Part shown: one piece after another, positions 1 through 64,000 of the stretch | Numbering within the stretch: the first letter of the stretch is position 1 | Layout: every line of letters starts with the position of its first letter | Sequence record: PQ850608.1 | Reading direction: 5' to 3' (one strand) | DNA length: 64,000 nt | DNA from: Escherichia phage HermannAdler_Bas98 | Notes under the pieces: model-generated | The model's database searches: none | Told to the model about the DNA's origin: nothing | What the model saw: the letters and a program-made list of their open reading frames with translations, nothing else | Position numbers and translations under genes: made by a program

Positions 1-1428
1 ATGTACCAGTTGAATCCTGCTTTAAAAGAAGTCTGGAAGACAAAAGCGCGATACAAAGTAATATACGGCGGTCGTGCATCTTCCAAATCGCACGATGCCG
101 CTGGTTTTGCTATTTATTTGGCGGCAAACTTCAAATTAAAATTCCTTTGCGTTCGACAATTCCAAAACAAGATTTCTGAATCTGTATATACTCTATTAAA
201 AGACAAAATAGAGATTTCTGATTTCAAAGATGAGTTCAATTTATTAAAGAACTCTATTGAACATAAAAGAACTAAATCTGAATTTCTATTTTACGGTATC
301 GCACGTAACGTTGATGAAATCAAATCAACGGAAGGTGTTGACGTCCTTTGGCTGGAAGAGGCGCACGCGCTTACTGAAGAACAGTGGGACATTATTGAGC
401 CGACAATCCGTAAAGAAGGGTCAGAAATATGGATCATCTTTAACCCTGATGAAGAGGCCGATTTCGTCTACCAAAACTTTGTTATGCGACCACCGAAGAA
501 TGCCATAGTTAAAAAGATAAACTGGCAAGACAACCCATTCTTGTCGCAAACAATGCTGGATGTTATCGCAGGCATGTACGAGCGCGACCCGAAAAAGGCA
601 GAGCACGTTTATGGCGGCGTGCCGAAGACTGGCGGCGATAAATCTGTAATCAACCGTGCATTCGTTAAGGCCGCTCTTAATCTCCACAAACACCCTACGC
701 TGGGCTGGAGTTTGTCAGGGTCTAACCGTATAGGATTTGACGTAGCGGACGATGGCGACGACCTTAACGCCACTGCATTCGTCACAGGAAACGTATTGCG
801 CGGCATCAAGACGTGGGAAGGTCTGGAAGATGAATTGTTGAAATCGGCAAGCGGAGTTTGGAAAGATGCGCTTACATTTGGCGCTTCTATAACTTATGAC
901 GCCATCGGTGTCGGCGCTTTTGCTGGTTCAAAATTTGATGAACTAAACGAGTATGCAATACATGAAAATCCATCATTTCCAAGAATCGAATTTAATGCGT
1001 TCAACGCGCAAGGGTCTGTTGATGATCCTGATGACGTTTTTCTTGAGCTACCACACGTTGAAATACTCAATAAAGACCATTTCGCAAACATAAAAGCGCA
1101 AAAGTGGACTGAAATTGCAGAGAGATTCAGAAAGACATACGAATATGCAACTGGGCAAGCCGTATATCCGACTGATGAATTGATTTCAATCGACACCGAT
1201 GGTATACCGGAACTTGGGATTCCAGCTTGGACTACTGAAGAGATTGAGACGTTTCTTTTTGAGATGTCAGCGCCGCGCAAAGATACGTCTGTTCTTGGCA
1301 AGTTCAAAGTTGAATCCAAAAAGGATATGGCAAAGCGTGGAGTCAAATCACCTAACAAAGCGGACGCAGCAATCATGGCATTGATGAAACCAATCGTTGC
1401 AGCATCCGGCTTCTTCTCTAACCTTTAA
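1..1428 (+). CDS. terL: Terminase large subunit (may be 5'-truncated by window edge)
   Basis: 475 aa; N-terminal P-loop-like GGRASSKSH; immediately upstream of portal gene; typical packaging-module position. Confidence 0.8.
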   Translation: MYQLNPALKEVWKTKARYKVIYGGRASSKSHDAAGFAIYLAANFKLKFLCVRQFQNKISESVYTLLKDKIEISDFKDEFNLLKNSIEHKRTKSEFLFYGIARNVDEIKSTEGVDVLWLEEAHALTEEQWDIIEPTIRKEGSEIWIIFNPDEEADFVYQNFVMRPPKNAIVKKINWQDNPFLSQTMLDVIAGMYERDPKKAEHVYGGVPKTGGDKSVINRAFVKAALNLHKHPTLGWSLSGSNRIGFDVADDGDDLNATAFVTGNVLRGIKTWEGLEDELLKSASGVWKDALTFGASITYDAIGVGAFAGSKFDELNEYAIHENPSFPRIEFNAFNAQGSVDDPDDVFLELPHVEILNKDHFANIKAQKWTEIAERFRKTYEYATGQAVYPTDELISIDTDGIPELGIPAWTTEEIETFLFEMSAPRKDTSVLGKFKVESKKDMAKRGVKSPNKADAAIMALMKPIVAASGFFSNL

Positions 1429-1431
1429 CAA

Positions 1432-1671
1432 TCAAAGCATTCCGTGCTGAAGGTCAAGCTTTCTTGCGGCAAACGACCTGGCACGGAATCGCTTACCCGC
1501 TCTCACCGCCTGCCGAATCTTCTTTTGCATACACTTACGGTCAAAATCGTTGCGGTCAACGGCTTCGAGTAAATCCCGACGCAAAGCACCTAGTGTCGCC
1601 TTTTCGGATAATTCTACGCCCAGCGCGGCTGCAACGTCTTTCAAAACATCGAGTTCGGTTAACGTTCTCAT
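1432..1671 (-). CDS. Hypothetical protein, antisense to structural module
   Basis: 79-aa ORF, 4-bp overlap with upstream minus-strand ORF 1668-2084; basic C-terminus; no recognisable motif. Confidence 0.35.
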   Translation of the reverse strand: MRTLTELDVLKDVAAALGVELSEKATLGALRRDLLEAVDRNDFDRKCMQKKIRQAVRAGKRFRARSFAARKLDLQHGML

Positions 1672-2084
1672 TTGATGATCCCCTTGATGTCTGATTCTGC
1701 CATAAAGATTGGAGTGCCGCCGCCAGGAACAATCGAGCGCGTTACTTTGTCGAACATATCGTTCTCTTCAACTTGAATACGATAAAATTTATTTTTGGAT
1801 GAAGATGGGCACAATCCAATAAATTTACCAATGCCGCGAACGCATTCATCTTCAAAGTATACTGTTTCACCTTGAATGGATTCGATGTTTTCAACCGGAT
1901 ACACCTTGCGACCTAAAAGCCACTCATCCATGGTCGCCTGCAACACGTTTCGCGCATCCAAAATCCAAGGGTCAACTGTGGCGCCTTCATATCGCGAAGC
2001 AGTGGCTTTTGCCAGTTCTTCATATTCGCATACGTTAACGACTTCGCCGTTGTGCAAGACGACAAATACAATTGTTGTGCTCAT
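1668..2084 (-). CDS. Hypothetical protein, antisense to structural module
   Basis: 138-aa ORF on opposite strand between terminase and portal; AT-rich divergent region 2085-2246 upstream. Confidence 0.4.
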   Translation of the reverse strand: MSTTIVFVVLHNGEVVNVCEYEELAKATASRYEGATVDPWILDARNVLQATMDEWLLGRKVYPVENIESIQGETVYFEDECVRGIGKFIGLCPSSSKNKFYRIQVEENDMFDKVTRSIVPGGGTPIFMAESDIKGIIK

Positions 2085-2179
2085 TTCAATCTCCTTTCGT
2101 TTGGTTAACTAAAATATAACTCAAAATGATACAAAAGCAAAATATTTTATGAACTATTTATGATCACCATACATATCAT

Positions 2180-2208
2180 TTGCTTACAAACACATGAATA
2201 TTTATAAT
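2180..2208 (+). promoter_or_regulatory. Sigma70-like promoter TTGCTT-N17-TATAAT upstream of portal gene
   Basis: -35 TTGCTT at 2180-2185, 17-nt spacer, -10 TATAAT at 2203-2208, followed by RBS AGGTGG and ATG at 2247. Confidence 0.6.
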
Positions 2209-2246
2209 ATAGATTGATTCCCTTTCACTGTCAGGTGGCGTTAACA

Positions 2247-4622
2247 ATGAAAATTCTTGGCATAAAACTCTGGGAGAAGACGCAACCAGAAGCCGAACCA
2301 GCGGAGATGCCGCCAGGCGACCCATTGGCACCGTTTGAACGCCTTGAAAGGCGCGGCAGCGGTCAACGCTGGGAAAAGACTGAAAGCAATCGACCGACCT
2401 TTAAAACGGTTGATGACTTCCCTTTATATGAGCCTGATATTAATGGCGATGGTGTTGCAATCATAAAAGGTCGTTCAGTCGATTCCGCAACAGTATCCAA
2501 AAAGGTTATGGATAATGCCTTAAAGAACATCAGTTCAGAAGGGCAAGTCAACCCATACACAGTACCTATTCAACTTCAAAACTGGTATTTGTCACAGTCA
2601 TTCATCGGCTATCAAGCTTGTGCCATCATCGCACAGCATTGGCTGGTGAACAAGGCGTGTTCCATGGTAGGCCGCGATGCGGTCCGTAAAGGTTGGGAAG
2701 TCAAATCCAGTTCTGAGTCAGAATTGTCAGTACAGGCAAGCGAACGCCTAAAGCAAATTGATAAAGAATTTAATATCAAAGAGCACTTAGTTGAAGCCGA
2801 ACGATTCAAAAATATTTTTGGTATCCGCGTCATCATATTTGATGTGCGTAGCGATGACCCAGAATATTACAGCAAGCCTTTTAACATTGATGGCGTGACA
2901 AAGGGGTCTTATAAGGGAATCATTCAGGTTGACCCTTATTGGATGATGCCGTTTCTGACGTCTGAAAACACAGCAGACCCTGCATCACAGCACTTCTATG
3001 ACCCAGAATATTGGGTAATCAGCGGACAACGTTATCATCGCAGCCACCTCATAATCTTGCGCAACGATGAGCCAGCCGATATTCTCAAGCCGACTTATAT
3101 TTACGGCGGCATTCCTCTGACTCAGCAGATTTATGAACGCATCTATGCCGCTGAACGTACCGCCAACGAAGCGCCATTGCTGGCGATGTCCAAGCGTACA
3201 ACGACGCTGCGGACCGACGTTGACAAGGCTATTGCCAATGAGCGGTCTTTTGCAGAACGTCTGATGATGTGGATCAAGTACCGCGACAACTATGCAGTCA
3301 AAGTGCTTGGCCAAAAAGAAGAGATGGACCAGTTTGACATCAACTTGTCAGACTTCGACAGCATCATCATGAACCAGTACCAGCTGGTGGCCGCAATCGC
3401 AAAAGTTCCGTCGACAAAACTGTTAGGGACGTCACCTAAAGGCTTTAACGCCACTGGTGAGTTCGAGATGGTCAGCTATCACGAAGAATTGGAAACTTGT
3501 CAGCAGCACGATTTGACGAAGATTCTGGACCGTCACTATAAAATCCTTTTGAAATCTGAAGGTGTTGAAGTCGACGTTAAAGTGGCATGGGAGCCAGTTG
3601 GTTCACTTACTGCTACTCAGCTTGCAGAGATTAACGACAAACGAGCGAATACTGGTAAGACTCTCATTGATGCTGGCGTCATCTCCCCTGATGAAGAGCG
3701 CGACCGCATCAAGGACGACAAAAACAGCGGCTACAACCGTCTGCCGGAAGATGCAGCGGAAGAAACCCCAGGGATGTCTCCAGAGAACATGGCGTTGCTT
3801 GGCAAGTCTGCTGGTGAAGTGCTGCAAGGTAAGGCTGATATTGAACAGGCTAAGGCTGATGTTGTCAAGATGGGCGGCCAGTTCTATAGCGAGACTGGTA
3901 TCATGCCGGAAGGTGCCGCGCGCGGTGAGTTGGCAGAAAACCCTGACAGGGCACCAGTTGAGATTAACATGGATGATACCGATGACGAATCAAGCCATCA
4001 CGTTGATGTCCTAACGCAACTGAAAGAAGGTCTGGAGGGTATTGCTGACTATTACCTTAAAGAAGGTCAGGATGTGGATTTTGACCCTCAAAAAGATGCA
4101 AGGTCGGTGCAACCGTCTACGCTTCCAAGCGTAAAAGGAAATGTCGTAAACTTGCGACACAATGTAGGGAAGATGGATGCCGCATCGCTGCCTAAGATGA
4201 AGTTGCACGGGATGATTCTTGGTATTGAGAATCCTCGCAACAGCATTCGCAGGGGCAACAGCCTTGATGGTGAATGGGCAGTTAAGATGCCGCACCATTA
4301 CGGATTTATCAAAGGCACCAAGGGCGCTGATGGTGATGAAGTCGACTGCTTTGTTGGACCAAATATGAAGTCGCCTAAAGTATTCATCATTAACCAAAAT
4401 GATAATTATTCTGGCGAATTTGATGAACACAAGTGTATGCTTGGATTTGATTCAGCAGAAGAAGCGAAAGAAGCTTATCAGGCGTCATTTGGTAACGGTT
4501 GGAACGGATTTGACTCAATCCACGAATTGGATGTCAACTCATTCAAGGAGTGGTTGAAGGGTGATTGCTCTCAAGCATATGGAGCACTCAACAATCCTAC
4601 TAATTCACCGAAGCAAGGTTGA
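2247..4622 (+). CDS. Portal protein with extended C-terminal domain
   Basis: Large ORF directly after terminase; start refined to Met12 of track ORF behind RBS AGGTGG; about 790 aa is longer than typical portals, C-terminal roughly 180 aa looks like an extra domain. Confidence 0.7.
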   Translation: MKILGIKLWEKTQPEAEPAEMPPGDPLAPFERLERRGSGQRWEKTESNRPTFKTVDDFPLYEPDINGDGVAIIKGRSVDSATVSKKVMDNALKNISSEGQVNPYTVPIQLQNWYLSQSFIGYQACAIIAQHWLVNKACSMVGRDAVRKGWEVKSSSESELSVQASERLKQIDKEFNIKEHLVEAERFKNIFGIRVIIFDVRSDDPEYYSKPFNIDGVTKGSYKGIIQVDPYWMMPFLTSENTADPASQHFYDPEYWVISGQRYHRSHLIILRNDEPADILKPTYIYGGIPLTQQIYERIYAAERTANEAPLLAMSKRTTTLRTDVDKAIANERSFAERLMMWIKYRDNYAVKVLGQKEEMDQFDINLSDFDSIIMNQYQLVAAIAKVPSTKLLGTSPKGFNATGEFEMVSYHEELETCQQHDLTKILDRHYKILLKSEGVEVDVKVAWEPVGSLTATQLAEINDKRANTGKTLIDAGVISPDEERDRIKDDKNSGYNRLPEDAAEETPGMSPENMALLGKSAGEVLQGKADIEQAKADVVKMGGQFYSETGIMPEGAARGELAENPDRAPVEINMDDTDDESSHHVDVLTQLKEGLEGIADYYLKEGQDVDFDPQKDARSVQPSTLPSVKGNVVNLRHNVGKMDAASLPKMKLHGMILGIENPRNSIRRGNSLDGEWAVKMPHHYGFIKGTKGADGDEVDCFVGPNMKSPKVFIINQNDNYSGEFDEHKCMLGFDSAEEAKEAYQASFGNGWNGFDSIHELDVNSFKEWLKGDCSQAYGALNNPTNSPKQG

Positions 4623-4623
4623 T

Positions 4624-5475
4624 ATGGCTTTTAAAGCTTCGAAAAAACGTGAACGCCGCTTACCCGATAGAGTCGGGCGCGGCAGTCCGATAATCCCATC
4701 CAACGCAATCGCGATGGCCTATCGTCGTGAGATGAAAGGTCTTTGCTATGCGATGATTGACGACTATCAAGAAGGAATTGCTGAGTGGCTTGAAAAGAAG
4801 CAGGTAAAAAAATTCTTTGCGCAAGACTCTGCTGATTCAACTTTTCAAACCTTGATGAAGCGCCTTCAACTGAAATGGGCAAAAGCATTCGCCCGTGTCG
4901 GGTCAAAGATTGCCGCAGATTTCATCAAGTCAGTTGAAAAGGGCGCGACTTCTGCTACATTTGCAAGTCTTAAATCTGCAGGAATAGAAGCGCCAAAAGC
5001 CACATATAATAAATTCGTTGAGAACACTCTTAAAACAAGCGAGACGTTCAACACGACTTTAGTGACTAAGGTTGGCGAGGATATTCACAACAGGGTGTAC
5101 GAAGCGGTGATGCTTTCGCTGACTTCGCCAGACCCAGCGCAACAAGGCACGTCCGGCATTCAGGCGGCATTAAGGCATGTAAAACACTTCTCTGCAAAAC
5201 GCGTAGACCTTATCGCCAAAGACCAAACGAGCAAACTTTATTGCGTATTAAGTGATGAAAGAATGCGACAGAATGGCGTTGAGGAATTTGAGTGGGCGCA
5301 TTCAGGAGCAGGAAAAGAGCCGCGAATATCGCATGAGCATGTCGATGGGATGAGATTCAAGCTTGATGACAAACGCTTATGGGAAGTAGGTGGAGAACTT
5401 AAGTTCAAAAAGGGTGACATCGGTCCTCCTGGATGGGCGATACACTGCAAGTGCAGAAAAATACCAATTATCTGA
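4624..5475 (+). CDS. Head morphogenesis protein (Mu F / SPP1 gp7-like minor head protein)
   Basis: Position immediately after portal with 1-nt gap; size about 283 aa; family call by gene order and general sequence character. Confidence 0.55.
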   Translation: MAFKASKKRERRLPDRVGRGSPIIPSNAIAMAYRREMKGLCYAMIDDYQEGIAEWLEKKQVKKFFAQDSADSTFQTLMKRLQLKWAKAFARVGSKIAADFIKSVEKGATSATFASLKSAGIEAPKATYNKFVENTLKTSETFNTTLVTKVGEDIHNRVYEAVMLSLTSPDPAQQGTSGIQAALRHVKHFSAKRVDLIAKDQTSKLYCVLSDERMRQNGVEEFEWAHSGAGKEPRISHEHVDGMRFKLDDKRLWEVGGELKFKKGDIGPPGWAIHCKCRKIPII

Positions 5476-5482
5476 GGTCATT

Positions 5483-6403
5483 ATGACGATACCAATCAAC
5501 ACATTCCCTCTATCTGGACAAACTCCAGTCTTGCCTGCGGTGTATGCTAATGGCTTGGCAATTGTCTCAGAATTCACTTCTGATAAAAACTTGATTGTTC
5601 CACTGAGCCCGCCGCTTGCATCAGGGTATAACTCAGTAGGTCAATTCTTTATGATTGGAAATGATGGCGATTCGACCAGCAAGCCTAATCTGACATTGTC
5701 TGTACCTAAGATGGACATCACAGACGTTCAAACTGGCTTGACTGCATCAACAATCACCATTGCTTTTGGAGAAGCGGTGATTATAGGAATGGAGTCTGGA
5801 GGGTCCAAGAATGCTGTCGCCGTTAAGGTAGTCAAATCCATCGACAACCAATACACGTTACCAGCTGCGACGGCTTCCGTTCTCGGCGGCGTCAAAATAG
5901 GAAGCGGAATAAGCGTCGCAGGTGACGGTACAATTAGCGTCACCCAATACTCATTGCCGATTGCGTCAGCATCTACTTTAGGCGGCGTAAAGGTCGGTAC
6001 AACTCTATCAATTGATGGTTCCGGTGTGCTTAACGCAGCGGAAAGCACCGTCCAGAATGCCACGAACAGTGTTAGCAATCCTCCAACCACTTTGGTTAAT
6101 CTGGCGACCTTAAACCTTCCTGCAGGAAAGTGGCTTGTGACGGCAAGTCAGTTGACTGTCGCGACAGCAGGAATTCAAGCGAATACCGGAATTACATCCA
6201 AATTGTCAACAAGCGATTCAGATATTACGGATGATGCATTTACGATGTCAGCTGGCATTCGGGCTGCAGGTCGTTTCGGCGGCAATATTCCAACAAAGAT
6301 AATTACTCTTGCCGCTCCTGGCGATGTGTATCTAAACTATCAATGCACAGATGCGTTGACATCTACCGTTTACGGACAGATCACCGCAATCAAGCTGAAC
6401 TAA
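5483..6403 (+). CDS. Structural protein with Gly/Ser/Thr/Val-rich internal repeats
   Basis: Internal repeated segments (SVLGGVKIGSGISV / STLGGVKVGTTLSI); RBS GAGGT before ATG. Confidence 0.45.
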   Translation: MTIPINTFPLSGQTPVLPAVYANGLAIVSEFTSDKNLIVPLSPPLASGYNSVGQFFMIGNDGDSTSKPNLTLSVPKMDITDVQTGLTASTITIAFGEAVIIGMESGGSKNAVAVKVVKSIDNQYTLPAATASVLGGVKIGSGISVAGDGTISVTQYSLPIASASTLGGVKVGTTLSIDGSGVLNAAESTVQNATNSVSNPPTTLVNLATLNLPAGKWLVTASQLTVATAGIQANTGITSKLSTSDSDITDDAFTMSAGIRAAGRFGGNIPTKIITLAAPGDVYLNYQCTDALTSTVYGQITAIKLN

Positions 6404-6579
6404 AGAGGAAGTTATGCAAAAGATTATTCAGTCACGTTATGTTAAAGTGCGAAATATTAATTGCAACTCTTTGCTTTCTTGGAAATGGGCCGTTTACGAC
6501 TCGATGTTAATTGGCGTTTTAGTTGCAGGAGTGCTATTTAATATTCACTGAATTCATCGGCAAAGGATTGCCGCGAGTT

Positions 6580-6870
6580 TTATACGTATAATGACGTATC
6601 ATCCGTATCAAGTAAGTTATTGTTTTCAAAAGAATCTTACGGATGATACGGATGATACGCGTTGCCGCCGTACTATATAGGAATTCAAATAAATTAATTT
6701 AAAATTATATATCTAATTTAATTTTATTTTTTTATAAACTCTTATATATGAAAAGTATCCGTATCATCCGTATCATCCGTAGCACACCAGTGATAGCGCG
6801 GCTTATACACCGATACGGATAAAAATACGCCTCATTTTATCCGTATCATCCGTATCACACTAATAAAGGC
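6580..6870. repeat. Iteron array flanking AT-rich spacer (copy A of a duplicated element)
   Basis: Multiple direct and inverted copies of CCGTATCAT / GGATGATACGGATGATACG around an AT-rich core (AATTAATTTAAAATTATAT...TTTTTTT); homologous to 58900-59170. Confidence 0.7.
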
Positions 6871-6914
6871 GCGGCTATATTGGTTGTTATACATATTCAA
6901 ACCATAATTATTGT

Positions 6915-6943
6915 TTGCCTAAGTTTTTTTCATTAGATATAAT
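6915..6943 (+). promoter_or_regulatory. Sigma70-like promoter TTGCCT-N17-TATAAT upstream of scaffold/capsid genes
   Basis: -35 TTGCCT 6915-6920, 17-nt spacer, -10 TATAAT 6938-6943; RBS GAGGGTGG then ATG 6973. Confidence 0.6.
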
Positions 6944-6972
6944 ACACAATACTTATTTGAGGGTGGATGCGA

Positions 6973-8388
6973 ATGCAAACGGCACGCGAAATTGACAAAA
7001 ATGGATTCTTGACGATTATGGGTTGTCCAATTTCGTCATTTGGCATTTTTGATTATTCTGCTGGTCAAGTCGGTCTTGATGGTGATCCGAATCGCATCGT
7101 AAAAGTCTATCGCCCTGAGTCAGCGGTGAAAGACCCCGAAGCGATAGATTCATTCAAAAATATCCCTTTCATCGACAATCACGAAATGCTTTCTGGATTT
7201 GAAGGTGATGAGGATAACACAGCACCCGAAGAGTATGGAGTTGATGGCGTTCTGACTGGCAATGTTTATTATGACAAGCCATGGATGCGCGGCGACCTTA
7301 AAGTGTTTAGCCGTCGTCTGAAGAAGGCCATTGATTCTGGAAAGGTTGACTTGTCTTTGGGCTATGACTGTGAATTCATCATACAGTCTGGAGAGTTTGA
7401 CGGGCAGCCGTATGAAGTGGTGCAGACAACTCTTCGCGGCAACCACATTGCTCTCGTGGACGTTGGTCGAGTACCAGGTGCACGGGTGCTGGATGGTCGT
7501 TGCTTTGACCATCTTTGTTTGACGACTGTAACACCATCCAACGAGGATTTAGACATGCCAAAACCGTTAAAAGGTAAAGCGCGTGATAATGCTGTTGAAC
7601 AGCTGAAATCACTGATCCCTGCGCTCGAACAATTTCTGAACGAAGAGAGTACTGAAGCTGCTCATCAGGACGAAGTTGAAGTGAAAGCAGAAGAGAAGGA
7701 CTCAACCGAAAATCGTGAAGAAGTAATGGTTGATCCAGAAGTCAAGGCAGAAGCAGAAGAAACCCCAGAAGGTGAAGAGAAGTTTGAAGTTGAAACTGAA
7801 TCTCACGCTGGCGGCGAACTTCCGCAATTGATCAGCCAAATCGAAGCACTTATTGCAAAACTGAAAGGTGGCGCGGTAGGTGATGAAGAAGAAGTTGAAG
7901 CCGAAGTCAAAGACGAAGAAGAAGTTGAAGTCAAGGCTGAAGATGTATCACCTTGCGACAAAGCTGAAGATGTGGTTAGCGGCCTGCAAAACAGCAACGT
8001 AAAGGGGGCTTCGGTCGAAAAAGATGACAAACCGACAAAAGCGGCGAAAGCGTCGCCAGGTCCAGCAAAAGGGGAACACTCAATGGCATCTGATTCAGCA
8101 GTTGCTGCTTTCTACGCTGATTCTGCTCGTAAGAATAGCCTCTACCAGCGCCTGTCTAAAGTTGTTGGTGCCTTTGATCATGCAACTATGGACTCCAAGT
8201 CCGTAGCGAAATATGGCGCTAAAAAGTTAGGCTTGAAGTGCGTTGATGGTGCTGAGTTTGACGTGGTGGATAATTATCTGCGCGGCGTTGAGCACGGTCA
8301 AAAACAGCGTGTAGTCGCAAAACAAAAGGCCGCTGCGGATTCTGCAGCAACTGACGAAGCATTTGAAGCTTGGTTGAAAGGGGAATAA
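6973..8388 (+). CDS. Scaffold-like / prohead-associated protein with acidic Glu/Val/Lys-rich repeat region
   Basis: Globular N-terminal domain followed by low-complexity acidic repeats (EEVEAEVKDEEEVEVKAED); located just upstream of capsid genes. Confidence 0.5.
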   Translation: MQTAREIDKNGFLTIMGCPISSFGIFDYSAGQVGLDGDPNRIVKVYRPESAVKDPEAIDSFKNIPFIDNHEMLSGFEGDEDNTAPEEYGVDGVLTGNVYYDKPWMRGDLKVFSRRLKKAIDSGKVDLSLGYDCEFIIQSGEFDGQPYEVVQTTLRGNHIALVDVGRVPGARVLDGRCFDHLCLTTVTPSNEDLDMPKPLKGKARDNAVEQLKSLIPALEQFLNEESTEAAHQDEVEVKAEEKDSTENREEVMVDPEVKAEAEETPEGEEKFEVETESHAGGELPQLISQIEALIAKLKGGAVGDEEEVEAEVKDEEEVEVKAEDVSPCDKAEDVVSGLQNSNVKGASVEKDDKPTKAAKASPGPAKGEHSMASDSAVAAFYADSARKNSLYQRLSKVVGAFDHATMDSKSVAKYGAKKLGLKCVDGAEFDVVDNYLRGVEHGQKQRVVAKQKAAADSAATDEAFEAWLKGE

Positions 8389-8390
8389 AC

Positions 8391-9008
8391 ATGACTTTCC
8401 AAACTAGTGTAGGCCGTCAATATACAACTGGCTTTCCTGGCGACATCGTTCGCGACGGCCCACAGCGTGGGAAGCCAGGTCGAATCGTTAGCGCCAACGA
8501 TGGTGCAAACGTAAACGCCATCAGCCGTGTGTTCGGTTTTAAAGATGACGTATCTTTAATGGGTACTGGTCAAACCAAAACCTTGGGCGCGCAGGACTTT
8601 GAAGTTGAACTGGGCGGCACCAATTACTATGGCATCCTTGGCAACAGCAAGCGTTACGCTCTGTATGGCAACTCTACTGGTCCTTTGGGCGCCAGCATGG
8701 TTCTGCCTCAATATAGCGAAGGCGAGTTCTATGATATGTGCACGGGCCTCGTAGTTGAAGTATTCAACCCAAGCACCAGTCCGCAGACGCTGAACTACGG
8801 CGACCTGCTCGCTTATGTACCTAAAGGCATTTCCAGCGGTAACAACCCGAACAACTTGCCTATCGGTGCAATTATCGCCTACACTGGCTCACTGCCAACT
8901 GGCATGGTTGCCATTCCAGGCGGTATCGTGATTGACCCGACTGCTATTGCCCTTTCCGGCCCAAGCGTCCAGTCTTCCACTTATACCACTGTACAATTGA
9001 CTCGTTAA
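8391..9008 (+). CDS. Hypothetical head protein (possible decoration or minor capsid protein)
   Basis: ORF between scaffold-like gene and major capsid gene; start at Met8 of track ORF, abutting upstream stop. Confidence 0.45.
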   Translation: MTFQTSVGRQYTTGFPGDIVRDGPQRGKPGRIVSANDGANVNAISRVFGFKDDVSLMGTGQTKTLGAQDFEVELGGTNYYGILGNSKRYALYGNSTGPLGASMVLPQYSEGEFYDMCTGLVVEVFNPSTSPQTLNYGDLLAYVPKGISSGNNPNNLPIGAIIAYTGSLPTGMVAIPGGIVIDPTAIALSGPSVQSSTYTTVQLTR

Positions 9009-9022
9009 TAGGCAGGTGAATA

Positions 9023-10162
9023 ATGACTCGCATTAGCCAAACACACTCTCGCCTCCCAGCGAGCAAGGTGCGCCCTTTTGATATGCAATCCGTCACCGAC
9101 GCGGCTGTTTCCCAGCTTGCTCGTATCGGTATTGTGTTTGATTCCGCGATTGTGCGTGATCAGATTGAGCACTTAAACCGTGCAGGCGCTTTTCGCGTAG
9201 GTGACGCCGCGTTTACTGCGCCGCAGACTACTCCGTCAATCCCGACCCCGTTGCAGTTCCTGCAGCAGTGGTTGCCTGGCTTCGTCAAAATCATGACCGC
9301 TGCTCGTAAAATCGACGAGCTGGTTGGTATTGATACTGTTGGTCAGTGGGAAGATGCAGAAATCGTTCAGGGTATCGTTGAACCAGCTGGCACCGCAGTT
9401 GAATATGGTGATTTCACCTCTATTCCTCTGGCAAGCTGGAACGTAAACTTTGAACGTCGTTCTATCGTTCGTGGCGAAATGGGCATGGCAGTTGGTATGC
9501 TGGAAGAAGGCCGCGCGTCTGCGATGCGTCTGAACTCCGCAGAAACCAAGCGCCAGCAGGCTGCTGTATCTCTGGAAATCATGCGTAACGCAATCGGCTT
9601 CTATGGTTGGTACAACGGGAATAACCGCACGTTCGGATTCCTGAATGATCCAAACCTGCCAGCGGCGATGACTTCCAACACCACTTCCGGCTGGGCTACT
9701 GCGACCTTCCAACAGGTTACTGCAGACATCCGTTTGATGGTTCGTCAAATTCGTGTGAACTCTCAGGACCAGATTGATCCAGAGAAGGTTGACATGACTC
9801 TTGCGCTGCCGACTAACTCTATCGATTGGCTGTCCAACACCACTGACTTCGGTATTTCTGTACGTGACTGGATCACCCAGACTTATCCGAAGATGAAGAT
9901 CAAATCTGCACCGGAACTCAACGGCGCACTTGGCAGTGACCCGACTTTCTTGAACGTGGCATACCTGTACGCTGATCACATTGATTCCTCAATCGATGGC
10001 TCAAGCGATGATGGTTCCGTATTCAGTCAGCTGGTTCAGACCAAGTTCATGACTCTGGGCGTTGAAAAGCGTGCTAAGAGCTATGTCGAAGACTACGCAA
10101 ACGCAACAGCAGGCGTTCTGCTCAAGCGTCCTTTCGCAGTCGTCCGTATGACTGGTATTTAA
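9023..10162 (+). CDS. Major capsid protein (putative)
   Basis: 379 aa ORF in canonical position after scaffold; followed by hairpin at 10188-10217. Confidence 0.6.
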
Positions 10163-10187
10163 TTGCTGTGATTACACAGTAAAACAC

Positions 10188-10217
10188 ATGGGGCGTGGTC
10201 GAAAGGCTTCGCCCCAT
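10188..10217 (+). terminator. Hairpin (ATGGGGCG...CGCCCCAT) downstream of capsid gene
   Basis: 8-bp GC-rich inverted repeat; no clear U-run, so may be attenuator or processing site rather than strong terminator. Confidence 0.4.
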
Positions 10218-10277
10218 ATCAATAGACCTCAAGGGCTGTAGGGGCTTATCTGAGGCTTATATAAATAGGACTACAAA

Positions 10278-10742
10278 ATGTCAAAATACATCGTTTCAAC
10301 TATGTCTATGTCAGTTAACTACACTTTCTATACGGAAGTGAAAGAAAACCCGAATGCAAAAGCTGGTTCAGGCGCTCTTCCAAATATTCGCAAACAGATT
10401 CTAATCAAGGGCGGCGCTGGTCTTACTTCAGCAACTTCCGGCTTTGGTGAAATGGCAAAAGGCGCTGACGGTGCACCTTTGTGGACTCCTGAAGGAATCG
10501 TCACCGTTGTAAGCGATGCAGATTTTGAGCATCTGAAAGATCATCACGTGTTTAAGCAGCATCTTGAAAAAGGTTTGGTGAAAGTCGTAAATCACGACAT
10601 TGTTGGCAATCACAAGGCCGTCGCTAAAGAAGTTCGCGGCATGTCAGACGACCCGTTTGCGCCTATGACGCGCGAAACTGCTGACAAGCGCATCAAGGTC
10701 AAATTGAGCGGCGACCAAGAAGATGATTTATTCCGCGTTTAA
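10278..10742 (+). CDS. Hypothetical structural protein
   Basis: 154-aa ORF in head-tail joining region, same-strand tandem array. Confidence 0.45.
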   Translation: MSKYIVSTMSMSVNYTFYTEVKENPNAKAGSGALPNIRKQILIKGGAGLTSATSGFGEMAKGADGAPLWTPEGIVTVVSDADFEHLKDHHVFKQHLEKGLVKVVNHDIVGNHKAVAKEVRGMSDDPFAPMTRETADKRIKVKLSGDQEDDLFRV

Positions 10743-10756
10743 ATAAGGTGAATGCC

Positions 10757-11212
10757 ATGTCATTAGATTACGAAAAGTTCAGAATTAAATTTCCACAGTT
10801 TGCTGATCAGGTCAAATTCCCTGACGCAACACTTCAAGTATTCTATGACATGGCATGTGAATTTATTGAATCACAAGACAGTCCTTGTCGTGTTTTAAAT
10901 GGCAGTAAATTGGAGCTGGCATTGGAATATATGACGGCTCATCTTTTATGCATAGCCGCAGACCAACAAGTGTCTGTGTCTTCTGGTGACGGAGTTGAAC
11001 AAGGCGGCTTCGTGACTGGCGCAACAATTGGTGACATCACAGTGAACAAAGTCGCGCCGCCTGCGAGTGATGGCTGGGAATACTGGCTATCAAGCACTCC
11101 ATATGGCATGGCGCTGTGGGCGCTTCTTCAAGCACTGGCCGTTGGCGGCTTGTCATTCGGCGGTCTTCCAGAGCGTGAGGGATTTCGTAAAATTGGTGGG
11201 GTGTTCTGGTGA
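10757..11212 (+). CDS. Hypothetical structural protein (head-tail connector region)
   Basis: ATG at Met4 of track ORF behind RBS AAGGTG. Confidence 0.45.
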   Translation: MSLDYEKFRIKFPQFADQVKFPDATLQVFYDMACEFIESQDSPCRVLNGSKLELALEYMTAHLLCIAADQQVSVSSGDGVEQGGFVTGATIGDITVNKVAPPASDGWEYWLSSTPYGMALWALLQALAVGGLSFGGLPEREGFRKIGGVFW

Positions 11213-11595
11213 GGATTCCTGGCGTAAACTTATATCGAGTTGCGACAAAGGTTATCGGTCGCCAACCGATTCAATATTACATGTACAAGGGGCGCACCCT
11301 TGATAAGATGCGCAACTATGCCACTACATATGAAGAACCAATCACCTTACTTGCTTCGGTGCAGGCTGTACTTCGAAACCAATACGTTGAGCTTGGCTTA
11401 GAGCTTCAAAAGAACTATGTCAAAATCTGGGTGGACAAAGACGTTGTTGACCTTGACCGCGACGCTTCCGGCGACTATTTTGTGTTTGGTGGCAAAACGT
11501 ACAAGATGGAAGATGAAACGACATGGTTTGACCAAGATGGTTGGACGTCTTGCCTTGCCGTGGAAGTAAAACAAAGCTTTCCAGTGTCTACTTGA
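11209..11595 (+). CDS. Hypothetical structural protein
   Basis: Apparent GTG start overlapping upstream stop (GTGA); tandem array. Confidence 0.4.
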   Translation: MRIPGVNLYRVATKVIGRQPIQYYMYKGRTLDKMRNYATTYEEPITLLASVQAVLRNQYVELGLELQKNYVKIWVDKDVVDLDRDASGDYFVFGGKTYKMEDETTWFDQDGWTSCLAVEVKQSFPVST

Positions 11596-11602
11596 GGTGT
11601 AT

Positions 11603-12178
11603 ATGACAGATGTCGACCTGATTGACATGCTGGCAACGCGAATTGAAGAAGGTCTGGCGGCGTATAGTCGTGCAGACCTTTCTGCTGTTCCGGTCCAGAA
11701 AAAATACCAACCGACTCAACAGGGCATTCCGACTGGTGATCAGATTTGGTTTAACCTTTTATTCTCAGTCCCATTCGGTTGGTCAATGAGAAAGAATGAA
11801 TTTGTCAATGATGAATCTCAATTCGTTAATGGCAAATTTAAAGATATTGAAGATCAGATATATGCAACACGTTTTCAAATTAGCGGCTTATTTCCAGAAG
11901 TTCCTGGCAATCCAGAAAAGCCTACGGCTAATGACGTTTTGACTTATTTAGCAAGATTCATAACCCACAAGGCTAATTTGAGGGATTGGTTTAAAAGGCA
12001 TCAAGCTTCAGTATATAGAGTCGACATGAACAACAATGAAAAGTTCTATGACGACATGTCTCAGTTTGAATCGTTTCCTTCTTTTGATTTGGTAATCCTT
12101 CACAGAAACGCAATTTCAATTGACACGCCTGCTGTTGCAAGAGCTGTTAATAACGATTTAGGCGATATTCCGGTGTGA
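11603..12178 (+). CDS. Hypothetical structural protein
   Basis: ATG behind RBS GAGGTG; 191 aa. Confidence 0.45.
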   Translation: MTDVDLIDMLATRIEEGLAAYSRADLSAVPVQKKYQPTQQGIPTGDQIWFNLLFSVPFGWSMRKNEFVNDESQFVNGKFKDIEDQIYATRFQISGLFPEVPGNPEKPTANDVLTYLARFITHKANLRDWFKRHQASVYRVDMNNNEKFYDDMSQFESFPSFDLVILHRNAISIDTPAVARAVNNDLGDIPV

Positions 12179-12179
12179 T

Positions 12180-12665
12180 ATGACAAAATCAAAAATGATA
12201 GAAAAACAGATAAAGGCGCTTCAATCGATGAAGGGTCTTACTGTTGAAGCAGGATGGTTTGATTCTACCAGATACCCTTCAGAAACTGGTGGGGAAGGAA
12301 TGTTGGTGTCAGAAGTCGCGCGGCTTAATGAATTTGGTCACATAGCCGTTTTGAACTTTGGGCAAGGGCCAGTCAGGGTAGAAGTGCCACCCAGACCATT
12401 CATGAGATATGCCTATGAATTATTCGTTAGTGAGCGCAGTGAAATAGAGAATAAAATTGCTAAAAAGATTTTTTCCGGTAAAATAGACGCTAGACAGGCA
12501 TTAGGTCAGATTGGGCTTGCGATGGAAGCAAAGATTGTCGAATCAATTAAAAACGGACCTTGGCAAAGAAACGCCAGATATACCGTGCGTGTGAAAGGAT
12601 TCGACAAACCTTTAATTCACAGCGGCCTTATGTGGCAATCTGTCAACAGCCAAGTCATTAAATAA
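12180..12665 (+). CDS. Hypothetical structural protein (tail completion region)
   Basis: ATG abutting upstream stop; 161 aa. Confidence 0.45.
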   Translation: MTKSKMIEKQIKALQSMKGLTVEAGWFDSTRYPSETGGEGMLVSEVARLNEFGHIAVLNFGQGPVRVEVPPRPFMRYAYELFVSERSEIENKIAKKIFSGKIDARQALGQIGLAMEAKIVESIKNGPWQRNARYTVRVKGFDKPLIHSGLMWQSVNSQVIK

Positions 12666-12677
12666 GAGGACACCGAC

Positions 12678-14216
12678 GTGATCAGTCAATCTCGTTATAT
12701 TAAAATTGTATCAGGGGTCGGAGCAGGCGCGGCTGTTGCAGTTCGCAAACTGTCGCTTCGCATCATGACTTCCAATACAGTTCTGCCGCCAGGCATTGTC
12801 GCAGAATTTTCAACTGCTGATGCCGTTGGATCATATTTCGGTTTTTCTTCCGAAGAATACAAGCGTGCAGCACTGTATTTCGGATTCATCAGCAAGCAAA
12901 TCAACTCGCCTGATTCAATCAGCTTTTCTCGCGTTGTATCCACGGCGATTCCTGCAATGGTTATCGGCGACACTGAGCCTAAAACGCTTGCTACTTTCCA
13001 GGCATTCACTGGCGCTATCTTAAGCATCACTTATGACGGCACAGACTACCTGACTGACGCCATCAACCTTTCAGCGGCAACAAGTCTTGCCAACGTAGCG
13101 GAACTTTTGGAAACGGCAATCAACACTAAGTTTGCAGCAGAAGGTGGCACGTCGGTGCCTGCACTTGCTGATGCAGAAGTGTATTGGAATGCCAACACCC
13201 AGCAGTTCACTTTGGAAGCCGCTACGTCGACCGCTGGCGCTGGAAACCTTTCGATTAACGTCACAGGTCAACCGACAGACCCATCTCAGGCGCTTGGTTG
13301 GACGACTACTGGCACCGTTACGGTTGCTGGCCAGGGTGTAGCAAGTCCGGTAGAAGCCATCGCGGCATCTGTGGAGATTTCCAACAACTTTGGCTCATTC
13401 CTTTTCGCTGGAGCAGACCGAACGCTGGAAGAAATCACAGCCGTTGCAGCTTGGACTCACTCGCAGAACAACATGTACATGTATCTGTTCTCGACTGCAT
13501 TCGCCAACATCGGCTCATACTATACCGCGTTGAAAGGTTACTCAGGCGTTGGTATGATGATCCGTGCAACTAACCTCGCGAATGATTACATCGACCAGGC
13601 ACCTGCTGAAATTCTCGCGGCGACAAACTATAACACTGTAAATGCAACTCAAAACTACATGTATTATCAGTTTGAAACGCGAAATGTAACCGTATCGACT
13701 GATTCACGCGCAGATACTGCTGATCAAAACCGTGCAAACTATATCGGTGCGACTCAGCAAGCTGGTCAAACTCTCGCGTTCTTCCAGCGTGGTGTTCTGA
13801 TGGGCGGGTCTACCGCAGCAGTTGATATGAACACTTATGCCAACGAGATGTGGCTTAAATCTGCTATCACTTCTCAGCTGTTCAGCATGTTCTTGAATCT
13901 TGGTCGCGTGCCTGCAAACGAAGAAGGCAAAGCAACTGTACAAGCAATGATTCAAGTTGCTGTTGACAATGCGAAGGTTAACGGCACCATCTCTGTCGGT
14001 AAGGCGCTGACGGAAATCCAGAAACAGTACATCACGCAAACTTCCGGTGATAACACTGCTTGGCGGCAGGTTGAGACTATCGGTTATTGGTTGACTGTCG
14101 ATTTTGACACTGAAACCACTTCCGATAACCGCACCGAATACTATGCAACATACACGCTAATCTACTCTAAAGATGATGCTGTGCGTCGCGTTGAAGGTCG
14201 TGACGTTCTTATTTAA
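12678..14216 (+). CDS. Tail sheath-like protein (putative)
   Basis: 512-aa protein immediately upstream of tube-like gene; RBS AGAGGA before GTG start; resembles DUF3383-type sheath proteins by recollection, not searched. Confidence 0.55.
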   Translation: MISQSRYIKIVSGVGAGAAVAVRKLSLRIMTSNTVLPPGIVAEFSTADAVGSYFGFSSEEYKRAALYFGFISKQINSPDSISFSRVVSTAIPAMVIGDTEPKTLATFQAFTGAILSITYDGTDYLTDAINLSAATSLANVAELLETAINTKFAAEGGTSVPALADAEVYWNANTQQFTLEAATSTAGAGNLSINVTGQPTDPSQALGWTTTGTVTVAGQGVASPVEAIAASVEISNNFGSFLFAGADRTLEEITAVAAWTHSQNNMYMYLFSTAFANIGSYYTALKGYSGVGMMIRATNLANDYIDQAPAEILAATNYNTVNATQNYMYYQFETRNVTVSTDSRADTADQNRANYIGATQQAGQTLAFFQRGVLMGGSTAAVDMNTYANEMWLKSAITSQLFSMFLNLGRVPANEEGKATVQAMIQVAVDNAKVNGTISVGKALTEIQKQYITQTSGDNTAWRQVETIGYWLTVDFDTETTSDNRTEYYATYTLIYSKDDAVRRVEGRDVLI

Positions 14217-14222
14217 ATAATT

Positions 14223-14240
14223 GCCGCCGTAACTGGCGGC
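14223..14240 (+). terminator. Short hairpin between sheath-like and tube-like genes
   Basis: GCCGCCGTAACTGGCGGC inverted repeat; no U-tract; possible attenuator. Confidence 0.35.
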
Positions 14241-14263
14241 CATCTCTCTGAGAGGAATCTGTA

Positions 14264-14731
14264 ATGATTAACGTTTCCGGTTTTGGCGCTTCGATTCGTT
14301 TGGTAGCATCAAACACTTTCCCTAATGGTGTGACCCTTTCTGATTTTGCAGATGATGCTGATCCGATTGACGCGCCGGACCTGCAAATCTCTGAGGCTGC
14401 AATGGGCCTTAACGGTGACTTAGTAGTGTGGAACCGTGCAAACCCGCTTGAAGTAGGTGTGAACATCATCCCTACTTCTGAAAGTGATGTCAACTTGGAC
14501 GTTCTTGCAGCCGCAAACCGCGTAGGCAAGCGCAAGAACTCCGCAAAAGACGTGATCACACTTGTGCTGACTTATCCTTCTGGAATGGTTATCACGCTAA
14601 ACAAAGGCACCTTGACAACTGGTTCAGTAATTCCTGGCATCCAGTCTCAAGGTCGTGTGAAAACACGTCAATATCGCTTCAAGTTTGAGAACGTAGTCAA
14701 AACTGGCGTGAGCAACCAAGAGATTTTATAA
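14264..14731 (+). CDS. Tail tube-like protein (paralog 1)
   Basis: 155 aa; N-terminus MINVSGFGASIRLVA...; clear paralog of 15682-16179; follows sheath-like gene. Confidence 0.55.
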   Translation: MINVSGFGASIRLVASNTFPNGVTLSDFADDADPIDAPDLQISEAAMGLNGDLVVWNRANPLEVGVNIIPTSESDVNLDVLAAANRVGKRKNSAKDVITLVLTYPSGMVITLNKGTLTTGSVIPGIQSQGRVKTRQYRFKFENVVKTGVSNQEIL

Positions 14732-15060
14732 TGTATCAAATACCACTTGACAGCGTACCTAACCAGAATATCAGCTTTAACGTTGACGGTGCATATTGGC
14801 AGTTGCACATTTTTGCCGCTATCGAGCATATGTGTGCCGACGTATATCGCAATGGTGAACTTTTGATTCAAGGGGTGCGCTGTTTTGGTGGTATCCCAAT
14901 GGTGCCTTATAAGTATCTCATGATTGGGTACGGTAATTTCATTTTCGACAGCGTACCTGATTATGAAAGGTTTAACTCTGGCGGCTGTAATCTATATTAC
15001 ATGTCAGAATCTGAGTTGGCTGAATTCCAGGCCACTGCTGAAGCGGAGTTTGCAATTTGA
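14731..15060 (+). CDS. Hypothetical protein
   Basis: 109-aa ORF, start abuts upstream stop. Confidence 0.45.
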   Translation: MYQIPLDSVPNQNISFNVDGAYWQLHIFAAIEHMCADVYRNGELLIQGVRCFGGIPMVPYKYLMIGYGNFIFDSVPDYERFNSGGCNLYYMSESELAEFQATAEAEFAI

Positions 15061-15413
15061 CAACTCTAACCATTGAAGTGAACGAAAATAATGACCTTTT
15101 TCTACCTGATGGAAGAAACTTAAATATTCTTTCAGGAGAAAAAGCGATGGTGCAAGTAATCAAGGCCGCGCATCAGATGCGACTTGGTGAAGACTTGTAC
15201 GATATAGAAAACGGGGTCGATTATTTGGGGACCGTTTTCAAGTCGCCCGTTGACGAAGACGGTGCGCGAAAGTCGATTGCAGATGCTATTCTGAAGAAAG
15301 CAGACGTTGCCGGAATCGACTCATTGACTGTCACCATCCAAAACGGTATCCTTGGATTCACTGCAGAAGTGGTGACTATTTATGGCGAACGTATAAAGGT
15401 GAGTAATCAATAA
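15057..15413 (+). CDS. Hypothetical protein
   Basis: Apparent TTG start overlapping upstream stop; start uncertain (internal ATG about 90 nt downstream possible). Confidence 0.35.
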   Translation: MTTLTIEVNENNDLFLPDGRNLNILSGEKAMVQVIKAAHQMRLGEDLYDIENGVDYLGTVFKSPVDEDGARKSIADAILKKADVAGIDSLTVTIQNGILGFTAEVVTIYGERIKVSNQ

Positions 15414-15679
15414 TGGCACAAGTAATTCATTTTGCAAATGGCGTCATGAAATTTGGCGAAAAATTTGAAGACGCATCAGAGCTGTTTAATAAGAAGGTTG
15501 AGCCTGTTACAGAAATCAAAGAGCAGGTCGAAGAAAAGTCCGTTGAACAAAAACTCGATTTTGATTCCATGAGCGTTTCAGAATTGAAGTCTTATGCCAA
15601 AGAAAATGGCATCGACATCAAGGGTCTTTCTTATAAGGATGAAATTCTTGCTGCAGTTAAATCTGCATCTGCGGAGTAA
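15413..15679 (+). CDS. Hypothetical small acidic protein
   Basis: 88-aa ORF, ATG overlapping upstream stop. Confidence 0.45.
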   Translation: MAQVIHFANGVMKFGEKFEDASELFNKKVEPVTEIKEQVEEKSVEQKLDFDSMSVSELKSYAKENGIDIKGLSYKDEILAAVKSASAE

Positions 15680-15681
15680 AC

Positions 15682-16179
15682 ATGGTCAATATTAGTGGAT
15701 TTGGCACAAGCATTAGAATTGTCGCTCTTCAATCTTTTCCTGTTGGGCTGAATATCAGTTCTTTGTCTGATGACCAGGATTCGCTAATTATTGAGGAAGT
15801 TGAATCAGTAGGTTATCAACTTACTTACGACGGCGGCATTTGCATATACGACAAAGCCGCCGTCGTTCGCGTATCCATTGCGGTCATTCCAAACACTGAA
15901 GATGACATAAATCTTAAGCTTTTATTATCTGCCCGTAAAGGTGGATTCAAGTGGTTGCCAATTCAGGATGTGACATCGATGCTCATTACATATCCTGACG
16001 GTGGAAGGGTGGCATTCTCTAACGGAACGATAATCAGCGGTCCGCTTGGTGACTCCATAGAGCAATCAGGCCGTCGCAAGACAAACCGATACACATTTGT
16101 GTTTGCCAGCTACGGTGGCGCACAGAGCACGTCTCAAATTGCCAAGGGCGTGGTGCAAAGCATATTGGGGTCCATTTAA
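15682..16179 (+). CDS. Tail tube-like protein (paralog 2)
   Basis: 165 aa; N-terminus MVNISGFGTSIRIVA... and shared motifs (ITYPDG, RYTFVF vs ITLNKG, RQYRFKF) with 14264-14731. Confidence 0.55.
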   Translation: MVNISGFGTSIRIVALQSFPVGLNISSLSDDQDSLIIEEVESVGYQLTYDGGICIYDKAAVVRVSIAVIPNTEDDINLKLLLSARKGGFKWLPIQDVTSMLITYPDGGRVAFSNGTIISGPLGDSIEQSGRRKTNRYTFVFASYGGAQSTSQIAKGVVQSILGSI

Positions 16180-16712
16180 TGGCTATCGATTTACTGTCAT
16201 ATAGTCTATCAAACAGAAGCTTCACGATAAAGAGCTTCAACCTTGGAGAAGTATCCACGCTTGGATGGGCCATAGTCAACGTCAAAATAAGACTCCAAGC
16301 GAAGATATTCAAAAACCAAAGGGAAGACGGCAGCTATATTGTCGATGGCAGAGTAAAGATGCCGCGAATACTCACTGTCACCGTGATAGCTCAGACGAAA
16401 AGCGCATCAGATGCAATAGCTAAGATGTTGCAAAACAGGTCGACTATATACACAATTAATTCCCGTGGTCTAATATTCGAACGTATGGTGCTGCAAAATA
16501 ACAACTTCAGCCAGGACGCTGACAATATAACGTCTCAGCCCATACAATTGGTCTTCCATGAGATATTAACACAGCAGGATGTGTCTATTCAAACAGCGCA
16601 GGCAGGCGACTCAACAGTAATAGAGCGCGGCATTGCATACATAAAAGAAACTTCTGCCAGCGTCACTGGCGTCGCTACAAAGGTGATGAATGGTATCAAG
16701 GGGATGTTCTGA
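16179..16712 (+). CDS. Hypothetical tail protein
   Basis: 177-aa ORF, translationally coupled (ATG overlaps stop). Confidence 0.45.
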   Translation: MAIDLLSYSLSNRSFTIKSFNLGEVSTLGWAIVNVKIRLQAKIFKNQREDGSYIVDGRVKMPRILTVTVIAQTKSASDAIAKMLQNRSTIYTINSRGLIFERMVLQNNNFSQDADNITSQPIQLVFHEILTQQDVSIQTAQAGDSTVIERGIAYIKETSASVTGVATKVMNGIKGMF

Positions 16713-17272
16713 TGGACTTCGTTTCGATTCTGCTTTCTGGTCAATCTTTGACCATAACGAATGAGTCAACAGGTCTTCCTGTCTGGACAAGGCTTTCACC
16801 TGTTTCTGCAGAAATAACATCCCCAGCAGAAACAACTCAATTCCCTCTTGCTGGTACAGCCATGCAGGTTGTCGAAGTATCAAGCACGTCATCAGTAAGC
16901 AATTTACAGGCGGCAAAGGTTGTAATGCCAGCCCATATGGCGTTAAACGTAATTTGCAATGACCAGTCTACAATTGAAAATATCATAAATTCATTTGATG
17001 ATGACGAAGTCACATTTTCAATAACTTCACGAAGCATCATTGCCAGTAAAATGTCGATGTCCGACGTTGAAATAACCCAGTCAGAAGAAAACTTGAATGG
17101 AGTCTCAATAGTAATAACTTTCGAGCAAACGTCATTTAGCATTCAAGGAAGCTTCGACCCTAAACAATCTGCAGACGAATCATCAAATGGTGTTGCTATT
17201 AAAGAACCAGTCAGTTTGACTACAACTGTGAGTTCGTTATATAATAAAATAAAATCAACAGTAGGAATATAA
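16712..17272 (+). CDS. Hypothetical tail protein
   Basis: 186-aa ORF, coupled. Confidence 0.45.
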   Translation: MDFVSILLSGQSLTITNESTGLPVWTRLSPVSAEITSPAETTQFPLAGTAMQVVEVSSTSSVSNLQAAKVVMPAHMALNVICNDQSTIENIINSFDDDEVTFSITSRSIIASKMSMSDVEITQSEENLNGVSIVITFEQTSFSIQGSFDPKQSADESSNGVAIKEPVSLTTTVSSLYNKIKSTVGI

Positions 17273-17273
17273 A

Positions 17274-17690
17274 ATGAAGATCACCAACAAACAAACTGGT
17301 CGTACAGTAGAAATTAAAATCAGCAAAATGACTGCGATGGAAGGCTGGAATATTCAGCGTCGCTTTGTCGAATTTGCAATGTCGAAAGACCCTGCGTTTC
17401 GTTCAGAGTATACGATGGAAGTGTTGAGCTTCGCAAAAGTCGAGCTTGATGTGGGCCAAGAAATCCCATTAAGCACTGGTGCACTAATTGACAACCATCT
17501 TGGTGACTGGGAAAACCTTAAAGAAGTCTTCGAAGCAGTCCTCATGGAGAACGGTATAAACCCAGATACTCACGCCGAGCGTGAAGGCTACTGGGAACAA
17601 GCTGGCGGCGAAATGGCTGCAGCATTCATCGGCGAATCGATGCGATTAATCGCGCCATTCCTCAGCGGCGAGACTCCAAACAAGGGGTAA
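17274..17690 (+). CDS. Hypothetical protein (possible tail assembly chaperone by position)
   Basis: 138-aa ORF immediately upstream of tape-measure-like gene. Confidence 0.4.
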   Translation: MKITNKQTGRTVEIKISKMTAMEGWNIQRRFVEFAMSKDPAFRSEYTMEVLSFAKVELDVGQEIPLSTGALIDNHLGDWENLKEVFEAVLMENGINPDTHAEREGYWEQAGGEMAAAFIGESMRLIAPFLSGETPNKG

Positions 17691-17693
17691 ACT

Positions 17694-19874
17694 GTGTCTG
17701 ACTCATTAGAAAAATTTGTGCTTCAATATACGGTGGACTTGAAAGAGTCCATCAATCGTCTTGAGCAATTGCAAGATAAGGTTGATCAGACAAACAAAAA
17801 GGCAAAATCCGCTGGCAAAGATTTCTCTGGAGCATTCAAAGATGTTTTTGGCGAGCTAAAGCCGCTTACTGGTGAGCTAGGGTCAATTGACGGAATACTT
17901 GCGCGGCTGACATATCGTTTTGCCGCGCTCGTTCCTGTTGTCGCAGGATTGGCAGTCGTCGTCAAATCCATCGTTGATGTTCGAAAAGAATACGAAGCGC
18001 AAAGAAAGCTTGGTTTTGAAGCCGGACTCTCTCCAATGGGTGTCGAACAACTACAACGACAGTTGAATGAAAGTTCAGGTGGCATCCTTGGCGCACAGGG
18101 GTCGCGAGACTTAATCAGCAAAGCTTCTAATCTGGCATTCAATGCATACACCAACCCCGATGTGATGAACAAGGACAACTTGTTGTTGAACAAGATGGGG
18201 ACAAGTCCTTTCAACAGTAACGGCGGCATCAAAGACACGAATCAGCTGCTTGATGAAATTGGAACAAAGCTGAGAAGTGTGAATGAGCAAACCGCTCGTG
18301 CTATTGGTGCTCTGGCAGGTTTTACCGCCGATGAAGTCCGCGCCCTTCGCGAGCGCAACCAGTCTGTGAAAGAAAGCACACGCATAAGCGATGAGGAAAC
18401 GGCAAAGCTGCAGCGCCAACAAGCTGCTCTTGAGACTATACGAAATAGTATGGGGCAAATTCAAGAAGATTGGCGGCGTATTGAGCTGGTTATCGGTGAA
18501 AACGTCATGCCTGCATTCTCGACGCTTGTCAGCAAAACCGCCGATACAGTCGAAGGATTCCAGATGATGTTCCAAAGAATGTCTGACGGATGGAGCGAAT
18601 TTGTCGACAATTTCATCGCTGACTTGAAACACCCGTTTGATAAACAGGCGGCTGTTAACGAGCGTCACGAGCGTGCCGTTGATAGATGGATCACGCAGAT
18701 GGCCGAAGGCGATGTGAAACGCCAGAGGAACCAGGAGCAAAACGCAGCTGAACAACGTTCTGCGCAAGCACTTTTCACTCGCGATATAAACCTGTTTTCA
18801 AGCGCCGTTTCAACATTTGCTGGCGTCATTGATGAGCGACAAGCATGGGCTGCATGGGCTGGTGAAATAGGACGAAGCGCAGGTCAATCTGCTATGCCTG
18901 GAACACCAGCACTAAGTACTGGCGCGACCGTAGGTAACAACTTGGGATCAGGCAATCCGACCGCTTACGACTCAATCTATGAGGAAGCATCCAAGCGTTA
19001 TGGAATCCCTGTTGCGATGATGAAGGCCGTAACAGAAGTCGAATCTGGATTCAACCCAAATGCCGTAAGCGGAGCAGGTGCGACCGGACTGATGCAAATC
19101 ATGCCTTCCAACTTCAAGGGTCTTGGTATCACAGACGGCAACGACCCTAGACAAAACATTATGGGCGGCGCTCAACTGTTGAAAGAGTATTTAAACGCTG
19201 CCAACGGCGATTGGAATCTTGCGCTGACGATGTATCACGGTGGCTACGACCGCAGCGGCTGGGGCAAGAATACACGCGCTTATCCTGGAAAGGTCATGGC
19301 CGCTCTCGACCGACAATCCAATGGTGAGTATGCCACGGCAGCGCCGCAAGGTGCACCAGTTACTCCAGTACTTAGCGGTAGCGGAGCGGAAGCACCAAAG
19401 GGAAGCTATGCACCAGTACAAGGCCAATCGCGCCAAACGGTGCAATACAGGCAATTGCAAGAAGCCATTGCAGGATACCTGAACGTACCAGTTGAGCAGT
19501 TGATGCAGGGACAAGTCAACAAAGGTGATATTGACTTTGCTCAAACTTACCTTAAGCTTGGAACGCAAAGGGATTATATTAAAAATATGCAGCTGGCTTC
19601 AACTCCAGGTGTAAGACCGAACATTCAAGCCGAAGCGATGAAAAACGCTCGTCTTGCTGCATTCCAACTTGAAGCATTCCAGAAATACGGCGGCGACCTT
19701 TCCGCGAATAGTCGACCTGGTGGGCGTGATATTACTATGGGTCAGAAAAACGTTGTCATCAACGTCAACGGCGCTCAAGACCCACGCAGCACGGCATTCG
19801 AAACGAAACGGGTGCTTGAACAAGATGATATCAACGACATAAACAACCTTACTGCTACACCTTTGAAGTGGTGA
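17694..19874 (+). CDS. Tape-measure-like tail protein with lytic transglycosylase (SLT) domain
   Basis: 726 aa; coiled-coil-rich N-terminal part; C-terminal region has SLT-like signature (EVESGFNPNAVSGAGATGLMQIMPSNF ... TMYHGGYD). Confidence 0.7.
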   Translation: MSDSLEKFVLQYTVDLKESINRLEQLQDKVDQTNKKAKSAGKDFSGAFKDVFGELKPLTGELGSIDGILARLTYRFAALVPVVAGLAVVVKSIVDVRKEYEAQRKLGFEAGLSPMGVEQLQRQLNESSGGILGAQGSRDLISKASNLAFNAYTNPDVMNKDNLLLNKMGTSPFNSNGGIKDTNQLLDEIGTKLRSVNEQTARAIGALAGFTADEVRALRERNQSVKESTRISDEETAKLQRQQAALETIRNSMGQIQEDWRRIELVIGENVMPAFSTLVSKTADTVEGFQMMFQRMSDGWSEFVDNFIADLKHPFDKQAAVNERHERAVDRWITQMAEGDVKRQRNQEQNAAEQRSAQALFTRDINLFSSAVSTFAGVIDERQAWAAWAGEIGRSAGQSAMPGTPALSTGATVGNNLGSGNPTAYDSIYEEASKRYGIPVAMMKAVTEVESGFNPNAVSGAGATGLMQIMPSNFKGLGITDGNDPRQNIMGGAQLLKEYLNAANGDWNLALTMYHGGYDRSGWGKNTRAYPGKVMAALDRQSNGEYATAAPQGAPVTPVLSGSGAEAPKGSYAPVQGQSRQTVQYRQLQEAIAGYLNVPVEQLMQGQVNKGDIDFAQTYLKLGTQRDYIKNMQLASTPGVRPNIQAEAMKNARLAAFQLEAFQKYGGDLSANSRPGGRDITMGQKNVVINVNGAQDPRSTAFETKRVLEQDDINDINNLTATPLKW

Positions 19875-19878
19875 TAAT

Positions 19879-20751
19879 TTGAAAAAGAGAATCCTTAAAG
19901 TCACCTTATCTATGCCGGATGGCACAAGCCAAGTGCTTGATGAAGGATTGATGCTTAGATGCCGAATCAAAAAGGCAGCACTTTCCGTGCAAAATAAGGC
20001 CACAATCGAAGTCGCAGGATTGACAGGGTACTTGAGAGAGTACCTGCTTTCCAACTTCACCGCATTCAACAAACGTCTGCGTGATCAAGGCCAATTGGCG
20101 GCGAATTACGTCAACGTAACAATTGAAGCTGGATATAGAGAAGGCAACGTTGTTAGCAGCAACTTGGTATACAAGGGACAGGTGACGACTGTCGAGATAA
20201 CAGCGCCGCCGCCGAACATCGTCATACGCATCACTTGCTACACCAACCAGATAAACAGGACTAAGTTTATCACTCAAGCTGCACCGTCAAACCCAACCTT
20301 CAAAGAGTTTGTGGAGTGGTCAGCAAAGCAAATGGATATTGATACTGTTATATGCGATACGTCGATTAACAATCAACGTCTTGTGAACCCAGGCCGAACA
20401 ACATATGTTGCAGCAGCCTTGCTGCTTGAGATTCAGAACTATCAAAGGAACTCTATTGCGGCATATATCGATGATGATACGCTCATCGTCAAGGATAAAG
20501 ACAAAATTCTGAATCCAGAACAGATAACGGTGATTGAGGAATTTGTCGGAATACCGATGTGGAACGAGTGGGGCGCTGACTTCACTTGCATGTATAACGC
20601 GGATTTGAAGCTTGCCCAAGGTGTGAAATTCAAATCAGTCTTAAACCCAAGCTTGAACGACACCACATTCGTCATCATGCAACTTGAATATGATTTAGCA
20701 AGTCGTGATGACATATTTACGGTGACGGGCGGCGTTGCACCATCGGCCTAA
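19879..20751 (+). CDS. Hypothetical tail/baseplate protein
   Basis: 290-aa ORF after tape measure; apparent TTG start, start uncertain. Confidence 0.45.
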   Translation: MKKRILKVTLSMPDGTSQVLDEGLMLRCRIKKAALSVQNKATIEVAGLTGYLREYLLSNFTAFNKRLRDQGQLAANYVNVTIEAGYREGNVVSSNLVYKGQVTTVEITAPPPNIVIRITCYTNQINRTKFITQAAPSNPTFKEFVEWSAKQMDIDTVICDTSINNQRLVNPGRTTYVAAALLLEIQNYQRNSIAAYIDDDTLIVKDKDKILNPEQITVIEEFVGIPMWNEWGADFTCMYNADLKLAQGVKFKSVLNPSLNDTTFVIMQLEYDLASRDDIFTVTGGVAPSA

Positions 20752-20753
20752 AT

Positions 20754-21275
20754 ATGAGAAAGAATAAAGTAATTGAGTTGTTTGGAGTTACTTATGAAAT
20801 ACATCAATTCAGCGCAATAGATGCGTTTGAAATGGTTGATGCGATAAGCATATTAACTCCACTTGAATTATTAAGTGAATGTCATGTTATTAAATATGAC
20901 GGAACTAAAGTCAGGTTGAATTCTGAGAAGGCCATCAGTGAAGAAGTGAAAAGTGTGCCAAATCACTTGCCGCCCAACCTTGTATTGAAAGTTCTAATGG
21001 AAGCGGTAAAGAAGCACAATTTTGGATTCCTCAGTGATTGGAAAGGCACTAAGATTCCAAATAGATTCTTGGCTGATGTTCCGACCGTAGAGCCTAATTA
21101 TCTTGAGCCGATGGTTGCAAGCCTAATAAACAATGGTCTTGCTTCGTTAAAAGAATTGGAAGAATATTATTCATTGCGTGATGCATTCGCTATGTTTGAT
21201 GGACTAATAGCAAAATCACTTAATGAAGCCTACTCAAACGAAGCTGCCATTAAAGAATCAAAGTCAAATCGCTAA
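20754..21275 (+). CDS. Hypothetical protein
   Basis: 173-aa ORF, ATG start. Confidence 0.45.
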   Translation: MRKNKVIELFGVTYEIHQFSAIDAFEMVDAISILTPLELLSECHVIKYDGTKVRLNSEKAISEEVKSVPNHLPPNLVLKVLMEAVKKHNFGFLSDWKGTKIPNRFLADVPTVEPNYLEPMVASLINNGLASLKELEEYYSLRDAFAMFDGLIAKSLNEAYSNEAAIKESKSNR

Positions 21276-21279
21276 AATA

Positions 21280-21308
21280 TTGCTTATAGACTCCTTATAG
21301 ATTATAAT
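21280..21308 (+). promoter_or_regulatory. Sigma70-like promoter TTGCTT-N17-TATAAT with inverted repeat overlapping downstream RBS
   Basis: -35 TTGCTT 21280-21285, -10 TATAAT 21303-21308; inverted repeat AGACTCCTTATA / TATAAGGAGTCT pairs promoter spacer with the AAGGAG RBS of the next gene. Confidence 0.5.
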
Positions 21309-21332
21309 TTGTTGATCAGATATAAGGAGTCT

Positions 21333-22061
21333 ATGATGGCAGAAAAGTTAACCCAACTTACAAGCCCCAACCAAACTGACAAATCAAGTATGTTTGCCGC
21401 GCTGCAGGGAATGCTGGACCGTGGCAAGTATACCACTGACGGCATGATTCCTGCACAAGTAATATCTTATGACCGCAAACAGAATTTAGCAGTCATAAAG
21501 CCTGTTATTCATTTCGTAAGTCTTGATGATAAACCAGTGGAGCGTCAACCACTGGTGTCAATTCCTGTATTGGCAATCGGCGGCGGCGGCTTCGTAATCA
21601 ACTTTCCTCTGAAAGAGGGTGATTTGGGCTGGATATTCGCTGGCGACCGCGAGTTGTCGACATTCCTTGAAGAATTGAAGCCGACCGCGCCTACCAATGG
21701 CCGCGCGAAAACTTTCGCTGATGGACTGTTCATACCGGATGTATTTCGAAAATACACCATAAGCGGAGAGGATGCAGGCTCAATGGTGATCCAGTCACTC
21801 AGCGGCGCTGTCCGCATTGCATTAAGTGATGACTCGATAAACATAACTGCATCGGCTGGAGTAAATGTGAAAACACCAATAACCACTATCGACCAACAAT
21901 TGATAGTTAATGGAAAGGCAACGTTCAATGGTGGTATAGAAGGGAAAGAAGGAACGACGGCAACGCTTCCGACTGGTACAACAATCGGCGGCACAAATGT
22001 ATCCACTCACGGTCACATAGGTAACGGACCTGGAAACAGAACTGGGGATATGATAGAATGA
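21333..22061 (+). CDS. Baseplate spike / gpV-like protein (putative)
   Basis: Start at Met9 behind RBS AAGGAG; Gly-rich beta-type sequence; position upstream of J-like gene. Confidence 0.45.
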   Translation: MMAEKLTQLTSPNQTDKSSMFAALQGMLDRGKYTTDGMIPAQVISYDRKQNLAVIKPVIHFVSLDDKPVERQPLVSIPVLAIGGGGFVINFPLKEGDLGWIFAGDRELSTFLEELKPTAPTNGRAKTFADGLFIPDVFRKYTISGEDAGSMVIQSLSGAVRIALSDDSINITASAGVNVKTPITTIDQQLIVNGKATFNGGIEGKEGTTATLPTGTTIGGTNVSTHGHIGNGPGNRTGDMIE

Positions 22062-23329
22062 GTGCACAATATTCTTACATAGTAAGCACTGGTGTAATAA
22101 CCATCGACACAGCCGATTTGCTGGCTGACGTTCAAAGTGAATGGATTGAGTCATTAGGGGTCGGGCTTGACGTTGATGCCTCGACACCGCAAGGCACCCT
22201 AATCGCGACAGAGACTTTGGCAAGAACTTCAGTCATGAAGAACAACGCCGAGCTGGGAAGTCTCATCAACCCTAATTATTCATATGGCGTATACCTTGAT
22301 GCCATCGCGGCATTGCTTGGTATTGAGCGAACGAAAAACATCAGCACGATGTTGAAAGGAATTACCGCAGAAGGAACGCCGCTGTTGGAAATTCCTGCTG
22401 GAAGTTTGCTGACGGATTCAAACGGTACATACTGGTATGTTCTTGAAGACGTTCAAATCACTTCGACTGGCAAGACAAGCAATATGACTCTTGCATCAAA
22501 AGAGTATGGCTCATTTACTGTTGCACCTGATGAAGAGTTTACCGTGGTGCAAGGATATGACGTCATCGGATGGTCAAGAACGTATTCAACATCAGCAACG
22601 ACGACCGTACCAGGTACGCAATACATGGGCGACGGAGCGTTAAAGGCCGCTCGCGTTAAGCGCCTTTACCAGCAGGGAATTGCATCGCTTGGTGCTATTC
22701 GCGCTCGCGCCATGTCGGTCGACGGCGTGGAATCGGTGATGGTCGTAGAGAACGACACGGGATTGCCTGGAACGGTGCGCGGCATCACCTTTTCAACGCC
22801 TAACGGTGTCTGGGTGTGCGCAAGCGGAACGTTCGATAAGCAAGTCTTTGCTGAGACTATTTTCAAGGCAAAGATGGGTGGCCAGCCGTGGGACTTTGGT
22901 GCTACCAACCAGGGTGATCCAGTCAACTCGCCTGATGGAATAGAAGTTGTCGACGAAGAATCGCAACTGTCTTATTTCGTAAAGTTCAACACTGCTGTCA
23001 TATATGACTTGTATGTCGATATTACTGTTGTAAGAGGCACCGCAACCGCCGATGCCGAATCTATTATTGCCGCTGTGTTGAATTACGGTAATGGAAATTT
23101 TAACGGCGAGCAAGGATATGCAGTGGGCCAATCTCAATCTTCTTTTGAGATTGCTTCAGCAGTGTCTTGCGAGTATCCAGGTCTGTACATCAAAGATTGC
23201 AAAATTGCAGCAGTAAAAAGCGGACAGGCAGCGCCAAATTATCCATCCGATTACGGCAGCGAGTGGATTGCCAACCCTTGGGATAAGGCGAATACTATGC
23301 GCGGCTTCATCAACGTTAAATTTGTGTGA
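22058..23329 (+). CDS. Baseplate J-like protein (putative)
   Basis: 423 aa, coupled to upstream gene, upstream of tail fibre genes. Confidence 0.5.
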   Translation: MSAQYSYIVSTGVITIDTADLLADVQSEWIESLGVGLDVDASTPQGTLIATETLARTSVMKNNAELGSLINPNYSYGVYLDAIAALLGIERTKNISTMLKGITAEGTPLLEIPAGSLLTDSNGTYWYVLEDVQITSTGKTSNMTLASKEYGSFTVAPDEEFTVVQGYDVIGWSRTYSTSATTTVPGTQYMGDGALKAARVKRLYQQGIASLGAIRARAMSVDGVESVMVVENDTGLPGTVRGITFSTPNGVWVCASGTFDKQVFAETIFKAKMGGQPWDFGATNQGDPVNSPDGIEVVDEESQLSYFVKFNTAVIYDLYVDITVVRGTATADAESIIAAVLNYGNGNFNGEQGYAVGQSQSSFEIASAVSCEYPGLYIKDCKIAAVKSGQAAPNYPSDYGSEWIANPWDKANTMRGFINVKFV

Positions 23330-23335
23330 GGAACT

Positions 23336-26074
23336 ATGCAAAAGTTTGACACAAACCTGTTGCAAAACCTTAAGTGGATGCAGAACAATGCACCAAACAT
23401 TACATCTTTGGTGCAAAAGAAAAGTGACTGGTATGAAAGATACCAAGATCAGTTTTGGACTGACTGGTACAATAACATTTTTAACATTGACACTTGTGAT
23501 GCAATGGGCATTTATATTTGGTGCGACATTCTTTGCATACCAAGAGACTTTGTGGACTTAAGCAATTATGAGCACAACTGGGCGTTTGGACCGACGCGCG
23601 ACAACTTTGAAGGTGCGGACAACATCGGCGGCAACTTCTTTGGTGCTGGCGGGAAGGTTGTAAAGAATATCGAAGAAGCGCGCATACTTCTTAAGCTTCG
23701 TTATCTGACGCTTACAAGTGATGGTCGCATCGAAAGTATCAACCGCATGCTTAAGTGGATTTTCAACCGTGGAGAGGCTTGGGATTACTCTTCATCACGC
23801 TACGCATACGTGACCGACAACACTCAAGGTGCGGTGTCTTCATCTGAATCAACAAATGGATCATTCCTTCTATACGACTGGCAGGGGTCGACTGAGATTC
23901 AGCACGATTATAAGCAGATACTTTTAAGCCATGGCAACAACGCCGGACTGACTATCAGCGGAGTGTCAGGCACCGTGTCACGGATGGCGCACCCAGATTG
24001 GTACTCATGGGGGAATGGTTCCGGCACAGGTCTTGTCGGCGGCGACACCAGACAGTATGGTGGGCCTGATTACTATGGGCAGTTGTGTGGTGATTACCCA
24101 GGCGAGGCCATAGAGAATTTTGCCAACGCAGTAAGGGTCATCAAGACGGCTTCAAGCGGTGATCCTGTGTATTCTTTGGCCAATAATCCAAGTGCCAAAT
24201 CAATTTCGCTTCCTTCGCAGGCTGGCGTCAACGTTTGCTATAGCTTCTACATAAAGGTGCTTTCTGAAAATGTCGCTTCTGTTTCTGTTACAGAGAATAG
24301 TGATGCATCGAGTAATGGAAAGCTGTTTGACCCCGTCACTGGCCAGTTCAACTTGGACCCGTCATTGAGTTATTTCATCAAAGGCAAATTCGATGGAGTA
24401 AGAAGGGAATCAAACCGTGGTGGCATAAAAGCAATTGGCGGCGATTGGTATCGAATCTGGATTGTAGAGCAGACGGCAACCGCTGCTTCTGGAGTAAGTA
24501 CCAGCTTTTCAATAGAGTTGAAGGCGACTGCCGCTGGATCAACTCAAACTCGTGAATTGCCTGAAGGGTCTGATGCTCTTTTGTTTGGATACTCGATTTG
24601 CGTCTGCGACCCTGTTCAGAATCCAAATGGACCTGAGCCTTATTTTTATGGAACGCAAAACCCTCCTTCTGACGGAACAGCAATCCTGTCTGTAACGGCG
24701 GGAACACTCAATAACATCTCCTGTGCAAACGGACCGCTGACGACAAGAAACGGTGTGGTTGGCGAGTCATTCATGCAACCTGGCTCATCACTTGCATACT
24801 CTGGCTCAATCGGTGGCTACCCGTACCCAGGGAACGCCACGCTGATTGCAGAGACTGATGGAATCAGACGCTCATGGAACGTTAGCAGGCTGGATGGAGT
24901 ACCGCCGCCGCCGACCGCCGACTATTACATGGAATACGTCATCGGACCTTATTTCGCCAACAACCTGTCTGACAACTTTAAGACGCTAGTTGGCGACAGG
25001 AATGAAGGATTCTTGCCAGCAAATGCCGGAATACGTTGGCAGCTTTACCAAGAAGTCGCAGACTTATCTGATATTGATTTGACCGTCAGCAACATAACAG
25101 ACACGCGAGTAGGATTCGAAACGGAAGGTGTCGCATGGATTAACACTGACGGCATCATCAGAGTTGGCGGCATTAACGAGTGGCCGCTGAACAACTTCAA
25201 CGGTGTGATACGCCAGCTTGAATCTTTGAAAGGTGTAAACCAGGTCGTCGACGGCGCACTTGTCAACGACTATTCAATCTCAAAAGCATCAAGAGATGAC
25301 TTTGGTCGTGAAATACCACGCGCGCCAATCACTAACTATTGGCGCTACACACAGCCAAATGACGGTACATCTTTTGGCAATATCATTGAGGATGGCGCAA
25401 ACACTGTCACAGCGACGCCAATCAGCGGTGCGCCCAACCAGTTCCCATCATTCAAGCTTTCCGCTACAATAGGGACTGTGCCAGCATCCGGTTATGCACG
25501 CGCTGTGCTTGCTACTAAATACACTGGCACCCTGACTGGCCCTTTGTCATTTATCGCAATAGTCAAAAACAACACGGTTAACGGTCAAAAACTTTTTGTA
25601 ACTGTACCGGATGGGATGGGTGGCTATATCCCTAAATTCTACAACATAGGCGCAGGTGATTTGCAACGTATCGAAATTGACCTTGCCGCTGAGATTGTTG
25701 AAGGCGCTACCTGGGATGGATCAACAGGCGGCATCAGCATCGGTTTGATATCAGGGAAAGACTTGCCGACCGAAGTTGGTACGACTCTTGAACTTGATAT
25801 TTTAAGCTTGATGCTTGTGTCTGGTAGTACGATGAATGCGCTTGCAATTTCAACAAGCGAAGATTTTGCAAAGAAAACTGCGACTTCTATATACATCAAA
25901 AACCCAGGATCACTTGCCACTGGAGTTCAATTGATTGCTTCTAATGGTGATGTTGTAGCAACAGTAAACTTTCCGAGAAGTGCTGCTGGTGGTTATGTTT
26001 CAAGCATGAACATAACTGACTTAACTGGTGATTGGGCATCAACCCTTTTATCAAAAATTAAATACATCGTGTAG
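23336..26074 (+). CDS. Tail fibre protein (large)
   Basis: 912 aa, Gly/Ser/Thr/Asn-rich, downstream of baseplate genes. Confidence 0.55.
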   Translation: MQKFDTNLLQNLKWMQNNAPNITSLVQKKSDWYERYQDQFWTDWYNNIFNIDTCDAMGIYIWCDILCIPRDFVDLSNYEHNWAFGPTRDNFEGADNIGGNFFGAGGKVVKNIEEARILLKLRYLTLTSDGRIESINRMLKWIFNRGEAWDYSSSRYAYVTDNTQGAVSSSESTNGSFLLYDWQGSTEIQHDYKQILLSHGNNAGLTISGVSGTVSRMAHPDWYSWGNGSGTGLVGGDTRQYGGPDYYGQLCGDYPGEAIENFANAVRVIKTASSGDPVYSLANNPSAKSISLPSQAGVNVCYSFYIKVLSENVASVSVTENSDASSNGKLFDPVTGQFNLDPSLSYFIKGKFDGVRRESNRGGIKAIGGDWYRIWIVEQTATAASGVSTSFSIELKATAAGSTQTRELPEGSDALLFGYSICVCDPVQNPNGPEPYFYGTQNPPSDGTAILSVTAGTLNNISCANGPLTTRNGVVGESFMQPGSSLAYSGSIGGYPYPGNATLIAETDGIRRSWNVSRLDGVPPPPTADYYMEYVIGPYFANNLSDNFKTLVGDRNEGFLPANAGIRWQLYQEVADLSDIDLTVSNITDTRVGFETEGVAWINTDGIIRVGGINEWPLNNFNGVIRQLESLKGVNQVVDGALVNDYSISKASRDDFGREIPRAPITNYWRYTQPNDGTSFGNIIEDGANTVTATPISGAPNQFPSFKLSATIGTVPASGYARAVLATKYTGTLTGPLSFIAIVKNNTVNGQKLFVTVPDGMGGYIPKFYNIGAGDLQRIEIDLAAEIVEGATWDGSTGGISIGLISGKDLPTEVGTTLELDILSLMLVSGSTMNALAISTSEDFAKKTATSIYIKNPGSLATGVQLIASNGDVVATVNFPRSAAGGYVSSMNITDLTGDWASTLLSKIKYIV

Positions 26075-26084
26075 AGGAACGGCA

Positions 26085-27872
26085 ATGCCAACACTTATTA
26101 ACAGACCTTTCGCGCAAAGCGGTGATGTATCCGTGGTGCCGGATGCAAGCCCAAGCGGTTATGTGAACTTCCAGCGCGGCTACACCCCTGACTATGCACT
26201 TGCGCTGGAAGCCGGAAACGTCGCTGCGAAAGCAGTTGAACGTGAGTCGATGAACTGGTTGCTGAATCTGATCACCGACAACCTTATGTTCATCCAGGAC
26301 CACGGCGCTCAACAGTATTTCTCGTCTGACTTGAAGCCAGATGGATACCCGAAAAATGCCATCGTTGTCAGCAACTCTGGCACCCCTTCAGCGCCTGAAT
26401 GGCGCATTTTCCAGAGCGTGGTTGACGGCAACACCAGCGCAGTACCAGCTAACGGCGAAACGGAATCTTGGCAAGAATTGACGCTGCCTAGCGAAGCGCG
26501 AAAATATATTCCTATGCCTGCTGGCGGCGATGCGCAAAACCCGTATTTTGTTCGCGGACTGATTTCAAACTTTGTGGACTTTGATAATATCACGACTTCC
26601 ACAACTATTGTTATTCAATCTGACGCAGTCGCCGCTCTATGCTCTAACATCCCGAACGCGGTTGGTGCGACGAAGGTTGCAGGTCGTCTACAGGTTTGCG
26701 CTTGGCAGGTTGATGCGCAGACTTTCGCCCTGCAACAATACACGTCAATGAACGGATATGTTTTCACCCGCTCTTATACGTCTGGTGCTTGGAGTGCTTG
26801 GATTCAAAATGCAACTGTTCAAGACGTGCAAATCGGCACGCCGAATCTTGCATCAGGTAAAGGCGCACAAGATATAATCCTTACCGTTCCGGCAGGTTAT
26901 GCATGGCCGCCGTCAGCAGGTAGTCGCCTGACAATTGTCAATGATGTAACGACTACCGGACCTGTTACCGTGACCATTGGTGCAAACAAAGTTGCAGTCC
27001 TTGGATTCGACGGCGGCGAGCTGCCAGCAGGGTCCATCGTCGGCCTTCTTCCTTTTACTATTATTTATGACGGCACCGTTTGGCGTCTTCTTCAAGCATT
27101 CGGCGCGGCGCAAATCGGTGTCGATGCTAGTGAGCCGCAACAGTTTGTTACAAAGCGCCAACTCGATGCTCTGGCCGCGAAGTTGATCACTATGGGTGAT
27201 GTGTTCGAAGTCGGTGAGACTCGATTCTTGACTAATGGCACCAACCCAAATACTAAACTGGGCGCTTACGGTCAGGTATGGACCAGATTGCCTGATAACA
27301 TGGTCATCAGGACGTCTGGCACGGCAAGAAACGGTCTTGACACTGGAGGTGCAGACTCTGTTACTCTTACTGCCGCCATGCTTCCTCTGCACAATCACAG
27401 CGTGAACATAACTACGCGACAAAGTGGTCCATGGTCCAATACCACTGGAGACGCAGGCAACCATAACCACACAGGCGATACCAGTCAAAACGGTGCTCAC
27501 GTGCACGGAATGGATTCAGCAGGTAACCACCACCATGACAGTAGCTGGGGTGAAGCAAATACGAATGATGCGCGGTATGGCGTGTATGATGGGACGCACA
27601 ACAACTTCGGAAGTCGAAAGGGCGGCGACTGGGACAACTATAAATACAACACCTCAACTAACGGCAACCACGTTCACAATATTCAATCTTCTGGGTCACA
27701 CACTCATGGGTTGAATATAAATTACGCTGGCAATCACAGCCATGGATATACCCTCCCCGCTCACACTCACGATGTGGTCGGTAACACTGGCGATGCAGGG
27801 CAGTCCGTCCCAACGGCTGTTTCAACTCTGCCGCGATATGTCGTCTTGAACGGCTGGTACAGAAGCGCATAA
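26085..27872 (+). CDS. Tail fibre protein with C-terminal His-x-His repeats
   Basis: Start at Met20 behind RBS AGAGGA; C-terminal region has repeated HxH motifs (HNHSVN, HNHTGD, HVHGMD, NHHHD, HVHNIQ, HTHGLN, HSHGYT, HTHDV) like metal-coordinating fibre tips. Confidence 0.6.
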   Translation: MPTLINRPFAQSGDVSVVPDASPSGYVNFQRGYTPDYALALEAGNVAAKAVERESMNWLLNLITDNLMFIQDHGAQQYFSSDLKPDGYPKNAIVVSNSGTPSAPEWRIFQSVVDGNTSAVPANGETESWQELTLPSEARKYIPMPAGGDAQNPYFVRGLISNFVDFDNITTSTTIVIQSDAVAALCSNIPNAVGATKVAGRLQVCAWQVDAQTFALQQYTSMNGYVFTRSYTSGAWSAWIQNATVQDVQIGTPNLASGKGAQDIILTVPAGYAWPPSAGSRLTIVNDVTTTGPVTVTIGANKVAVLGFDGGELPAGSIVGLLPFTIIYDGTVWRLLQAFGAAQIGVDASEPQQFVTKRQLDALAAKLITMGDVFEVGETRFLTNGTNPNTKLGAYGQVWTRLPDNMVIRTSGTARNGLDTGGADSVTLTAAMLPLHNHSVNITTRQSGPWSNTTGDAGNHNHTGDTSQNGAHVHGMDSAGNHHHDSSWGEANTNDARYGVYDGTHNNFGSRKGGDWDNYKYNTSTNGNHVHNIQSSGSHTHGLNINYAGNHSHGYTLPAHTHDVVGNTGDAGQSVPTAVSTLPRYVVLNGWYRSA

Positions 27873-27880
27873 GGTGATTT

Positions 27881-28525
27881 ATGATTAATGCAAACGTAAT
27901 ATCTAAAGGGACCGGATGCAGCATGGATGTTGCTGAAAAATGGGTCGACCCCTTCAAGCAGGCTTGTGAGCACTACGGAATCAAAAGCAAGAATGCCATC
28001 GCTGCGCTGCTTGCAAACGTAGGAGTGGAAACAGGCAGTCTGAAGACCTTTGTGGAAAACCTGAATTATTCCGCTCAAGGTCTTGCTAATACGTGGCCTA
28101 GCCGTTACAGCGCCAGCGGTCGTTTCGGTGGCGCACCAAACTCCTTGGCATTGTCGATTGCCCGTAAACCAATGGAAATCGCCAATAATACATATGCAAA
28201 CCGAATGGGAAATGGTTCGGTAGCATCTGGCGACGGTTGGAAGTACCGTGGCCGTGGTGCCATTCAGCTGACTGGAAAGGATAACTATGCAGAGTATTCA
28301 AAGCAATCAGGGTATGACGCATTGAATAACCCTGACATTTTGACTGAGCCGAAATACATTGCTGACAGCGCGGCATGGTTCTTCAAGAACAGCGGTTGCA
28401 TTCCACTTGCCGATGCGGGCGCATTTGATTCGACCGTGAAGCGGATTAACGGGGCCGCGCCAAATACGGCTAACCATGGGGATTTGCGACGGAAGCGTTA
28501 CAAGGAAGCACTAGCAGTTATGTAA
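27881..28525 (+). CDS. Endolysin, GH19 chitinase-like lysozyme
   Basis: Signature YRGRGAIQLTGKDNY typical of glycoside hydrolase family 19 muramidases; 214 aa. Confidence 0.8.
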   Translation: MINANVISKGTGCSMDVAEKWVDPFKQACEHYGIKSKNAIAALLANVGVETGSLKTFVENLNYSAQGLANTWPSRYSASGRFGGAPNSLALSIARKPMEIANNTYANRMGNGSVASGDGWKYRGRGAIQLTGKDNYAEYSKQSGYDALNNPDILTEPKYIADSAAWFFKNSGCIPLADAGAFDSTVKRINGAAPNTANHGDLRRKRYKEALAVM

Positions 28526-28526
28526 G

Positions 28527-28558
28527 AAAAGGCCCATATGGGCCTTTGTTTATTTTAC
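28527..28558. terminator. Bidirectional rho-independent terminator between convergent blocks
   Basis: AAAAGGCCCATATGGGCCTTTGTTTATTTT: perfect GC-rich stem flanked by A-run and T-run. Confidence 0.75.
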
Positions 28559-28762
28559 GGCTTCAACCTGGACGGGCGGCGCGGAACTTGTATCGATGTC
28601 TGGCAAGTCGAAGTAATACCCCGCCATGCCAATCACGCCAACAATCGCGGCCCGTGCCACCTTGTTGCTAATTGACTCCCCAATAAGCTTTACCAACAGG
28701 GACAAGATTTGAGACGTCAAAGCCTTTTTCAGCCTTTTGTTTTCTTCCAAATCTTTCTGCAT
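28550..28762 (-). CDS. Small membrane protein (holin candidate, weak)
   Basis: About 70 aa from Met7 of track ORF; one hydrophobic segment (ARAAIVGVIGMAGYYF); convergent with endolysin. Confidence 0.3.
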   Translation of the reverse strand: MQKDLEENKRLKKALTSQILSLLVKLIGESISNKVARAAIVGVIGMAGYYFDLPDIDTSSAPPVQVEAVK

Positions 28763-28776
28763 AACTACCACCCATG

Positions 28777-29319
28777 TCAACGCACATCCTGTGTCTTAAC
28801 ATTACCTGAAGCATCTCTTAATGGCAGTGGATAGTAGGCCATTTGGTAGTCTGATACGCCTTCAACATGATAAAACACGATTACGTCTTTGCTGTTGATG
28901 AGCATGTTAACGACATCTGATTTATCTTCTGGAGTGAGTATGAGTGCGCCGCCTGTCCTGCTGTCTACTGCAACAGGGTATGTCTTATCGACAAGGCCGC
29001 TGTCCAATGTATTATACCTGACAACGATTTCAGGGGCATCAACTTTTGCAATTGACATTCCGAACACAAACGACACGACTTGGCGACCGCGATCATTCAT
29101 TACGCACATCTTTTCCTTGTCAAACCTTTCCTTTATCACATCGTATTTATTCCAGCAAAATTCGAACGATTGGCCGTTGTTAAAATATCTCGTTAACACT
29201 TTGGCATTACTATTTGGCGGCGTAAACATACTTTCAGCCGCTGCACTTTTGGTGAAGAACAAAACTGTCAGCATAGCCATGATGATGATCAAAACAATCT
29301 TTAAGTTTTTCGATTTCAT
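28777..29319 (-). CDS. Secreted / periplasmic protein with signal peptide
   Basis: N-terminus MKSKNLKIVLIIIMAMLTVLFFTKSAAAES is a classic signal peptide; 180 aa. Confidence 0.5.
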   Translation of the reverse strand: MKSKNLKIVLIIIMAMLTVLFFTKSAAAESMFTPPNSNAKVLTRYFNNGQSFEFCWNKYDVIKERFDKEKMCVMNDRGRQVVSFVFGMSIAKVDAPEIVVRYNTLDSGLVDKTYPVAVDSRTGGALILTPEDKSDVVNMLINSKDVIVFYHVEGVSDYQMAYYPLPLRDASGNVKTQDVR

Positions 29320-29396
29320 TATAATTCACCTTTTGATTACGAATATTAATAGTATAGGCCGAAGGTTTTGAAAGTAAATAAGGCGAAAGGTAAATA

Positions 29397-29424
29397 AAAG
29401 AAAAGCCGGAGATTTCCGGCTTTA
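29397..29424 (-). terminator. Rho-independent terminator for minus-strand operon
   Basis: AGCCGGAGATTTCCGGCT hairpin with T-run on minus strand (A-run on plus). Confidence 0.6.
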
Positions 29425-29495
29425 TGTATACACTGTATATTAAATTCTATAAAACGACGCGATAGATTATCCGCACCAATTACTTATCTAGTGTC

Positions 29496-30470
29496 TTAAA
29501 AATACTCCATATCGGTAATATCACGGAAGCATTTATACAAAGCAGAGCGCGGCACGTCGACGATGCCAAAGTTAAAGAATTTATACGTTAGGTATTTATC
29601 GCGATAGTTCTCGCGATTCTCCCAAAGCATTTTACGCTCTGCCATAGGCATTGAACCAGCGGAGACGCGGAAAGGAATCATTTCACCTTTCTCATCCACA
29701 TATTTTGGATTGACGACTACGAATGAGCCAAGGTATCCTTTCGCAACTAAACCTTCAGCCTCTTTTGAACGCTTGGTGCGACCCAATTCGTCAATGAATG
29801 CTTCGTTGTTGTTCTCCATCATCTCAACGAAGTCTATGATCAACCCTTCTTCATCGGTCCACGGCTTGTCCTTCCACACATCACGTGACTTCGGCGTCGC
29901 GCGGCCATGCTTATATTTGCCCGTCCAAGACTTGCCATACAAGCCTTCATAGCCAAGCTGGTCTGCTTCGATTTGCATTGCCGCGTACTGGTCCATATTT
30001 TCGATGTTGCGATATTCGAGAGCGCGAAGGAATGGACGTCGGCCATGGTCAATGAGATGTTGATTGACCTCAGCAACACGTCGATTGTACTTCTCATAAC
30101 GGGCCGAGAATGGCAAATCAGGTTCGCTAAAGTCATCAAACACCCACCATGTAAAGTTAGTGATTGCATCAGTGTTCATGCATGCAGTATAGGCCTGTTG
30201 CATGACGTTCTTGTCATTTGGATTGCCGTCGATTAGCTCTCCATCAAGTCCGTGAATTAATTCACCCAAGAAGAGGAACTCTTTTTTGATTTGAATGTTG
30301 CGCAGCGCCATGCCGGACGTGCCCATTGGCAAGTTGTCATACGCCATTGCGCGTATGCCATCGACCTTGAATGACAATCCGCAAGGCAGCGGCACGTCTT
30401 CGCCGCGCTCGATTATTTGCTTACGCTGGCAACCCTTCATTGGTTTTAATGCTTTGATTTCTCCTGCCAT
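29496..30470 (-). CDS. ATP-dependent DNA ligase
   Basis: Adenylation motif I KVDGIR (FKVDGIRAMAY); start at ATG behind RBS AAGGAG; about 324 aa. Confidence 0.8.
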   Translation of the reverse strand: MAGEIKALKPMKGCQRKQIIERGEDVPLPCGLSFKVDGIRAMAYDNLPMGTSGMALRNIQIKKEFLFLGELIHGLDGELIDGNPNDKNVMQQAYTACMNTDAITNFTWWVFDDFSEPDLPFSARYEKYNRRVAEVNQHLIDHGRRPFLRALEYRNIENMDQYAAMQIEADQLGYEGLYGKSWTGKYKHGRATPKSRDVWKDKPWTDEEGLIIDFVEMMENNNEAFIDELGRTKRSKEAEGLVAKGYLGSFVVVNPKYVDEKGEMIPFRVSAGSMPMAERKMLWENRENYRDKYLTYKFFNFGIVDVPRSALYKCFRDITDMEYF

Positions 30471-31063
30471 CACTCAAACTCCTTATTCATCACTTGTTCC
30501 AGCGCATAGGCGTAATCCTGATCAGTCGATTTGATAAACGTGCCGTTGTACATGACGCCTTTGCGGTCTTTGATGTCTTCGTAGGCAGCTTGCGCACAGT
30601 CGGATAAGCGAAGGCCATAATCATGAGCTACGCCGGAAAGGTAATCGACTGCGGCCATGATGGTGACGTCAATATCCATGGTTTGATTCTTGGCAATAGC
30701 ATCACCAAGTCGTCCAAGGGTCTTTGCCAGGCGAAGGATAAATGAATGAGGGTGAGCGCCTTTATCAGCGCAACCGCCGCCATTAATGTTTTCGATTTCA
30801 GCACCGTTTTGCGCTGCCAGGATGGTCAACACAACAAGGCAATCGCCAATGTCGTCCTTAATTGCAGCTTGCAAGTCACAGATGGCCTGCTCTGTATATC
30901 CAATTTCAGGGTCGAAGAACACAAGGTCATGGAGTTGATCAACGTGGTCGGTTAACTCCCCAAACTCGCTGATAAGCTTCGGGTATTGGTCCTTAAGGTC
31001 GCAACCTTGGATGATGTTACGGTCAGAAGCCCACTGGCGAATGTTTGCATAAATCTGTTTCAT
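30470..31063 (-). CDS. MazG-like nucleotide pyrophosphohydrolase (putative)
   Basis: All-alpha character with EFGEL and DIGDCLVVL motifs resembling MazG EExGE / GDxL signatures; ATGA overlap with ligase. Confidence 0.5.
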   Translation of the reverse strand: MKQIYANIRQWASDRNIIQGCDLKDQYPKLISEFGELTDHVDQLHDLVFFDPEIGYTEQAICDLQAAIKDDIGDCLVVLTILAAQNGAEIENINGGGCADKGAHPHSFILRLAKTLGRLGDAIAKNQTMDIDVTIMAAVDYLSGVAHDYGLRLSDCAQAAYEDIKDRKGVMYNGTFIKSTDQDYAYALEQVMNKEFE

Positions 31064-31578
31064 TTATTTTCCTTTGATGCATTGAATTGATCGATTTTTA
31101 TTTTAGCCTGATTATAAGTATCAATCAAGCCATTAACTTTCTCTTTTAATCGATTTGTTTCTGCGGCGAACTGAACAAGAAATCTGACATCTTCTTCTGA
31201 TAGTCCACAGTTTCCTTCTGGGATAGAGAGGCGTCCAGTGGTCGCAGAGTCGGGCACACTCCTGAGTAACTCACGGGAGCAGCTGAGTTGCTCGCGCAGC
31301 TTGATATTCCCAGACTTGTAACGAGCAATAGTGTCATCAGCAACCAGTTGCGCTTCCTGGCGACCTTTCTCATATGCCGATGCCGATTCAACCTGTAAAG
31401 ATGCAATTTGCTCTTCGAGTGCATTTATCTTGTCCTTACGCTCATTAAGCGATGTCAGATATTGATTATCCTTGGCCAGTGATGCGTTGGTTTGCTGCAG
31501 GTCTTCAACGTATGATCCAGCGGCAAACGCGCCAACAAGGGCCAGAATCTTCAGGAGCGGTACAATTCTTTCTATCAT
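31060..31578 (-). CDS. Rz: Rz-like i-spanin
   Basis: N-terminal transmembrane segment (IVPLLKILALVGAFAAGSYV), coiled-coil periplasmic region, 172 aa, with embedded out-of-frame lipoprotein ORF. Confidence 0.6.
   Translation of the reverse strand: MIERIVPLLKILALVGAFAAGSYVEDLQQTNASLAKDNQYLTSLNERKDKINALEEQIASLQVESASAYEKGRQEAQLVADDTIARYKSGNIKLREQLSCSRELLRSVPDSATTGRLSIPEGNCGLSEEDVRFLVQFAAETNRLKEKVNGLIDTYNQAKIKIDQFNASKENK
31146..31337 (-). CDS. Rz1: Rz1-like o-spanin lipoprotein, embedded in Rz in another frame
   Basis: From Met30 of track ORF: MTLLLVTSLGISSCAS has signal plus lipobox (ISSC), Pro-rich; entirely inside 31060-31578. Confidence 0.55.
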   Translation of the reverse strand: MTLLLVTSLGISSCASNSAAPVSYSGVCPTLRPLDASLSQKETVDYQKKMSDFLFSSPQKQID

Positions 31579-31635
31579 GATGCACCAGATAAATAAAAGG
31601 CCGCCAATCGGCAGCCTTGTTGATTTGATTGTCGA

Positions 31636-32496
31636 TTAAAACTCTTCTGCGTCGGTCGGAGTTTCATTGACAGGACCAGCGGCACCGCTTGCTTCTTCCT
31701 GCTTGCTGCGGTCGATGTTGACGTTGCCGCCCACTACGTCATTGTGGAATGCCTTGGCGACTTCGTACAGACCTTTGTCCTGCACCAGACCTTCCAACTC
31801 AAACTTCAGAACGGACCAGGTGTTGCCGTCTTTGGACTGAGATGCAGTGCCCATGCGAACAATGTTCATAAAGGTCGGCGGCGTTTTCAGGCCCTGCGGA
31901 GTCTGAACTTTCTTCTGCTGCAGAGCGGTCATCAGCATGCGAGACGGCTTGATCATGGAAGAAGTCAGGGACAGCATTGCGCTACCAAATTCACCCGTTT
32001 CTTCGTTCAACAGAATCACGAAGTGGTTACGTGTATCTGCATAGTAAGGAGATTTCTTCTCGTGCACTTTGCCGTTTTCGTCCGGCACAAATACCTTACC
32101 GTTGATCTCAACAGCGCGGCCTGCCGCGACTTCTGCATCAACGTGCTCTTTGGTGAATTCACCTTTAAAGCCTTTATCGTCGGACTCGCGACCGCCCCAA
32201 AGGATGAAGGTGCGTTTGAATGCGCAAGGGATGATCTGCACGCCTTTCTTGCCGTCATACAACTCACCAGTGACGGTGTTGTACAGCATGCCAGCTTTTG
32301 CGCCAGGAACGTGTTTAGGATCATCTTCGTCGACCATAGGTGACATCTTCTGCAGGACGACGATAAAAGGAATGGCATACGCATCGGCATCGGCACCTTC
32401 AAAACCAGCGCCAAAATCGGTCATGTCGACAAAATCAGCCATAGCGGACATCTGGGTGTTTTTCACTGCAACTTCGGTGGTTTCTTTCTTAGACAT
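31636..32496 (-). CDS. Single-stranded DNA-binding / annealing protein (putative)
   Basis: 286 aa with acidic C-terminal tail ending ...TDAEEF, as in SSB-type proteins; located in replication block. Confidence 0.45.
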   Translation of the reverse strand: MSKKETTEVAVKNTQMSAMADFVDMTDFGAGFEGADADAYAIPFIVVLQKMSPMVDEDDPKHVPGAKAGMLYNTVTGELYDGKKGVQIIPCAFKRTFILWGGRESDDKGFKGEFTKEHVDAEVAAGRAVEINGKVFVPDENGKVHEKKSPYYADTRNHFVILLNEETGEFGSAMLSLTSSMIKPSRMLMTALQQKKVQTPQGLKTPPTFMNIVRMGTASQSKDGNTWSVLKFELEGLVQDKGLYEVAKAFHNDVVGGNVNIDRSKQEEASGAAGPVNETPTDAEEF

Positions 32497-32555
32497 TTGA
32501 TATTTTCCTATAGTATCAAGTTTCGTGGCAACCTGATTTCAAGATAAAGGTTAAA

Positions 32556-33113
32556 TTACTTTTTGCTTTTAGGCAAGGTTATTTTAGCTTCTTTGTATTC
32601 AAAAACGCTAATATCTTCACTAACTGGATTGCCTGCTTCCAGCTGTTCTTTTACAAACGACTTCAGTGTAGCAGAATGAACGCCTTGTTTCAATGTGGCT
32701 TCAACACCATCTTCACGCAGCGCGGCAACAATCTCTTGCGCCTGTTCGATTTCTTCGCGACCGAACTCAGCCGTGACGCTGGACTTGATCAGGCCGCCGT
32801 AACCGTTGTTGACAAGCCAATCGAAAACTTTTAATTCGTTTTCTTTCTTGATCGAAGCATTCACCTTGGACTCGACCTTGATTTTGGTCTTGTCCTCAAG
32901 CTTGATCTCAGACACGCCAAGCTCCTCCATAACGCCAGGAAGCAGAACAGTTTTGATTTCACTGATGCGCTGCTTTTGCATATCAGCTTCATCTTCAAGC
33001 TCTGTCAAAGCCTCTTGGCGTTCTGCCAGTTCAGATACTAAGCGCGCAAGGCGCTCTTGAATGCTCTCAGGAGCGACCTGCGGCAAATCATCTTCCCAAT
33101 TAATATTGCTCAT
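32556..33113 (-). CDS. Hypothetical protein with N-terminal coiled coil
   Basis: 185 aa; between SSB-like and helicase genes; no confident motif. Confidence 0.45.
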   Translation of the reverse strand: MSNINWEDDLPQVAPESIQERLARLVSELAERQEALTELEDEADMQKQRISEIKTVLLPGVMEELGVSEIKLEDKTKIKVESKVNASIKKENELKVFDWLVNNGYGGLIKSSVTAEFGREEIEQAQEIVAALREDGVEATLKQGVHSATLKSFVKEQLEAGNPVSEDISVFEYKEAKITLPKSKK

Positions 33114-33373
33114 ATTTTACCTTCTTGCATTAACCCTTCAACACGGGTCATTTGATAACGTTCAGGTTTCCAAGCAGCCAAAGCCTTCTCAGCGCCTTTT
33201 AAGGTTTTATACGCCTTGATGCCAGGCATAATAACGGTATTCACCCCAGCACCGTTGCCATGATCAAACTCTTTAACAACGCGAAACATTCCGTCAATTT
33301 CTTTGACCAAAAGACGTTTGAAAGCGATTGCGCCAGTAGCTTCATTTTTGTAACGTTCAAGGATGCGTACCAT
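33110..33373 (-). CDS. Hypothetical small protein
   Basis: 87-aa ORF, ATGA-type overlap with downstream gene, RBS AGAGGA. Confidence 0.45.
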   Translation of the reverse strand: MVRILERYKNEATGAIAFKRLLVKEIDGMFRVVKEFDHGNGAGVNTVIMPGIKAYKTLKGAEKALAAWKPERYQMTRVEGLMQEGKI

Positions 33374-33387
33374 TTTGTATTCCTCTG

Positions 33388-33417
33388 TTTCGTTTCGATG
33401 AAGTAATTATGACTCAT
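33388..33417 (-). promoter_or_regulatory. Conserved inverted-repeat element upstream of RBS (copy 1)
   Basis: GTTTCGATGAAGTAATTATGACTCATC, closely similar to element at 40537-40570; sits just 5' of the RBS of gene 33110-33373 on the minus strand. Confidence 0.45.
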
Positions 33418-33447
33418 CTTCCGTGACAAGTCAAATTATTTTTGATA

Positions 33448-34971
33448 TTAATTCATCTTTTTGCCGTCGAGGATGTGATCAGCAAGCATAGATTTCATGC
33501 TCAGTGAACGCTGAATTTCTTCGTCGATGGTATCAACACCAATAAAATCAACATACAACACGCTTGATTTGGTGCCGATGCGGTGATTTCGGTCTTCGGA
33601 TTGCTTGCGCAACTCGTTGTCATAGTTGCAAGAATAATAGATTGCCAAGTCAGCGGCGGTAAGCGTGATTCCGATGCCTGCCGCAGCTGCGTGACACACC
33701 AACACTTGCGTTCCACCGTTCTCGACTGTGTTTTTCTGGAAGTCATCAATCAAGAACTCGCGCTGCTCTTTTGATGTTTCACCGTTGTACGCACCAGTGA
33801 CCACGCCTTCAGACTCAAGCCAATCCTTAATCTGGTTCATCTCTTCCTTAAAGATGGCCCACACGATGAATTTGCGCTCTGGGTCGTCTTCCAGCACCCC
33901 TTCCACATAGTCCTTAAAGGCCGTGAATCGTGGGTTGTCTTCCATGTAGACCATCTCATCATACACCTTAACAAAGCCTGATGTCACCTGCTTCATCTTG
34001 GTGCGAGATGCGATCATCTCAAACTTAACGTTTTCTTCTTCGCCTTTGTACTCCATCAAATAGTTGTACTCATTCTTGAGTTCATCGTAGACATCGCGCT
34101 GCTTAGGCGACAACTCGAAGTCGATAAACTTGTACACCTTCTCTGGAAGGTCCGGCAAGTATTCCGCTTTTGTCGCGCGGAAATAGTGCGGCTCCATCAG
34201 CCGGATAAGCTTGTCAAGGTTTTTGTACATCGGTCGACCAAACTGGTCTTTGCGCGGCACTTGCGGAATGCCATAACCGTTGCCGCCGATTTTCTTGAGA
34301 ATGGCCTGCATCTCTGGGTCGTGCGCTTCAAGTAGAACTGTGAATTCAGAGTTGAATGCACGGAACGATTTGGTGCCAAGCAAGCCAGCTTCAAGGAAGT
34401 GATATTGCATGTAAATATCAGCAGGCGAGCGTGGCAGCGGCGTACCAGAAAGGATTCGACGGGCCTTTGCCAGCCGTCCCAATTCCACAACCTTGATGGA
34501 GCGTTTGGCTGTGTTATTTTTGATACGCGTCGATTCATCAATGATCATCAAACAGCGGTATTTCTTCAAGACCGACTCAATGTGTTGATAACCGACTGGT
34601 GTGTTGACGGTGTCAATGTTGAATGAGAAGATGCGCGCAGGCACTTCGCCTTCAGGGTAGTGATCAGCAAACATCTTCTCCCAAAGCGCCTTGCCCTTTT
34701 TAGTCTTCATCTTGTCATTGCCGCGCCAGTAATGCCCAATCCACTTGATGGAAAGGTGCTCTGGCGCTTCACGACGAATCCAGTTTGAGTGGACACCGTT
34801 TGGAGCAATAACAACCATGGCATCAAACGCGCCAGCAGTGAAGTGCTTTTCAAACTCTGCCAAAGCAGTCCAGGTTTTGCCAAGACCCTGCTCCATAAAA
34901 TAAGCAAAGTATTTTCTGCGGCCTGCTTTATCAAGCGCCAATAATTGGTGGCGCATTCCTTGTGTTTTCAT
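33448..34971 (-). CDS. SNF2-family helicase / ATPase
   Basis: Walker A GLGKT (EQGLGKTW), DExx box MIIDESTR, 507 aa. Confidence 0.8.
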   Translation of the reverse strand: MKTQGMRHQLLALDKAGRRKYFAYFMEQGLGKTWTALAEFEKHFTAGAFDAMVVIAPNGVHSNWIRREAPEHLSIKWIGHYWRGNDKMKTKKGKALWEKMFADHYPEGEVPARIFSFNIDTVNTPVGYQHIESVLKKYRCLMIIDESTRIKNNTAKRSIKVVELGRLAKARRILSGTPLPRSPADIYMQYHFLEAGLLGTKSFRAFNSEFTVLLEAHDPEMQAILKKIGGNGYGIPQVPRKDQFGRPMYKNLDKLIRLMEPHYFRATKAEYLPDLPEKVYKFIDFELSPKQRDVYDELKNEYNYLMEYKGEEENVKFEMIASRTKMKQVTSGFVKVYDEMVYMEDNPRFTAFKDYVEGVLEDDPERKFIVWAIFKEEMNQIKDWLESEGVVTGAYNGETSKEQREFLIDDFQKNTVENGGTQVLVCHAAAAGIGITLTAADLAIYYSCNYDNELRKQSEDRNHRIGTKSSVLYVDFIGVDTIDEEIQRSLSMKSMLADHILDGKKMN

Positions 34972-35390
34972 GACAATTCCTCTAAATACTTGATGATGTG
35001 ATGAATAGTTCCCTTCACGATTATCTCACGTTGAACGTCTGCAGTATTATAACGCTTTAATTCAATAGAAGGGTGGACTAAATAAAACATCTTCTCAGAA
35101 TCAACCTTAAGCAAAACGAATGATGGGTATCGCCAATCATTCCACGAAGAAAGGAAGCTGCACTGTCCTTTCTCAAATGCATTTCTGAAAGGTGCAGTGG
35201 TGGCCCTTGCAGGCCACGATTCAAAGAACTTCATTTCAAGCCAAAAGCCGCGCCCTTTCCGGTTGGTGCCGATTACGTCCGGCACGCCATCACCAGTCAT
35301 TGACTCGATTCGTTGAAGCTTCAATACTGATTCTGAATGCTTCTTCAAAGGTACGAATATGTATTTCTGCTCACGGTTATTTGTTGCCAT
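34968..35390 (-). CDS. VRR-NUC domain nuclease (PD-(D/E)xK)
   Basis: GDGVPDVIG ... GRGFWLEMK matches the D...ExK active-site pattern of VRR-NUC; 140 aa. Confidence 0.6.
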   Translation of the reverse strand: MATNNREQKYIFVPLKKHSESVLKLQRIESMTGDGVPDVIGTNRKGRGFWLEMKFFESWPARATTAPFRNAFEKGQCSFLSSWNDWRYPSFVLLKVDSEKMFYLVHPSIELKRYNTADVQREIIVKGTIHHIIKYLEELS

Positions 35391-38274
35391 CTGGATACAC
35401 CTGTTTGATCACGTCAACGATGAACATGTCAATGCCTTCAAGCTTACGACCTTTCATCAGGAAGAATGCGCCGTTCCCGACGTTTTCAGCAATGTACTTC
35501 CCGTACTTCTGGAACTTCTCTGGACGAATCCTGAAGCGCATTGGCGAGTCGGTCGAGTCGTCTTTGCACATAAGGTCAATGAACTGAGTCTCAAGCTTGT
35601 TTCCATACTGGTCAAACTCTGCGTAGCGGCCATCAGCTTGAAGACCCTTTTTAAGTTTGCCGTGCTTTGTATAAATGCCGCGCTCAAGACGTTTACGGAT
35701 GCGTGTTGCTTCGTTCTCGTCCGCAAGCACTTTCTTTGTCAACTTGCCGATTACTATTGCGCGCTCGTCATCACCGACTTCCTTCATCTGGCGTATTGAA
35801 GCGCCGGACGTCACACCAATCAGATACGGGTCATTATACGCCCAGCCAAACTTTGTGTGCATCTCTGTAAGGTCGCCGTATTTGACTTCAGCATTGGCCA
35901 ATGCGTCCTTTTGCTTCTGCGTTAAGGTTCCGGCTTCACGCGCTTCGATGTACTTCATCGCCTTCACCATTCCGTACCCTTTCGCGTTCATAATGCCGCC
36001 GATTAGCTTTCCGTTCGCGATTGTCCAGTTCATTGAAGAGTGATCAGGGTCGATTGGAACGTAATCCACGCCTTCCTTCGCAAGTTCACGTAATATCGCA
36101 ATCGTCTGGTCTTCGTCCTTAGCAGCGCGTAAGCAGGCTGCGGCAAATTCCAACGGGTAGTGTCGCTTAAGCCACAATGTCCAGTAGGTCACGACCGCGT
36201 ATGACACGGAGTGTGACTTGTTAAAGCCCCATGACCCGAACGTAGCCATCGCTTGCCAAAGCTTTCTTGCATCCGCTTCCGGTACTCCGTTATTGATTGC
36301 GCCTGCAACAAAGTCCTCGCCAAGCTTGTTAAAGTATTCTTCACCCTTACGGCCTGACATCGCCTTACGCACAGCTGACGTTTTCGCCCAGTCAAATGAA
36401 CCAATCTCTTTAACCACGGCCATGATTTGCTCTTGGTAAAGAAACACGCCGTAAGTCTCTTTCAAGTACGGCTCAAGCTGCGGCACGTCGTACTCAATCG
36501 GCGCACGTCCTGCCGCGCGTTCAATGTATTTCTGGGCCATACCGGATGACAACGGGCCAGGTCGACCCAAAGCTGTCAGGTTGTCGATTTTGTTAAAGTT
36601 GTCGACGTGCACAAAGTTTGTTACTGAGCGTACAGCGTCACCTTCAAACTGGAAGATGCCTGACATCTTGTTTTCGTTAAGAATGTCAAGTACGCTTTGA
36701 TCATCAAGCTTGATTCCGTAGAGCGTTTCAGCATCAATAACGCCTGTATCAGAAATAATGCCGAGAGTACGAAGGCCCAGCGCATCAAGCTTCAAAAGGT
36801 TAAGGTATTCGCTGTCAGGCTTATCGATTTGTGCAATCCCTTCCGCAGTTACAGTACAGTAATCAGAGATTGGGTCATTACACACAATGATTCCCGCTGC
36901 GTGAACACCTGTGTGAGACGGGTGAATCTCAAGGTCACCCATGCAACGCGCGGCGTCAGGATATTTCGCCACGAACTCTTGGCCCGTGGTCGTTGTTGCA
37001 AAGGTATCCTCCAGGCCGTGGCCATAACGGGCGTCACCTGACGAGTATTCAAGCAGTGCGTTTTTAATGTTGGCCGTTTCGTGGTATCCAATGTTGAACT
37101 TCTTACCAACCTGCGCCATTACTGAGTTGGCCTTAAGCGTGTTGATGTTGCCAAGCTTTGCAACATTCATTTCGCCGTATTTCTCTTTAAGATAATCAAA
37201 CACCATATAGCGTTTGGTATCTTCAAAGTCGATGTCGATGTCAGGGAGGTCGGCGCGGCTTACGTCGATGAATCGGGCAAACAGCAGCTTATACGGGATT
37301 GGGTCCACTTCCGTGATGCCGAGGCAATAGCAAACAAGTGAACCAGCCGATGAGCCGCGAGCAGGACCGACGAGCATTTTTGTTTTTGCGAATCGTACAA
37401 GGTCCGCTACTACCAGAAAGTATGAGTCGAAATCTTTCAGCTGAATCTGGTGAATTTCTTCGTTGAAGCGGTCCTCATATTCCTGAGTCCATTCTTTGAT
37501 GTGACCTGCTTTGAGACGGTACTCCATCCCCTCACGCGCAAGCTTTACCATATCACCAGCAAGGTGGATAATCGGTGCCTTGCGTAATTTCAGGTCAAGT
37601 CCGACTATGCCGTTTGCTATGTCAACAGCATTGGCCGTTGCCTGATTCAGCTCATCTTCCGTCAAGATGCCTTTAAGCTGTTTGCGCAAGTCTTCCGCGT
37701 CAACGATGCAGTGCGGCTTGACCGTGTCGCGCACTTCCCAAGCATAAGCAAAGTCAACGTGCTCAGGTGAAGGCATGTGGTTGTATCCGGTTAAAACCAG
37801 CGGCCTTCCACCGCTACGATGAGCCAATGCCTGGCGCTTTGCCAAAAGGAACGATGATGGGTTGACGTCTATATAGTCGTAGTCCTCTGGCCGCAGCAAC
37901 TCCACGGCACCGCCACAGAATTTAACGACGCCATCGAGCGCCCCGAACTCTGCACGGGTAAGTCCACCGCGCTGCGTTGCAAGTGTTGTAGCGTTGTAAA
38001 AAGATTTTAAGTCAAGGGCCAATATCCAAGCCTTCGGTTTGAATCCCTTTTTCGGGTCCGCATCAGGGTCGATGATTGGAATCTCCATTCCAAACATAGG
38101 CTTAATATCATTTTTCTGGCATTCCTTTTCCCAGCGAACGTGACCCCATGTATTGTTATCAACTAATGCCGCGACTTCGCAGCCCAACTCTTTGAGCCGT
38201 GCTATAATTTCAGGATGCCGTCCATATACTTCTTTGAACGTGTAACCGCTGCGAACTCTCAATTGTGGAAACAT
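35377..38274 (-). CDS. dnaE: DNA polymerase III alpha subunit (DnaE-type)
   Basis: 965 aa; PHP N-terminus; GPARGSSAGSLVCYCLGITEVDPI matches DnaE conserved block. Confidence 0.9.
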   Translation of the reverse strand: MFPQLRVRSGYTFKEVYGRHPEIIARLKELGCEVAALVDNNTWGHVRWEKECQKNDIKPMFGMEIPIIDPDADPKKGFKPKAWILALDLKSFYNATTLATQRGGLTRAEFGALDGVVKFCGGAVELLRPEDYDYIDVNPSSFLLAKRQALAHRSGGRPLVLTGYNHMPSPEHVDFAYAWEVRDTVKPHCIVDAEDLRKQLKGILTEDELNQATANAVDIANGIVGLDLKLRKAPIIHLAGDMVKLAREGMEYRLKAGHIKEWTQEYEDRFNEEIHQIQLKDFDSYFLVVADLVRFAKTKMLVGPARGSSAGSLVCYCLGITEVDPIPYKLLFARFIDVSRADLPDIDIDFEDTKRYMVFDYLKEKYGEMNVAKLGNINTLKANSVMAQVGKKFNIGYHETANIKNALLEYSSGDARYGHGLEDTFATTTTGQEFVAKYPDAARCMGDLEIHPSHTGVHAAGIIVCNDPISDYCTVTAEGIAQIDKPDSEYLNLLKLDALGLRTLGIISDTGVIDAETLYGIKLDDQSVLDILNENKMSGIFQFEGDAVRSVTNFVHVDNFNKIDNLTALGRPGPLSSGMAQKYIERAAGRAPIEYDVPQLEPYLKETYGVFLYQEQIMAVVKEIGSFDWAKTSAVRKAMSGRKGEEYFNKLGEDFVAGAINNGVPEADARKLWQAMATFGSWGFNKSHSVSYAVVTYWTLWLKRHYPLEFAAACLRAAKDEDQTIAILRELAKEGVDYVPIDPDHSSMNWTIANGKLIGGIMNAKGYGMVKAMKYIEAREAGTLTQKQKDALANAEVKYGDLTEMHTKFGWAYNDPYLIGVTSGASIRQMKEVGDDERAIVIGKLTKKVLADENEATRIRKRLERGIYTKHGKLKKGLQADGRYAEFDQYGNKLETQFIDLMCKDDSTDSPMRFRIRPEKFQKYGKYIAENVGNGAFFLMKGRKLEGIDMFIVDVIKQVYPDGNK

Positions 38275-38816
38275 TATTTACTCCAGATGTCATATACGCC
38301 AATTTGTTGGCAGACTTTGTGCAGTAATATTACGTCGTCTAATGCACGGTGCTTCTGTTCATATTTTCCGAAATATAATTCATACAGCTCTTGAAGCTTA
38401 ACTCTTCGGCCAAAAATAGGCAAGGTTTGCTCGACCGTACAAACGTTTATTTCTGGGAAATTAACATCATCAAGTGTAAGTCCTTCGCGCTGTAATGCAT
38501 AATCAAGAATGTTTTTATCGAACGCATGGTTGTGCGCGATAGTGGCATCAGTTTTCTTGAAGATTTCTTTTAGCTGTGGAACGAAGTTGATGAATGGTGG
38601 ATTGCACTCAAGGTCTTCATTGGTTAATCCGGTAATCTTTGTAATGATTTCTTCAATCACAATTTCAGGATTAATTATGAATTCAAACGTTTCAAGAATC
38701 TCTTTGCCGTCCGTCAACAGGCCTGCAAATTCAATAGGGCGCGGCTGCATTCCAAGCGGCGCTTTCGGGTGCACGGTCAGTCCGGTTGTTTCGAAGTCAT
38801 AAGGGAGAAATAACAC
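38274..38816 (-). CDS. DnaQ-like 3'-5' exonuclease
   Basis: Exo I motif FDFETTGL; GTG start behind strong RBS AGGAGG; overlaps dnaE start. Confidence 0.7.
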   Translation of the reverse strand: MLFLPYDFETTGLTVHPKAPLGMQPRPIEFAGLLTDGKEILETFEFIINPEIVIEEIITKITGLTNEDLECNPPFINFVPQLKEIFKKTDATIAHNHAFDKNILDYALQREGLTLDDVNFPEINVCTVEQTLPIFGRRVKLQELYELYFGKYEQKHRALDDVILLHKVCQQIGVYDIWSK

Positions 38817-38827
38817 ATTAGCCTCCT

Positions 38828-38853
38828 ACAAAAAGGCCGCCCATTAGGACGGC
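38828..38853 (-). terminator. Hairpin terminator downstream of 38871-39422 (minus strand)
   Basis: GGCCGCCCATTAGGACGGCC hairpin followed on minus strand by T-run. Confidence 0.5.
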
Positions 38854-38870
38854 CACAGATTCACGATTCG

Positions 38871-39422
38871 TTATACAGTGTACGGAGTACCTTCTTGATT
38901 CAAGCGCACGATAAACTTCAAATCAACGCCGATGATTTCACGCGTATCAAAGATCACATAGTTGTAACGACGTTGGCCAGCGATGTTTGGGTTGGTGTGA
39001 GAATCAGTTACGACTTCCTGTGCAACCTGAATGCCTTCTTCGCTAAAGAACTTACGCCATTCAGCAAGTTCAGCAGCAGTCACGTGCATACCAAGGTGGC
39101 TGACCTGATTATCGTGCGCATCGAGCATGTCGATGTTTTCATTAATCCAGTTGCAACCTTTTGTGTAGTCAAGGATTTCAAGCTCAAGAGGCTTACCAGC
39201 GCCGCCATCAGTACCGTTGCCAGCCTGATAGTTGAAGCGCAAGTCAGCTTCATTGGTGCAATCGCCGCGCTGACCTTTAAAGTCATCAGCTTCAAATACG
39301 CGACCAGTAGCAACAACGTGATCATGGAACCACTCTGTCAGGCCGATTTTAGCCAGGAAGTCCTGAGCGCGTTGAGCATCTGGAATGGACAGGGCGATTT
39401 GTTCAATTTTAAAATGTGGCAT
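38871..39422 (-). CDS. Hypothetical protein, VOC/glyoxalase-like fold suspected
   Basis: 183 aa; N-terminal MPHFKIEQIALSIPD...FLAKIGL pattern reminiscent of VOC enzymes; weak. Confidence 0.4.
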   Translation of the reverse strand: MPHFKIEQIALSIPDAQRAQDFLAKIGLTEWFHDHVVATGRVFEADDFKGQRGDCTNEADLRFNYQAGNGTDGGAGKPLELEILDYTKGCNWINENIDMLDAHDNQVSHLGMHVTAAELAEWRKFFSEEGIQVAQEVVTDSHTNPNIAGQRRYNYVIFDTREIIGVDLKFIVRLNQEGTPYTV

Positions 39423-39442
39423 TTTGTTTCCTTAATTAAATA

Positions 39443-39658
39443 TTATTGATTAATTACTGTGTTGTCTTCGTCCTGTTTCTTTTCAGGAGCGGGTGTGACA
39501 ACTTCAAATTTAGGTTTGGGTAATTCACCTTTAGCGCCTGGGACTTCAACGACAATCTTTTTGTCAGGCTCAACAGGATTTGGAACTTCAAATTTGATTG
39601 TGTATCCTAATACAACAAGAAGCACTAAACCGATTACCGCTACCCAGGCTTTGTTCAT
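39443..39658 (-). CDS. Small membrane-anchored Pro/Lys/Glu-rich protein
   Basis: N-terminal TM (AWVAVIGLVLLVVLGY) followed by Pro-rich extended segment; 71 aa. Confidence 0.45.
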   Translation of the reverse strand: MNKAWVAVIGLVLLVVLGYTIKFEVPNPVEPDKKIVVEVPGAKGELPKPKFEVVTPAPEKKQDEDNTVINQ

Positions 39659-39660
39659 GG

Positions 39661-39828
39661 TTATTCGCCCTTATCTTTGCCTTCTATGGAATAAGTCTCA
39701 ATGGAACCGACGCGCTCGTGGTTAACCTTTGCGTTTTCGATTCTTATTACTTCAAATCCAACGCCTTCTTGATCAATCTTCACTTCTGCCACGTCGCCAA
39801 TCACTTCTACAACAACTTTGATAGTCAT
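39661..39828 (-). CDS. Small hypothetical protein (about 55 aa, below track length cutoff)
   Basis: Read by eye as MTIKVVVEVIGDVAEVKIDQEGVGFEV...; fills gap between flanking genes; coordinates approximate within 1-2 nt. Confidence 0.3.
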   Translation of the reverse strand: MTIKVVVEVIGDVAEVKIDQEGVGFEVIRIENAKVNHERVGSIETYSIEGKDKGE

Positions 39829-39831
39829 GAT

Positions 39832-40515
39832 TTATTTCCCAAATGGAATATCAGTACCAGACATAAAGCGCCATGCGCCCGTAATTAAGATATGGCGAAT
39901 GAAGTCAGCAATTACTTGCGGCTCAGTCTCCAATCCATTCATCAATGCCTTTTTCTGGTATTCAGCGGCGTATTCAGGAGTCCATCCGCGAGTCGCGCAA
40001 ACAGCATCTTCAATCTGTTTAGACATACCAGTGCCGCGCAACTTGTTAGGACTAATAGAGAATACCGTGATGCCGTATTTAGGCGTAAGCTCGTGAGCCA
40101 TCTGCTTGCTAATCATAAGCGCAGCAGCCTTGGATGCATTATAACACAAGCTGGACGTCATAGGAATATGCGCAGCGTTAGAAACGATATTGATCACAAA
40201 ACCTTTGTTGTCGATAAGACTTTTCAGCGCGGCCTGAGTCGTGTTGACGAAAGAGAAGGCGTTGGTGTGCATAACGCGATTGAACTCTTCGTAGTTAACA
40301 TCTTCGAACCAGTTGTTGGAGTTGACGCCAGCGCAGTTGATCAAGCCTTCTACATCATATGGGCTTAAAATTTCTTTCATCTGTTTAGCGTCGCGGACGT
40401 CATATCCGTATGCTGAATCGATTCCAAGCACGTTATGACCGTAAGCGCCAAGGGTGTCAAAAATAGATTTACCAAGACCGGAATTGGAACCTGTTACAAC
40501 AATTACTTTTTTCAT
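39832..40515 (-). CDS. Short-chain dehydrogenase/reductase (SDR) family oxidoreductase
   Basis: Rossmann motif TGSNSGLG near N-terminus and catalytic YNASK (YxxxK); 227 aa. Confidence 0.8.
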   Translation of the reverse strand: MKKVIVVTGSNSGLGKSIFDTLGAYGHNVLGIDSAYGYDVRDAKQMKEILSPYDVEGLINCAGVNSNNWFEDVNYEEFNRVMHTNAFSFVNTTQAALKSLIDNKGFVINIVSNAAHIPMTSSLCYNASKAAALMISKQMAHELTPKYGITVFSISPNKLRGTGMSKQIEDAVCATRGWTPEYAAEYQKKALMNGLETEPQVIADFIRHILITGAWRFMSGTDIPFGK

Positions 40516-40536
40516 TTATTTATCCTTTTTGGACTT

Positions 40537-40570
40537 CGTTTCGATGAGGTAAATATAACTCATCGAAACG
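40537..40570 (-). promoter_or_regulatory. Conserved inverted-repeat element upstream of RBS (copy 2)
   Basis: Perfect 12-bp inverted repeat CGTTTCGATGAG...CTCATCGAAACG with 10-nt loop; just 5' of SDR gene RBS on the minus strand. Confidence 0.5.
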
Positions 40571-40580
40571 CACAAGTAAA

Positions 40581-41456
40581 CTATTTATTGAAATTAATAT
40601 TATGGGTGTTAACAAGACGTTCACACATGGCGCTATAAACACCATCGTCGTGTATTGAGTCTTCGTGCTTCAGGCCGCTGATTGCGAAGCGTGTAAGCTT
40701 GACAATCTTAAGCTCGAACAGATGCCACATGTGGTAGTCTTCCGGTGTCTTCAAAGTTACGCCATTAGGGAACAACACCTGCATAACCTGACCTACCATC
40801 ACAGCGTTATCGCCATAAACGGCATTGCGCTCACGGAAGGTCGCGGCCATCGCATCAAGAATATCAGCAGCGGTTGCTGGGGCTTGTTGTTCAACTTCAA
40901 CAAGTTTAGTCTCTTCTTTCCCTGTTGCACTTGGATCAACTGCTAATTGTTGCACCACTTCACCTGCCTTGCAAAGATTAAATGTAAAGGCGATTTTATT
41001 TTGCGCCATGGAATTATAGTGCAAAGCTTCTTCTTGCATCCGCGCGAGTACGTCTTGTCGGTCGTCGAATACATTGATGATTCGATAATCGCCGTGCCGC
41101 AAAGCGTGCGATAGCCATGCAGATTTCATAATAGTTGATGGACGTTTGTCGCCATAGTCTCTCATCTTGATTGTAAATTCATCAAAAGGGAAAACATTGT
41201 CCAGACGTTCAAAAGTCACTTGTCTGTATTTTTCTGGCCTTGCAGTCCAATATTCAACCGCCTCACCGCGAAGAGATGCCGACTCTACTGCTGATGCAAT
41301 GTGAGGATAGAACTGATCATAACCAATACCGCTGTGATAGTCATCATAGTCTGACAACGGACCTGCCACCTTGATGCGGTCTAAGCGCCAACGGTCATCA
41401 AACAGCGTTCCGTCAAGGTCGAATACGTTTAAGATTTCGCTGTTTTTAATGCTCAT
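40581..41456 (-). CDS. HAD-superfamily phosphatase with C-terminal extension
   Basis: N-terminal motif I FDLDGTLFD (DxDGT); 291 aa, C-terminal half unassigned. Confidence 0.6.
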   Translation of the reverse strand: MSIKNSEILNVFDLDGTLFDDRWRLDRIKVAGPLSDYDDYHSGIGYDQFYPHIASAVESASLRGEAVEYWTARPEKYRQVTFERLDNVFPFDEFTIKMRDYGDKRPSTIMKSAWLSHALRHGDYRIINVFDDRQDVLARMQEEALHYNSMAQNKIAFTFNLCKAGEVVQQLAVDPSATGKEETKLVEVEQQAPATAADILDAMAATFRERNAVYGDNAVMVGQVMQVLFPNGVTLKTPEDYHMWHLFELKIVKLTRFAISGLKHEDSIHDDGVYSAMCERLVNTHNINFNK

Positions 41457-42262
41457 CCTTTTGATACTCCATCTTTAGCAACTGGATTGTTGGTGATTGG
41501 CATTGCACTCCAAAACTGGATGCGCAACTCTTCTTGCTGTGCCGTGGTATCCATCCAATCACGATACCAAGGGCAATGGGCTTTGCCATGACGAGGAAAC
41601 GCGCATTTACCCATACCGATGCATTGCGGCTGTAATAGTGGATTTGCCCACGGGTGCACCTTGAGGACTTCCGCAACCATTGCGCGGAATACTTCTTGAT
41701 ACTCGCCTTGGGTGCGCGTGCACAAGCGGTTTGACGCCATCTGCTGCAGCGTGCGCAAGTTGAACTTTGCCATGATATGCGTTTGCATATTAGAAGGCAA
41801 CACGGCACGTGCATCTTGAATCTCTGCGCCAGCCGCGCGAAGCTCTTGGTATAGAGCGTCAATCGTGGCCATCGCATCATCCCACTTCTCTGCCAATGAG
41901 TGATTTCTTATGTGCACATCATCAAATGCATTTTCATCATTGCAGTCAAAAGGGTGCTCGAATGCCTTCGGACGAATCGCATCAAATGCAGACGACTCCT
42001 GAGCGCGGCTGGTGCGTTCTTGATATGCGCCTGTGCGTGTGCGTACCATCTGATGGGTCATGTTCTTTGATACAGCTGTGATATCAAAGATATAGTCCAC
42101 AAAGTCAAAAGGAGACCTGATTGTATCAAGCATGTAGCGCCAGTGCTCTTGCTTCTCTGATTCTGTCATCTCAGAGACTGGCTTACCAGTCATGCGCGTG
42201 TTCTTTGTTTCCAGCAAAAGGTCAAGTGCATCTTGGGTGTATCGAATTAATTCAACTTTCAT
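41453..42262 (-). CDS. Divergent ThyX-like (flavin-dependent thymidylate synthase family) protein
   Basis: Aligns by eye to the ThyX core: QMVRTRTGAYQERTSR where ThyX has the RHR-x7-S motif, and RAVLPSNMQTH...R.L..M...R against the second ThyX block; Cys-rich C-terminal tail CIGMGKCAFPRHGKAHCPWY. Confidence 0.65.
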   Translation of the reverse strand: MKVELIRYTQDALDLLLETKNTRMTGKPVSEMTESEKQEHWRYMLDTIRSPFDFVDYIFDITAVSKNMTHQMVRTRTGAYQERTSRAQESSAFDAIRPKAFEHPFDCNDENAFDDVHIRNHSLAEKWDDAMATIDALYQELRAAGAEIQDARAVLPSNMQTHIMAKFNLRTLQQMASNRLCTRTQGEYQEVFRAMVAEVLKVHPWANPLLQPQCIGMGKCAFPRHGKAHCPWYRDWMDTTAQQEELRIQFWSAMPITNNPVAKDGVSKG

Positions 42263-42275
42263 TTTAATTATCCTA

Positions 42276-42722
42276 TTAACGGTAATTCACTAGTTGCTGA
42301 TCACCAGAGAAGGTGCAATGATAAACGAATTGTGCGTTATAAAGCAACTGAAAACTTTTCTTTGGTTCATTATTAGAACTCATTGATGTAAAGATTTCTG
42401 CACCAGAACGGTTTTCACCAATCAGGTTAATAAAGTCGCCAGTTGAACGAGGCTGAACGAAAGTGAAACGCTGCATCCACGGAGTCCGGTTGGCACCTTT
42501 TCCGGTGAATCCCTGAATCTGAATATTCAGACCTTCTTGCTCGTTCACACCGATGTAAGTGGTAATTGTTGCGCCAGTCGTCGCTGCAGTCTTGCCGTCC
42601 ATCGCTTCGCAATCGTAAACAGCGATTGAATCGGAAGTACGGACAGCGGCTTCAGTCGCTTCCATATACATGGTTCCGAGAATAGCAGTTGCGGCAAGCG
42701 CGATTCCAGTGATGCGTTTCAT
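42276..42722 (-). CDS. Secreted protein with signal peptide
   Basis: N-terminus MKRITGIALAATAILGTMYMEA; 148 aa. Confidence 0.5.
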   Translation of the reverse strand: MKRITGIALAATAILGTMYMEATEAAVRTSDSIAVYDCEAMDGKTAATTGATITTYIGVNEQEGLNIQIQGFTGKGANRTPWMQRFTFVQPRSTGDFINLIGENRSGAEIFTSMSSNNEPKKSFQLLYNAQFVYHCTFSGDQQLVNYR

Positions 42723-42787
42723 TTTCGTTTCCTCTATGAGTTCTGCTTCAATGATTAAAGTATACGCCCATTGAAGCAGAAAGCAAA

Positions 42788-43783
42788 TTATTTATTAGCA
42801 ATATAAGCAAATTTTTGATAGTTATTTGCTTTGATGAGTTTTTCAACTTCAGCAAGGTCATGAGCGACGTCATCAAGCAAAATGTTTCGCCAAGTAGCGA
42901 ATCGACCGACACTAAATACGTTCAAATCCATGGTCAGTTGCAGGAGTAGAGCGTGTCGCAAGTCTTTCGGAATGTCGACAATCTTGCCATACTTCTGGTC
43001 GACCTTTTCAACTTCTTCGAGAGCGATGTCACTCCATGATAGGCCAAAGGCTGTCAATACTTCGTCAACTTCTGCACGCAACTTAATGTCACGGTAACGA
43101 GTAATGCCGCCAGCGGCTTCAACTGCGGCTTCACTTACGCTAACCAAAGGAATTGTTTCGATGATCAGCGTGTCACCAGTGATTGATGCGCGGTAAGTTC
43201 TGACGGAGTAGTCAGGGAAGTAAATTGTCTGATACAACTCACACTTACGTTTAATCTTAAAGCGGTAAACACGAATGTTTGCTTTATCAAATGAAAAATC
43301 AAGCTTTTGATCAATCCCAGCCAGCTTCATCATAACTGGCAGCGGCGACGTGTTGATGATTGGCGTCTCGCTATAGCCGCAAAGAGTATCAACAGGAGTA
43401 TTAAAGAATATGCGGTCGCCCAGTTTGTCGACAAGCTGATCATAAAAGTCATCAGGCGCAATATAACGCGTTGCAGTTTTAAGCTTCATGATTGAACGGC
43501 TGCCAAACTGATTGGTGACCTTCATGGAATACATATTGGCAAGGTTGATTGGACAATGGTCGTGGTAGTAGTTGCCGCGAAAATACACAGCCTTGTCAAC
43601 TGTCACGGCCTTAAAAGGGATTCCGGTAATACGGCTTACTTCTTCGCCGCGAAAGCGTAGCAGTGCCTTGTGCTGTGGCGCTCGCTCCCCTGCTTCGTAC
43701 ACAATAGAGTTCGGGAAGTGACACGCGGTGATAAGTCCTGCCAAACCGCCGCCGATAATCATTACAGGTTGTTTCATGTTCAT
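42788..43783 (-). CDS. FAD/NAD(P)-binding oxidoreductase
   Basis: Dinucleotide-binding GxGxxG at N-terminus (MIIGGGLAGL) followed by acidic residue pattern; 331 aa. Confidence 0.6.
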   Translation of the reverse strand: MNMKQPVMIIGGGLAGLITACHFPNSIVYEAGERAPQHKALLRFRGEEVSRITGIPFKAVTVDKAVYFRGNYYHDHCPINLANMYSMKVTNQFGSRSIMKLKTATRYIAPDDFYDQLVDKLGDRIFFNTPVDTLCGYSETPIINTSPLPVMMKLAGIDQKLDFSFDKANIRVYRFKIKRKCELYQTIYFPDYSVRTYRASITGDTLIIETIPLVSVSEAAVEAAGGITRYRDIKLRAEVDEVLTAFGLSWSDIALEEVEKVDQKYGKIVDIPKDLRHALLLQLTMDLNVFSVGRFATWRNILLDDVAHDLAEVEKLIKANNYQKFAYIANK

Positions 43784-43863
43784 TTGTCCTTTGTGGGTGA
43801 TATGAGAAGTATAATAGCTAAATTATTTTACAGCAACAAGTCATTTCTATTTAGTACAGACGA

Positions 43864-43890
43864 AAAAAGACCCACAACAAGTGTGGGTCA
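43864..43890 (-). terminator. Rho-independent terminator (minus strand)
   Basis: GACCCACAACAAGTGTGGGTC hairpin, T-run on minus strand (AAAAAA on plus). Confidence 0.6.
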
Positions 43891-43917
43891 ATTACCGCTA
43901 TATAACCGTCCTACAGG

Positions 43918-44763
43918 TTATTCCGCTTGATCACCGTCTTCGGCATCGTCGTTGGATTCAACATCGACAAACTCGATGTGGCCCATCTCTTCCAGCTTGC
44001 TCAGGTAGGAGCGAACGGAAGCGCCAAACAGCTGATCTTTAACTTTCTCGCCCAGCTCATCGATAGACTGCGCCACGCCAACTTCGCCTTCTTTGATCGC
44101 CGCCAGAACGCGCCCACGGGTGGAGTGCTCCTGCGGCTGGCTCAGGCCGTTGCCAGTGTAGATGAAGTGAGTAGCTTTTGCACGGCGCTGACCGTTTGCC
44201 TTTTTGGCAGCCTTGCGCTCTGCGATGGCTTTGCGACGTTCTTCAGCTTCTTTCTTACGCTGTTCTTTTTGCTGTTCTGCAGCTTCTTTCGCCGCGATCT
44301 TAGCAGCTTCACGCTCTGCCTTGCGTTTCGCTTTCGCTTCTTCTTTAGCCTTCTCTTTTTCGGCCTTTGCTGCAGCACGGGCTTGATCACGCTCTGCTTT
44401 CTTAGCAGCAGCTTGTTCAGCTTTCAGGCGCTTGGCTTCTTCTTTGGCCTTTGCCTTTTCGATTTCTTTTGCTGCTTTAGCGGCTTCACGCTCTGCTTTC
44501 TTAGCAGCAGCCTTTTCTGCACGCTCTTTAGCTTTCTTAGCTGCTTCTTCAGCACGCTTCTGAGCCTTCTCATCAGCAGCCTGTTTGCGCTTCAGCGCGG
44601 CTTCTTCACGCTTGGCTTGTTTTTCCTGCTCACGCTTCTGGCGTTTTTCTTCGGCTTCTTTCTTTTTAGCCAGGCGTTTTTCTTCAGCCACGCGACGACG
44701 TTCTGCTGCGGCTGCTTGTTTTTCTTCTTTAGATAATACTTTGATTGCTTCGGCCATATTCAC
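43918..44763 (-). CDS. Lys/Glu/Ala-rich repeat protein with globular C-terminal domain
   Basis: About 200 aa of KEA-rich low-complexity helix-like repeats (AEEKRLAKKKEAEEKRQK...), then an ordered domain with acidic tail; underlying DNA has tandem repeats. Confidence 0.55.
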   Translation of the reverse strand: MNMAEAIKVLSKEEKQAAAAERRRVAEEKRLAKKKEAEEKRQKREQEKQAKREEAALKRKQAADEKAQKRAEEAAKKAKERAEKAAAKKAEREAAKAAKEIEKAKAKEEAKRLKAEQAAAKKAERDQARAAAKAEKEKAKEEAKAKRKAEREAAKIAAKEAAEQQKEQRKKEAEERRKAIAERKAAKKANGQRRAKATHFIYTGNGLSQPQEHSTRGRVLAAIKEGEVGVAQSIDELGEKVKDQLFGASVRSYLSKLEEMGHIEFVDVESNDDAEDGDQAE

Positions 44764-44916
44764 AGTCCTTAAATAAATTAGTTTATTTTATATTCCCCGT
44801 TTGGGATAACTTAATTATGCCTTCAGTCGCCGCCAGTAGCAACTAAAAACTATGGCGGCAATGCCACTTTAATTAAACTGATTTTCAGTTTTATTTTTCG
44901 TAAATTTACGTCAACA

Positions 44917-46101
44917 TTAACGCGCTTTCAAATCACGGTACACGGTCAGATTCTTCTTAGCACGGGTGATAGCGGTGTACATCATCTTGGAGTACGGAAC
45001 GCCGCGCAGGATTTCTTCCAGCACGCACACATTGTCCCACTCGCTGCCTTGCGATTTGTGCACCGTGATGACATAGCCATAGTCCATGCCTCCAACAGCG
45101 CGTTGCGCTTCTTTGCGCACTTCCTGATCAGTAGAGAAGGAAAGAGGATTGATCTTCACCTTTATATCTTTACCATCAGTTAATGAACGTAAGTTGACAT
45201 ACATTATTTCATTCGACTCATCTTCATCCCTTTCGAAGTCCGGCACTGGCTCATAGCTAATAACAATCCCTTGCTCGCCATTACAGAATCCTGGCCCGTG
45301 TTGGTTGAAGGTGCAAATAACCTTCTCACCGATTCCTGGCATTGGCGTTATACGTCCGCTCACTTGCCGTAATAATGAATTCCATTTATCTTTTGTGCTA
45401 TTATAGGAGCAAATAATTTGATCATCTTCGCCCATGAATTTCTTCAATGCAGTAACGCGCGGCGATTCTGCCAATACTTTGACGTCATCGTATTCACGCG
45501 GAGGAAGGCGGTTGCCTTGGCGCACGAAGAAGGAGGCGCGGATTATATTGGACTCTTTCCCTTGCCGCATGATTTCTGTTAACAGTACGTCAACGGCATC
45601 TTCAGTAAAGTAGGCGGCGGCTTTTACCGGAGGGACTTGTCCAATGTCGCCTAATGCCAGGACAGGGATGCGGTGATCAAGAAGGCGCTCTGTGTCCCAC
45701 TCGCCAACCATCGACGCTTCATCGAGTACAACAAGATGCGGCCTTTCATCCAGCTTTGACTTTCTCGAAAAGATTGGCTCATTGTCGTCATTTACGCCGC
45801 GCACGTTATAGATGAACTGGTGAAGGGTCTTAGCGCCACGACAGCCTTTTTGCTTTAATCGGCTTGCAGCCTTTCCGGTCGGCGCAATATAGATAGCTCC
45901 ATACTCACCGACACAACGGCGCACAATCTCGCGAGCAATAGAGGTTTTACCAGTCCCTGCATAGCCAGCAATGAAAAACACGCGCTTCGTCGTTTTACCG
46001 TCCTGCAATCGCTTGTACCATGCAACGGCTTTCTCGATGGCGTCGATTTGTTGCGCGTTAAACTGAATCACTGGCTCATCATTAAATTCTGGAATGTTCA
46101 T
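44917..46101 (-). CDS. RecD/Dda-like superfamily 1 DNA helicase
   Basis: Walker A GYAGTGKTS, Walker B VVLDEASMV, C-terminal TVHKSQGSEWD motif. Confidence 0.8.
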   Translation of the reverse strand: MNIPEFNDEPVIQFNAQQIDAIEKAVAWYKRLQDGKTTKRVFFIAGYAGTGKTSIAREIVRRCVGEYGAIYIAPTGKAASRLKQKGCRGAKTLHQFIYNVRGVNDDNEPIFSRKSKLDERPHLVVLDEASMVGEWDTERLLDHRIPVLALGDIGQVPPVKAAAYFTEDAVDVLLTEIMRQGKESNIIRASFFVRQGNRLPPREYDDVKVLAESPRVTALKKFMGEDDQIICSYNSTKDKWNSLLRQVSGRITPMPGIGEKVICTFNQHGPGFCNGEQGIVISYEPVPDFERDEDESNEIMYVNLRSLTDGKDIKVKINPLSFSTDQEVRKEAQRAVGGMDYGYVITVHKSQGSEWDNVCVLEEILRGVPYSKMMYTAITRAKKNLTVYRDLKAR

Positions 46102-46427
46102 TATAACTCCACTACGCTGTCAAGGTCCAGATATACTGGAATAAAATGGCAATCTTCTTTTCGTTCAAACATCTCACCATCAACATGGCTGAAGAAAACA
46201 GTTGTGTTTGGTATCTTCCATCCTTTCTCGTCGCGCACTAAGTACGCCATGGATTCAACAGGGATGTACAGCGATACCGGATTTGCGGCAAAAATAAATT
46301 TGATTCTGTCTGGTTGACCCAGAAATCGCATGATTGTTAGGCTTGAATTCAATCTTGTATTAAGGAAGGACTCAACGATTCCGACGTGTGTTGCACGTTC
46401 GCGTTGCTTCGTCTCTTTTTCGTTCAT
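46101..46427 (-). CDS. Hypothetical protein
   Basis: 108-aa ORF, first gene of minus-strand block adjacent to divergent promoter region. Confidence 0.45.
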   Translation of the reverse strand: MNEKETKQRERATHVGIVESFLNTRLNSSLTIMRFLGQPDRIKFIFAANPVSLYIPVESMAYLVRDEKGWKIPNTTVFFSHVDGEMFERKEDCHFIPVYLDLDSVVEL

Positions 46428-46530
46428 TTCAGGCGACCTTTGTTAGTGCGGAAATATTTTCTGATAGTATAATTGCAGATATAGTATAAAGCAAAGTAAA
46501 TCGAAATTGTGAACTAAATGGTAAATATTG

Positions 46531-46558
46531 TTGACTTTGTATCACTCAATATTATACT
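46531..46558 (+). promoter_or_regulatory. Sigma70-like promoter TTGACT-N16-TATACT in divergent intergenic region
   Basis: -35 TTGACT 46531-46536, -10 TATACT 46553-46558, then RBS GAAGGAAAG and ATG 46588. Confidence 0.55.
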
Positions 46559-46587
46559 GCAGGTATTGATCACCGAAGGAAAGAAAG

Positions 46588-47670
46588 ATGGCTAGTTTAA
46601 GAGAAGAAGCAAAAATAATCGAAGAGTTTTTGACGGAACTCCAAAGAGGCATTCCAGAAGACGAACGCGTCATGACCGTGTTTGCGCCTGAAGCGACAGT
46701 GCAGACTGACGAGCGCGGCAAGAAGATCAACAGCAGCTTCTGGCCTAAGCCTTGGAAGTTGGGCAAGTCGCTCATGCAGCACCAAAACGGCTATGCGTGC
46801 ATCAGTTCAATGCGTAAGTCTCCCAACCCAAAGACGGGTGAGATGCGATACTGGCGTACAGAGTCGGCCTTTGGTCACGGCATGGCGATGATGGTCGACG
46901 ACATCGGTCACGGTAAAGGGTCCAAAGGCGATTTAGATTTGGAATTCTTTTTTGAGCGACTGAAGCCGACTGTCATCGTCGAGACTTCACCGAACAACCA
47001 CCAGCTTTGGTACTTCTTTAAAGAACCGATTGACCATCTTATTCAGTTCAAAGCGTTCCTTGGGTCTTTCGTTAACATGGTACTCAAGAAGGGCGGCGAC
47101 AACACGATTAAAGACGTAACGCGCGTGGGCCGTGTTCCTGGGTGCATCAACAACAAGCGTGTGACTCACGACGGCCCCTATAAATATGTCGATGAGAACG
47201 GCGACCCGTTCCGCTGCCGACTTGTCCATGCAGACTACTCATTGCGCTACACCATCGAAGACATTTGTCAGGCATTTGGCTTTCACGTCGTCATGCCGCA
47301 AAAGCGTGAGATTCAAATTGACGTCGATGAATACAAGTATGATGCTGTTTGGTATAAAATAGCCCAGCAGATTCTATCGCGCAACAAAATGGGTGAAGGG
47401 TCTGATGGCGACGTCATCGAGAACATGTCAGGCAAGTGCCGCATAATCTGTCCTTGGGGTGAAGAACACACCAACGGCGACCCGTATGGCGCTTACTTTC
47501 GCGGCCCTATTCCTGGTGCAGAACATGAGTTTGTGTTCGGTTGCGCCCACGACTGTCACCGGAAAGGGGAAGGCAAGAAAGGTTGGACTGCTTTTGTTGA
47601 AGCAATCGTCATGCCTTATATTGAGAATCAACTTGACATGATAAATCGTCGTGCAGGTGGCATAAAATAG
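46588..47670 (+). CDS. Primase-like protein (archaeo-eukaryotic primase-type suspected) with C-terminal Cys/His cluster
   Basis: Acidic DxD-type motif MMVDDIGHG, SPNNHQLWY block, C-terminal CPWGEEH...CAHDCH metal-binding cluster; adjacent to VirE-like P-loop protein. Confidence 0.45.
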   Translation: MASLREEAKIIEEFLTELQRGIPEDERVMTVFAPEATVQTDERGKKINSSFWPKPWKLGKSLMQHQNGYACISSMRKSPNPKTGEMRYWRTESAFGHGMAMMVDDIGHGKGSKGDLDLEFFFERLKPTVIVETSPNNHQLWYFFKEPIDHLIQFKAFLGSFVNMVLKKGGDNTIKDVTRVGRVPGCINNKRVTHDGPYKYVDENGDPFRCRLVHADYSLRYTIEDICQAFGFHVVMPQKREIQIDVDEYKYDAVWYKIAQQILSRNKMGEGSDGDVIENMSGKCRIICPWGEEHTNGDPYGAYFRGPIPGAEHEFVFGCAHDCHRKGEGKKGWTAFVEAIVMPYIENQLDMINRRAGGIK

Positions 47671-47728
47671 TTTGCTTTTATTTTCATAGCAACTATAATC
47701 ATTTTATGAACTGAAGCAGAGGTGATTC

Positions 47729-47875
47729 ATGCAAAGCGAAGAATTGAACATCGAGGTTGAATGTCTGTTAAAGTCGTTAGAACCTAAACCAGCAGAGCTT
47801 CCGACCCTTCAAGGAGTCATGGCTCACCATCAAGCGGCTGCGGCCCAACACTACTCTGAATTTGTTAAGGAATAA
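47729..47875 (+). CDS. Small hypothetical protein (48 aa, below track cutoff)
   Basis: ATG behind RBS GAGGTG; stop 3 nt before next ATG. Confidence 0.3.
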   Translation: MQSEELNIEVECLLKSLEPKPAELPTLQGVMAHHQAAAAQHYSEFVKE

Positions 47876-47877
47876 AA

Positions 47878-48168
47878 ATGAACGAACCAAAAATGATGAC
47901 CGTTGAAGAAGCACAAAATCTTCGTGTTGAAAACGAGCTTAAGCTTGTCAACCAGATTCTTCCCTTGTTTGCAGGCTACGCAGTGGAGGAAGTTGTTGGT
48001 GCAATCCTTAACGTATCCACGCATGTCGCTATGAATCTTCAGGCCGAACGATTCAACACGCTGCTGACTATTAAAAACCTTACGGTCAGTGCAACGTTCA
48101 CCGTTGAGCCAGTCAATTTTGACGAAGCTTCAGCCGCGATTCAACAGCAAAGAGATCAAGAGGTGTAG
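47878..48168 (+). CDS. Hypothetical protein
   Basis: 96-aa ORF in same-strand array. Confidence 0.4.
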   Translation: MNEPKMMTVEEAQNLRVENELKLVNQILPLFAGYAVEEVVGAILNVSTHVAMNLQAERFNTLLTIKNLTVSATFTVEPVNFDEASAAIQQQRDQEV

Positions 48169-48169
48169 C

Positions 48170-48433
48170 ATGGGCGCTTTCCGTAACGAGTTCATCTGGA
48201 ACGTTACCAGCAATCTCTCGACCTGCCCTAACTGTGCAAGCGATGTTATCAAGGTGCGGCAACATCGCAACGCGGAGGAAGGTGCCTGGGAAGATGGCGA
48301 CCTTGTAGAGTGCCAGTGCTGCTCTCATGAAGGAGTTGTTGAGCTTCAAGCTGGTGAAGGTTGCCCACCAGCAGAGCGCACAGCACGCGTTGAATGGGAT
48401 GCGACAGACTCCATTGGTGATCCTCAACAGTAA
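48170..48433 (+). CDS. Small Cys-rich (zinc-binding-like) protein
   Basis: CPNC ... CQCC spacing suggests a zinc ribbon; start at Met28 of track ORF. Confidence 0.4.
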   Translation: MGAFRNEFIWNVTSNLSTCPNCASDVIKVRQHRNAEEGAWEDGDLVECQCCSHEGVVELQAGEGCPPAERTARVEWDATDSIGDPQQ

Positions 48434-48552
48434 ATTTAGGTATAGATACTTATGAAAGCCGTAAAGAAATACACATTAATCATTTCCCTTGTTATCATCC
48501 TGGGGCTATTATATGTATTGGATATGGCATATTATTTGGCAGGGGTGAGTAA

Positions 48553-48843
48553 ATGAATATTGTAATTCTTTATGGTGAAAATATCAGCGATGACGACATC
48601 GAAGTTGCCGTTGATGTTTACGGTATCGATGAGGTGAAACGTGTTGAAGAAATTAGTGGCGCAAATCTCAATGAGATTGTCAAAGAAGCTGGCTGTCCTT
48701 CGGAAGAGATTCTGGTGGTTACTAACGATGACCTGTCTTCTATGGATCATTTGCGCCGCATCTTCACCGATTGCCAATACCTTCATGCTGTTCAATCAGT
48801 AAACAAATTGAGAAAGGCATACGCTGACCAATTTCCTTGCTGA
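48553..48843 (+). CDS. Hypothetical protein
   Basis: 96-aa ORF. Confidence 0.4.
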   Translation: MNIVILYGENISDDDIEVAVDVYGIDEVKRVEEISGANLNEIVKEAGCPSEEILVVTNDDLSSMDHLRRIFTDCQYLHAVQSVNKLRKAYADQFPC

Positions 48844-48979
48844 TAGTTCACCAGTTATATTGCTTTAAATTGAGTTTTACTATATTAATATACAACGCCA
48901 GATTTCTGGCGTTTATTTACCGCACCCTGAAAGGATATATCCATGCAACAATATAACAAAGCCGTATCAGGAGGATTAA

Positions 48980-50650
48980 ATGTCAATTAATAATGACAAT
49001 CTTCCAGAGGATACAGGTGATGAATTTGGTGCAATCTTTGACGAAATTCAAGATGCAGGCGTTTCGGAAGAAATGCAGGCAGCAGAGCAGCAAGGCACCA
49101 GAGCTAAAATCAGCCTTCAACACAAAGCCGTTGAAAAAGATTCAGAGCGCATGGAATGCTACGGTGAAGAAGACTTGGTTGAAAGAGCACGCTTGCTCGC
49201 CTCACTTCAGGTAATCAAGTTCCCTCACTACAAGCCTACCAAAGATGACTTCGTTCTACAGGCAGACCGGACGAGTGACATGAACCGTTATGCGGTTTTC
49301 GACGCGTTGTTTGATAAGGGAAGTGGCGTTGTTCCATTCCCTCACAAAGATACTTTTCGTGGGCGCTTAGTCGACCATCGCGGCGAAACTTTCACCGACC
49401 GGACGTTGGAAGTCACAGAGATAGTTGCCGCTGTCGACGCAGCAGGTCTGTCCAACCCAAACTCACGTCAGGTAGCTCAATCCTATAAGGAATGGGCTAT
49501 GCGTTATCAGCGTGACGACCTGATGGACTTCTTCTACAAGAAGCTGCCTGAATGGGACGGTACTGCGCGCATTGAGAAATACCTTATCGAGCTATTCCGA
49601 CCGTTCGATACAGAGTTAAACCGACAAATCGGTGTGTATTTTTGGCTATCGCTCTACAACCGACTGACCAACCCTGGCTGTCAAGCGCCAATCTCCATCG
49701 CGCTCATCGGCGGCCAGAACGCAGGGAAGAGTTATTTTAGCAAGCTACTTTGCGAAGCTATTATGAACGACCGCCACGCAACACCGATTCCGTTGAACTT
49801 AGCCGCGCAGAACTTCAACCCGTTCTTGCGAGCTATTACGGGTCGCTCAATTATCGCGAACGTCGGCGAGATGACAGGCTTTAAAAAGGCCGACATCGAA
49901 AACATGAAAGCATTCCTGACTAAGACGGAAGATGACCTGGACTTCAAATTTGAAGATACTCAGGTTAAACCACGCCAGTGGATTGCTATCATGGACGGCA
50001 ACGAATACGCAGGCATGCAGCGTGATGACACGGGCAACCGTCGTGTGTATCCTATCTTTGTTGGCCAACTCGCTGACAAGGACGGGCAACCGAACTGGTC
50101 GAAAGATTTCCAAGCTGACCTTTCCACTTTGAAAGAAGACGTTTGGCAGTTGATGGCTGAGTGCGCTGCATGGATGGAGAAGCACGGCGAAGCAGGCTAT
50201 AACGCGTTTGTTGGTGAAACATCTCGCATGCTTACTGAGTTCAGTAAAAACGAAATGGAACGTGCACGCGGCGTTATTCGTGATGAGATGGTTGACAACG
50301 ACCTTGTTGAAGTCGTCATCACCGCGCCTTATGACCGACATCACAGCGGACGCTGGCACATCACCAGTGGTGCTATTGCTATGGGATTCAGAGCGAAGTG
50401 CGGCAAGTCGCCTTTCTCTCGTACCCTTGCGCCGCACATGTCGAAGCTTGGTTTTGAGCCTGCGACCTATCGCAACCAGCGCGGTTACTTTACGCCGCTG
50501 ATTAAGAATGAAGCAGGGGAATACATTTCCGACTTGATGACCATCTTAGCGTATCTTATCCGTGATGAGTCTGACCCTGAAGATATTGAATTCTTGAAGA
50601 AGGTTATCGAGCGTAAACGTTCTTTGGGAAGAGATAAGGATGAATTCTGA
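48980..50650 (+). CDS. VirE-like / primase-associated P-loop NTPase (putative replicative helicase)
   Basis: Walker A IGGQNAGKS; 556 aa; RBS AGGAGG; adjacency to primase-like gene. Confidence 0.55.
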   Translation: MSINNDNLPEDTGDEFGAIFDEIQDAGVSEEMQAAEQQGTRAKISLQHKAVEKDSERMECYGEEDLVERARLLASLQVIKFPHYKPTKDDFVLQADRTSDMNRYAVFDALFDKGSGVVPFPHKDTFRGRLVDHRGETFTDRTLEVTEIVAAVDAAGLSNPNSRQVAQSYKEWAMRYQRDDLMDFFYKKLPEWDGTARIEKYLIELFRPFDTELNRQIGVYFWLSLYNRLTNPGCQAPISIALIGGQNAGKSYFSKLLCEAIMNDRHATPIPLNLAAQNFNPFLRAITGRSIIANVGEMTGFKKADIENMKAFLTKTEDDLDFKFEDTQVKPRQWIAIMDGNEYAGMQRDDTGNRRVYPIFVGQLADKDGQPNWSKDFQADLSTLKEDVWQLMAECAAWMEKHGEAGYNAFVGETSRMLTEFSKNEMERARGVIRDEMVDNDLVEVVITAPYDRHHSGRWHITSGAIAMGFRAKCGKSPFSRTLAPHMSKLGFEPATYRNQRGYFTPLIKNEAGEYISDLMTILAYLIRDESDPEDIEFLKKVIERKRSLGRDKDEF

Positions 50651-51297
50651 TGAATAAAGCAATCAACATCGCTAAATTCTTTCAACATCTTGGTGAACTG
50701 AACAAAGAAAGTGACGTTCACGGCGAAGAAATGAACCGGATGATCTCAACCGTGTTGCGTGGCTTTGGTTATGATAAGGACTCAATCACTTGCAAGCGTA
50801 CAAAGCTTGTTGATGAGTCTTATCTTTACTACGTAGAGCTGCGCATCGGGAAAGATGTGATGATCATTGACCCTAAACTGGAAGGGGCGCACTGTTTTGG
50901 CGCTCACCCTCGTGCGAGTGAATTCAAGGGGCGCGGTCGCAACCGAATCCAGAAGCTTGATGACGCAGGCGACTTGAACATTGCAATGTTCCTTAAAGAG
51001 TTCCTTGCGCTACCGAAGGTTGCATCATCCACTGGCCGTGATGACCCTTGCAAGATTGGATTCAGAACTAAAGATTTGCGCAATGCGCTACGCAAGAAGG
51101 GATTTGTGCCTTCTTATGACAACGTCGCCGCGCTGATGGCTTCAATGGAGGAAGCTGAAGCAATGGATAAAGTGCGCGGCTATTTCCTGAATACAGGCTT
51201 CACCATGTATGAATGGCACACGAAGGGATTGACTGTCGCCGACTTCATCTATTCATTAGAGCAGAAGTATGTACGCAATATGCAGGCCACAGGATAA
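50650..51297 (+). CDS. Hypothetical protein
   Basis: 215-aa ORF, ATGA overlap with upstream gene. Confidence 0.45.
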   Translation: MNKAINIAKFFQHLGELNKESDVHGEEMNRMISTVLRGFGYDKDSITCKRTKLVDESYLYYVELRIGKDVMIIDPKLEGAHCFGAHPRASEFKGRGRNRIQKLDDAGDLNIAMFLKEFLALPKVASSTGRDDPCKIGFRTKDLRNALRKKGFVPSYDNVAALMASMEEAEAMDKVRGYFLNTGFTMYEWHTKGLTVADFIYSLEQKYVRNMQATG

Positions 51298-51336
51298 TTA
51301 TCATCAAAATATTTGCTTTTCTGACGAGGTGATATT

Positions 51337-51561
51337 ATGATTAATTTAGACAGGATTGAGTTAGCACTTAGTACCTTAATCAAATATTACCAGTTTGCTT
51401 TTAAGGCTAGTTTGTTTGGCTTGTTCAATCCTCATCAAGCAGCAAAGGCGCGAAGCAATGCCAACCGCCTGCGCTGCACTGGTATAGTTATCCACGACCG
51501 GATATTGACAGAGGGTAGATTCAGCCATGAATACACAAGGGAGAATAACAAAGCAACGTAG
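51337..51561 (+). CDS. Hypothetical small protein
   Basis: 74-aa ORF behind RBS GAGGTG. Confidence 0.35.
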   Translation: MINLDRIELALSTLIKYYQFAFKASLFGLFNPHQAAKARSNANRLRCTGIVIHDRILTEGRFSHEYTRENNKAT

Positions 51562-51736
51562 GGCTTTACAAGTCCTCATCCACTACCTGTCACGCCTTTA
51601 TCCAACGGCGCACGAGCAGAATCCAGCAACTGGTCATCTGTTTAAGCGCCGTAACCTTTCGCTAAAAACATTCGCTTTAATCCAACATGACCGCTACCTG
51701 GACGGGCGCTATTGCGGCCCGAAGGATTCTCTATGA
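51527..51736 (+). CDS. Hypothetical small basic protein
   Basis: 69-aa ORF overlapping neighbours; weak. Confidence 0.3.
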   Translation: MNTQGRITKQRRALQVLIHYLSRLYPTAHEQNPATGHLFKRRNLSLKTFALIQHDRYLDGRYCGPKDSL

Positions 51737-52011
51737 TTACTACATACAAAGTATTCTTCGTCAAGTGCACATCATCTATTGATGACCAATTTACTGCTGG
51801 CAAGAATTATCCCGTGATTTCTGAGTCAAAGCTAGATATAATCTTGAACGATCATGAAATCTATGAGCCGATGCCAGCGACTGCGTTTGATGTTATCGGT
51901 CACGTTCGGATTAAGACGAATGTTGAAACGATGCATGATCCGTTGTTCAAGAAGCAAATTAAGAATGCCATGCAAGACTTTTGCGCGGCTATGTTTAAAT
52001 ATTATAAGTGA
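51712..52011 (+). CDS. Hypothetical protein
   Basis: 99-aa ORF. Confidence 0.4.
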   Translation: MRPEGFSMITTYKVFFVKCTSSIDDQFTAGKNYPVISESKLDIILNDHEIYEPMPATAFDVIGHVRIKTNVETMHDPLFKKQIKNAMQDFCAAMFKYYK

Positions 52012-52018
52012 GTTGAAG

Positions 52019-52240
52019 ATGAGCAAGAAAACCCTTAAGGCTGGCGACCGTATCCGTTGGGTATCAGGACAGCACATGCGTGCAGGCACCATCCTTGAGC
52101 TGGACGAATACCTTACCGATTCGCGCGGTCGTAATCACTACCGTGTAAGAATCGATACAGTAAAAGAAGATGACAAGTCGCTGGTTGGTGAAGTCGTCAT
52201 TGTAACTCCACGTCAAATAAAGGCGGCTTGTGAAGCATGA
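52019..52240 (+). CDS. Hypothetical small protein
   Basis: Start at Met56 of track ORF (MSKKTLKAG...). Confidence 0.4.
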   Translation: MSKKTLKAGDRIRWVSGQHMRAGTILELDEYLTDSRGRNHYRVRIDTVKEDDKSLVGEVVIVTPRQIKAACEA

Positions 52241-52392
52241 ATAAATATCAATTTAACGATAATAAAATCAGTAAGGCAGACGCAATCAAGCAGCTTCGCC
52301 GCGTACTTGAAGCCAGCGGCCATACGAAAGAGCGCGCACGCGTCCTAGCCAAAGAACATTATAAACGTTTTGTGTCACAAATCAGAGGTTAA
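52237..52392 (+). CDS. Small hypothetical protein (51 aa, below track cutoff)
   Basis: ATGA overlap with upstream stop; ends 2 nt before next ATG. Confidence 0.3.
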   Translation: MNKYQFNDNKISKADAIKQLRRVLEASGHTKERARVLAKEHYKRFVSQIRG

Positions 52393-52394
52393 TT

Positions 52395-52889
52395 ATGATC
52401 ATCCATCGCCCTTTAATGTTAAACAAAGAAGAGTGTGAAGAAATTTTACACGCATTGAGACGTGCAGAAGCAGATGTTAACCTTCGTGTAAGGGTAAGAG
52501 ACTTCATCATGAAGGAGTTTGAAAGTGATGATGTTGACTATGCCATTGATGAATTGCTGAAGCGCAACGTCAAGGGTGCAACAAGACCTATTCACCATCA
52601 ATCACGTTGCGTACAAGTTCCTATTCAAACTTATGTTGATAAAAAGCCGCGCCTTAAGCCTGTTCCGGCTGATAAGATAGAAGTTGGTGACGTTATTGTT
52701 TGCGTATATTACGGCAGTCAGATTTTCAATGCTGTTGTGGTAAGGCGATACAGCATAAACGGTTGCCAATACATGGAAGTGACAAACACAAAGAAAGAAC
52801 CTGGCAGCTTGAACGTGGCTTACGCATTAAGTGAATGCAGCAGTCCTTCTTGCACTCTTTATAAGGTACTCGACCATGGCTCATGTTAA
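52395..52889 (+). CDS. Hypothetical protein
   Basis: 164-aa ORF. Confidence 0.45.
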   Translation: MIIHRPLMLNKEECEEILHALRRAEADVNLRVRVRDFIMKEFESDDVDYAIDELLKRNVKGATRPIHHQSRCVQVPIQTYVDKKPRLKPVPADKIEVGDVIVCVYYGSQIFNAVVVRRYSINGCQYMEVTNTKKEPGSLNVAYALSECSSPSCTLYKVLDHGSC

Positions 52890-53223
52890 AGACGAAGTGC
52901 TTTTTGGCGCAGAGATTAAGAAACGTGTCAGAGAAATGGCAGGAGAAGAAAGAATGAAGCCGTTGCGAAAAGGTTTTGATCACATCAATGGCGTATCCGG
53001 CACGAAGGAGATGGGCGTGTTGGTAAAAGACATTCGCATTGGCGATGTCATGGTCATCGACCGACAAGCGCGCGTCGTTATCCAGGTGCAACCGAACGAT
53101 GATGAAGGTTGTGTTCTATTGAAGCTGAAGAAGCTTTCATCCAGCCCAGCGAAGGCCGTCATCAAGAAGGTATGGCCCGAAGGATTACGCAAACTCATTC
53201 GTCGACCCGTGGAGAATGTTTAA
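52876..53223 (+). CDS. Hypothetical protein
   Basis: Start at Met16 of track ORF. Confidence 0.4.
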   Translation: MAHVKDEVLFGAEIKKRVREMAGEERMKPLRKGFDHINGVSGTKEMGVLVKDIRIGDVMVIDRQARVVIQVQPNDDEGCVLLKLKKLSSSPAKAVIKKVWPEGLRKLIRRPVENV

Positions 53224-53459
53224 TGGAAGATTATATTAACGCGATGTATATGGCATTCTATGTCGTGCAAATTCCCAATGGCGCGGTATTCTATGGCGAG
53301 TATACCTTTGACGTTCAATATGACGTTTCAGAGCGTACAGTGTTAACAAGGGAGCTAATCGCGGACCTTAAGGACGACATCAAGCGCGTCGCGCGGCAGC
53401 AGTTCAATTTAGATGACACCGTAATCGTTCGCATTACCGGAATAACAGAGGTGCAGTGA
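53223..53459 (+). CDS. Hypothetical small protein
   Basis: Start at Met39 of track ORF, abutting upstream stop. Confidence 0.4.
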   Translation: MEDYINAMYMAFYVVQIPNGAVFYGEYTFDVQYDVSERTVLTRELIADLKDDIKRVARQQFNLDDTVIVRITGITEVQ

Positions 53460-53788
53460 TGACCCGTGATCAGATACTCGCCGCGCATGAGCGTGGGTTG
53501 ATAAAGGAAGTGTGGAAGAAGGCCAATGCCTTTGCTGATTCTTATTACTTCTTAAAGAAGTGCATAAAAGAAAATGCAAGAATGGGCAATACAGTATTGA
53601 CTTTTAATCTTCTTTCTTATGGCGAAAAGCTTAATGCAATATATGCTTGTCGACTAGCCAGCATGAAGTTCGATAGAGGAAATGACGGAGAGTTGACCAT
53701 CTATCGATTCTCCCACAGGACGGGAGATACAAAGATAACAAGGACGCGTGACCAGATAGAGATTGACTTACTCCACTATGCAAAATGA
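53456..53788 (+). CDS. Hypothetical protein
   Basis: 110-aa ORF followed by terminator. Confidence 0.45.
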   Translation: MMTRDQILAAHERGLIKEVWKKANAFADSYYFLKKCIKENARMGNTVLTFNLLSYGEKLNAIYACRLASMKFDRGNDGELTIYRFSHRTGDTKITRTRDQIEIDLLHYAK

Positions 53789-53792
53789 ATAT

Positions 53793-53828
53793 CAAAAAGG
53801 TGAGCTAAATGCTTGCCTTTTCTTTTAT
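53793..53828 (+). terminator. Rho-independent terminator (repeated module, copy 1)
   Basis: AAAGGTGAGCTAAATGCTTGCCTTTT hairpin (G-U wobble pairs) with U-run; 30-nt core identical to copy at 55332-55365. Confidence 0.6.
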
Positions 53829-53873
53829 CAATACTTATACTCTTTTCATCAAGACGAACAAGTGAGGTGAATT

Positions 53874-54191
53874 ATGATTTACTTAGGAATGGACGAAGAT
53901 GCGCACAAAGACCTTTCAAGGGTGCCAAACGTTAAGTTAGACACAGCCGTACACATCAAGCCTTGGCCAATCGTCCACCCAAACGTAGTTGTACCAGTCG
54001 CGCCTGGCACGCGTTACGTGGCCATTGATGACGACGGAGTCATTCACTGTTATTCGGAAAAACCAAAGTACATAGAGCAATATCACGGTTGGTTCTTGGA
54101 TGAGCGTGCAATGGCGCGTTACTGCGGCGAAGTCGGTCTGGAAGGCTGGGGATTCAAGGCTAGTGAATCGTGTGTCGAGGTGCAATTATGA
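53874..54191 (+). CDS. Hypothetical protein
   Basis: 105-aa ORF behind RBS GAGGTG. Confidence 0.45.
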   Translation: MIYLGMDEDAHKDLSRVPNVKLDTAVHIKPWPIVHPNVVVPVAPGTRYVAIDDDGVIHCYSEKPKYIEQYHGWFLDERAMARYCGEVGLEGWGFKASESCVEVQL

Positions 54192-54406
54192 ATGCCGCGC
54201 TGGGTAAGCTGTCTTTCAACAAGCGTAATGAGCTGAGAATGGTGTCGCGCTTTCAACAAACATATTCATCACTAATAAAGATTACAAATAAGGCCGACTC
54301 TCGTGTTTGCTCTAAAGAAGAATGGGAAGAATTGAACGAGCGTCGTAAACAATTACAACATGCCGCATTCAAGCTGCAGCAATATGCTATGGAGTATGCA
54401 AAATGA
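54188..54406 (+). CDS. Hypothetical small protein
   Basis: Start at Met7 of track ORF. Confidence 0.4.
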   Translation: MNAALGKLSFNKRNELRMVSRFQQTYSSLIKITNKADSRVCSKEEWEELNERRKQLQHAAFKLQQYAMEYAK

Positions 54407-54687
54407 AGATGCAAAGATGTCCCCATTGCTTGTCCACGATGCAGCTTACTGCTGAAGAATATTTACATCACGTTAACGTTTGTGAGGCTAATCCTGAAAA
54501 CTCGACGCGTTACTATTATCATTATCACGCAGAAGCGGAAGATGGATCAGGCGCAACAGGCATCGTCACCACTAAAGAAATGGTGATAACTAAAAAGGCA
54601 TATGAAAGCTTGCTGGAGACGATTAAAGAAGTTTCTGGCAAAGAAATCACCTGTATTAAATCTTTATCTTTCTTGCACGAGGTATAA
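54403..54687 (+). CDS. Small CxxC zinc-ribbon-like protein (paralog A)
   Basis: MKMQRCPHCLSTMQLTAEEYLHHVNVCEANPENS; paralogous N-terminus to the next gene. Confidence 0.45.
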   Translation: MKMQRCPHCLSTMQLTAEEYLHHVNVCEANPENSTRYYYHYHAEAEDGSGATGIVTTKEMVITKKAYESLLETIKEVSGKEITCIKSLSFLHEV

Positions 54688-54688
54688 A

Positions 54689-55072
54689 ATGAGAATGAAG
54701 CGTTGCCCTTACTGCCACGATGTGATGCATCTTCCACACGAAGAGTTTGTGCAGCACATGACTAACTGTGATAAGAATCCTAATAGCGAAAGCCAACTTG
54801 AAGAAAGAATGTTTCTTGTGTCATTCAAAGCTTCTGCTTATGAAGTGCAACGGGCTTACGGCGCACCAAGTACGATTTACTGTCCAACAACATTGAGAAG
54901 CGACATCGACTCAATTCAGCTTGCGGCCTGGATTAACGTTAAGGAAGGCATCACGCCGCACTTTATTGCGCGCATCCAATCTCAGATTCTACAAATGAAG
55001 CGCGAATACAACCGTGACATCACTGAAGTGAAGGTGCTGTCTATCACGCCGATGAATAAGGAGTTGCCGTGA
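54689..55072 (+). CDS. Small CxxC zinc-ribbon-like protein (paralog B)
   Basis: MRMKRCPYCHDVMHLPHEEFVQHMTNCDKNPNSES; start at Met30 of track ORF, 1 nt after upstream stop. Confidence 0.45.
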   Translation: MRMKRCPYCHDVMHLPHEEFVQHMTNCDKNPNSESQLEERMFLVSFKASAYEVQRAYGAPSTIYCPTTLRSDIDSIQLAAWINVKEGITPHFIARIQSQILQMKREYNRDITEVKVLSITPMNKELP

Positions 55073-55329
55073 ACAAGGGTCCGATGACTAAGTTAGCCGT
55101 TGCCGCGCGGAAGCTTCGACAAGCCGTTAATGGGTCGCGGCCCGTGGCGTTAACACTCGACGATGCAAAGGCACTGGTAGAGCTACTCGACGAGCACAAC
55201 CGACGCAAGAATCTGGAGAACACATTACGCTGGCGCGTTACTCCGAAAGGGCGGGAGAGCGAAAAGAAAGCTTACTTGCGGCGCAAACTAAGGTCGGTCG
55301 GCCTTCACGAAGAGGCGAAGAATATTTAA
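55069..55329 (+). CDS. Hypothetical small basic protein
   Basis: 86-aa ORF followed by terminator. Confidence 0.4.
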   Translation: MNKGPMTKLAVAARKLRQAVNGSRPVALTLDDAKALVELLDEHNRRKNLENTLRWRVTPKGRESEKKAYLRRKLRSVGLHEEAKNI

Positions 55330-55331
55330 TT

Positions 55332-55365
55332 CAAAAAGGTGAGCTAAATGCTTGCCTTTTTATTT
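55332..55365 (+). terminator. Rho-independent terminator (repeated module, copy 2)
   Basis: Same 30-nt hairpin core as 53793-53828, followed by TTTTTATTTGCCTG. Confidence 0.6.
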
Positions 55366-55401
55366 GCCTGTATTATACTTAGTTCATCAAGCAAAGGAGA
55401 A

Positions 55402-55710
55402 ATGATTATGAGTTACGACGAAAGGTTTGGCAGAAGCGGATTATTTCATGACGCTGTACACAAAGACAGCAAAGATGTTGTCTGCGCATTCAAGGTTGAT
55501 TCTTACGGTACGCTGAAACCATTTAAGGTCGGCGAAACATACAAGCTGTTTCACGGATGGTTGACGCGTCGCAACAACTTGCCTGACATGGAAGTCTGGT
55601 GGATAGAATACAAGGGTCAGGCTCATCGTTGCAAGGTTGTAGAGGTGCGCGGCGTGGAATACTATCAATCTGTTATCAGCGGCTTTGTTTTTAAAGAGGG
55701 TGAGCTATGA
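55402..55710 (+). CDS. Hypothetical protein
   Basis: Start behind RBS AAAGGAGA. Confidence 0.45.
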   Translation: MIMSYDERFGRSGLFHDAVHKDSKDVVCAFKVDSYGTLKPFKVGETYKLFHGWLTRRNNLPDMEVWWIEYKGQAHRCKVVEVRGVEYYQSVISGFVFKEGEL

Positions 55711-55892
55711 GTACCGAAGTCCACAACGCATCAGCCTTGGTCAGCTTTTACCGTAACAAAGGCGTGTCACTCGTTAAAACGCCGCAAGGCATGCTGTTCT
55801 TTGGCACGCGCTTCCTTAAGGCTTCGGAGCGTGAAACGCTGTCCAAGTTCGACCAGAAAACATTACACGCAGTTTGGAGAAGACAACCATGA
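55707..55892 (+). CDS. Hypothetical small protein
   Basis: 61-aa ORF coupled to neighbours. Confidence 0.3.
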   Translation: MSTEVHNASALVSFYRNKGVSLVKTPQGMLFFGTRFLKASERETLSKFDQKTLHAVWRRQP

Positions 55893-56125
55893 CATCCAAC
55901 CTTAAGGCCCGTTTATTATTCATCAAGCCGCATGTGCCGTATAAGATTAGTAAGCGCACCTGGCTTAACATTTACAACCGCAGCGGCGACCGTTGTTTGT
56001 ACAAGGCGAAGCGGCGCAAGAAGGTATATTTAAAGGCTGTGATGTCGCAGCCAGTCGATGCATTCATCGTCGGCGAAAATGAATTATCAATCGGCTATCA
56101 AATTGAACTCGGAGTAAAGAAATGA
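55889..56125 (+). CDS. Hypothetical small basic protein
   Basis: Start at Met6 of track ORF. Confidence 0.35.
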   Translation: MTSNLKARLLFIKPHVPYKISKRTWLNIYNRSGDRCLYKAKRRKKVYLKAVMSQPVDAFIVGENELSIGYQIELGVKK

Positions 56126-56625
56126 AAATCGAACAACTCGAAGCAGTATTGGAAATGGCTGTTAAAGCAGGCGCAATCAAAAGCTGGCATCGCGAGAAGT
56201 CGGATGACGCCGCGCACTTTTGTCGCAACTTCTATATCGTTGGCAACCTTAATGACCACTACACCATCGAGTGGTATACTAATATGATGACGCTTAAGTC
56301 GCGCACCATGGAGCTTTGGTGCAATGACATTTGCTTATCCAACACTCATCCATCCTACGACGTGGCATTGGCATTCTATTACGGAAGTCATCAACCAGTA
56401 GCCCACATTGGTGAGAAGCACGAACACCTGAAGGCGGGACCAGAAGATTCAATGGAAGGTTGGATTGAATGGTCTGGCGGCAAGAATCCGGTGCCTGGTA
56501 AAAAGGTCATGTTGATGTGGAGGAATGGCGCAAAGTCATCATACGCTTTCAATTCAAAAGGATACATATGGACTCACGACGGAAGCACCCATGACATCAT
56601 TGCTTATCGCGTCGTGGAGGAATAA
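56122..56625 (+). CDS. Hypothetical protein with conserved C-terminal W-GG-NPVPGK domain
   Basis: C-terminal about 55 aa (WIEWSGGKNPVPGKKV...IIAYRVVEE) shared with 57507-57932. Confidence 0.45.
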   Translation: MKIEQLEAVLEMAVKAGAIKSWHREKSDDAAHFCRNFYIVGNLNDHYTIEWYTNMMTLKSRTMELWCNDICLSNTHPSYDVALAFYYGSHQPVAHIGEKHEHLKAGPEDSMEGWIEWSGGKNPVPGKKVMLMWRNGAKSSYAFNSKGYIWTHDGSTHDIIAYRVVEE

Positions 56626-56966
56626 TGGAAGAGCAAGAAGGCCGTGAGCTAACGTTCGATGAACAGATGGCCGAACTTCAGCGCACATCGCCGCTGCGCG
56701 GTAAGGTTGTTGACATCGAGGCAAGCGAATCCAACCTCACCCAGTGGCGGCTCATGTGCACCAGCGCAGGCAAAGAGTTGTCAAGCTTCAAAGTCGGTCA
56801 GTCTTATTTGCTTTATGAGGCAAAAGGACTTATTATTGATGGAAGGCAAATCGTCTTCACTGTAGTCAGCGGAATGCGTTGGTTCGTGAAGCGTGATGTC
56901 GAGGGTCGTGACATGTTTGTCGCAGGCTTTCCAGAAACAAGATTCCAATTGGAGAAGGTTAAATGA
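56625..56966 (+). CDS. Hypothetical protein
   Basis: 113-aa ORF, ATG overlapping upstream stop. Confidence 0.45.
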   Translation: MEEQEGRELTFDEQMAELQRTSPLRGKVVDIEASESNLTQWRLMCTSAGKELSSFKVGQSYLLYEAKGLIIDGRQIVFTVVSGMRWFVKRDVEGRDMFVAGFPETRFQLEKVK

Positions 56967-57295
56967 AATTGAAATGGTATGTGGACCCTGAGCCGACAGG
57001 CTCATACAGGTCATTCCAACGTCGCGGCTGGCCGATTTGTTACAGCGGCAATCCCGATAAAGAAGACTGCGAGGTGCTTGCCGCGATAGTAAGTCTTAAT
57101 CATGACGGCTATGAAGGCCACTACGCGAGAGCAACCAACCTTCGTCTCAAGGTGCGCATCCATTTCAAGGTCGCAGGCGAGGACCGCACCGGACTCTCCA
57201 AGGAAGAGTTCAGCAGCATTGCCGAAGCAAAGGCATGGCTCAAGGCGTTCTACAAGAACAATCCTAAATTTTATCCAACTAAGGGTGCATTATGA
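56963..57295 (+). CDS. Hypothetical protein
   Basis: 110-aa ORF. Confidence 0.45.
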   Translation: MKLKWYVDPEPTGSYRSFQRRGWPICYSGNPDKEDCEVLAAIVSLNHDGYEGHYARATNLRLKVRIHFKVAGEDRTGLSKEEFSSIAEAKAWLKAFYKNNPKFYPTKGAL

Positions 57296-57510
57296 CCGAT
57301 AATCAATACGCAGTCGGGCAACGTGACATCGAGCAACTCGACGAGGGCGGCTATTATACGCGCCACATCTATGCCATGACTCATGAAGGACTTTACAGCA
57401 AGTCGGACATCGCCGCTGAACTGGCCCATCGTGACTTGCAAATTGACCTTCTCAAGATAGAAATTCAAAACTTACGCAACACCCTGTTAAACACCTGGAG
57501 CTTAAAATGA
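57292..57510 (+). CDS. Hypothetical small protein
   Basis: 72-aa ORF. Confidence 0.4.
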   Translation: MTDNQYAVGQRDIEQLDEGGYYTRHIYAMTHEGLYSKSDIAAELAHRDLQIDLLKIEIQNLRNTLLNTWSLK

Positions 57511-57932
57511 TACAGCGTTACGACCTGACATATGACGTGGCATCAGACGATTTCGCCGTCACTCCCGTTCCAGAAAGTCATGAAGGACGTTTTGTTGCAT
57601 ATGAGGACTATGAATCACTACTCAAGCTTAATGAGTCGCTAACAAAAGAGATTGAGCAATACCGCGAGCGCATCAAAGCCGCTGAAGATGTTATCAAGCT
57701 TTTTAGCGAGGCTGTTGAGAAATACAAGGAGCGCAACGTGCCGATTAAGGAGGAAGCGTGGACCGTGTGGTTTGGTGGCGTGAATCCGGTGCCTGGGAAG
57801 ATGGTTGAGTTTGAATTACTCAACGGTTATAAATCAAAAGGTGCTGTTCCTTCGGATAGTTTGACATGGGATAAAGTCACAAGCCCGACTGGTGCAAAGA
57901 TTGTTGCTTATCGGGTCGTTAAGGAGGGGTGA
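57507..57932 (+). CDS. Hypothetical protein with conserved C-terminal W-GG-NPVPGK domain
   Basis: C-terminal WTVWFGGVNPVPGKMV...IVAYRVVKEG paralogous to C-terminus of 56122-56625. Confidence 0.45.
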   Translation: MIQRYDLTYDVASDDFAVTPVPESHEGRFVAYEDYESLLKLNESLTKEIEQYRERIKAAEDVIKLFSEAVEKYKERNVPIKEEAWTVWFGGVNPVPGKMVEFELLNGYKSKGAVPSDSLTWDKVTSPTGAKIVAYRVVKEG

Positions 57933-58381
57933 TGGGTAACAAGCTTATCGCCGCTGGTTGGGCCATACCGAAGTGGGCTCATCGTGCGCACTACTTTGAT
58001 GAAGGAGAAGTGCAAAGCCTTTGCGGTCGCGCAACATACTTTGGTGATGAGCGCGTCAGCGGCGATTACATCGACTCGCTTTTAGGCAAAGGTGATTGCA
58101 AGAAATGTCAGGATATATTAAGAGATATTCTAACGCAAAAAGGACTGCTTGAGCTTGATGAGTCGGAGGAAGTAATAGAGCTTAAGCTTGAAGCCAATCA
58201 CCTTATTAATATGTTCAAGAATTATTACTCAACGAATATGCGCTCAAAGATGCGTGAGGAAGTAATAAAAGAGGTGCTCACTTACAATCCGTTAAGGATG
58301 AATAAAACTAAACTGAAGAAGTTTAATGCAATAGTAAGAAAGGAATTTAGACGGCTTGGAGTGAAGAATTTTATATTTTAA
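57929..58381 (+). CDS. Hypothetical protein
   Basis: 150-aa ORF followed by strong terminator. Confidence 0.45.
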   Translation: MMGNKLIAAGWAIPKWAHRAHYFDEGEVQSLCGRATYFGDERVSGDYIDSLLGKGDCKKCQDILRDILTQKGLLELDESEEVIELKLEANHLINMFKNYYSTNMRSKMREEVIKEVLTYNPLRMNKTKLKKFNAIVRKEFRRLGVKNFIF

Positions 58382-58396
58382 TTATGATTAATGTTA

Positions 58397-58422
58397 AGAG
58401 GGCCGATTGGCCCTTTTTATTT
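58397..58422 (+). terminator. Rho-independent terminator
   Basis: AGAGGGCCGATTGGCCCTTTTTATTTGCCTG: perfect GC stem plus U-run; same downstream TTTTTATTTGCCTG as at 55352. Confidence 0.7.
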
Positions 58423-58899
58423 GCCTGTGTAATGGGAGGCTTTTGTGGTTATTTACGATTCAAGGCTGTAATTTAAGAGAGCGAAAATATTATAATAATT
58501 TATCAAGATTATTGCATATTGTGGCAATCAACGTTTATACGTATTTATGACAGTTTAATCCACTAAATAATACGGATAGAACAGTGAGGAAAATACAGCG
58601 GTGTATTTTAGTGTAAATATTGAATCAAAAATAAATAATTATGGTGCTATTATATACGCAGATTGTTTGTAATTTATAGGATATTTTATCGTGGAGTATT
58701 GGCTAACGGTGCGTTAGCCGTGGGTCTTGGTGCTTGTGGTGTTGATGCTCAGAATTTTAATAATGTTTTTAGTTTTAGTAATCGTAGTCAATGATGATAC
58801 GTATAAGAAAATGAGAGTCACCCCTTCACAGGATATTGTACCGTGGCCCTGTGGTGCGCCGCGCCTGGGATTGCTGGTATACACTGGTGCTATTTTGCC

Positions 58900-59170
58900 G
58901 CGAAGGCAGTCATTCATACGTATCATGACGTATCATTGGGCTATTGATTTATAAGGAAAAATACGCTGATACGGATGATACGGGTGCAAACATAATATAT
59001 ATAGAATTCCAGAAAATTAATTAACTCCATTTTGAATTAATTTAAATTAATTTTTTTCTACATCCTCATACTTATACTAAACTTATATTCATACGTATCA
59101 TCCGTAAGATATAAGTAAAAACAAGGACTTGCGGCAATACGGATGATACGTCATGATACGCTTCGACCAG
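58900..59170. repeat. Iteron array flanking AT-rich spacer (copy B of a duplicated element)
   Basis: ACGTATCATGACGTATCAT, GATACGGATGATACG, CAATACGGATGATACGTCATGATACG around AT-rich core (AATTAATTAACTCCATTTTGAATTAATTTAAATTAATTTTTTT); collinear with 6580-6870. Confidence 0.7.
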
Positions 59171-59364
59171 CCAGCAGCGGCTAAGTCATTGATTTGCATA
59201 GCAAGCGGCGAAAGGGATGGATTTCTTTTATACGTATCAAACAGTACACCACGCACCACGGTCCGCAATCCTATTTGCAATATGATTTGTGTACGTTTAT
59301 AGCCATAATGAACATCAATCTGCACTTGAATATAATGTCCATCCATTGTATAATTCACACTATT

Positions 59365-60575
59365 AATTTGCACTATGGGATTTTGCACTATGAGTCAAGA
59401 TTATGTAGCGATGCCTGAAGACTTTGAAGACCCGCGATTCGCAGAGCACAATCAGGCTTTATTCGATGAGTTCATTGACCTTGTTATTCAGGGTCATGAC
59501 ATGCGCGCAGCTTTTGCACTAGTATTTGGAATGGAAGTTGCAACGGATAACTACACTGGCCAGCGAATCCTTTGCACGCAACGCAATCCATACTACAAGA
59601 TGCGCTTCAAAAAGCGTATGGAAGAGATGCCACTCAAGGATTTGTGGAGCGTAAAAGGTGCAATTCACAATTTGGTCAAGCTTGTGCGTGATCCAGAAGT
59701 CGCGGCGTCAGCCAAGCTTAATGCTATTCGTGAACTGAATATCATCTACGGCATCACGATGATTGATGAAAACGGCAATAGTAAAATGGGCCGTTCTATG
59801 GACGATTTCTACAAGGATTTTGGAGAGGCTGCCAAAGAAGGAGAGCAATTCTCCCGCCACTAGCCAATTTGCACTATAAAACGGCCCTAGAACACATGTT
59901 CTCCACTTCTAGGGCCATCGGTAATACGACGGGGAAGGTCGCACCCATAAACGCGTTAGAAAGTGTATTATTATAAGTCATCTTTTAGTCGCTTTACGTA
60001 ACAATTTACGACCTTCAACCGTCCAATCGAACGACTCCACCAGCAGATTCGCACTATAACCTAAGACGATGCGCCCTTTCTCGTTATCGACCCGCCAACA
60101 AGTCTCGAATAGCATTCGATTTGCACTATTAACTATTGCCGCAACGCGCGTAGGGTAAGCGCAATTTGCACTATGGTCGTAAAGGGATAAGGTGCGACCA
60201 CTTCCGATGGACAATGTAGCGATGAGAATAAGCGTATTCATAAGCCACCAATTTGCACTATGAAAAGCGACCCCGAAGGGCCGCCATTCGATTAGATAAT
60301 CTGGAAGGTGTAGGACTTGTTGCCGAACTCGAAGTTCAAGCGTCCAGCTTCTTTAAGCTTCATGCGGAAGCGAATGTGCTTGCTATCCGGTAATCCCAGC
60401 GCGGCGAAGGCTACGCGGACCGATTTGAACTCGCCTACACCCTCGACCATAACGCCGTTACGGGTGAGACGCTTTTGCGCCACTTCCTTATTATCCCAAC
60501 TTTTTGCAATACCTTCGCTATTCGAACGGCGATGGGAAGGAGTTCCATTTTGCACTACGCAATTTGCACTATCGT
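59365..60575 (+). repeat. Dispersed cluster of 11-bp motif ATTTGCACTAT (at least 8 copies, same orientation)
   Basis: Copies read near 59365, 59381, 59867, 60046 (ATTCGCACTAT variant), 60120, 60166, 60251, 60547 and 60559; several lie inside predicted minus-strand ORFs. Confidence 0.6.
59390..59863 (+). CDS. Hypothetical protein
   Basis: 157 aa from Met6 of track ORF; start codon overlaps an ATTTGCACTAT motif copy. Confidence 0.45.
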   Translation: MSQDYVAMPEDFEDPRFAEHNQALFDEFIDLVIQGHDMRAAFALVFGMEVATDNYTGQRILCTQRNPYYKMRFKKRMEEMPLKDLWSVKGAIHNLVKLVRDPEVAASAKLNAIRELNIIYGITMIDENGNSKMGRSMDDFYKDFGEAAKEGEQFSRH

Positions 60576-60918
60576 TTAAGCCGCTCTTAACGAAGGCTTC
60601 ATACTCTTCATCGCTCATCGCGTCGAGTTCTTCCTGGGTCGGCTCAGCCTTTTTAACGACCGCACGCGCCTTATGCGTTTTTACATCACTGGACACTTCC
60701 TCACGCGGCTTCGCGTCGGGAATGGGCGATTCGTTGGACGGCTCATCGAGCGCGTTTAAGGACTCGATTAACGCGATTACGCGAGTCTCGGCGGTCCGGC
60801 GGTCCGCAAATTTCTTAATCGGCTTCGAACCGGAATTTGCATTATAAAATGCAACGAGGTCGGCGGTCTTAGTTGCGATAACGTCGCCGCTAGTAGAAAA
60901 GCGATTTAAGCTAACCAT
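60292..60918 (-). CDS. Hypothetical protein
   Basis: 208-aa ORF in CpG-rich terminal segment; contains two motif copies on the opposite strand. Confidence 0.4.
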   Translation of the reverse strand: MVSLNRFSTSGDVIATKTADLVAFYNANSGSKPIKKFADRRTAETRVIALIESLNALDEPSNESPIPDAKPREEVSSDVKTHKARAVVKKAEPTQEELDAMSDEEYEAFVKSGLNDSANCVVQNGTPSHRRSNSEGIAKSWDNKEVAQKRLTRNGVMVEGVGEFKSVRVAFAALGLPDSKHIRFRMKLKEAGRLNFEFGNKSYTFQII

Positions 60919-60998
60919 AATAAACTCCTATTTGTTAGGGCGCTAGGCGCGAAAGAATTTTATTAAAGCGCCGCGCACGACGCTCTAAAAATCCTCTC

Positions 60999-61313
60999 TT
61001 ACTCTTCGTCGTCTTCGATTAATTCGAGGGCGAAGGCGTAAGCTTTGCTATCGTAATTAACTAAAACGGCGAGTTCGAACTCGTTAATAAACGCCGTTTT
61101 ACCGCATAAATTTAATTCCGCATCGACTTCGAAGAATCCGTTTTCGTCGCGCTCTAAGCGAGAAGCAGCGAGTTGCTCGATTACCGTCGCGTCGTTAATT
61201 TCTTCGCCTAAGCGAACGCCGGAGAATTTCGCGAGAATTTCGCCGTAAGTAAGCGTAACGCCCTGGACTTCGGCGGCGGCGTTTTCGAGGGTAAAGCGGG
61301 TAACGATAGCCAT
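60999..61313 (-). CDS. Small acidic hypothetical protein
   Basis: 104 aa, acidic with C-terminal EDDEE; good coding character. Confidence 0.45.
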   Translation of the reverse strand: MAIVTRFTLENAAAEVQGVTLTYGEILAKFSGVRLGEEINDATVIEQLAASRLERDENGFFEVDAELNLCGKTAFINEFELAVLVNYDSKAYAFALELIEDDEE

Positions 61314-61537
61314 AATAAACTCCTAGTTGGGAGAGGCGTTAACGACCTATTCGTTAACTCATCCCGTCCCGATATGAGTACATTATAATATAGTGTAGAA
61401 AAAAGTAAAGCACTTTTTCGATAAAAATGCGATAAATTATTTTATCTTTTTTCTTTACTTCTTCGTACACTCGCGTATACTTGTTTATATCGAGACGGGC
61501 GATGGCCCTTTCTTCTACTAGCATCGGGAGCTTTATT

Positions 61538-61840
61538 ATGACTACTTTAATCTCTTCCATCCTTACTTACGACGAAGACCGCTTAACCGTTCGCTCTCTT
61601 ATCGCCGCCGTTAACGCGGAACTAGAATCTAGCGCCATTAAGGTCCGCGCGGTCGCCTTCATCGGCCTTTCCTTCGACGATATGAAGTATGCCGAACGTA
61701 GCGCCATCCGCTTCGCGAAGACCGACGACGAAGCCGTTACCCTTATCGAGACGGTTACGCCGCGCGGCGAAGCGTTAATTATCGTCGAGTATATCGACGT
61801 AGAAGGCGATAAATCTTATAAACATTTTATCGCAGAATAA
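61538..61840 (+). CDS. Small acidic hypothetical protein
   Basis: About 100 aa from Met20 of track ORF; preceded by shared promoter-like element. Confidence 0.4.
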   Translation: MTTLISSILTYDEDRLTVRSLIAAVNAELESSAIKVRAVAFIGLSFDDMKYAERSAIRFAKTDDEAVTLIETVTPRGEALIIVEYIDVEGDKSYKHFIAE

Positions 61841-61852
61841 CGAAAAAAGTGC

Positions 61853-61881
61853 TTTACTTCTTCGTACACTAAGACTATAAT
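61853..61881 (+). promoter_or_regulatory. Sigma70-like promoter TTTACT-N17-TATAAT containing shared element CTTTACTTCTTCGTACACT
   Basis: -35 TTTACT 61853-61858, -10 TATAAT 61876-61881; the 19-nt element also occurs at 61452-61470 upstream of 61538 gene. Confidence 0.5.
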
Positions 61882-61948
61882 GTTTTATATCGAGAGGGGA
61901 TGAGGTAGCGAATAGGTCACTACCCTCCCGACTAACTAGGAGAATATT

Positions 61949-62239
61949 ATGATTACTTTAGCCGCTATCCGTTCCGCTCGCGTCGAAACTTCCGAAAACT
62001 CTAACGTATTTGGCGAAAAACTTAAAAACGTTTATCTCTTTAACGTAGATGCGACTATCGAGGAGCTTCACAGTCCTATCGATTTTAGCGAATTTACGGA
62101 ACTCGAAGAGGAAGATATTTCTACCTTCCGCGTTACTATCGAAGGCAAGGTTTATTTTGCTACGGAGTTCGGCGGCGAATATCTCGCGGTATCCGAAGGC
62201 GAAGGCCGTTACTCTTTCTTTAAAATCGTTTCCTTATAA
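61949..62239 (+). CDS. Small acidic hypothetical protein
   Basis: 96 aa, Glu-rich; RBS AGGAG before ATG; followed by terminator. Confidence 0.45.
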   Translation: MITLAAIRSARVETSENSNVFGEKLKNVYLFNVDATIEELHSPIDFSEFTELEEEDISTFRVTIEGKVYFATEFGGEYLAVSEGEGRYSFFKIVSL

Positions 62240-62257
62240 TACCCTTCCGTTACTAAT

Positions 62258-62286
62258 AGGCCGCGCTTAGTCGCGGCTTTTCTTCG
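62258..62286 (+). terminator. Rho-independent terminator
   Basis: GGCCGCGCTTAGTCGCGGC hairpin then TTTTCTT. Confidence 0.6.
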
Positions 62287-62937
62287 TCCCTATCTCGATG
62301 CGCTCCTACGCGAAAACTCCTTTATCCTTCCCTTCGTCGTCGCATAATCTTCTTCGAGATGCGTCTTAGTTCGCATAACAGGTATTACGTTAAATGGAGA
62401 ACATCGCGTAAGTCCTTGTTTTATATAGACACCTATATCGGACCGTTAGGGCGGGTCGCGTAAGTCGTTGTTTTATAAAGGCACAAAACTTTCCCTTCGT
62501 TCCGAACTAAAACGAGAAATATGCCGACCCTTCGCCCGAAAATAGTACGTATGCGAAATTACATTCATCTCGAATAATCCCTCCCGATATTATCCTACAC
62601 GCAATCATTCGCTTTCGAATCATTATGCTTCATATTATTATGCGTCGAATCATTCGCTTTCGAATTGTAACGCTGGAAACTGTAACGTCGATTGATTATT
62701 GCGTTCGTGTGGTTTTTATGGCATGGGTCTTTTGGTGCGTTTTGCTACTTGATGGAATTTGCGGTACACTAATCAAAATACGACACATTTGGTCCACTAA
62801 CTTTTCAAAGAAAAAGTCCTAGACAGTACCGTACTATTTTGTACCCACAGGAAATTTGCAGTACACTCCTGAGCGGCAGGCAAAATAAAGGGCCGCACTA
62901 AGCGACCCACGATTCACGGTTAAATCAGCAACACCCA

Positions 62938-63318
62938 CTATTCGCTCTTATGGGCATCACCAAAGCCATCCGCAATCTGGCTGATCAATGATTCAATGGA
63001 CACAGTTTTACCAATTGATCGAGCGGTAATAGCAAGCATATTATCAATCAAACCATGATTGGATGCATATGGTCCAGGTTTTGAATCATCTTCAGGACAA
63101 CCAAAAAGCTGGTCGCGCAAACTTTCGAGAGAACGCTCAATATTTTCCAGCTTCTCTTCTAAATCAGATTGGCGACGTAAAACCCATGTTAAGTCTCGGT
63201 TGCCGACTTCCAATCCATCGAAATCGCAAGCTGGAACGTCAATTTTAATACTTGGATTAAAAGCAGTACCGCTGCCTTTAGTATATTTGTGGTGATTGCG
63301 ATCAATAGTTTGTGACAT
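62938..63318 (-). CDS. Hypothetical protein
   Basis: 126 aa from Met23 of track ORF, behind RBS AAAGGT; C-terminal coiled-coil-like region. Confidence 0.45.
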   Translation of the reverse strand: MSQTIDRNHHKYTKGSGTAFNPSIKIDVPACDFDGLEVGNRDLTWVLRRQSDLEEKLENIERSLESLRDQLFGCPEDDSKPGPYASNHGLIDNMLAITARSIGKTVSIESLISQIADGFGDAHKSE

Positions 63319-63360
63319 ATCATTACCTTTAATATTTGGGTGATTAACAATAACTATAAT

Positions 63361-63380
63361 AAAGCCGCATAGCGCGGCAT
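63361..63380 (-). terminator. Hairpin terminator (minus strand)
   Basis: GCCGCATAGCGCGGC hairpin with T-rich run on minus strand. Confidence 0.45.
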
Positions 63381-63497
63381 TCAAATCGGTTTGTTAATTG
63401 TAACGATTGAATTTACTTATCCAACCAATCAATAAGCGCAATCATAGCAACAACAAATACTGCGCTGATTGCTAATATGATCAAGAACATCACAAAA

Positions 63498-63734
63498 TCA
63501 ACATTCATCAATCGATACCAATTGTGCAGGGTCGCCGGATACAGTTGCGCCGATGATACCCATATGAGAGAAAAATTCTGAATAAACTTCTTTCCAGTAC
63601 TTGCGCGCAGCTTTCTGGGCTTGCCCTTTGCGCTTGTAGCTTTTACCTTGGAAGATGAAGCGGTCGTTTGCTGCGTTATATTCCACCACACCTTCCAGCC
63701 ATTGTAAGAAAGCTACTGATTCATTTTGATTCAT
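63498..63734 (-). CDS. Hypothetical small protein
   Basis: 78-aa ORF. Confidence 0.4.
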   Translation of the reverse strand: MNQNESVAFLQWLEGVVEYNAANDRFIFQGKSYKRKGQAQKAARKYWKEVYSEFFSHMGIIGATVSGDPAQLVSIDEC

Positions 63735-63741
63735 GTTAACC

Positions 63742-63939
63742 TCAACAATCTAATAAGAAAATTTTTAACCAGCTTTCTGCAACCTCGCGGCCCGTAGCCA
63801 ATCGGTCGGTATTTTCCATTGGTCTGGATTTACCGCATGGCAATCCTTTCTGTAGTTGTGTCCCACTGCCAATTCTTATCCAAATTTCCCCATCCTTGTC
63901 GACGTAGGCTTGGCAACCCATAATATCAAGTCTACTCAT
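63742..63939 (-). CDS. Hypothetical small protein
   Basis: 65-aa ORF; upstream region runs off window. Confidence 0.35.
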   Translation of the reverse strand: MSRLDIMGCQAYVDKDGEIWIRIGSGTQLQKGLPCGKSRPMENTDRLATGREVAESWLKIFLLDC

Positions 63940-64000
63940 TAGGGTGTTAAAAACCTTGAGCCTTTCTTTGGCGATGTTGGCTGTTCCTCCATTTCTTGGA

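Follow-up and report, generated by a model that had tools for sequence, protein, structure and literature searches.

A conserved protein of PB1-like phages labelled TolA is predicted to join a long, charge-striped helix to a winged-helix-like domain

CSAH (ER/K) domains, which occur for example in myosin VI/X and caldesmon, have acidic and basic blocks that alternate with a period of ~7-8, so that opposite charges wrap around the helix. Linker histones H1/H5 join a winged-helix globular domain to a basic, Lys/Ala-rich tail that holds hardly any acidic residues, and bacterial H1-like proteins are comparable. Plasmid KfrA-type proteins combine a winged-helix DNA-binding domain with a long alpha-helical tail, described as a heptad coiled coil. 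Many winged-helix domains bind proteins instead of nucleic acid; those of MetAP2, Ebp1 and Arx1 are inserts in an enzyme fold and contact the ribosome. The 11-mers of group 3 LEA proteins and apolipoproteins need an apolar stripe. E. coli TolA consists of an N-terminal transmembrane anchor (domain I), an Ala/Lys/Glu-rich domain II of long helical character and a C-terminal domain III, and its gene stands in the tolQRA-tolB-pal context. True, length-variable tandem repeats have been reported in the TolA gene (PMC3477136).

We analysed a 64,000-nucleotide stretch of DNA (hereafter the window; Escherichia phage HermannAdler_Bas98, PQ850608.1), which belongs to a Wifcevirus-type E. coli myophage. 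Wifceviruses grow very fast and show broad restriction resistance (PMC11990801). The gene under study lies not in a tol context but within the phage replication/nucleotide-metabolism module, where its neighbours are a gene for a Dda-like helicase (44917-46101) on one side and a UGM-like gene on the other. The ORF list and the sequence placed the gene and its signals as follows.

43918..44757, minus strand: complete CDS of 279 aa, with its stop codon at 43918-43920
44766..44770, minus strand: ribosome-binding site AAGGA
44814..44842, minus strand: sigma-70-like promoter match TTGCTA-17-CATAAT (consensus match only)
43860..43889, minus strand: intrinsic terminator, an 8-bp stem with 5 G-C pairs followed by TTTTTT

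The initial annotation had begun this ORF at the GTG at 44763, two codons upstream of the ATG at 44757. We moved the start to the ATG because AAGGA lies 8 nt upstream of it and just 2 nt from the GTG. A CDS of 840 nt was found in every annotated relative (Mansfield, ECML-117, WFH and Bas101), and the annotation of phage Mansfield has a ribosome-binding site at the corresponding position. The 153-nt gap that follows the helicase gene contains the promoter-like site. The strong terminator follows directly after the stop codon, so the gene looks like a separate transcription unit, and the annotations of Mansfield, WFH, LBL3, MTx and XcP1 likewise have a terminator there.

The gene had also been described as tandemly repetitive DNA that was likely to vary in length between isolates, and neither claim held. 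Tandem Repeats Finder (TRF) at default stringency returned no rows for the gene, and with loosened parameters it gave weak arrays only (periods of 33, 24 and 45 nt; 49-69% matches), while it did detect repeats in the E. coli TolA gene. A repeat-family search of the window revealed one real DNA repeat, which is the sole one in the gene.

44333..44520, minus strand: internal duplication covering residues ~84-116 and 117-149

This degenerate duplication spans 89-99 nt (99 nt being 33 codons, or 3 hendecads), and its copies are 74% identical. The 22-mer GCTCTGCTTTCTTAGCAGCAGC (plus strand), present in both copies, had exactly two matches in the window, at 44391 and 44490, 99 nt apart, with 0 occurrences expected by chance. 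The periodicity belongs to the protein and not to the DNA, as an 11-residue (33-nt) quasi-repeat. In all 28 Wifcevirus records the CDS aligned as one ungapped 840-nt piece with 94-99.9% identity, so that the repeat region was neither absent nor frameshifted in any of them, and all six proteins examined in detail were 279 aa long. Codon differences in the repeat/helix region of these six proteins were 16-23 synonymous versus 0-1 nonsynonymous. The comparisons indicate that the ORF is a genuine gene under strong purifying selection. We also rejected a variable-number tandem-repeat (contingency) gene, given that the gene showed no high-identity head-to-tail repeats and the 28 records no copy-number differences.

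The N-terminal two thirds of the protein form a single predicted element.

44200..44739, minus strand: Lys/Glu/Ala/Arg-rich predicted helix (codons 7-186; AF2)

Residues 1-190 comprise 30% Ala, 24% Lys, 21% Glu and 11% Arg, with just 11 bulky hydrophobic residues that are nowhere clustered. The full-length AF2 model (mean pLDDT, 87.8) showed residues 7-186 as one uninterrupted alpha-helix of ~27 nm, mostly with pLDDT >90; AlphaFold tends to make a helix of any K/E/A-rich stretch, and the single monomeric helix here is a prediction. Fourier analysis of the K/R positions gave a periodicity peak at 3.68 residues (z = 9.7 versus shuffles). In the hendecad register, K/R occupy positions 2, 3, 6 and 10 and D/E occupy positions 0, 1, 5 and 8 on opposite faces. 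The mean angles were 242 degrees for K/R and 64 degrees for D/E, placing the basic and acidic faces 180 degrees apart, and the phase was stable over 180 aa, giving a continuous basic stripe opposite an acidic stripe in 11/3-residue register. K-to-E pairs at i+4 numbered 23 against 14.1 expected, whereas E-to-K pairs were not enriched at i+4 but were enriched at i+3 versus shuffles. The K/R period of 3.67-3.70 recurred in 18 of 21 family members (z 4-18) despite sequence divergence, and the other three fell below z 2.5. It is unusual for a helix of ~27 nm to bear a basic and an acidic stripe on opposite sides and to keep them in 11/3 register despite sequence turnover.

No significant periodicity was found for apolar residues or Ala in the helix (z 1.4-1.6; resultant R = 0.01 for Ala), and no hydrophobic heptad or hendecad seam was present. 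We therefore rejected a canonical coiled coil or Alacoil as the default, because neither apolar residues nor Ala recur with a period of 3.5 or 3.67 residues, and the helix differs in this respect from the KfrA tail and from the 11-mers of LEA proteins and apolipoproteins, since its 11/3 pattern concerns charges and not apolar residues. Self-association of the helix as a charge zipper may occur. The predicted helix resembles CSAH domains in being very long, ~57% charged, free of a hydrophobic seam and rich in helix-favouring Ala, but here Ala reaches 30% and residues of like charge fall into two opposite stripes with an 11/3 period. TolA domain II does not share this 3.67-residue charge periodicity (power 0.4, versus 4.0 in the window protein).

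The helix region contains 41 D/E versus 66 K/R, and its net charge is +25 here and -8 to +15 in relatives. The winged-helix core described below is close to neutral, with a net charge of -2 here and of -3 to +3 in relatives. Since the helix charge is not conserved and the core is near neutral, the family is unlikely to act as a plain polycation or in the manner of histones. The family-wide charge tally thus weakened the polycation model, and with it the suggestion in the initial annotation that the protein compacts DNA, while the long helical spacer proposed in the same place fits the continuous predicted helix without a hydrophobic seam. The protein is like linker histones in joining a winged-helix-type domain to a long Lys/Ala-rich segment and in its probable abundance, but its Lys/Ala segment is N-terminal, carries the 41 acidic residues and is predicted to be a rigid helix, and the net charge of the family is near zero (-8 to +25).

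The C-terminal third consists of three parts.

44170..44199, minus strand: conserved basic arm ANGQRRAKAT (codons 187-196; family alignments)
43966..44169, minus strand: winged-helix-like domain (codons 197-264)
43921..43965, minus strand: acidic C-terminal tail DVESNDDAEDGDQAE (codons 265-279; composition, pLDDT ~52 and family comparison)

The arm, with the pattern 'G-x-R-R-x-K-A-T-H', connects the helix to the domain. In the family alignments R192 was invariant and R191 nearly so, and the helix upstream carried the nearly invariant R167 and R181. Residues ~197-264 were modelled with pLDDT ~90-95 by AF2, and a separate model of the domain had a pLDDT of 89.6. The topology is b1-H1-b2-H2-H3-b3, with the family signature LYGxSVRSYLSKLEEMGH within H3; in the model a three-helix bundle (H1, H2, H3) packs against a small antiparallel beta-sheet, as in a winged helix. 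Invariant residues in the domain are Q209, S212, R214, G227, R249, K254 and L255. Together with the arm, four basic residues are invariant (R192, R214, R249 and K254) and no acidic residue is. Possible nucleic-acid binding through H3 and the wing is suggested by R249 and K254, both invariant and both in H3, and by the R191/R192/K194 arm. The net charge of the tail FVDVESNDDAEDGDQAE is -8, and in relatives its length (0-40 aa) and sequence vary while it is nearly always acidic. The ORF, the Lys/Glu/Ala-rich stretch of about 200 residues (found as ~186 Lys/Glu/Ala/Arg-rich residues), the compact C-terminal domain and the acidic tail were thus read correctly at the outset.

Searches with the C-terminal domain gave no significant match among PDB sequences (phmmer and profile) or, by Foldseek, among PDB structures. 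A word-indexed protein search retrieved four fragments only, and a BFVD fold search returned family members only. The closest structural neighbours were the MetAP2/Ebp1 insert, RPA32C and PBP2, which are protein- or RNA-binding winged helices and not DNA binders. The MetAP2/Ebp1/Arx1 inserts shared 4-19% identity with the domain at non-significant Foldseek E values (at least 0.4), and the window protein lacks their enzyme fold; yeast H1 GII also gave only a non-significant Foldseek match. The likeness to KfrA lies in a small DNA-binding-type domain with a very long charged/Ala-rich helix, encoded on a mobile replicon near replication/partition genes, but the domain order is inverted, with the domain C-terminal here, and KfrA_N was not matched. 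As side observations, that the nearest folds are not DNA binders and that no adjacent iteron-like repeats offer a specific target speak against a DNA-bound arrangement.

In Pseudomonas therapy, PB1-like phages (Pbunavirus) rank among those most often used. The window protein matched PHROG 4765 over its full length (E 2e-84). This family includes LBL3 ORF66, the BcepF1 'TolA protein', MTx gp078 and the 'TolA protein' of ECML-117, FEC19 and vB_Eco4M-7; the ECML-117 protein is 100% identical to ours. Its members have the same architecture, the same position after a Dda-like helicase gene and the same terminator as the window gene, with no differences. The anatomy and the place right after the helicase gene are kept across PB1-like phages whose hosts span at least seven genera. 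The order of helicase and then this gene was seen in the window, Mansfield, LBL3, MTx, Gekk3-15, XcP1, E215, Pa193 and a distant metagenomic phage contig, in which it is kept while other neighbours differ. An exhaustive profile search with the C-terminal domain gave 33 cluster representatives, all of one family, so there is no annotated distant relative from which a function could be borrowed. By these searches the family is confined to PB1-like phages.

The database labels of the family (TolA, structural protein, cell-wall hydrolase or hypothetical) included three functional ones, TolA, structural protein and cell-wall hydrolase, that lack support. Pfam gave no family at E<=1 (no TolA, Linker_histone, KfrA_N or LEA_4), an NCBIfam search yielded nothing meaningful, and no transmembrane anchor was found at the N-terminus MAEAIKVLSKEEKQ. 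BLAST against E. coli TolA gave E 1e-32 without composition correction but E 0.18 with it. We therefore rejected TolA homology, and the sequence comparisons indicate that the 'TolA' annotation is a compositional artefact. The annotation of a protein conserved in PB1-like phages is hereby corrected, with its conserved core set at residues ~165-265.

The preferred-codon score of the gene (0.80) was the highest of the 67 ORFs in the window (median, 0.48), above that of the major-capsid-like ORF, and 25 of 25 Arg codons were CGT or CGC. The gene appears to be among the most highly expressed of PB1-like phages, and the protein is probably very abundant. Published mass spectrometry (MS) of CsCl-purified phage detected the 'TolA protein' vB_Eco4M-7_83 with 7 peptides, 25.8% coverage and a score of 1197.6, and also detected ECML-117 gp81, which has the same sequence as the window protein (PMC7048862). 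The protein is indeed made. Detection in purified virions and the 'structural protein' labels in several Pbunavirus records could, as a separate observation, mean a virion role.

As a tentative best explanation, we favour an abundant, middle-expressed protein of the replication module with a DNA- or replisome-associated architectural role. In this mechanism the winged-helix domain and the Arg/Lys arm (R167, R181, R191, R192 and K194), joined by the invariant R214, R249 and K254, would dock on a polyanion, most likely phage DNA or alternatively an acidic surface on the adjacent helicase or on the replisome. The bipolar helix, rigid and ~27 nm long, would then run along, or project from, neighbouring DNA or protein and so space or organise it. 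Acidic tails of SSB-type proteins fold back or recruit partners, and the tail here might behave likewise, either returning to the basic docking surface or bringing in a partner. Should the protein organise or protect phage DNA, this would bear on fast replication and on the evasion of host defences. If it does not, there is still value in the negative finding that the gene is no variable-repeat locus and encodes no TolA homologue.

A fairly unlikely alternative is an internal, DNA-associated virion protein that binds DNA late, is packaged and co-injected, and may protect or organise the genome, for example against restriction. Its detection in CsCl-purified particles of two Wifceviruses favours packaging, as does its score in vB_Eco4M-7, which exceeds that of the portal protein (1112), but the same MS lists hold non-structural proteins (glyoxalase-like protein, helicase, reductase and endolysin), and an abundant, sticky protein could co-purify. 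Orthologues in LBL3, JG024, KPP12, PaGU11, XcP1 and tabernarius are labelled 'putative structural protein', although the gene lies in the replication/nucleotide-metabolism module and not in the head module. Also consistent with packaging, the protein is missing from the MS list of ghosts of Pbunavirus SCUT-S1 (LiCl DNA release, DNase), where ORF69 was matched by the LBL3 offset only. Against this, it is not among the proteins built in the E217 and Pa193 cryo-EM maps, in which internal asymmetric proteins are invisible, and hypermodified thymidine, shown for Pbunavirus, already offers an account of restriction resistance.

The protein might instead be an adaptor for the Dda-like helicase or replisome, in which the winged helix binds protein (as in RPA32C and archaeal PBP2) and the helix serves as a spacer or oligomerisation element; we regard this as rather improbable. 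The gene order with the helicase is invariant in at least eight genomes checked, including the distant contig, which argues for it. Among SSB-type proteins, an acidic C-terminal tail commonly serves for recruitment to the replisome, and the tail here would fit that use. On the other side, judging by its codon bias and MS signal the protein is far more abundant than a helicase accessory factor would have to be, the four invariant basic residues and the lack of invariant acidic ones point to an anionic ligand, and no second conserved globular domain was found at the N-terminus for a spacer to connect.

We considered it distinctly improbable that the protein is a hitherto unrecognised kind of chromatin-like 'armour' that coats phage DNA in capsid-like amounts, is partly packaged and co-injected, and aids restriction resistance. 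Here the winged-helix head and the Arg ladder would anchor on the phage's own, likely hypermodified, DNA, and the 27-nm helix would lay its basic stripe along the duplex with the acidic stripe outward, allowing coating without aggregation. If true, a bipolar, hendecad-register helix used as a linear DNA coat would represent a novel structural way of binding nucleic acid, and the protein would contribute to the broad restriction-modification resistance of Wifceviruses.

A role in head assembly as a scaffolding or chaperone protein is very improbable. Phage scaffolding proteins such as P22 gp8 are highly charged, elongated and helical, with a small C-terminal binding domain. The elongated K/E/A-rich helix with its small C-terminal domain, the high expression signals and the presence in particle preparations are in line with such a role, but the gene lies ~34 kb from the capsid genes within the replication module, its tight linkage is with the helicase gene and not with protease, portal or capsid genes, and Pa193 already has a scaffold-like helical protein, gp24, whose gene lies next to that of the capsid and which is visible within the capsid itself. 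There is next to no probability that this is a non-functional low-complexity ORF or an acquired TolA fragment with expanding and contracting repeats, a reading favoured by the 'TolA protein' labels in several GenBank records and by the uncorrected BLAST score but refuted because dN is far below dS, the 28 genomes align without indels, and neither the composition-corrected BLAST result nor the 11/3 periodicity, absent from TolA domain II, agrees with TolA; the missing transmembrane anchor and TolA C-terminal domain and the peptides observed by MS count against it as well.

Two further candidates were set aside. An origin-binding initiator found no support: no iterons were detected in the flanking intergenic regions, and the expression signals exceed what an initiator would call for. 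The acidic tail had suggested an anti-END inhibitor or DNA mimic; the inhibitor of Pbunavirus 14-1 is gp88, which is a different gene.

The window region matched 28 Wifcevirus-type E. coli/Shigella myophage records (~68 kb) at 95-99.8% identity, including AV128, WFC, WFH, FEC19, ECML-117, Mansfield, and Bas99-101. The initial annotation had placed the start of the gene at GTG 44763. This start was rejected, because the spacing of the ribosome-binding site favours ATG 44757 and the CDS is 840 nt in every annotated relative, which gives the following gene model:

43918-44757, minus strand, CDS of the protein under study, start ATG 44757, 279 aa
44770-44766, minus strand, ribosome-binding site AAGGA, 8 nt from ATG 44757

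A plus-strand antisense ORF of 269 aa, rich in Phe, Leu, Ser, and Cys, was also seen at 43927-44736. It is an artefact of complementary low-complexity codons, and the synonymous-only substitution pattern is consistent with the minus-strand frame.

Alignment of the CDS with related records yielded one ungapped 840-nt piece in each (28/28, 94.3-99.9% identity), and a codon-level comparison of five relatives with the window protein gave 279 aa in every case. Across these five, codons 1-190 (the K/E/A-rich part) carried 16-23 synonymous versus 0-1 nonsynonymous differences from the window, and the C-terminal part 7-17 versus 0-5; the ECML-117 and Bas101 proteins were identical to the window protein. 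The large excess of synonymous differences, together with the ungapped alignments, shows very strong purifying selection on the "low-complexity" part within the genus. The length variation between isolates that had been expected is thus refuted. Absence or frameshifting of the region in relatives, which would have marked a non-functional ORF, is likewise refuted.

Ala makes up 30% of residues 1-190, Lys 24%, Glu 21%, and Arg 11%; this segment has net charge +25, and the last 17 residues carry -8. AlphaFold2 modelled the full-length protein (21-sequence alignment, mean pLDDT 87.8) with a single unbroken helix at residues 7-186, mostly at pLDDT >90, whose predicted length is ~27 nm at 1.5 A per residue. 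Residues 170-279 (32-sequence alignment, pLDDT 89.6) adopted the topology helix-b1-H1-b2-H2-H3-b3. Foldseek found no significant match in the PDB, PDB sequence searches were empty, and a BFVD search returned family members only. Given this predicted topology and the null PDB searches, the C-terminal domain is modelled as winged-helix-like without a close solved relative, a fold that by itself would be compatible with DNA, RNA, or protein as ligand. Fourier analysis placed the K/R period at 3.68 residues (11/3, a hendecad; z 9.7 versus shuffles). Among 21 analysed members of the family, 20 had their peak at 3.64-3.72, and in 18 of these it reached z 4-18, despite sequences that can hardly be aligned in this region. 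In rows of 11, K/R occupied positions 2, 3, 6, and 10 and D/E positions 0, 1, 5, and 8. The mean directions, 242 degrees for basic and 64 degrees for acidic residues, put the two on opposite helix faces, with a phase stable across all 180 residues. Since Ala was evenly distributed around the helix (resultant 0.01) and the 180-residue segment held just 9 bulky hydrophobics, it offers no hydrophobic seam on which a canonical coiled coil could form. The model thus describes a two-faced rod, with one basic and one acidic stripe, joined to a winged-helix-like domain and an acidic tail. To our knowledge, no earlier description exists of a winged-helix domain joined to such a bipolar hendecad helix.

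Composition, charge, and models confirm the KEA-rich region, compact domain, and acidic tail noted initially, whereas the tandemly repetitive DNA, like the variability, proved not to be real. Tandem Repeats Finder reported no array in the gene at standard stringency, and loosened parameters gave only weak arrays (periods 33, 24, and 45 nt; 49-69% matches). The 22-mer quoted as the repeat unit occurs exactly twice, 99 nt apart, both copies lying inside a single degenerate 89-nt duplication (74% identity; residues ~84-116 and 117-149, ~58% protein identity by our count).

The protein belongs to a catalogued but uncharacterised phage family. Pfam and NCBIfam searches gave nothing meaningful, and PHROGs assigned it to phrog_4765 (E 2e-84), listed without function. 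With the last 95 residues, tblastn matched 356 phage records, namely 293 Pseudomonas phages (mostly Pbunavirus/PB1-like), Wifceviruses, and phages of Serratia, Pantoea, Burkholderia, Xanthomonas, and Aeromonas. Only 33 clusters emerged when 1.84 billion representative proteins were searched exhaustively by profile. All full-length members share one order of segments. The N-terminus is short and variable, and in many of them it is His-rich; it is followed by 110-190 residues with abundant K, E, A, R, Q, and D, then by the conserved junction G-x-R-R-x-K-A-T-H, a domain of ~70 residues bearing the signature LYGxSVRSYLSKLEEMGH, and, usually, an acidic tail. Helix length thus differs between genera and is constant within the genus. 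His-rich N-termini (MSHTHHHDA, MSHGHHNHG, MHKHHNHDHN, MNQHAHEKHEHHD, and similar) were seen in homologues P0008, P0011, P0017, P0018, P0019, P0020, and P0030 and at homologue locus L004 (2485-3375), and could be metal-binding motifs; Wifcevirus and Pbunavirus proteins lack them.

We propose that the conserved core (R167, R181, R191, R192, K194, R214, R249, K254) would dock on an anionic ligand, most likely phage DNA and otherwise an acidic replisome surface, and that the rod would organise or space DNA or proteins. Taken jointly, these steps form a tentative reading, though a quite possible one. A simple histone-like polycation was counted against, as the winged-helix core is about neutral and the net charge of the helix ranges from -8 to +25 across the family.

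The protein is real, strongly constrained, expressed, and probably abundant. By a crude preferred-codon index the gene ranked 1/67 among window ORFs of at least 100 aa (0.80 versus a median of 0.48; Arg codons 25/25 CGT/CGC), above the ORF that we assign as putative major capsid. Mass spectrometry of CsCl-purified vB_Eco4M-7 particles detected the orthologue (7 peptides, 25.8% coverage, score 1197.6), and the ECML-117 orthologue was detected with 2 peptides (PMC7048862). This coverage is about the maximum that trypsin leaves from such a K/R-dense protein. Non-structural proteins are in the same lists (PMC7048862), so virion residence is not proven. The orthologue was not listed in a Pbunavirus ghost preparation after DNA removal, with the ORF number matched by offset only (PMC6521218), and the E217 and Pa193 cryo-EM studies do not mention the protein. 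A packaged, co-injected DNA-associated protein is an unlikely alternative, but one to be reckoned with. Two further "non-structural" ORFs showed very high preferred-codon use (ranks 2 and 7 of 67):

31636-32496 and 38871-39422, minus strand, one Pam3 gp34-like (PF23977), the other glyoxalase-like

CsCl-purified vB_Eco4M-7 virions contained, with high scores, a glyoxalase family protein whose size matches; with these codon ranks, this suggests that a number of abundant accessory proteins may be carried in the virions or co-purify with them.

The gene is tied genetically to a replication helicase. In the window, as in each of the relatives inspected (Mansfield, LBL3, MTx, Gekk3-15, XcP1, E215, Pa193), it lies directly 3' of a gene for a Dda-like SF1 helicase (Pfam AAA_30/UvrD_C_2). 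This linkage is kept in L013, a distant phage contig of 68 kb from metagenomic data, though downstream genes differ there. A helicase or replisome adaptor carries the same low probability as the packaged protein, and both overlap with the docking reading rather than exclude it. A scaffolding-type assembly protein is improbable. A sigma-70-like promoter match lies within the 153-nt upstream gap, and an intrinsic terminator follows the gene in the window and several relatives. The stretch from the helicase stop codon to the promoter-like site holds small AT-rich hairpins and palindromes (44852-44895), which might attenuate helicase-operon read-through:

44867-44852, weak terminator-like stem
44871-44895, 11-nt inverted repeat

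A junk or TolA-derived ORF, suggested by several records that carry the label "TolA protein", has a negligible chance: the label is a compositional artefact, since BLAST against E. coli TolA gave E 1e-32 uncorrected but 0.18 with composition correction. In contrast to the window protein, TolA domain II lacks the hendecad register (power at 3.67 of 0.4 versus 4.0), its own peak at ~5.3 reflecting short tandem repeats. The tolA gene matched in Tandem Repeats Finder even at the stricter setting and has been documented as a variable tandem-repeat locus (PMC3477136).

Beyond the terminator, the minus-strand genes at 38871-43783 plausibly make up a cluster for the modification of nucleotides or DNA. 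Besides ThyX, a PNK/HAD phosphatase, a short-chain dehydrogenase, and the glyoxalase-like protein, it includes:

42788-43783, minus strand, UGM-like flavoprotein, 331 aa, no Pfam match; the Mansfield record cites HHpred similarity to UDP-galactopyranose mutase
42276-42722, minus strand, small protein with a signal-peptide-like N-terminus (MKRITGIALAATAILGTMYMEATEAAV), 148 aa, between the UGM-like gene and ThyX

The related Pbunaviruses are reported to carry a sugar-type hypermodified thymidine in TG motifs, for which no pathway genes are known (2025 preprint, PMC12191111). Wifceviruses resist RM systems by a mechanism not known. The cluster is a candidate pathway. We found no direct link of the protein under study to DNA modification, and modification-type neighbours are absent from L013. 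A precedent for a DNA-binding protein that is abundant and specialised for modified DNA is SPO1 TF1. The 148-aa ORF had no Pfam match, and its apparent signal peptide is odd inside a nucleotide-metabolism operon.

Follow-up and report, generated by a model that had tools for sequence, protein, structure and literature searches.

Paralogous small proteins with a predicted C2HC zinc finger encoded by adjacent genes in Wifcevirus phages

Two adjacent genes of Escherichia phage HermannAdler_Bas98 (PQ850608.1), from this point on g1 and g2, encode small, cytoplasmic, two-domain proteins. They constitute a genus-restricted, uncharacterised family, in which a known finger fold is joined to a C-terminal domain without recognisable relative. 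The N-terminal part of each is predicted with good confidence to be a classical beta-beta-alpha C2HC zinc finger, and we tentatively prefer to see the pair as adaptors that bind protein.

Both genes lie in the window, by which we mean the whole 64,000-nucleotide stretch of DNA that was analysed. Across their full extent, positions 53800-55400 share 96.8% nucleotide identity with Escherichia phage vB_EcoM_WFC and 85-95% with further Wifcevirus members; by its sequence, the window is a Wifcevirus genome, that of a virulent E. coli myovirus. Members of this genus, which are candidate phages for the biocontrol of E. coli O157, are virulent myoviruses of E. coli and Shigella with genomes of 66-72 kb and terminal repeats of about 3.7 kb (PMC6563267). 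Extremely fast replication has been reported for them, as has resistance to nearly all tested defence systems, for which the protecting mechanism is not known (PMC11990801). Nearly all genes of their small-gene block are without annotation. The g1 and g2 genes are labelled 'hypothetical protein' in every annotated Wifcevirus record, and the Wifcevirus literature gives neither function nor expression data for them.

Reading frames of g1 and g2

The two genes are as follows.
54403..54687, plus strand: g1, predicted zinc-finger protein of 94 aa, pI 5.8, net charge -4
54689..55072, plus strand: g2, predicted zinc-finger protein of 127 aa, pI 6.95, net charge 0

The start ATG of g1 overlaps the stop codon of the preceding gene (ATGA) and has GGAG upstream at 54391-54394, while g2 starts 1 nt past the g1 stop codon and has GAGG at 54679-54682. 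The two genes are thus adjacent and, to judge from this layout, translationally coupled. In a mechanical list of open reading frames, g2 is given an earlier start at 54602. The ATG at 54689 is the true one, because in phages that lack g1 the MRMKR of g2 begins in the ATGA where g1 here overlaps the preceding gene.

Paralogy of the two proteins

A preliminary description of this DNA had proposed that the two neighbouring genes are paralogs in which C-x2-C...H...C is conserved and the C-terminal parts diverge. Both N-termini that it quoted are found exactly where it had placed them, and each part of the proposal is borne out. BLASTP aligns g1 with g2 at 31% identity over 62 aa (E 9e-11). When only residues 1-36 are aligned, the score is 94, as compared with 22.6 +/- 4.8 for shuffled sequences, none of which (0/2000) reaches 94, and hhalign matches the N-terminal profiles of the two proteins with an E-value of 1e-10. 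The shared signature, C6-x2-C9-x13-H23-x3-C27-x2-NP, is contained in the first ~36 residues. In 17 g1 and g2 sequences the four ligands C6, C9, H23 and C27 are invariant, as are P7, L15 and P31; R5, M13, E18, E19 and N30 are nearly so, and F/Y20 is also common to g1 and g2. The pairwise alignment, a check that had been proposed at the outset, therefore reveals N-terminal similarity that is far above chance and extends beyond the metal ligands, since R5, M13, L15, E18, E19, F/Y20, N30 and P31 are common to both proteins. A six-frame scan of the 64-kb window for CxxC-x10-16-H-x3-4-[CH] finds the pattern in a real reading frame in g1 and g2 only. Paralogy of the N-terminal parts can, on these alignments, be taken as shown.

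The C-terminal parts have indeed diverged. In this comparison, 303 of the 2000 shuffles match or exceed the observed score, which is therefore not significant, and hhalign returns a local E-value of 0.081. The last ~18 residues do align (IKEVSGKEITCIKSLSFL versus MKREYNRDITEVKVLSIT), and Foldseek pairs the g2 model with a BFVD model, that of a g1 ortholog (E 9.6e-3, probability 0.97). Paralogy over the full length is likely. For the C-terminal domains we claim only the same predicted topology, because sequence homology is not significant there. The finger-coding segments of the two genes are 54% identical in nucleotide sequence over the shared 108 nt, and the duplication must therefore be old.

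Predicted structure and class of the finger

Each protein is predicted to begin with a beta-beta-alpha finger and to continue as a beta-beta-alpha-beta domain in its C-terminal part.
54403..54501, plus strand: predicted finger of g1, residues 1-33, with C6, C9, H23 and C27, then N30-P31 (AF2)
54511..54684, plus strand: predicted C-terminal beta-beta-alpha-beta domain of g1, residues 37-94
54689..54787, plus strand: predicted finger of g2, residues 1-33, with C6, C9, H23 and C27, then N30-P31 (AF2); dN/dS 0.075
54803..55051, plus strand: predicted C-terminal beta-beta-alpha-beta domain of g2, residues 39-121, with a long first hairpin

In the AF2 model of g1 (mean pLDDT 85.1), strands at residues 3-5 and 12-14 are followed by a helix at 17-26, and the rest of the chain forms strands at 37-45 and 50-57, a helix at 64-78 and a strand at 82-93. 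The model of g2 (mean pLDDT 70.7) places strands at 4-5 and 12-13 and the first helix again at 17-26, followed by strands at 39-53 and 68-83, a helix at 90-107 and a strand at 110-121. The order strand-strand-helix-strand thus recurs in both C-terminal halves, with a first hairpin that is much longer in g2. Confidence is good for the fingers (pLDDT 85-90 in g1, 83-90 in g2) and moderate for the C-terminal domain of g2 (50-80). Structure prediction, likewise among the checks proposed beforehand, yields the same two-domain plan for g1 and g2, in two runs that are not independent, as each alignment held sequences of the other paralog.

A zinc ribbon is built from two zinc knuckles, usually CxxC and CxxC, each at the turn of a beta-hairpin. 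The 'zinc-ribbon-like' label of the preliminary description does not fit g1 and g2, which have one CxxC only; their second ligand pair, H-x3-C, is on a predicted helix, and there is no second knuckle. In both models, the CxxC lies in the beta-hairpin and H23-x3-C27 at the C-terminal end of helix 17-26. We assign the predicted finger to the classical C2HC type rather than to the zinc ribbons because of this placement of the ligands. Classical fingers follow the ligand spacing C-x2-4-C-x12-H-x3-5-(H/C). All 17 sequences have C6-x2-C9-x13-H23-x3-C27, with a middle spacer one residue longer than the canonical one; the hairpin and helix of a classical finger are present in the AF2 models, and the core residues M13, L15 and F/Y20 are conserved.

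Search for relatives

Nothing in Pfam, PHROGs, NCBIfam or PADLOC matches g1 or g2 at threshold, and a fold search of the PDB returned no significant match to either. This holds for the curated finger family models of Pfam and NCBIfam as well, the best match of both fingers being DUF7501 (PF24333), which the g2 finger alone reaches with an E-value of 7e-4 and 20.2 bits, where the gathering threshold is 27. In the case of PADLOC, g1 has only a spurious match to LmuB (E 0.022, 11 bits) and g2 has none; no PHROG family rises above noise for either protein. When a finger-only profile was searched against PDB sequences, the tail of Crimean-Congo haemorrhagic fever virus (CCHFV) Gn (2l7x) came first with an E-value of 0.011 and GTSF1 (6x46) second with 0.022, both being fingers of the classical type and neither match significant. 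CCHC fingers of the UBZ4/NEMO type, which bind ubiquitin or a ubiquitin-like protein via a helix face, resemble g1 and g2 in ligand pattern. No UBZ or NEMO chain appears in the PDB sequence searches of the finger at E-values up to 10.

Searches of larger collections likewise lead back to the genus. A word-indexed search of 5.8 billion proteins with g2, g1 and the finger profile returned Wifcevirus orthologs only, and scans of IMG/VR, GTDB genomes and JGI metagenomes found Wifcevirus contigs only. An exhaustive HMMER profile search of 1.84 billion representatives gave four matches, of which only P0033 and P0034 fall beyond the g1 and g2 families. P0033 is a repeat protein and was rejected as a spurious match. 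P0034 is a marginal candidate for a relative outside Wifcevirus: a lysine-rich metagenomic protein of 161 aa (E 2e-4), it carries CPYC-x11-H-x3-C-x2-NP, including the EEF of CPYC..EEF..H...C..NP, and a similar following strand. It is encoded at 1288-1773 of L021, a 3-kb ENA metagenome scaffold, among small, unannotatable neighbours without a PHROG match. Neither gene has a copy in 5,426 complete E. coli genomes or in a plasmid collection, and we therefore consider g1 and g2 specific to virulent phages.

Distribution, indel and selection

The distribution of the two genes differs. All 28 Wifcevirus records of the phage collection have g2, which is thus a core gene of the genus; in the 5.8-billion-protein collection it is represented by 31 clusters (at least 73% identity), mostly from contigs of ~68 kb. 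By contrast, g1 is an accessory gene, found in about half of Wifcevirus genomes. It is full-length in 12 of the 28 records, it is present at nine of 19 distinct loci inspected, and a single cluster of nine sequences represents it in the same protein collection. Where present, g1 is always directly upstream of g2, and in phages without it, g2 begins at exactly the start position of g1. A junction alignment of 18 loci resolves this presence or absence into a clean 286-nt indel bounded by AAAATGA.
54400..54406, plus strand: AAAATGA direct repeat (7 nt), left copy, bounding the g1 indel
54686..54692, plus strand: AAAATGA direct repeat, right copy, 286 nt from the left copy

The g1 locus is mosaic, because neither the identity of g2 nor that of the flanks predicts whether g1 is present. 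For instance, Bas99 has a g2 that is 97.1% identical to that of the window, yet lacks g1, whereas FEC19 has a g2 of only 85.3% identity, yet carries g1. A recent deletion by recombination between the two finger-coding segments was considered and rejected: where a phage has only one of the genes, its finger is purely of the g2 type, and the position of the indel boundaries at start codons also speaks against such an event.

Pooled pairwise Nei-Gojobori estimates of dN/dS are 0.06 for g1 and 0.14 for g2. Both genes are functional and held by purifying selection, with no sign of ongoing diversification outside one loop. The preliminary description had called the paralogs 'diversified', which is right of the old split, as the 54% nucleotide identity attests, and does not apply to the present, given these dN/dS values. 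The exception is the tip of the long g2 hairpin.
54839..54898, plus strand: variable tip of the g2 hairpin, residues 51-70; dN/dS 0.41, as against ~0.1 elsewhere

This tip, with a pLDDT of ~51-53, is the sole relaxed segment of g2. Orthologs differ in it by indels of 3-6 aa, and its variants include AYGAPST, AYGASGAPSA and SYGERCDSGST. Apart from it, the conservation of g1 and g2 is not the pattern of an arms race. A third finger allele, CPYCLKTMQLSVESFMDHVASCDKSP, occurs in the g2 ortholog P0028 (L023 1501-1893, Logan contig ERR2001076_2568). It is intermediate between the fingers of g1 and g2, and the same phage also has g1.

The five-gene cassette and its neighbourhood

The third and fourth of five packed, translationally coupled and probably co-transcribed genes are g1 and g2; the successive junctions of this cassette are ATGA, ATGA, TAA-A-ATG and GTGA. 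A terminator hairpin stands on either side.
53795..53841, plus strand: upstream terminator hairpin AAAAGGTGAGCTAAATGCTTGCCTTTT, overlapping a promoter-like TTGCCT-N17-TATACT
53874..54191, plus strand: cassette gene 1, acidic, 105 aa, matching PHROG 1972 (E 1.6e-17), which has no assigned function
54188..54406, plus strand: cassette gene 2, 72 aa, pI 9.8, with a 4-nt overlap with both neighbours
55069..55329, plus strand: cassette gene 5, GC-rich, 86 aa, pI 10.8, whose GTG start overlaps the g2 stop (GTGA)
55334..55379, plus strand: downstream terminator hairpin, identical to AAAAGGTGAGCTAAATGCTTGCCTTTT, with a promoter-like TTGCCT-N16-TATACT

The 27-mer AAAAGGTGAGCTAAATGCTTGCCTTTT has exactly two copies in the window, where none is expected by chance. 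After each hairpin come a T-run and a promoter-like, sigma-70-like site that overlaps it, and the same hairpins are annotated as terminators in WFC. The cassette belongs to a long series of small genes, unannotated and all on one strand, that follows the gene of a primase-like P-loop ATPase. This block of small non-structural genes is placed downstream of the replication genes. The layout fits a non-structural and probably early or middle transcription unit, which the host RNA polymerase would read, and an 'early region' placement of g1 and g2, judged from gene order, is plausible.

Several other features of the region were observed. After each hairpin, the promoter-like site is accompanied by a shared TTCATCAAG, so that a terminator-promoter module of ~75 nt is repeated. 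The gene at 55069-55329 has a GC content of 55-57%, compared with ~40-45% nearby, and a very basic product; its place in the annotations of Bas99, Bas100, Bas101 and kaset is taken by an 81-aa gene without overlap. Another paralog pair, 56122-56625 and 57507-57932, is found in the same block; its C-terminal 58 residues are 46.6% identical (BLASTP E 2.4e-9), with the common motif W.GG.NPVPGK...AYRVV.E. Outside the small-gene block, the open reading frames 14264-14731 and 15682-16179, of ~155-165 aa, share 33% identity over 141 aa (E 1e-25) and are probably duplicated genes. The 72-aa product of 57292-57510 weakly resembles part of the 214-aa product of 27881-28525 (37.5% over 48 aa, E 1.9e-4). 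A supposed third paralog pair, 55408-55707 and 56625-56963, was discarded: BLASTP finds no alignment, and the 'FKVG.(T/S)Y.L' likeness is due to chance.

Possible functions

The reading that we would put forward, as a tentative preference, is that g1 and g2 are old tandem duplicates encoding zinc-stabilised adaptors whose partner is a protein of the host or of the phage. The zinc ion would serve only to stabilise the finger, and the finger helix together with the beta-sheet domain would form the binding surface for the partner. That partner, whether of host or phage, would more likely be a protein than DNA, because each protein has a single finger, because the pI is 5.8 for g1 and 6.95 for g2, and because of E18 and E19, which are conserved at helix positions that contact bases in DNA-binding fingers (standard C2H2 numbering). 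While the host is being taken over, the proteins would serve as small adaptors or inhibitors that work stoichiometrically, each paralog being directed at a partner of its own or at its own variant of a common partner. The resistance of Wifceviruses to nearly all tested defence systems has no known mechanism (PMC11990801), and genes for counter-defence or takeover, so far without assignment, should therefore exist somewhere in the genome. Against this reading, a housekeeping role in the phage would account for the strong purifying selection and for the core status of g2 no less well than a host-directed one.

The main rival, which we regard as rather doubtful, is that g1 and g2 are regulators that bind nucleic acid. 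The finger, perhaps paired through dimerisation of the beta-sheet domain, would recognise RNA or DNA of the phage or of the host and would govern the transcription or translation of phage genes or the stability of their RNA. That g2 behaves as a core gene would suit a regulator, and the closest PDB finger matches, CCHFV Gn and GTSF1, favour this alternative, as they are of the RNA-binding kind; these matches are, however, all below significance. Arguments against a regulator are the neutral to acidic character of the fingers and of the proteins as wholes, the presence of two conserved glutamates where the helix starts and is exposed, and the single finger of each protein.

A dedicated anti-defence role, which the preliminary description had raised alongside host interaction and in which each protein would inhibit a particular immune protein, with the accessory g1 widening the range, is a special case of the protein-binding model and appears unlikely. 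Besides the defence resistance of Wifceviruses, for which no mechanism is known (PMC11990801), the points in its favour are the accessory and mosaic presence of g1 among otherwise similar genomes, the relaxed, indel-bearing hairpin tip of g2, the existence of at least three finger alleles when that of P0028 is counted, and the absence of both genes from the E. coli genomes and plasmids searched. On the other hand, neither protein is similar to any PADLOC protein, no named protein is found among the BFVD structure matches, and selection is overall strongly purifying, with no sign of positive selection. The BASEL isolates Bas99-101, moreover, lack g1. These are the three that we examined for g1 among the four isolates of the resistance study, and they are resistant to all tested systems except EcoP1_I (PMC11990801). 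It follows that g1 is not needed for that resistance.

More specific still, and more speculative, is the idea that the genes represent a phage-specific family of modular host-protein inhibitors, built from a single CCHC finger and a new beta-beta-alpha-beta domain, in which g2 would disable a conserved host factor, and might in this way contribute to the unusually fast takeover reported for Wifceviruses, and the accessory g1 and the alternative fingers would turn one scaffold against defence proteins that differ between strains. We hold this to be improbable as a whole. If true, such an inhibitor scaffold would explain part of the fast takeover or of the defence resistance of Wifceviruses.

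The weakest proposal, that g1 is a mobile-element remnant or cargo and its finger the part with which a now degenerate homing endonuclease binds DNA, could appeal to the exact, gene-sized indel and to a non-significant match between the N-termini of g2 and of PHROG 15137 'endonuclease' (E 0.044), but is very improbable and close to refuted, given that g1 has no nuclease domain or motif, that its 58-aa C-terminal domain is too small and its predicted fold unlike HNH, GIY-YIG or LAGLIDADG, that a dN/dS of 0.06 over the whole length shows it not to be decaying, and that the indel boundaries are translational-coupling signals common to both paralogs, as with unequal recombination between tandem copies.

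The protein-binding adaptor thus remains our tentative choice. With a defined architecture, an exact pattern of core and accessory genes and known positions for the putative ligand residues, g1 and g2 are reasonable first targets for functional work. Beyond that value as targets, the finding is an ordinary one, a genus-restricted family of small, predicted zinc-finger proteins.

Comparison with known systems

The structures closest to the predicted finger of g1 and g2 are the dual CCHC fingers of the CCHFV Gn tail (2L7X). They share the C-x2-C...H-x3-C order of ligands and the combination of hairpin and helix, which in g1 and g2 is predicted, as well as a local resemblance, CPYC..L....HV..C, at the E-value of 0.011 given above. 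As compared with classical fingers such as those of CCHFV Gn, the Cys-His spacer is 13 residues instead of the canonical 12. Further differences from CCHFV Gn are that g1 and g2 have a single finger and not an array, that their surface is neutral to acidic and not basic, that an unrelated beta-beta-alpha-beta domain is joined to the finger, and that no Pfam finger model matches it at threshold. The CHHC fingers of the U11-48K/GTSF1 type (6X46) begin with 'CP[YF]', as do those of g1 and g2, and the GTSF1 ending 'H...C.KN.P' resembles H23-x3-C27-x-K-N-P of g2, with both GTSF1 fingers matched at an E-value of 0.022, although the second ligand of g1 and g2 is Cys and not His, and the match falls far short of significance. 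RNA binding is a property of the CCHFV Gn tail finger and of the GTSF1-type fingers, the latter being basic. DUF7501 can be aligned with the fingers of g1 and g2 over 24 residues only, and is itself a family without known function.

Among phage proteins, P2 Ogr and P4 Delta are zinc-finger transcription activators with four cysteines and a long spacer. Like g1 and g2, for which zinc binding is predicted, they are small zinc-binding proteins of enterobacterial phages; hmmscan gave no Pfam match of g1 or g2 to the Ogr/Delta family. We also count among the closest systems T7 Gp2 and p56 of phi29 and VMY22, small acidic phage inhibitors of RNA polymerase, whose beta' jaw Gp2 binds, and of uracil-DNA glycosylase, respectively. 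Small zinc-binding proteins without known function are common in the early or accessory regions of phage genomes.

Follow-up and report, generated by a model that had tools for sequence, protein, structure and literature searches.

The C-terminal ends of two small proteins of Escherichia phage HermannAdler_Bas98, here called A and B, almost certainly represent a single self-folding, beta-rich domain of ~57 residues, belonging to a very large and mostly phage- or prophage-borne family that curated libraries lack. The domain, hereafter the module, is an independent evolutionary unit with many partners, and it has been added to the N-terminal domain of A and to the head and stalk of B. The two copies thus bring to light a domain family that is large and well defined and offers a functional lead open to testing, and both proteins are mosaics.

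A Shared C-Terminal Module in Two Phage Proteins

The window, i.e., the whole stretch of 64,000 nucleotides that was analyzed (PQ850608.1), encodes the two proteins and their constituent parts as follows:

56122–56625, plus strand: ORF A, 167 aa, N-terminal domain followed by the C-terminal module (ORF call, A–B alignment, and PHROG matches)
56122–56436, plus strand: N-terminal domain of A, residues 1–105 (phrog_21861)
56455–56622, plus strand: module copy A, residues 112–167, EGWIEWSGGKNPVPGK...W.H...DIIAYRVVEE (BLASTP and HMM)
57507–57932, plus strand: ORF B, 141 aa, composed of a head, a helical stalk, and the module at the C-terminus
57507–57611, plus strand: head of B, residues 1–35, MIQRYDLTYDV...GRFVAYEDY (tblastn)
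57612–57752, plus strand: stalk and linker of B, residues 36–82, helical and probably coiled-coil
57753–57929, plus strand: module copy B, residues 83–141, EAWTVWFGGVNPVPGK...W...KIVAYRVVKEG (BLASTP and HMM)

When A and B were compared by BLASTP, residues 112–167 of A aligned with residues 83–140 of B, with 27 of 58 positions identical (47%) and an E-value of 8e-12, confirming an earlier note that had recognized a common C-terminal module at these sites; the coordinates and sequences given in that note for the two ORFs are likewise correct. The second-best alignment had an E-value of 23, with the rest of the two proteins lacking similarity, which bears out the same note’s view that their N-terminal parts are unrelated. 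A module HMM built from 76 sequences detected both copies in a full-sensitivity, six-frame search of the window (E = 5.8e-23 for A and 3.5e-18 for B) and no third copy, the next-best match having an E-value above 1; an all-against-all BLAST of the window’s ORFs agreed that there are two copies only. PHROG matches to the module cover residues 102–166 of A. The DNA of the two copies is only ~56% identical, and they are therefore old paralogues rather than products of a recent duplication.

The notion that this similarity reflects chance or composition, or that the ORFs are not real genes, is refuted by the pairwise E-value, by HMM matches with E-values between 1e-18 and 1e-23 where the background exceeds 1, and by the thousands of homologues described below. 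Moreover, A and B are annotated and conserved across all Wifcevirus relatives, where they are under purifying selection.

Mosaic Architecture of A and B

Domain shuffling is common in the accessory genes of phages, and the parts of A and B can each be followed through other genomes. Residues 1–104 of A match phrog_21861 over the full profile length of 104 positions (E = 4.6e-53), and this N-domain occurs alone as a 99-aa protein in ~70 Phapecoctavirus-type phages (e.g., phAPEC8_0046, ~48% identity), a size in agreement with the 104-position profile. In the Wifcevirus AV128, the A-type gene ends right past the N-domain, generating a 108-aa product without the module.

The head of B was found by tblastn in Kagunavirus, Phimunavirus, Klebsiella 37P2, Salmonella, and Enterobacter phages. 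It stands alone in Kagunavirus and Phimunavirus phages as proteins of 62–83 aa, is joined to a different, Cys/His-rich C-terminus in Klebsiella phage 37P2, and is combined with the module in the family member P0021. The stalk that follows in B has weak Pfam and PHROG matches only, and its heptad-like charged sequence suggests a helical and probably coiled-coil structure. Genus-wide, the head (RYDLT...GRFVAYEDY) is conserved, the helical stalk behind it comes in two alternative versions, and the module at the end is variable; the B-type gene of ECO71P1 carries two tandem modules, and that of kaset carries an insertion. Because each of them also occurs alone in other phages, the N-domain of A, the head of B, and the module are three independent units.

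Conserved Scaffold and Predicted Structure

Conservation per position was derived from 393 instances of the module aligned to its profile. The most strongly conserved residues are W44 (100%), P16 (98%), W10 (93%), G12 and Y57 (92% each), I54 (91%), G13 (88%), W7 (86%), R58 (84%), D53 (83%), V23 (82%), A56 (81%), R28 (79%), and G30 (73%). Both copies in the window contain W7, W10, G12, G13, P16, V23, G30, W44, I54, A56, Y57, and R58. Copy A also has R28, H46, and D53, the less conserved positions that are replaced by L, K, and K, respectively, in copy B. Profile positions 31–38 and 45–52 are nearly devoid of information and form two hypervariable loops that flank the invariant Trp. R28 and D53 covary with an odds ratio of 22, albeit among sequences that are not phylogenetically independent, and this would fit a structural salt bridge. 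The mean net charge of the 393 instances is -2.9, and linkers between tandem copies are mostly 0–5 residues long.

Each copy opens with a short WxW strand and a GG-x-x-P turn; the beta-hairpin that comes next closes with R-x-G, and after it come a 3-10 turn, the invariant Trp, and the final D-I-V-A-Y-R strand. AlphaFold2, supplied with the family alignment, modeled the module of A with a pLDDT of 92.1 and a pTM of 0.76, and a two-module protein with a pLDDT of 90.0 and a pTM of 0.65. The same elements recur in every modeled copy: WxW forms a short strand, a beta-hairpin and a 3-10 turn come next, and a long loop leads into the last strand. Autonomous folding is supported by these pLDDT values together with the existence of stand-alone members of 57–65 aa; given the two-module pTM, the way in which tandem copies are placed against each other is predicted with less certainty.

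The model of A’s module was superposed on BFVD models of an A-type protein from FEC19 (TM 0.92) and a B-type protein from WFC (TM 0.87, rmsd 1.5 Å), so that the similarity between the two C-terminal regions extends to their predicted structures. It also superposes on models of unrelated phage members with TM values of 0.8–0.9, and the family can thus be said to have a common predicted fold, exemplified by A’s module. No significant superposition was obtained on solved small beta-barrels of the SH3, Tudor, Sm, or KOW kind. The conserved Trp, Tyr, and Arg residues could line a ligand pocket rather than the core.

A Large Family of Phage and Prophage Proteins

A tblastn search of 50,697 phage genomes placed the module in 72 records, which include unrelated Pseudomonas, Sinorhizobium, Klebsiella, Edwardsiella, and Salmonella phages as well as Vequintavirus-type phages. 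In these phages the module may be N-terminal, in the middle, C-terminal, or present as a tandem pair, as in phiM7 gp327 and FBPa8 gp15. An alignment query of a set of 5.8 billion proteins returned 76 members, most of them stand-alone proteins of 57–108 aa, among which there were zero Pfam domains and which were all named “hypothetical protein”. When the 66-aa module was the sole query of a word-indexed search, no match was obtained, the query being too short. The extent of the family became apparent when 1.84 billion cluster representatives were searched with the profile, where 11,008 proteins matched at E ≤ 1e-3 (3,957 of them at E ≤ 1e-10) and the number of copies per protein reached 7–8; the two copies in the window are thus far from lacking further homologues, which, together with a lack of structural similarity, the earlier note had named as grounds for refuting its reading.

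The module is also found in bacterial genomes. A motif back-translated from the consensus located 24 sites in bacterial reference genomes, 23 of which were true modules. Most of the sites are in alpha-, beta-, and gammaproteobacteria, and a few are in metagenome-assembled genomes assigned to Planctomycetota, Verrucomicrobia, Acidobacteria, Saccharibacteria, and Actinobacteria. In the neighborhoods that were examined, module genes always lie in clusters of small phage genes that are accessory or associated with replication. The stand-alone members are surrounded by runs of small unannotated phage genes, and one such neighborhood adjoins a sliding clamp, a helicase, and DNA methyltransferases. 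Each Wifcevirus genome possesses two to three module-bearing genes.

Despite its abundance, the module has no match in Pfam, even at E ≤ 1, in A, B, or six other members, and the representatives are likewise without one. There is no NCBIfam model for it, a profile sequence search of PDB chains gave chance matches only (E ≥ 0.16), and PADLOC models did not match A, B, or long multi-module proteins; the PADLOC matches of the family member P0191 fall in its winged-helix region. Among existing collections the module was found in PHROGs alone, in phrog_9174, phrog_26870, phrog_16943, and phrog_11995, all of “unknown function”, and these four are matched by both window copies and by diverse stand-alone and tandem members. 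As automatic clusters of whole proteins, they divide the module among them without defining a domain. The family is very large, mostly of phage and prophage origin, and without a curated description or a solved relative.

Defining the module would annotate thousands of proteins together. With at least 11,000 clusters, up to 8 copies per protein, and hosts from Enterobacteria to Planctomycetota, it is among the larger mobile domains of its kind seen here, and it is conceivable that much of the “dark matter” represented by small hypothetical phage genes derives from a limited set of such domains.

Domains Fused to the Module

Fusion partners were sought with a Pfam scan of 140 top representatives, taken from the 150 best-scoring of the 11,008 proteins. 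Recurrent partners among these best 140 were DUF3310 (seven proteins), dGTP_diPhyd_N/PF18909 (six), and DUF6378 (five), accompanied by single instances of dATP-dGTP_PPHyd/PF04447 and HD, and likewise of RHH_1 and AAA_16. Two matches to Tudor_Coilin, whose location within the proteins is unplaced, came from the same 140. The top-150 list is biased toward multi-copy proteins, and these frequencies are therefore indicative only. In P0191, a pair of winged-helix domains precedes a pair of modules, and the majority of the remaining partner regions are without annotation.

Several of these partners have been studied in their own right. PF18909 and DUF550 proteins have been shown experimentally to hydrolyze dNTPs to dNMPs (PMC12884076), and DUF3310, which is labeled “nucleotide kinase” in PHROGs, is the SaV domain that has been tied to AbiV sensitivity (PMC8306868). 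Nucleotide-pool enzymes and HTH or RHH domains are thus recurrent partners of the module.

Relationship to Other Small Domains

The closest parallel is DUF551 (PF04448), described as a “portable domain” that forms the C-terminus of Ea22 variant V2 and also occurs in YfdS, a dATP/dGTP pyrophosphohydrolase, and HTH regulators (PMC10834534; PMC4776307). Like DUF551, the module is in the ~60–70 aa class, Trp-rich, beta-rich, of phage or prophage origin, and of unknown function, and the two occupy the same niches, namely the C-terminus of head and coiled-coil proteins, fusions to HTH domains, and fusions to dNTP pyrophosphohydrolases. Their signature motifs differ, as DUF551 ends in THW.PLPxPP whereas the module ends in DIVAYR. 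The possibility that the module is a divergent DUF551 was rejected, since A, B, and six other members had no PF04448 match at E ≤ 1, with YfdS as a control scoring 22.2 bits. In addition, DUF551 was absent from the Pfam families of the 140 representatives, the PHROG families of the two domains did not overlap, and an hhalign comparison of the module profile with a shallow DUF551 alignment of 15 YfdS-like sequences gave a probability of 0.4% (E = 0.15). The module may accordingly be described as DUF551-like in architecture, yet without demonstrable membership.

A second parallel is with lambda Ea22 and the Ead/Ea22-like proteins. Like the Ea22 variants, protein B begins with a short N-terminal segment, continues into a long helical region, and ends in a C-terminal domain that can be swapped. 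This last domain is acidic in B and in the Ea22 proteins alike, and in the latter it is dimeric (PMC10834534). B itself could not be assigned to the Ead/Ea22-like proteins, as there was no PF13935 match at E ≤ 1 and the match to phrog_1378 was weak.

Possible Roles of the Module

Small beta domains such as WW, SH3, and Tudor-like domains occur singly, as arrays, or attached to catalytic domains. The module is analogous to them in its size, beta-rich build, conserved aromatics, and varied use, and we tentatively favor the idea that it is likewise a portable recognition module. The three conserved Trp residues, the Gly-Gly pair, the Pro, the hydrophobic strand residues, and the covarying Arg–Asp pair would form a scaffold from which the two hypervariable loops (31–38 and 45–52) determine specificity. 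A stand-alone module could block its target by occupancy, while tandem arrays, or display on the probably oligomeric stalk of B, could provide for higher avidity, and a module fused to an enzyme or DNA-binding domain could deliver that part to the target. The target itself, be it a protein or a small nucleotide, would probably belong to the infected cell’s metabolism of nucleotides or DNA, because enzymes of the dNTP pool are the commonest recognizable partners, and these recurrent fusions offer a concrete place in which to seek it. The earlier note had suggested a common binding domain with variable effector or specificity parts. A homologous, independently moving domain is what the comparisons support, whereas binding is a role that we infer from the anatomy, which it fits by virtue of the conserved scaffold, the two variable loops, the stand-alone and tandem forms, and the many partners.

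The main rival, which we regard as unlikely, holds that the ligand is a small nucleotide and that the module serves as a sensor or regulator on dNTP-pool enzymes and on HTH or RHH regulators, and as a “sponge” when alone or in arrays. The fusions to dNTP diphosphohydrolase, SaV-like “nucleotide kinase”, HD, and winged-helix or RHH domains match the classic one-component layout, the module has conserved aromatic and Arg residues, and a universal ligand would suit a family that spans phages of very different hosts. Stand-alone and multi-copy forms, moreover, recall known phage sponges. Taken further, the module would be a very widespread nucleotide-binding unit that, singly or as an array, sequesters a nucleotide such as an immune signal or a dNTP-related metabolite and that, when fused to dNTP hydrolases, kinase-like domains, or HTH regulators, senses or captures the same ligand. 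We consider this improbable; if true, the module would constitute a previously unrecognized family of sponges and sensors with a new fold.

Two other readings are less likely than a small-nucleotide ligand. One of them, which we also deem improbable, is that the module mediates homo- or hetero-oligomerization, for example of A with B, and that tandem copies fold back on each other. Such a role would agree with the presence of two to three genes with the module in each Wifcevirus genome, the very short tandem linkers, and the location of the module on B’s stalk, which parallels that of the dimeric C-terminal domains in Ea22 proteins (PMC10834534). However, stand-alone proteins of 57–65 aa are abundant and would have no obvious use as pure oligomerization units, the interdomain arrangement in the two-module model is of low confidence, and hypervariable loops are unexpected at a conserved self-interface. 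It is more doubtful still that the module makes direct contact with DNA or RNA and so anchors its partners to nucleic acid, given that it is acidic and that the fusions already possess separate DNA-binding domains; generic DNA binding in particular is disfavored by the mean net charge.

Divergence among Wifcevirus Phages

The module of A evolves faster than the N-domain to which it is attached. Across five Wifcevirus genomes, the N-domain is 85–97% identical and the module 37–92%, and the corresponding dN/dS values (Nei–Gojobori) are 0.05–0.16 for the N-domain and 0.23–0.56 for the module in nine of ten pairs, the exception being Bas99 versus WFH with a module value of 0.09. The dS of the N-domain is similar to that of the module in the comparisons of the window with WFH and with ECO71P1. 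In every pair involving kaset dS is saturated, which would indicate allele replacement.

When the module was split into loops and scaffold, dN/dS was below 1 throughout, with a maximum of 0.87, and dS was locally higher in the loops. These values do not demonstrate diversifying selection on the loops; relaxed constraint together with allele exchange would account for the divergence equally well.

Genomic Setting

The window derives from a Wifcevirus-type myophage of E. coli, and 28 phage records match positions 55300–58400 by megablast. The top match to this segment, at 96% identity, is the BASEL phage ManiWeber/Bas99, in which all the genes within the match are annotated as “hypothetical protein” and the two module genes are Bas99_0084 and Bas99_0088. 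ORFs A and B lie in a co-directional gene block, near whose start are the following genes:

46588–47670: RepB-type primase, the first gene of the block
48980–50650: VapE-like protein

These are followed by ~25 small ORFs, and the block ends in an AT-rich gap near 58.4–59.3 kb. The location of A and B within the small-ORF block, downstream of the primase and helicase genes, makes their early expression plausible. A scan of the block for promoters and terminators gave the same counts as in shuffled sequence. Paralogy of the ORFs at 55348–55710 and 56625–56966 had been suspected from a common FKVGxxY string and received no support when they were compared. Finally, Bas99, the closest culturable relative, grows on an engineered strain of E. 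coli K-12 that has been freed of its cryptic prophages and has its O-antigen restored, and both genes are therefore directly testable.

Module sharing within the small-gene block

The long co-directional run of + strand genes that holds ORFs A and B contains a second instance of module sharing, in a pair of adjoining genes whose products have a common N-terminal head:

54403-54687, +, CxxC-head gene 1, adjoining gene 2
54689-55072, +, CxxC-head gene 2, adjoining gene 1

The head reads M[KR]M[QK]RCP[HY]C..M.L..EE[YF]..H...C..NP, and the two products are 31% identical over 62 aa by BLASTP (E=9e-11), while their C-termini are unlike. As judged from its CxxC...H...C pattern, the head may bind zinc. 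The second gene was listed as ORF 54602-55072, and its true start is probably the internal Met at 54689.

A further shared segment involves a short ORF in the same region:

53874-54191, +, 105-aa ORF matching phrog_1972 and, weakly, phrog_11307

A phrog_11307-like segment is also found inside P0141, an 845-aa metagenomic protein carrying two copies of the C-terminal module of ORFs A and B, and this co-occurrence is a hint that one more portable unit moves through the network of proteins to which the module belongs.

Elsewhere in the window, an all-against-all BLAST of its ORFs found only one other paralogue pair at E<1e-4, namely 14264-14731 and 15682-16179 (both +), with 33% identity over 141 aa (E=1e-25). 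ORFs 55348-55710 and 56625-56966 (both +) have the string 'FKVG[EQ][ST]Y.L' in common; their paralogy was rejected, since BLASTP returned zero alignments between them, and the likeness is due to chance.

Architecture variants in related phages

Wifcevirus counterparts of ORFs A and B vary in domain architecture. The A-type gene of phage AV128 (L015 2697-3023) is without the module, the B-type gene of ECO71P1 (L016 3955-4551) has two modules in tandem, and the B-type gene of kaset (L017 5476-6144) has an insertion of ~80 aa. These are natural variants within one genus, and genetic work could draw on them without further construction. Klebsiella phage 37P2 (L046 1001-1396) has protein B's head fused to a different, Cys/His-rich C-terminus (HPECDH...CIRCGH), and thus the head-and-stalk scaffold of B bears alternative cargo domains.

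Edges of the gene block

The start of the block is flanked by replication genes:

44917-46101, -, SF1 (UvrD/PIF1-like) helicase
46588-47670, +, RepB-type primase
48980-50650, +, VapE-like protein

At the other end, the + strand genes give way to an AT-rich gap at 58400-59300 (GC 0.39 for 58001-60000). A scan for sigma-70-like promoters gave a total count for the region not above that of shuffled sequence; the region's best matches, on both strands, fall in this gap, which is probably a transcription boundary.

Follow-up and report, generated by a model that had tools for sequence, protein, structure and literature searches.

Paired iteron-flanked AT-rich modules in a Wifcevirus genome: candidate Rep-type replication origins, one of them a putative packaging start

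A gene-poor gap of about 1 kb separates the last early gene of Escherichia phage HermannAdler_Bas98 (PQ850608.1) from the gene of the small terminase, and its repeat content raises the question of what function it serves. The phage is a Wifcevirus, a PB1-like E. coli myophage, and shows 98.5% identity to phage Bas99. The window analysed is a stretch of 64,000 nt of this genome, to which all positions refer. A preliminary description had reported that the gap holds a diverged copy (copy B) of an iteron/AT-rich element present about 52 kb away in the same orientation (copy A), and had read the two as maintained functional sites: dual origins, partition-like sites or regulator-binding arrays. Gene bounds and the layout of the arrays bear out the location of copy B: the early gene stops at 58381, terS begins at 59390 and the gap occupies 58382–59389.

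Near its left edge, the gap contains a terminator-like hairpin, GGGCC-GATT-GGCCC followed by a T run (58401..58424, plus strand), which was read directly from the sequence and closes the upstream early operon. The hairpin is absent from the output of a simple terminator scan of the window; the record of phage WFH annotates a terminator at the equivalent position. At the right edge, two overlapping σ70-like promoters of terS (59309..59354, plus strand) lie outside the repeat module; they read TGAACA-16-TATAAT and TTGAAT-17-TATAAT and match the consensus at 10 of 12 positions each. The product of terS (59390..59863, plus strand) was identified with a profile built with two relatives, which matches the small terminase (TerS) of phage E217 (PDB 7UXE) with an E-value of 1.6e-81, and the orthologue in phage Mansfield is annotated as TerS. 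A comparison of Rfam covariance models with positions 58200–59500 gave no match at E-values up to 1. GC skew and cumulative skew in the window follow gene orientation, so they are uninformative and were dropped as indicators of an origin.

Copy B is composed of GATACG-type repeats of 9–10 bp, organised as inverted arrays around an AT-rich core of about 100 bp. The left-outer array (58915..58936, minus strand) comprises two copies of CGTATCAT and includes a perfect 18-nt inverted partner (58919–58936) of positions 59143–59160. The left-inner array (58960..58983, plus strand), with AATACG, GATACGG and GATACGG at 9-nt spacing, is kept in nine of nine aligned relatives, while the surrounding left half is mosaic. 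The core (58984..59089, not assigned to a strand) has a GC content of 0.15–0.27 in 60-nt windows and contains the sequence AATTAACTCC|ATTTT (59020–59034), which is invariant in nine genomes, including that of relative L160 (64–75% identical). To the right of the core lie the right-inner array CATACGTATCATCCGTAAG (59090..59108, minus strand), a perfect 14-nt inverted partner of 59138–59151, and the right-outer array (59136..59160, plus strand), consisting of AATACGG, ATGATACGT and CATGATACG. An outlying repeat unit, TTTTATACGTATCAA, is followed by a CCAC-rich right flank (together 59226..59266, plus strand), within which AGTACACC is located at 59243–59250. The left flank (58690..58880, plus strand) is G-skewed and GTGG-rich, with a GC skew of +0.4 to +0.5 and 3–6 GTGG-like words per 60 nt, and includes TGTGGTGCGCCGCGCCTGGG at 58850–58869. 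Both flanks are found only at copy B. A GCGCCG...CTGGG motif survives in the otherwise divergent left halves of Wifcevirus genomes and in phage MyoSmar.

When single-stranded, the DNA of each module half folds well (z from −3.6 to −5.5). Hairpins as the sole explanation of the repeats are opposed by the tandem repetition within the arrays and by the identity of the units at A and B, which point to protein-binding repeats rather than mere stems. The core is also bordered by a GCGGCA motif, CTTGCGGCAA, on the right (59128..59137, plus strand) and by its complement TGCCGCG on the left (58896–58902). TGCCGCG/CGCGGCA was rejected as a module-specific motif, the GCCGCG hexamer having 102 copies in the window; its weight lies only in the orientation around the cores, which, as judged by eye, is conserved in Kyle, Pbunavirus, MyoSmar and many metagenomic lineages.

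Copy A (6558..6880, plus strand) is located between a terminator-like hairpin (6558–6573) and the head maturation protease gene, which starts at 6967 and is preceded by a promoter-like site (6915–6943) with a 10/12 match. It repeats the plan of copy B, with left arrays at 6582–6612 (minus) and 6636–6659 (plus), an AT-rich core at 6670–6754 and right arrays at 6755–6783 (minus), 6812–6829 (plus) and 6837–6858 (minus). The copies share orientation and lie about 52.3 kb apart. The consensus ATACGKATSAT occurs nine times in the 64 kb against 0.10 expected from shuffles (90-fold), and all nine sites fall within 6598–6855 or 58794–59147; clusters of GATACG are confined to copies A and B, both in the window and in the entire 68-kb genome of Bas99. 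A MAFFT alignment of A with B has a mean column identity of 76% over about 350 nt. The best local alignment pairs 6568–6781 with 58895–59106 at 69% identity and a score of 101, as against a mean of 27.9 and a maximum of 42 after shuffling with the AT-rich core held in position; aligned by themselves, the cores reach 46, compared with 24.6 ± 4.2 in shuffles. The similarity is therefore not one of generic AT-richness, and the copies are, as had been described, related without being identical. Copy A lacks the GTGG/CCAC flanks, the invariant core sequence and a GTACAC motif, all of which are present at B; judged by the features that B alone carries, the two are not functionally equivalent.

A search of related phages, which the preliminary description had suggested, recovered the same pair at the same two syntenic sites, one preceding the head protease gene and the other preceding terS, in seven lineages: Wifcevirus, Kyle, Pbunavirus, MyoSmar and three metagenomic lineages. 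The comparison was based on helicase- and protease-directed scans of viral contigs, and a TerS-directed scan reached three genera only. Two-sided opposed repeats, at least two per side, around an AT-rich centre are found in A, in B and in all seven lineages compared. The repeat itself is lineage-specific, for example GGTTATT, GGTAATT, TACTTTTCG, GGAAAGTA, TTATCCGATAA or TTGCGG, and is common to A and B within a lineage. The A and B copies of one lineage share 27–46 8-mers, as against 4–17 for pairs from different lineages. This matching suggests that both sites are probably read by one lineage-specific protein. Copy A is 95–99% identical in all 28 Wifcevirus records, and the pair is retained even in MyoSmar, whose nucleotide identity to phage ECML-117 is 17%. 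In each of the lineages examined, copy B immediately precedes terS; copy A is absent from the position upstream of the protease gene in 4 of the 22 upstream regions of relatives that were listed. One metagenomic contig (L020) breaks inside the repeats of copy A, indicating that the shared repeat can confuse assemblers.

Data from related phages place an end of the genome inside copy B. Three Wifcevirus records, those of Mansfield (determined with PhageTerm), WFC and WFH, begin at the base equivalent to 59030. Mapped onto the window, these starts put the left boundary of the direct terminal repeat at 59029|59030, within the AT-rich core. The Kyle record starts within its own B core, and the PhageTerm boundary of MyoSmar (3559) falls in the B core of that phage. 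For the Pbunavirus JG024, 36 of 161 long reads begin at 59,376 ± 5, where a pac fragment also maps (PMC10913387); the B core of this phage has its left edge there. An end in the B core is thereby indicated in four genera by records or reads of relatives, and none is indicated by them at copy A. That the left end of the terminal repeat lies in the core of copy B had been missed in the preliminary description.

With coordinates transferred from related phages, the direct terminal repeat would span 3,703 bp (59030..62732, plus strand) and enclose terS; lengths given in the literature are 3,673 bp (PMC6753283) and about 3.7 kb (PMC6563267). The right boundary, 62732, was taken from Mansfield and WFH, and the WFC record places it 81 bp further on, at 62813. 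Published reports on the genome ends of Pbunavirus conflict, and packaging in this genus has been reported as headful and circularly permuted, not fixed-ended (PMC10913387). The best reading of the transferred ends is that copy B doubles as the packaging start, with a putative terminase cut at 59029|59030. The cut is probably specified by features restricted to B, namely AATTAACTCC|ATTTT, the GTGG/CCAC-rich flanks and the GTACAC motif. The last of these recurs next to the right terminal-repeat boundary; the form RGTACACY has three matches in the window, all just right of a terminal-repeat boundary. TGGTGCG, present at both boundaries, is not significant, with 14 copies in the window. In the literature searched, these modules are described neither as origins nor as pac sites, and no overlap of replication and packaging signals is described for this phage group.

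The best candidate for a protein reading the repeats is a VapE-like SF3 helicase (48980..50650, plus strand; Pfam PF05272, E-value 1.6e-28), a possible Rep-like initiator. A RepB-type DNA primase, its likely partner, is encoded upstream (46588..47670, plus strand; Pfam PF16793, E-value 2.2e-36). The helicase matches Rep1 of the Staphylococcus aureus pathogenicity island SaPI1 (PDB 7PDS) in a phmmer search (E-value 4e-11). Its AlphaFold2 model has a mean pLDDT of 90, and the top six Foldseek matches are all 7PDS chains (E-values 8e-17 to 3e-15). The structural alignment covers about 480 columns, nearly the whole length of Rep1, with a TM-score of 0.6 normalised to the target and an identity of about 17%. 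The C-terminus of the model contains a helix–helix–β-hairpin element (residues 459–504) and is predicted to be a winged helix, the domain having been compared as part of the whole model. The C-terminal region of about 125 residues diverges fastest and is the least conserved part of the protein. The similarity of repeats between lineages correlates with the identity of the helicase C-terminus, of the helicase core and of TerS (Spearman coefficients 0.21–0.33, 171 lineage pairs); all three track phylogeny and so favour neither protein as the binder. L160, with 75% helicase identity, keeps the GATACG repeat, and neither it nor the pair L143/L144 discriminates between the two proteins. Of 25 related lineages, 18 show the order helicase stop, module, terS. 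Here, the gene of the helicase stops at 50650, and copy B begins 8.2 kb further downstream, near 58900, rather than next to it; given the adjacency in most relatives, this separation looks like an insertion of small genes.

The arrangement resembles the origin of SaPI elements, in which 6–12 iterons immediately follow rep and form two groups, one on either side of an AT-rich centre; each group has two or more iterons, oriented opposite to those of the other group, and all are read by the C-terminal winged helix of Rep (PMC9371898; PDB 7PDS, 7OLA). Common to both systems are two opposed repeat sets around an AT-rich centre, an SF3 helicase (in the phage a candidate initiator, whose C-terminal winged helix is a prediction), a primase encoded just upstream, a repeat sequence specific to the element or lineage and, in 18 of 25 relatives, a position of the repeats immediately after the helicase gene. 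The differences are also clear. SaPI is a satellite, whereas the phage is a virulent myophage that has a 68-kb genome and infects Gram-negative hosts; the module occurs twice in its genome, one copy containing the apparent packaging cut; the repeat units are 9–10 bp long as against 5–6 bp; and a further inverted array on each side allows each half to form a hairpin when single-stranded. In the window, the module is 8 kb from the helicase gene and copy A lies across the genome. The module may work like a SaPI origin by analogy, and it is not filed as a member of that type because it is not immediately downstream of the helicase gene in the window.

Paired sites of this kind have precedents. In Bacillus phage SPP1, the origin-binding protein G38P recognises both oriL and oriR. 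As in the present case, this is a virulent phage with two separated sites of repeat boxes and AT-rich DNA, one initiator for both (a candidate only in the present phage) and one site in the late region, although the initiator family and the repeats are unrelated. To our knowledge, neither SPP1 origin has been reported to contain the pac cut. In phage P4, ori and crr are two separated sets of one repeat, both bound by the α primase-helicase, a protein of SF3 type, through its C-terminal domain. However, crr acts in cis as a helper site a few kilobases away from ori and is no independent module with an AT-rich core, and the cos ends are unrelated to ori. With respect to its ends, the phage appears to resemble T7 and T5 in having a fixed left end, a defined repeat length (3.7 kb here) and boundaries flanked by short repeats; we know of no phage of this type in which a terminal-repeat boundary has been described inside an iteron-flanked AT-rich spacer.

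The explanation favoured, with somewhat better than even confidence, is that A and B are two Rep-type replication origins and that B is also the packaging start. The helicase would bind the repeats through its fast-evolving C-terminal domain, melt the AT-rich spacer and then load itself, with the RepB-type primase cooperating. The putative oriB would be the site that most relatives carry immediately after the helicase gene, and oriA the site among the head genes, ahead of the gene of the maturation protease. Terminase would make its initiating cut within the AT-rich spacer of B, producing the left end of the 3.7-kb terminal repeat, and packaging would proceed from 59029|59030 towards terS. Among the three functions offered in the preliminary description, dual origins fit best, given the SaPI-Rep-like helicase, the Rep-type architecture and the position of B 3′ of the helicase gene in most relatives. 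Nothing was found in favour of partition-like sites, and the regulator-array reading is weak, since separate σ70-like promoters lie downstream of each module. Points against the favoured explanation are that an origin amid a head-gene cluster is unusual, that B is 8.2 kb from the helicase gene in the window, that A is missing from its position in 4 of the 22 listed regions of relatives and that packaging in Pbunavirus has been reported as headful. In published work, origins of the PB1-like group have only been conjectured, from GC-skew minima at other genomic positions (PMC12390725).

A fairly unlikely alternative, but the most serious one, is that the shared module is a terminase recognition site, where rings of TerS would occupy the flanking arrays and the large terminase (TerL) would cut between them. 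B would then be the active pac and A a second TerS site, uncut or rarely cut, which might titrate TerS, pair with B or link the expression of head genes to packaging. Repeats flanking a cut are the known layout of pac: in P1 pac and in SPP1 pacL–pacC–pacR, the site of cutting has a set of short repeats on either side, and these repeats adjoin the small terminase gene, are read by its product and are present once per genome. TerS is a possible binder, as B immediately precedes its gene in all lineages examined and appears to contain the packaging cut, with the genome end falling within its core in four genera. The TerS proteins, 39–43% identical between lineages, could carry lineage-specific recognition. 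However, the second copy, A, is far from terS and has neither the cut-associated features of B nor an end in records or reads; what use a second pac-type site in the head operon would have is not obvious, and its cleavage would destroy genomes. The architecture and the position 3′ of the helicase gene fit a Rep-type origin equally well or better. In addition, the E217 homologue of TerS, from a Pbunavirus, showed no appreciable DNA binding in vitro (PMC9611059), which speaks against a role of TerS in reading the repeats.

It is improbable that the modules are transcription-control regions in which a phage regulator on the repeats would switch terS (at B) and the protease and capsid genes (at A), the AT-rich core acting as a promoter or UP-like element. 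The copies are co-oriented and each lies between a terminator-like hairpin and a gene start, which is compatible with such a role; the A core of JG024 has been predicted to be a σ70 promoter (PMC3008698), and phage 14-1 has a second, non-σ70 class of promoters with a CTGGG core (PMC10914365), a sequence present in the left flank of B. Against this, the cores in the window contain no good promoter match, the 10/12 sites being downstream of both modules, and TATAAT-type boxes precede the protease gene in other lineages too. Symmetric inverted arrays around a 100-bp AT-rich spacer are atypical of an operator, and the genome end in the B core would be left unexplained. Least probable by far is that one copy is a non-functional, decaying duplicate of the other, kept similar only by occasional gene conversion, or that the pair is an assembly or terminal-repeat artefact: the modest A–B identity and the contig broken in the A repeats could be cited in favour of this, but 69–76% is far from the near-100% expected of a repeated terminus or a duplication made in assembly, about 12 kb separate A from the right terminal-repeat boundary (62732), beyond which it lies, A is conserved across 28 independent isolates and at the same syntenic site in genera otherwise very different in nucleotide sequence, and the A and B repeats change in step in seven lineages, so the pair stands as two maintained sites, as originally proposed.

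If the two-origin explanation holds, the initiation of replication and of packaging might be mechanistically coupled at oriB, a tentative idea considered rather doubtful. In one version, the spacer melted or bent by Rep would be the substrate of terminase. In another, the firing of oriB would copy the adjacent 3.7 kb, such that every genome cut from a concatemer would receive its own terminal repeat; oriA would be a plain origin lacking cut signals. The second version, if true, would explain how long direct terminal repeats come to be duplicated, a question of long standing.

PB1-like myophages, including Pbunavirus, Wifcevirus and their relatives, are among the phages most used in therapy, and their origins and packaging signals have been undefined. 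The pair of modules provides concrete candidates for both origins and for the packaging start. The matched variants of repeats and proteins among lineages constitute a natural series for studying how the specificity of an initiator changes. Rebooting and engineering of these genomes need the true ends, and both gaps are best left intact and free of insertions. For the biology of the group, the location of the genome end within copy B suggests a possible tie between an origin of replication and the creation of the long terminal repeat.

Copy B, a repeat module with an AT-rich core, lies upstream of the small terminase gene (terS) in a gap at 58382–59389, the limits of which were confirmed: the final gene of the early plus-strand block stops at 58381 and terS begins at 59390. 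A profile built from the window TerS and two relatives matches the solved small terminase of phage E217 (E = 1.6e-81). The record search returned 28 Wifcevirus records matching the copy B region and copy A, the related module upstream of the head maturation protease gene. Wifceviruses are myophages of E. coli and Shigella, kin of Pseudomonas phage PB1; the best match, ManiWeber_Bas99 (98.5% identity), has a record in which, as in the window, the first gene is that of the large terminase. Copy B is composed of GATACG-type units in four arrays, at 58915–58936 (minus strand), 58960–58983 (plus), 59090–59108 (minus) and 59136–59160 (plus), the inner two enclosing the core (58984–59089, GC 0.15–0.27). 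The window has nine occurrences of the motif ATACGKATSAT, where 0.10 would be expected, and each of them lies within copy A or copy B; repeat clusters in the whole Bas99 genome are found at these two sites only. The GCCGCG hexamer occurs 102 times in the whole window, both strands counted, roughly three times the naive expectation.

Several small ORFs of 30–96 codons overlap the repeats and the core (58384–59418 in the window; Bas99_0090–0093; CPT_Mansfield_001). One begins at 59153, within the right-outer array. Related records list some of these ORFs as hypothetical proteins; the ORFs are unlikely to be genes. Immediately 5′ of terS, at 59274–59392, TTTGCA(C/A)TATG is present three times, and the start codon of terS is part of the last copy. 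In L160, a more distant relative, this repeat is kept as TGCACTATG, in three or four copies. The repeats may act as a signal in the translation or autoregulation of the small terminase.

In the record of phage Mansfield, PhageTerm places a direct terminal repeat of 3,673 bp at the very start (PMC6753283). Base 1 of that record is equivalent to window position 59030, inside the copy B core, and the record closes with bases (...AATTAACTCC) that end at 59029 in the window. Phages WFC and WFH were sequenced independently and have repeats of about 3.7 kb at both ends (PMC6563267); both records begin at exactly the same base as Mansfield, and the two terminal repeats of each are identical to one another (3,784 and 3,701 bp, respectively). 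The end coordinates in the window are carried over from these relatives: the cut falls at 59029|59030 and the right repeat boundary at 62732|62733 from Mansfield and WFH, or 62813|62814 from WFC. The AAAA..AATTAACTCCATTTT motif at the cut is invariant across a nine-genome alignment that includes L160, the helicase and TerS of which are only 75% and 64% identical, respectively. Because the cut sequence is identical in the three mapped relatives, copy B is very probably the packaging start and the terminal repeat boundary of this phage as well. In the nine-genome alignment, mosaic sequence precedes the cut and highly conserved sequence follows it, within the terminal repeat. Among the window, WFC, WFH, Mansfield, ECML-117, FEC19 and L160, the left half of copy B (58382–58984) has three or four unrelated versions among close relatives, with the inner repeat array still kept; the right half is nearly invariant, and the break in conservation coincides with the cut. 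The related pair L143/L144 has the same mosaic-left, conserved-right pattern. As terS (59390–59863) lies within the terminal repeat, virion DNA has two copies of it. In the packaging direction, some 9 kb separate it from the large terminase gene (1–1428), with a minus-strand gene block between.

No GATACG repeats were found at the right repeat boundary. The gene-free gap around it (62400–62870) has direct repeats of its own: CGCGTAAGTCnTTGTTTTATA at about 62405 and 62457, AATCATTCGCTTTCGAAT at 62603 and 62648, GGAATTTGCrGTACAC at 62754 and 62851, and two copies of TGTAACG. Just beyond the boundary lies GTACACTAATCA, a sequence conserved in the Pantoea phage Kyle as well.

Copy A (6560–6880) has the same layout and orientation as copy B. 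The alignment of the two has a mean column identity of 76%, and their local alignment scores 101, against a mean of 28 and a maximum of 42 for shuffles with the AT-rich block kept in place; the two cores alone score above 500 of 500 shuffles. The similarity thus exceeds that of generic AT-rich sequence and the identity is far below that of a duplicated end, so both grounds for refutation given in the preliminary description fall away. Copy B alone has the invariant cut motif, and it alone has flanks that are G-skewed and GTGG-rich on the left and CCAC-rich on the right, to a varying degree in Wifcevirus, Pbunavirus, Kyle and contig 3300013308; such flanks are absent around every copy A. The motif RGTACACY, missing from copy A, has three matches in the window (59243, 62763 and 62860, all on the plus strand), each 30–215 nt to the right of a terminal repeat boundary, and Kyle has AGTACAC at the equivalent positions. 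A total of three equals the chance expectation, and the weight rests on the placement, which was spotted post hoc; RGTACACY is a candidate terminase-associated motif common to both boundaries.

The pair of modules is also found outside Wifcevirus. In Kyle, whose TerS is 43% identical, the protease gene and terS are likewise each preceded by a gap; in both gaps an AT-rich core lies between inverted arrays, with GGTTATT/GGATATT as the repeat. The Kyle record (3,603-bp repeat) begins within its B core. The pair is also present in Pbunaviruses PS44 and JG024, where the repeat is GGTAATT. Of the 161 long reads of JG024, 36 have their start at 59,376 ± 5, where a pac fragment also maps (PMC10913387); this position is the left edge of the JG024 B core and the PS44 record start. 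The PS44 record (NC_028939), starting at the B core, contains terS twice (602 and 60998); a 68.8-kb Pbunavirus genome has been called duplicated or misassembled in another paper. The PhageTerm boundary of MyoSmar (3559) falls in its B core, between TACTTTTCG-type repeats that also flank its A core. Scans of viral contigs by protease and by helicase recovered the module in many more lineages, each with its own repeat, for example GGAAAGTA, TTATCCGATAA, TTGCGG, CTTCCCGG, CCGGTATA, TAACTAAG and AAGGTTA. In L036 (XcP1), L037, L048 and L049 the repeat module is absent from the pre-protease gap, which is short, so copy A is not universal at this position. A metagenomic Wifcevirus contig (L020; IMG/VR 3300045988_152943) ends inside the inner repeat array of copy A, probably an assembly break at sequence common to A and B.

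Exactly two repeat clusters per unique genome are present in Kyle and PS44. In the seven lineages with both copies recovered, A and B share 27–46 8-mers within one genome and 4–17 across lineages. Judged from these sequences, the pair is ancient and its A and B repeats change in step. The arrays are built of tandem units, and the units differ by lineage but are common to both sites; these features suggest that one sequence-specific protein per lineage reads both A and B.

The two genes neighbouring copy B are those of the helicase, a candidate Rep-like initiator, and TerS. The order helicase stop, module, terS is found in 18 of 25 related lineages, all within about 0.5–1.2 kb; in some lineages, among them Wifcevirus and Kyle, the helicase gene is separated from the module by several kb of small genes, which look like insertions. 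When repeat change was compared with the divergence of the candidate reader proteins, everything tracked phylogeny. According to the main rival explanation, the repeats are read by TerS and copy A is a second TerS site that is left uncut; this is rather unlikely. In vitro, the TerS of E217, a Pbunavirus and hence a source of a homologue of the window protein, did not bind DNA to any appreciable extent (PMC9611059), which argues against TerS as the reader.

The helicase gene (48980–50650) encodes a VapE-like SF3 core and is preceded, 1.3 kb upstream, by a RepB-type primase gene. Its product matches the SaPI1 Rep1 chain (PDB 7PDS) in sequence (E = 4e-11), and the six best Foldseek matches of its AlphaFold2 model (68 homologues, mean pLDDT 90) are 7PDS chains, with alignments of about 480 columns to a target of 450 residues. 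The C-terminal part of about 125 residues is the fastest-evolving and contains a helix–helix–β-hairpin element in the model. The SaPI Rep origin has 6–12 iterons directly downstream of rep, in two opposed sets of two or more, one to the left and one to the right of a central AT-rich region; the iterons are read by a winged helix at the Rep C-terminus, and Rep self-loads on either flank of this region (PMC9371898). Copies A and B have this arrangement of repeats around an AT-rich core.

No description of the paired modules was found in the literature searched. Published guesses at the origin in this phage group are GC-skew minima at other places in the genome (PMC12390725). For the JG024 A core, the only entry by the JG024 authors is a predicted sigma-70 promoter (PMC3008698); they also remark on 'AT-rich boxes' of unknown function. 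Pbunavirus packaging is reported to be headful with a preferred start and not fixed-ended (PMC10913387), so end formation may differ in detail between genera.

On balance, the module shared by A and B is somewhat favoured as a candidate replication origin. The dual origins proposed in the preliminary description are still the leading reading; the two copies, however, are not equivalent, B being tied to the terminal repeat. A composite explains all of this most simply: the shared module would be a Rep-type origin, two per genome, and copy B would have acquired, or always had, extra signals that make the terminase start there, so that its AT-rich spacer would be the left end of the terminal repeat.
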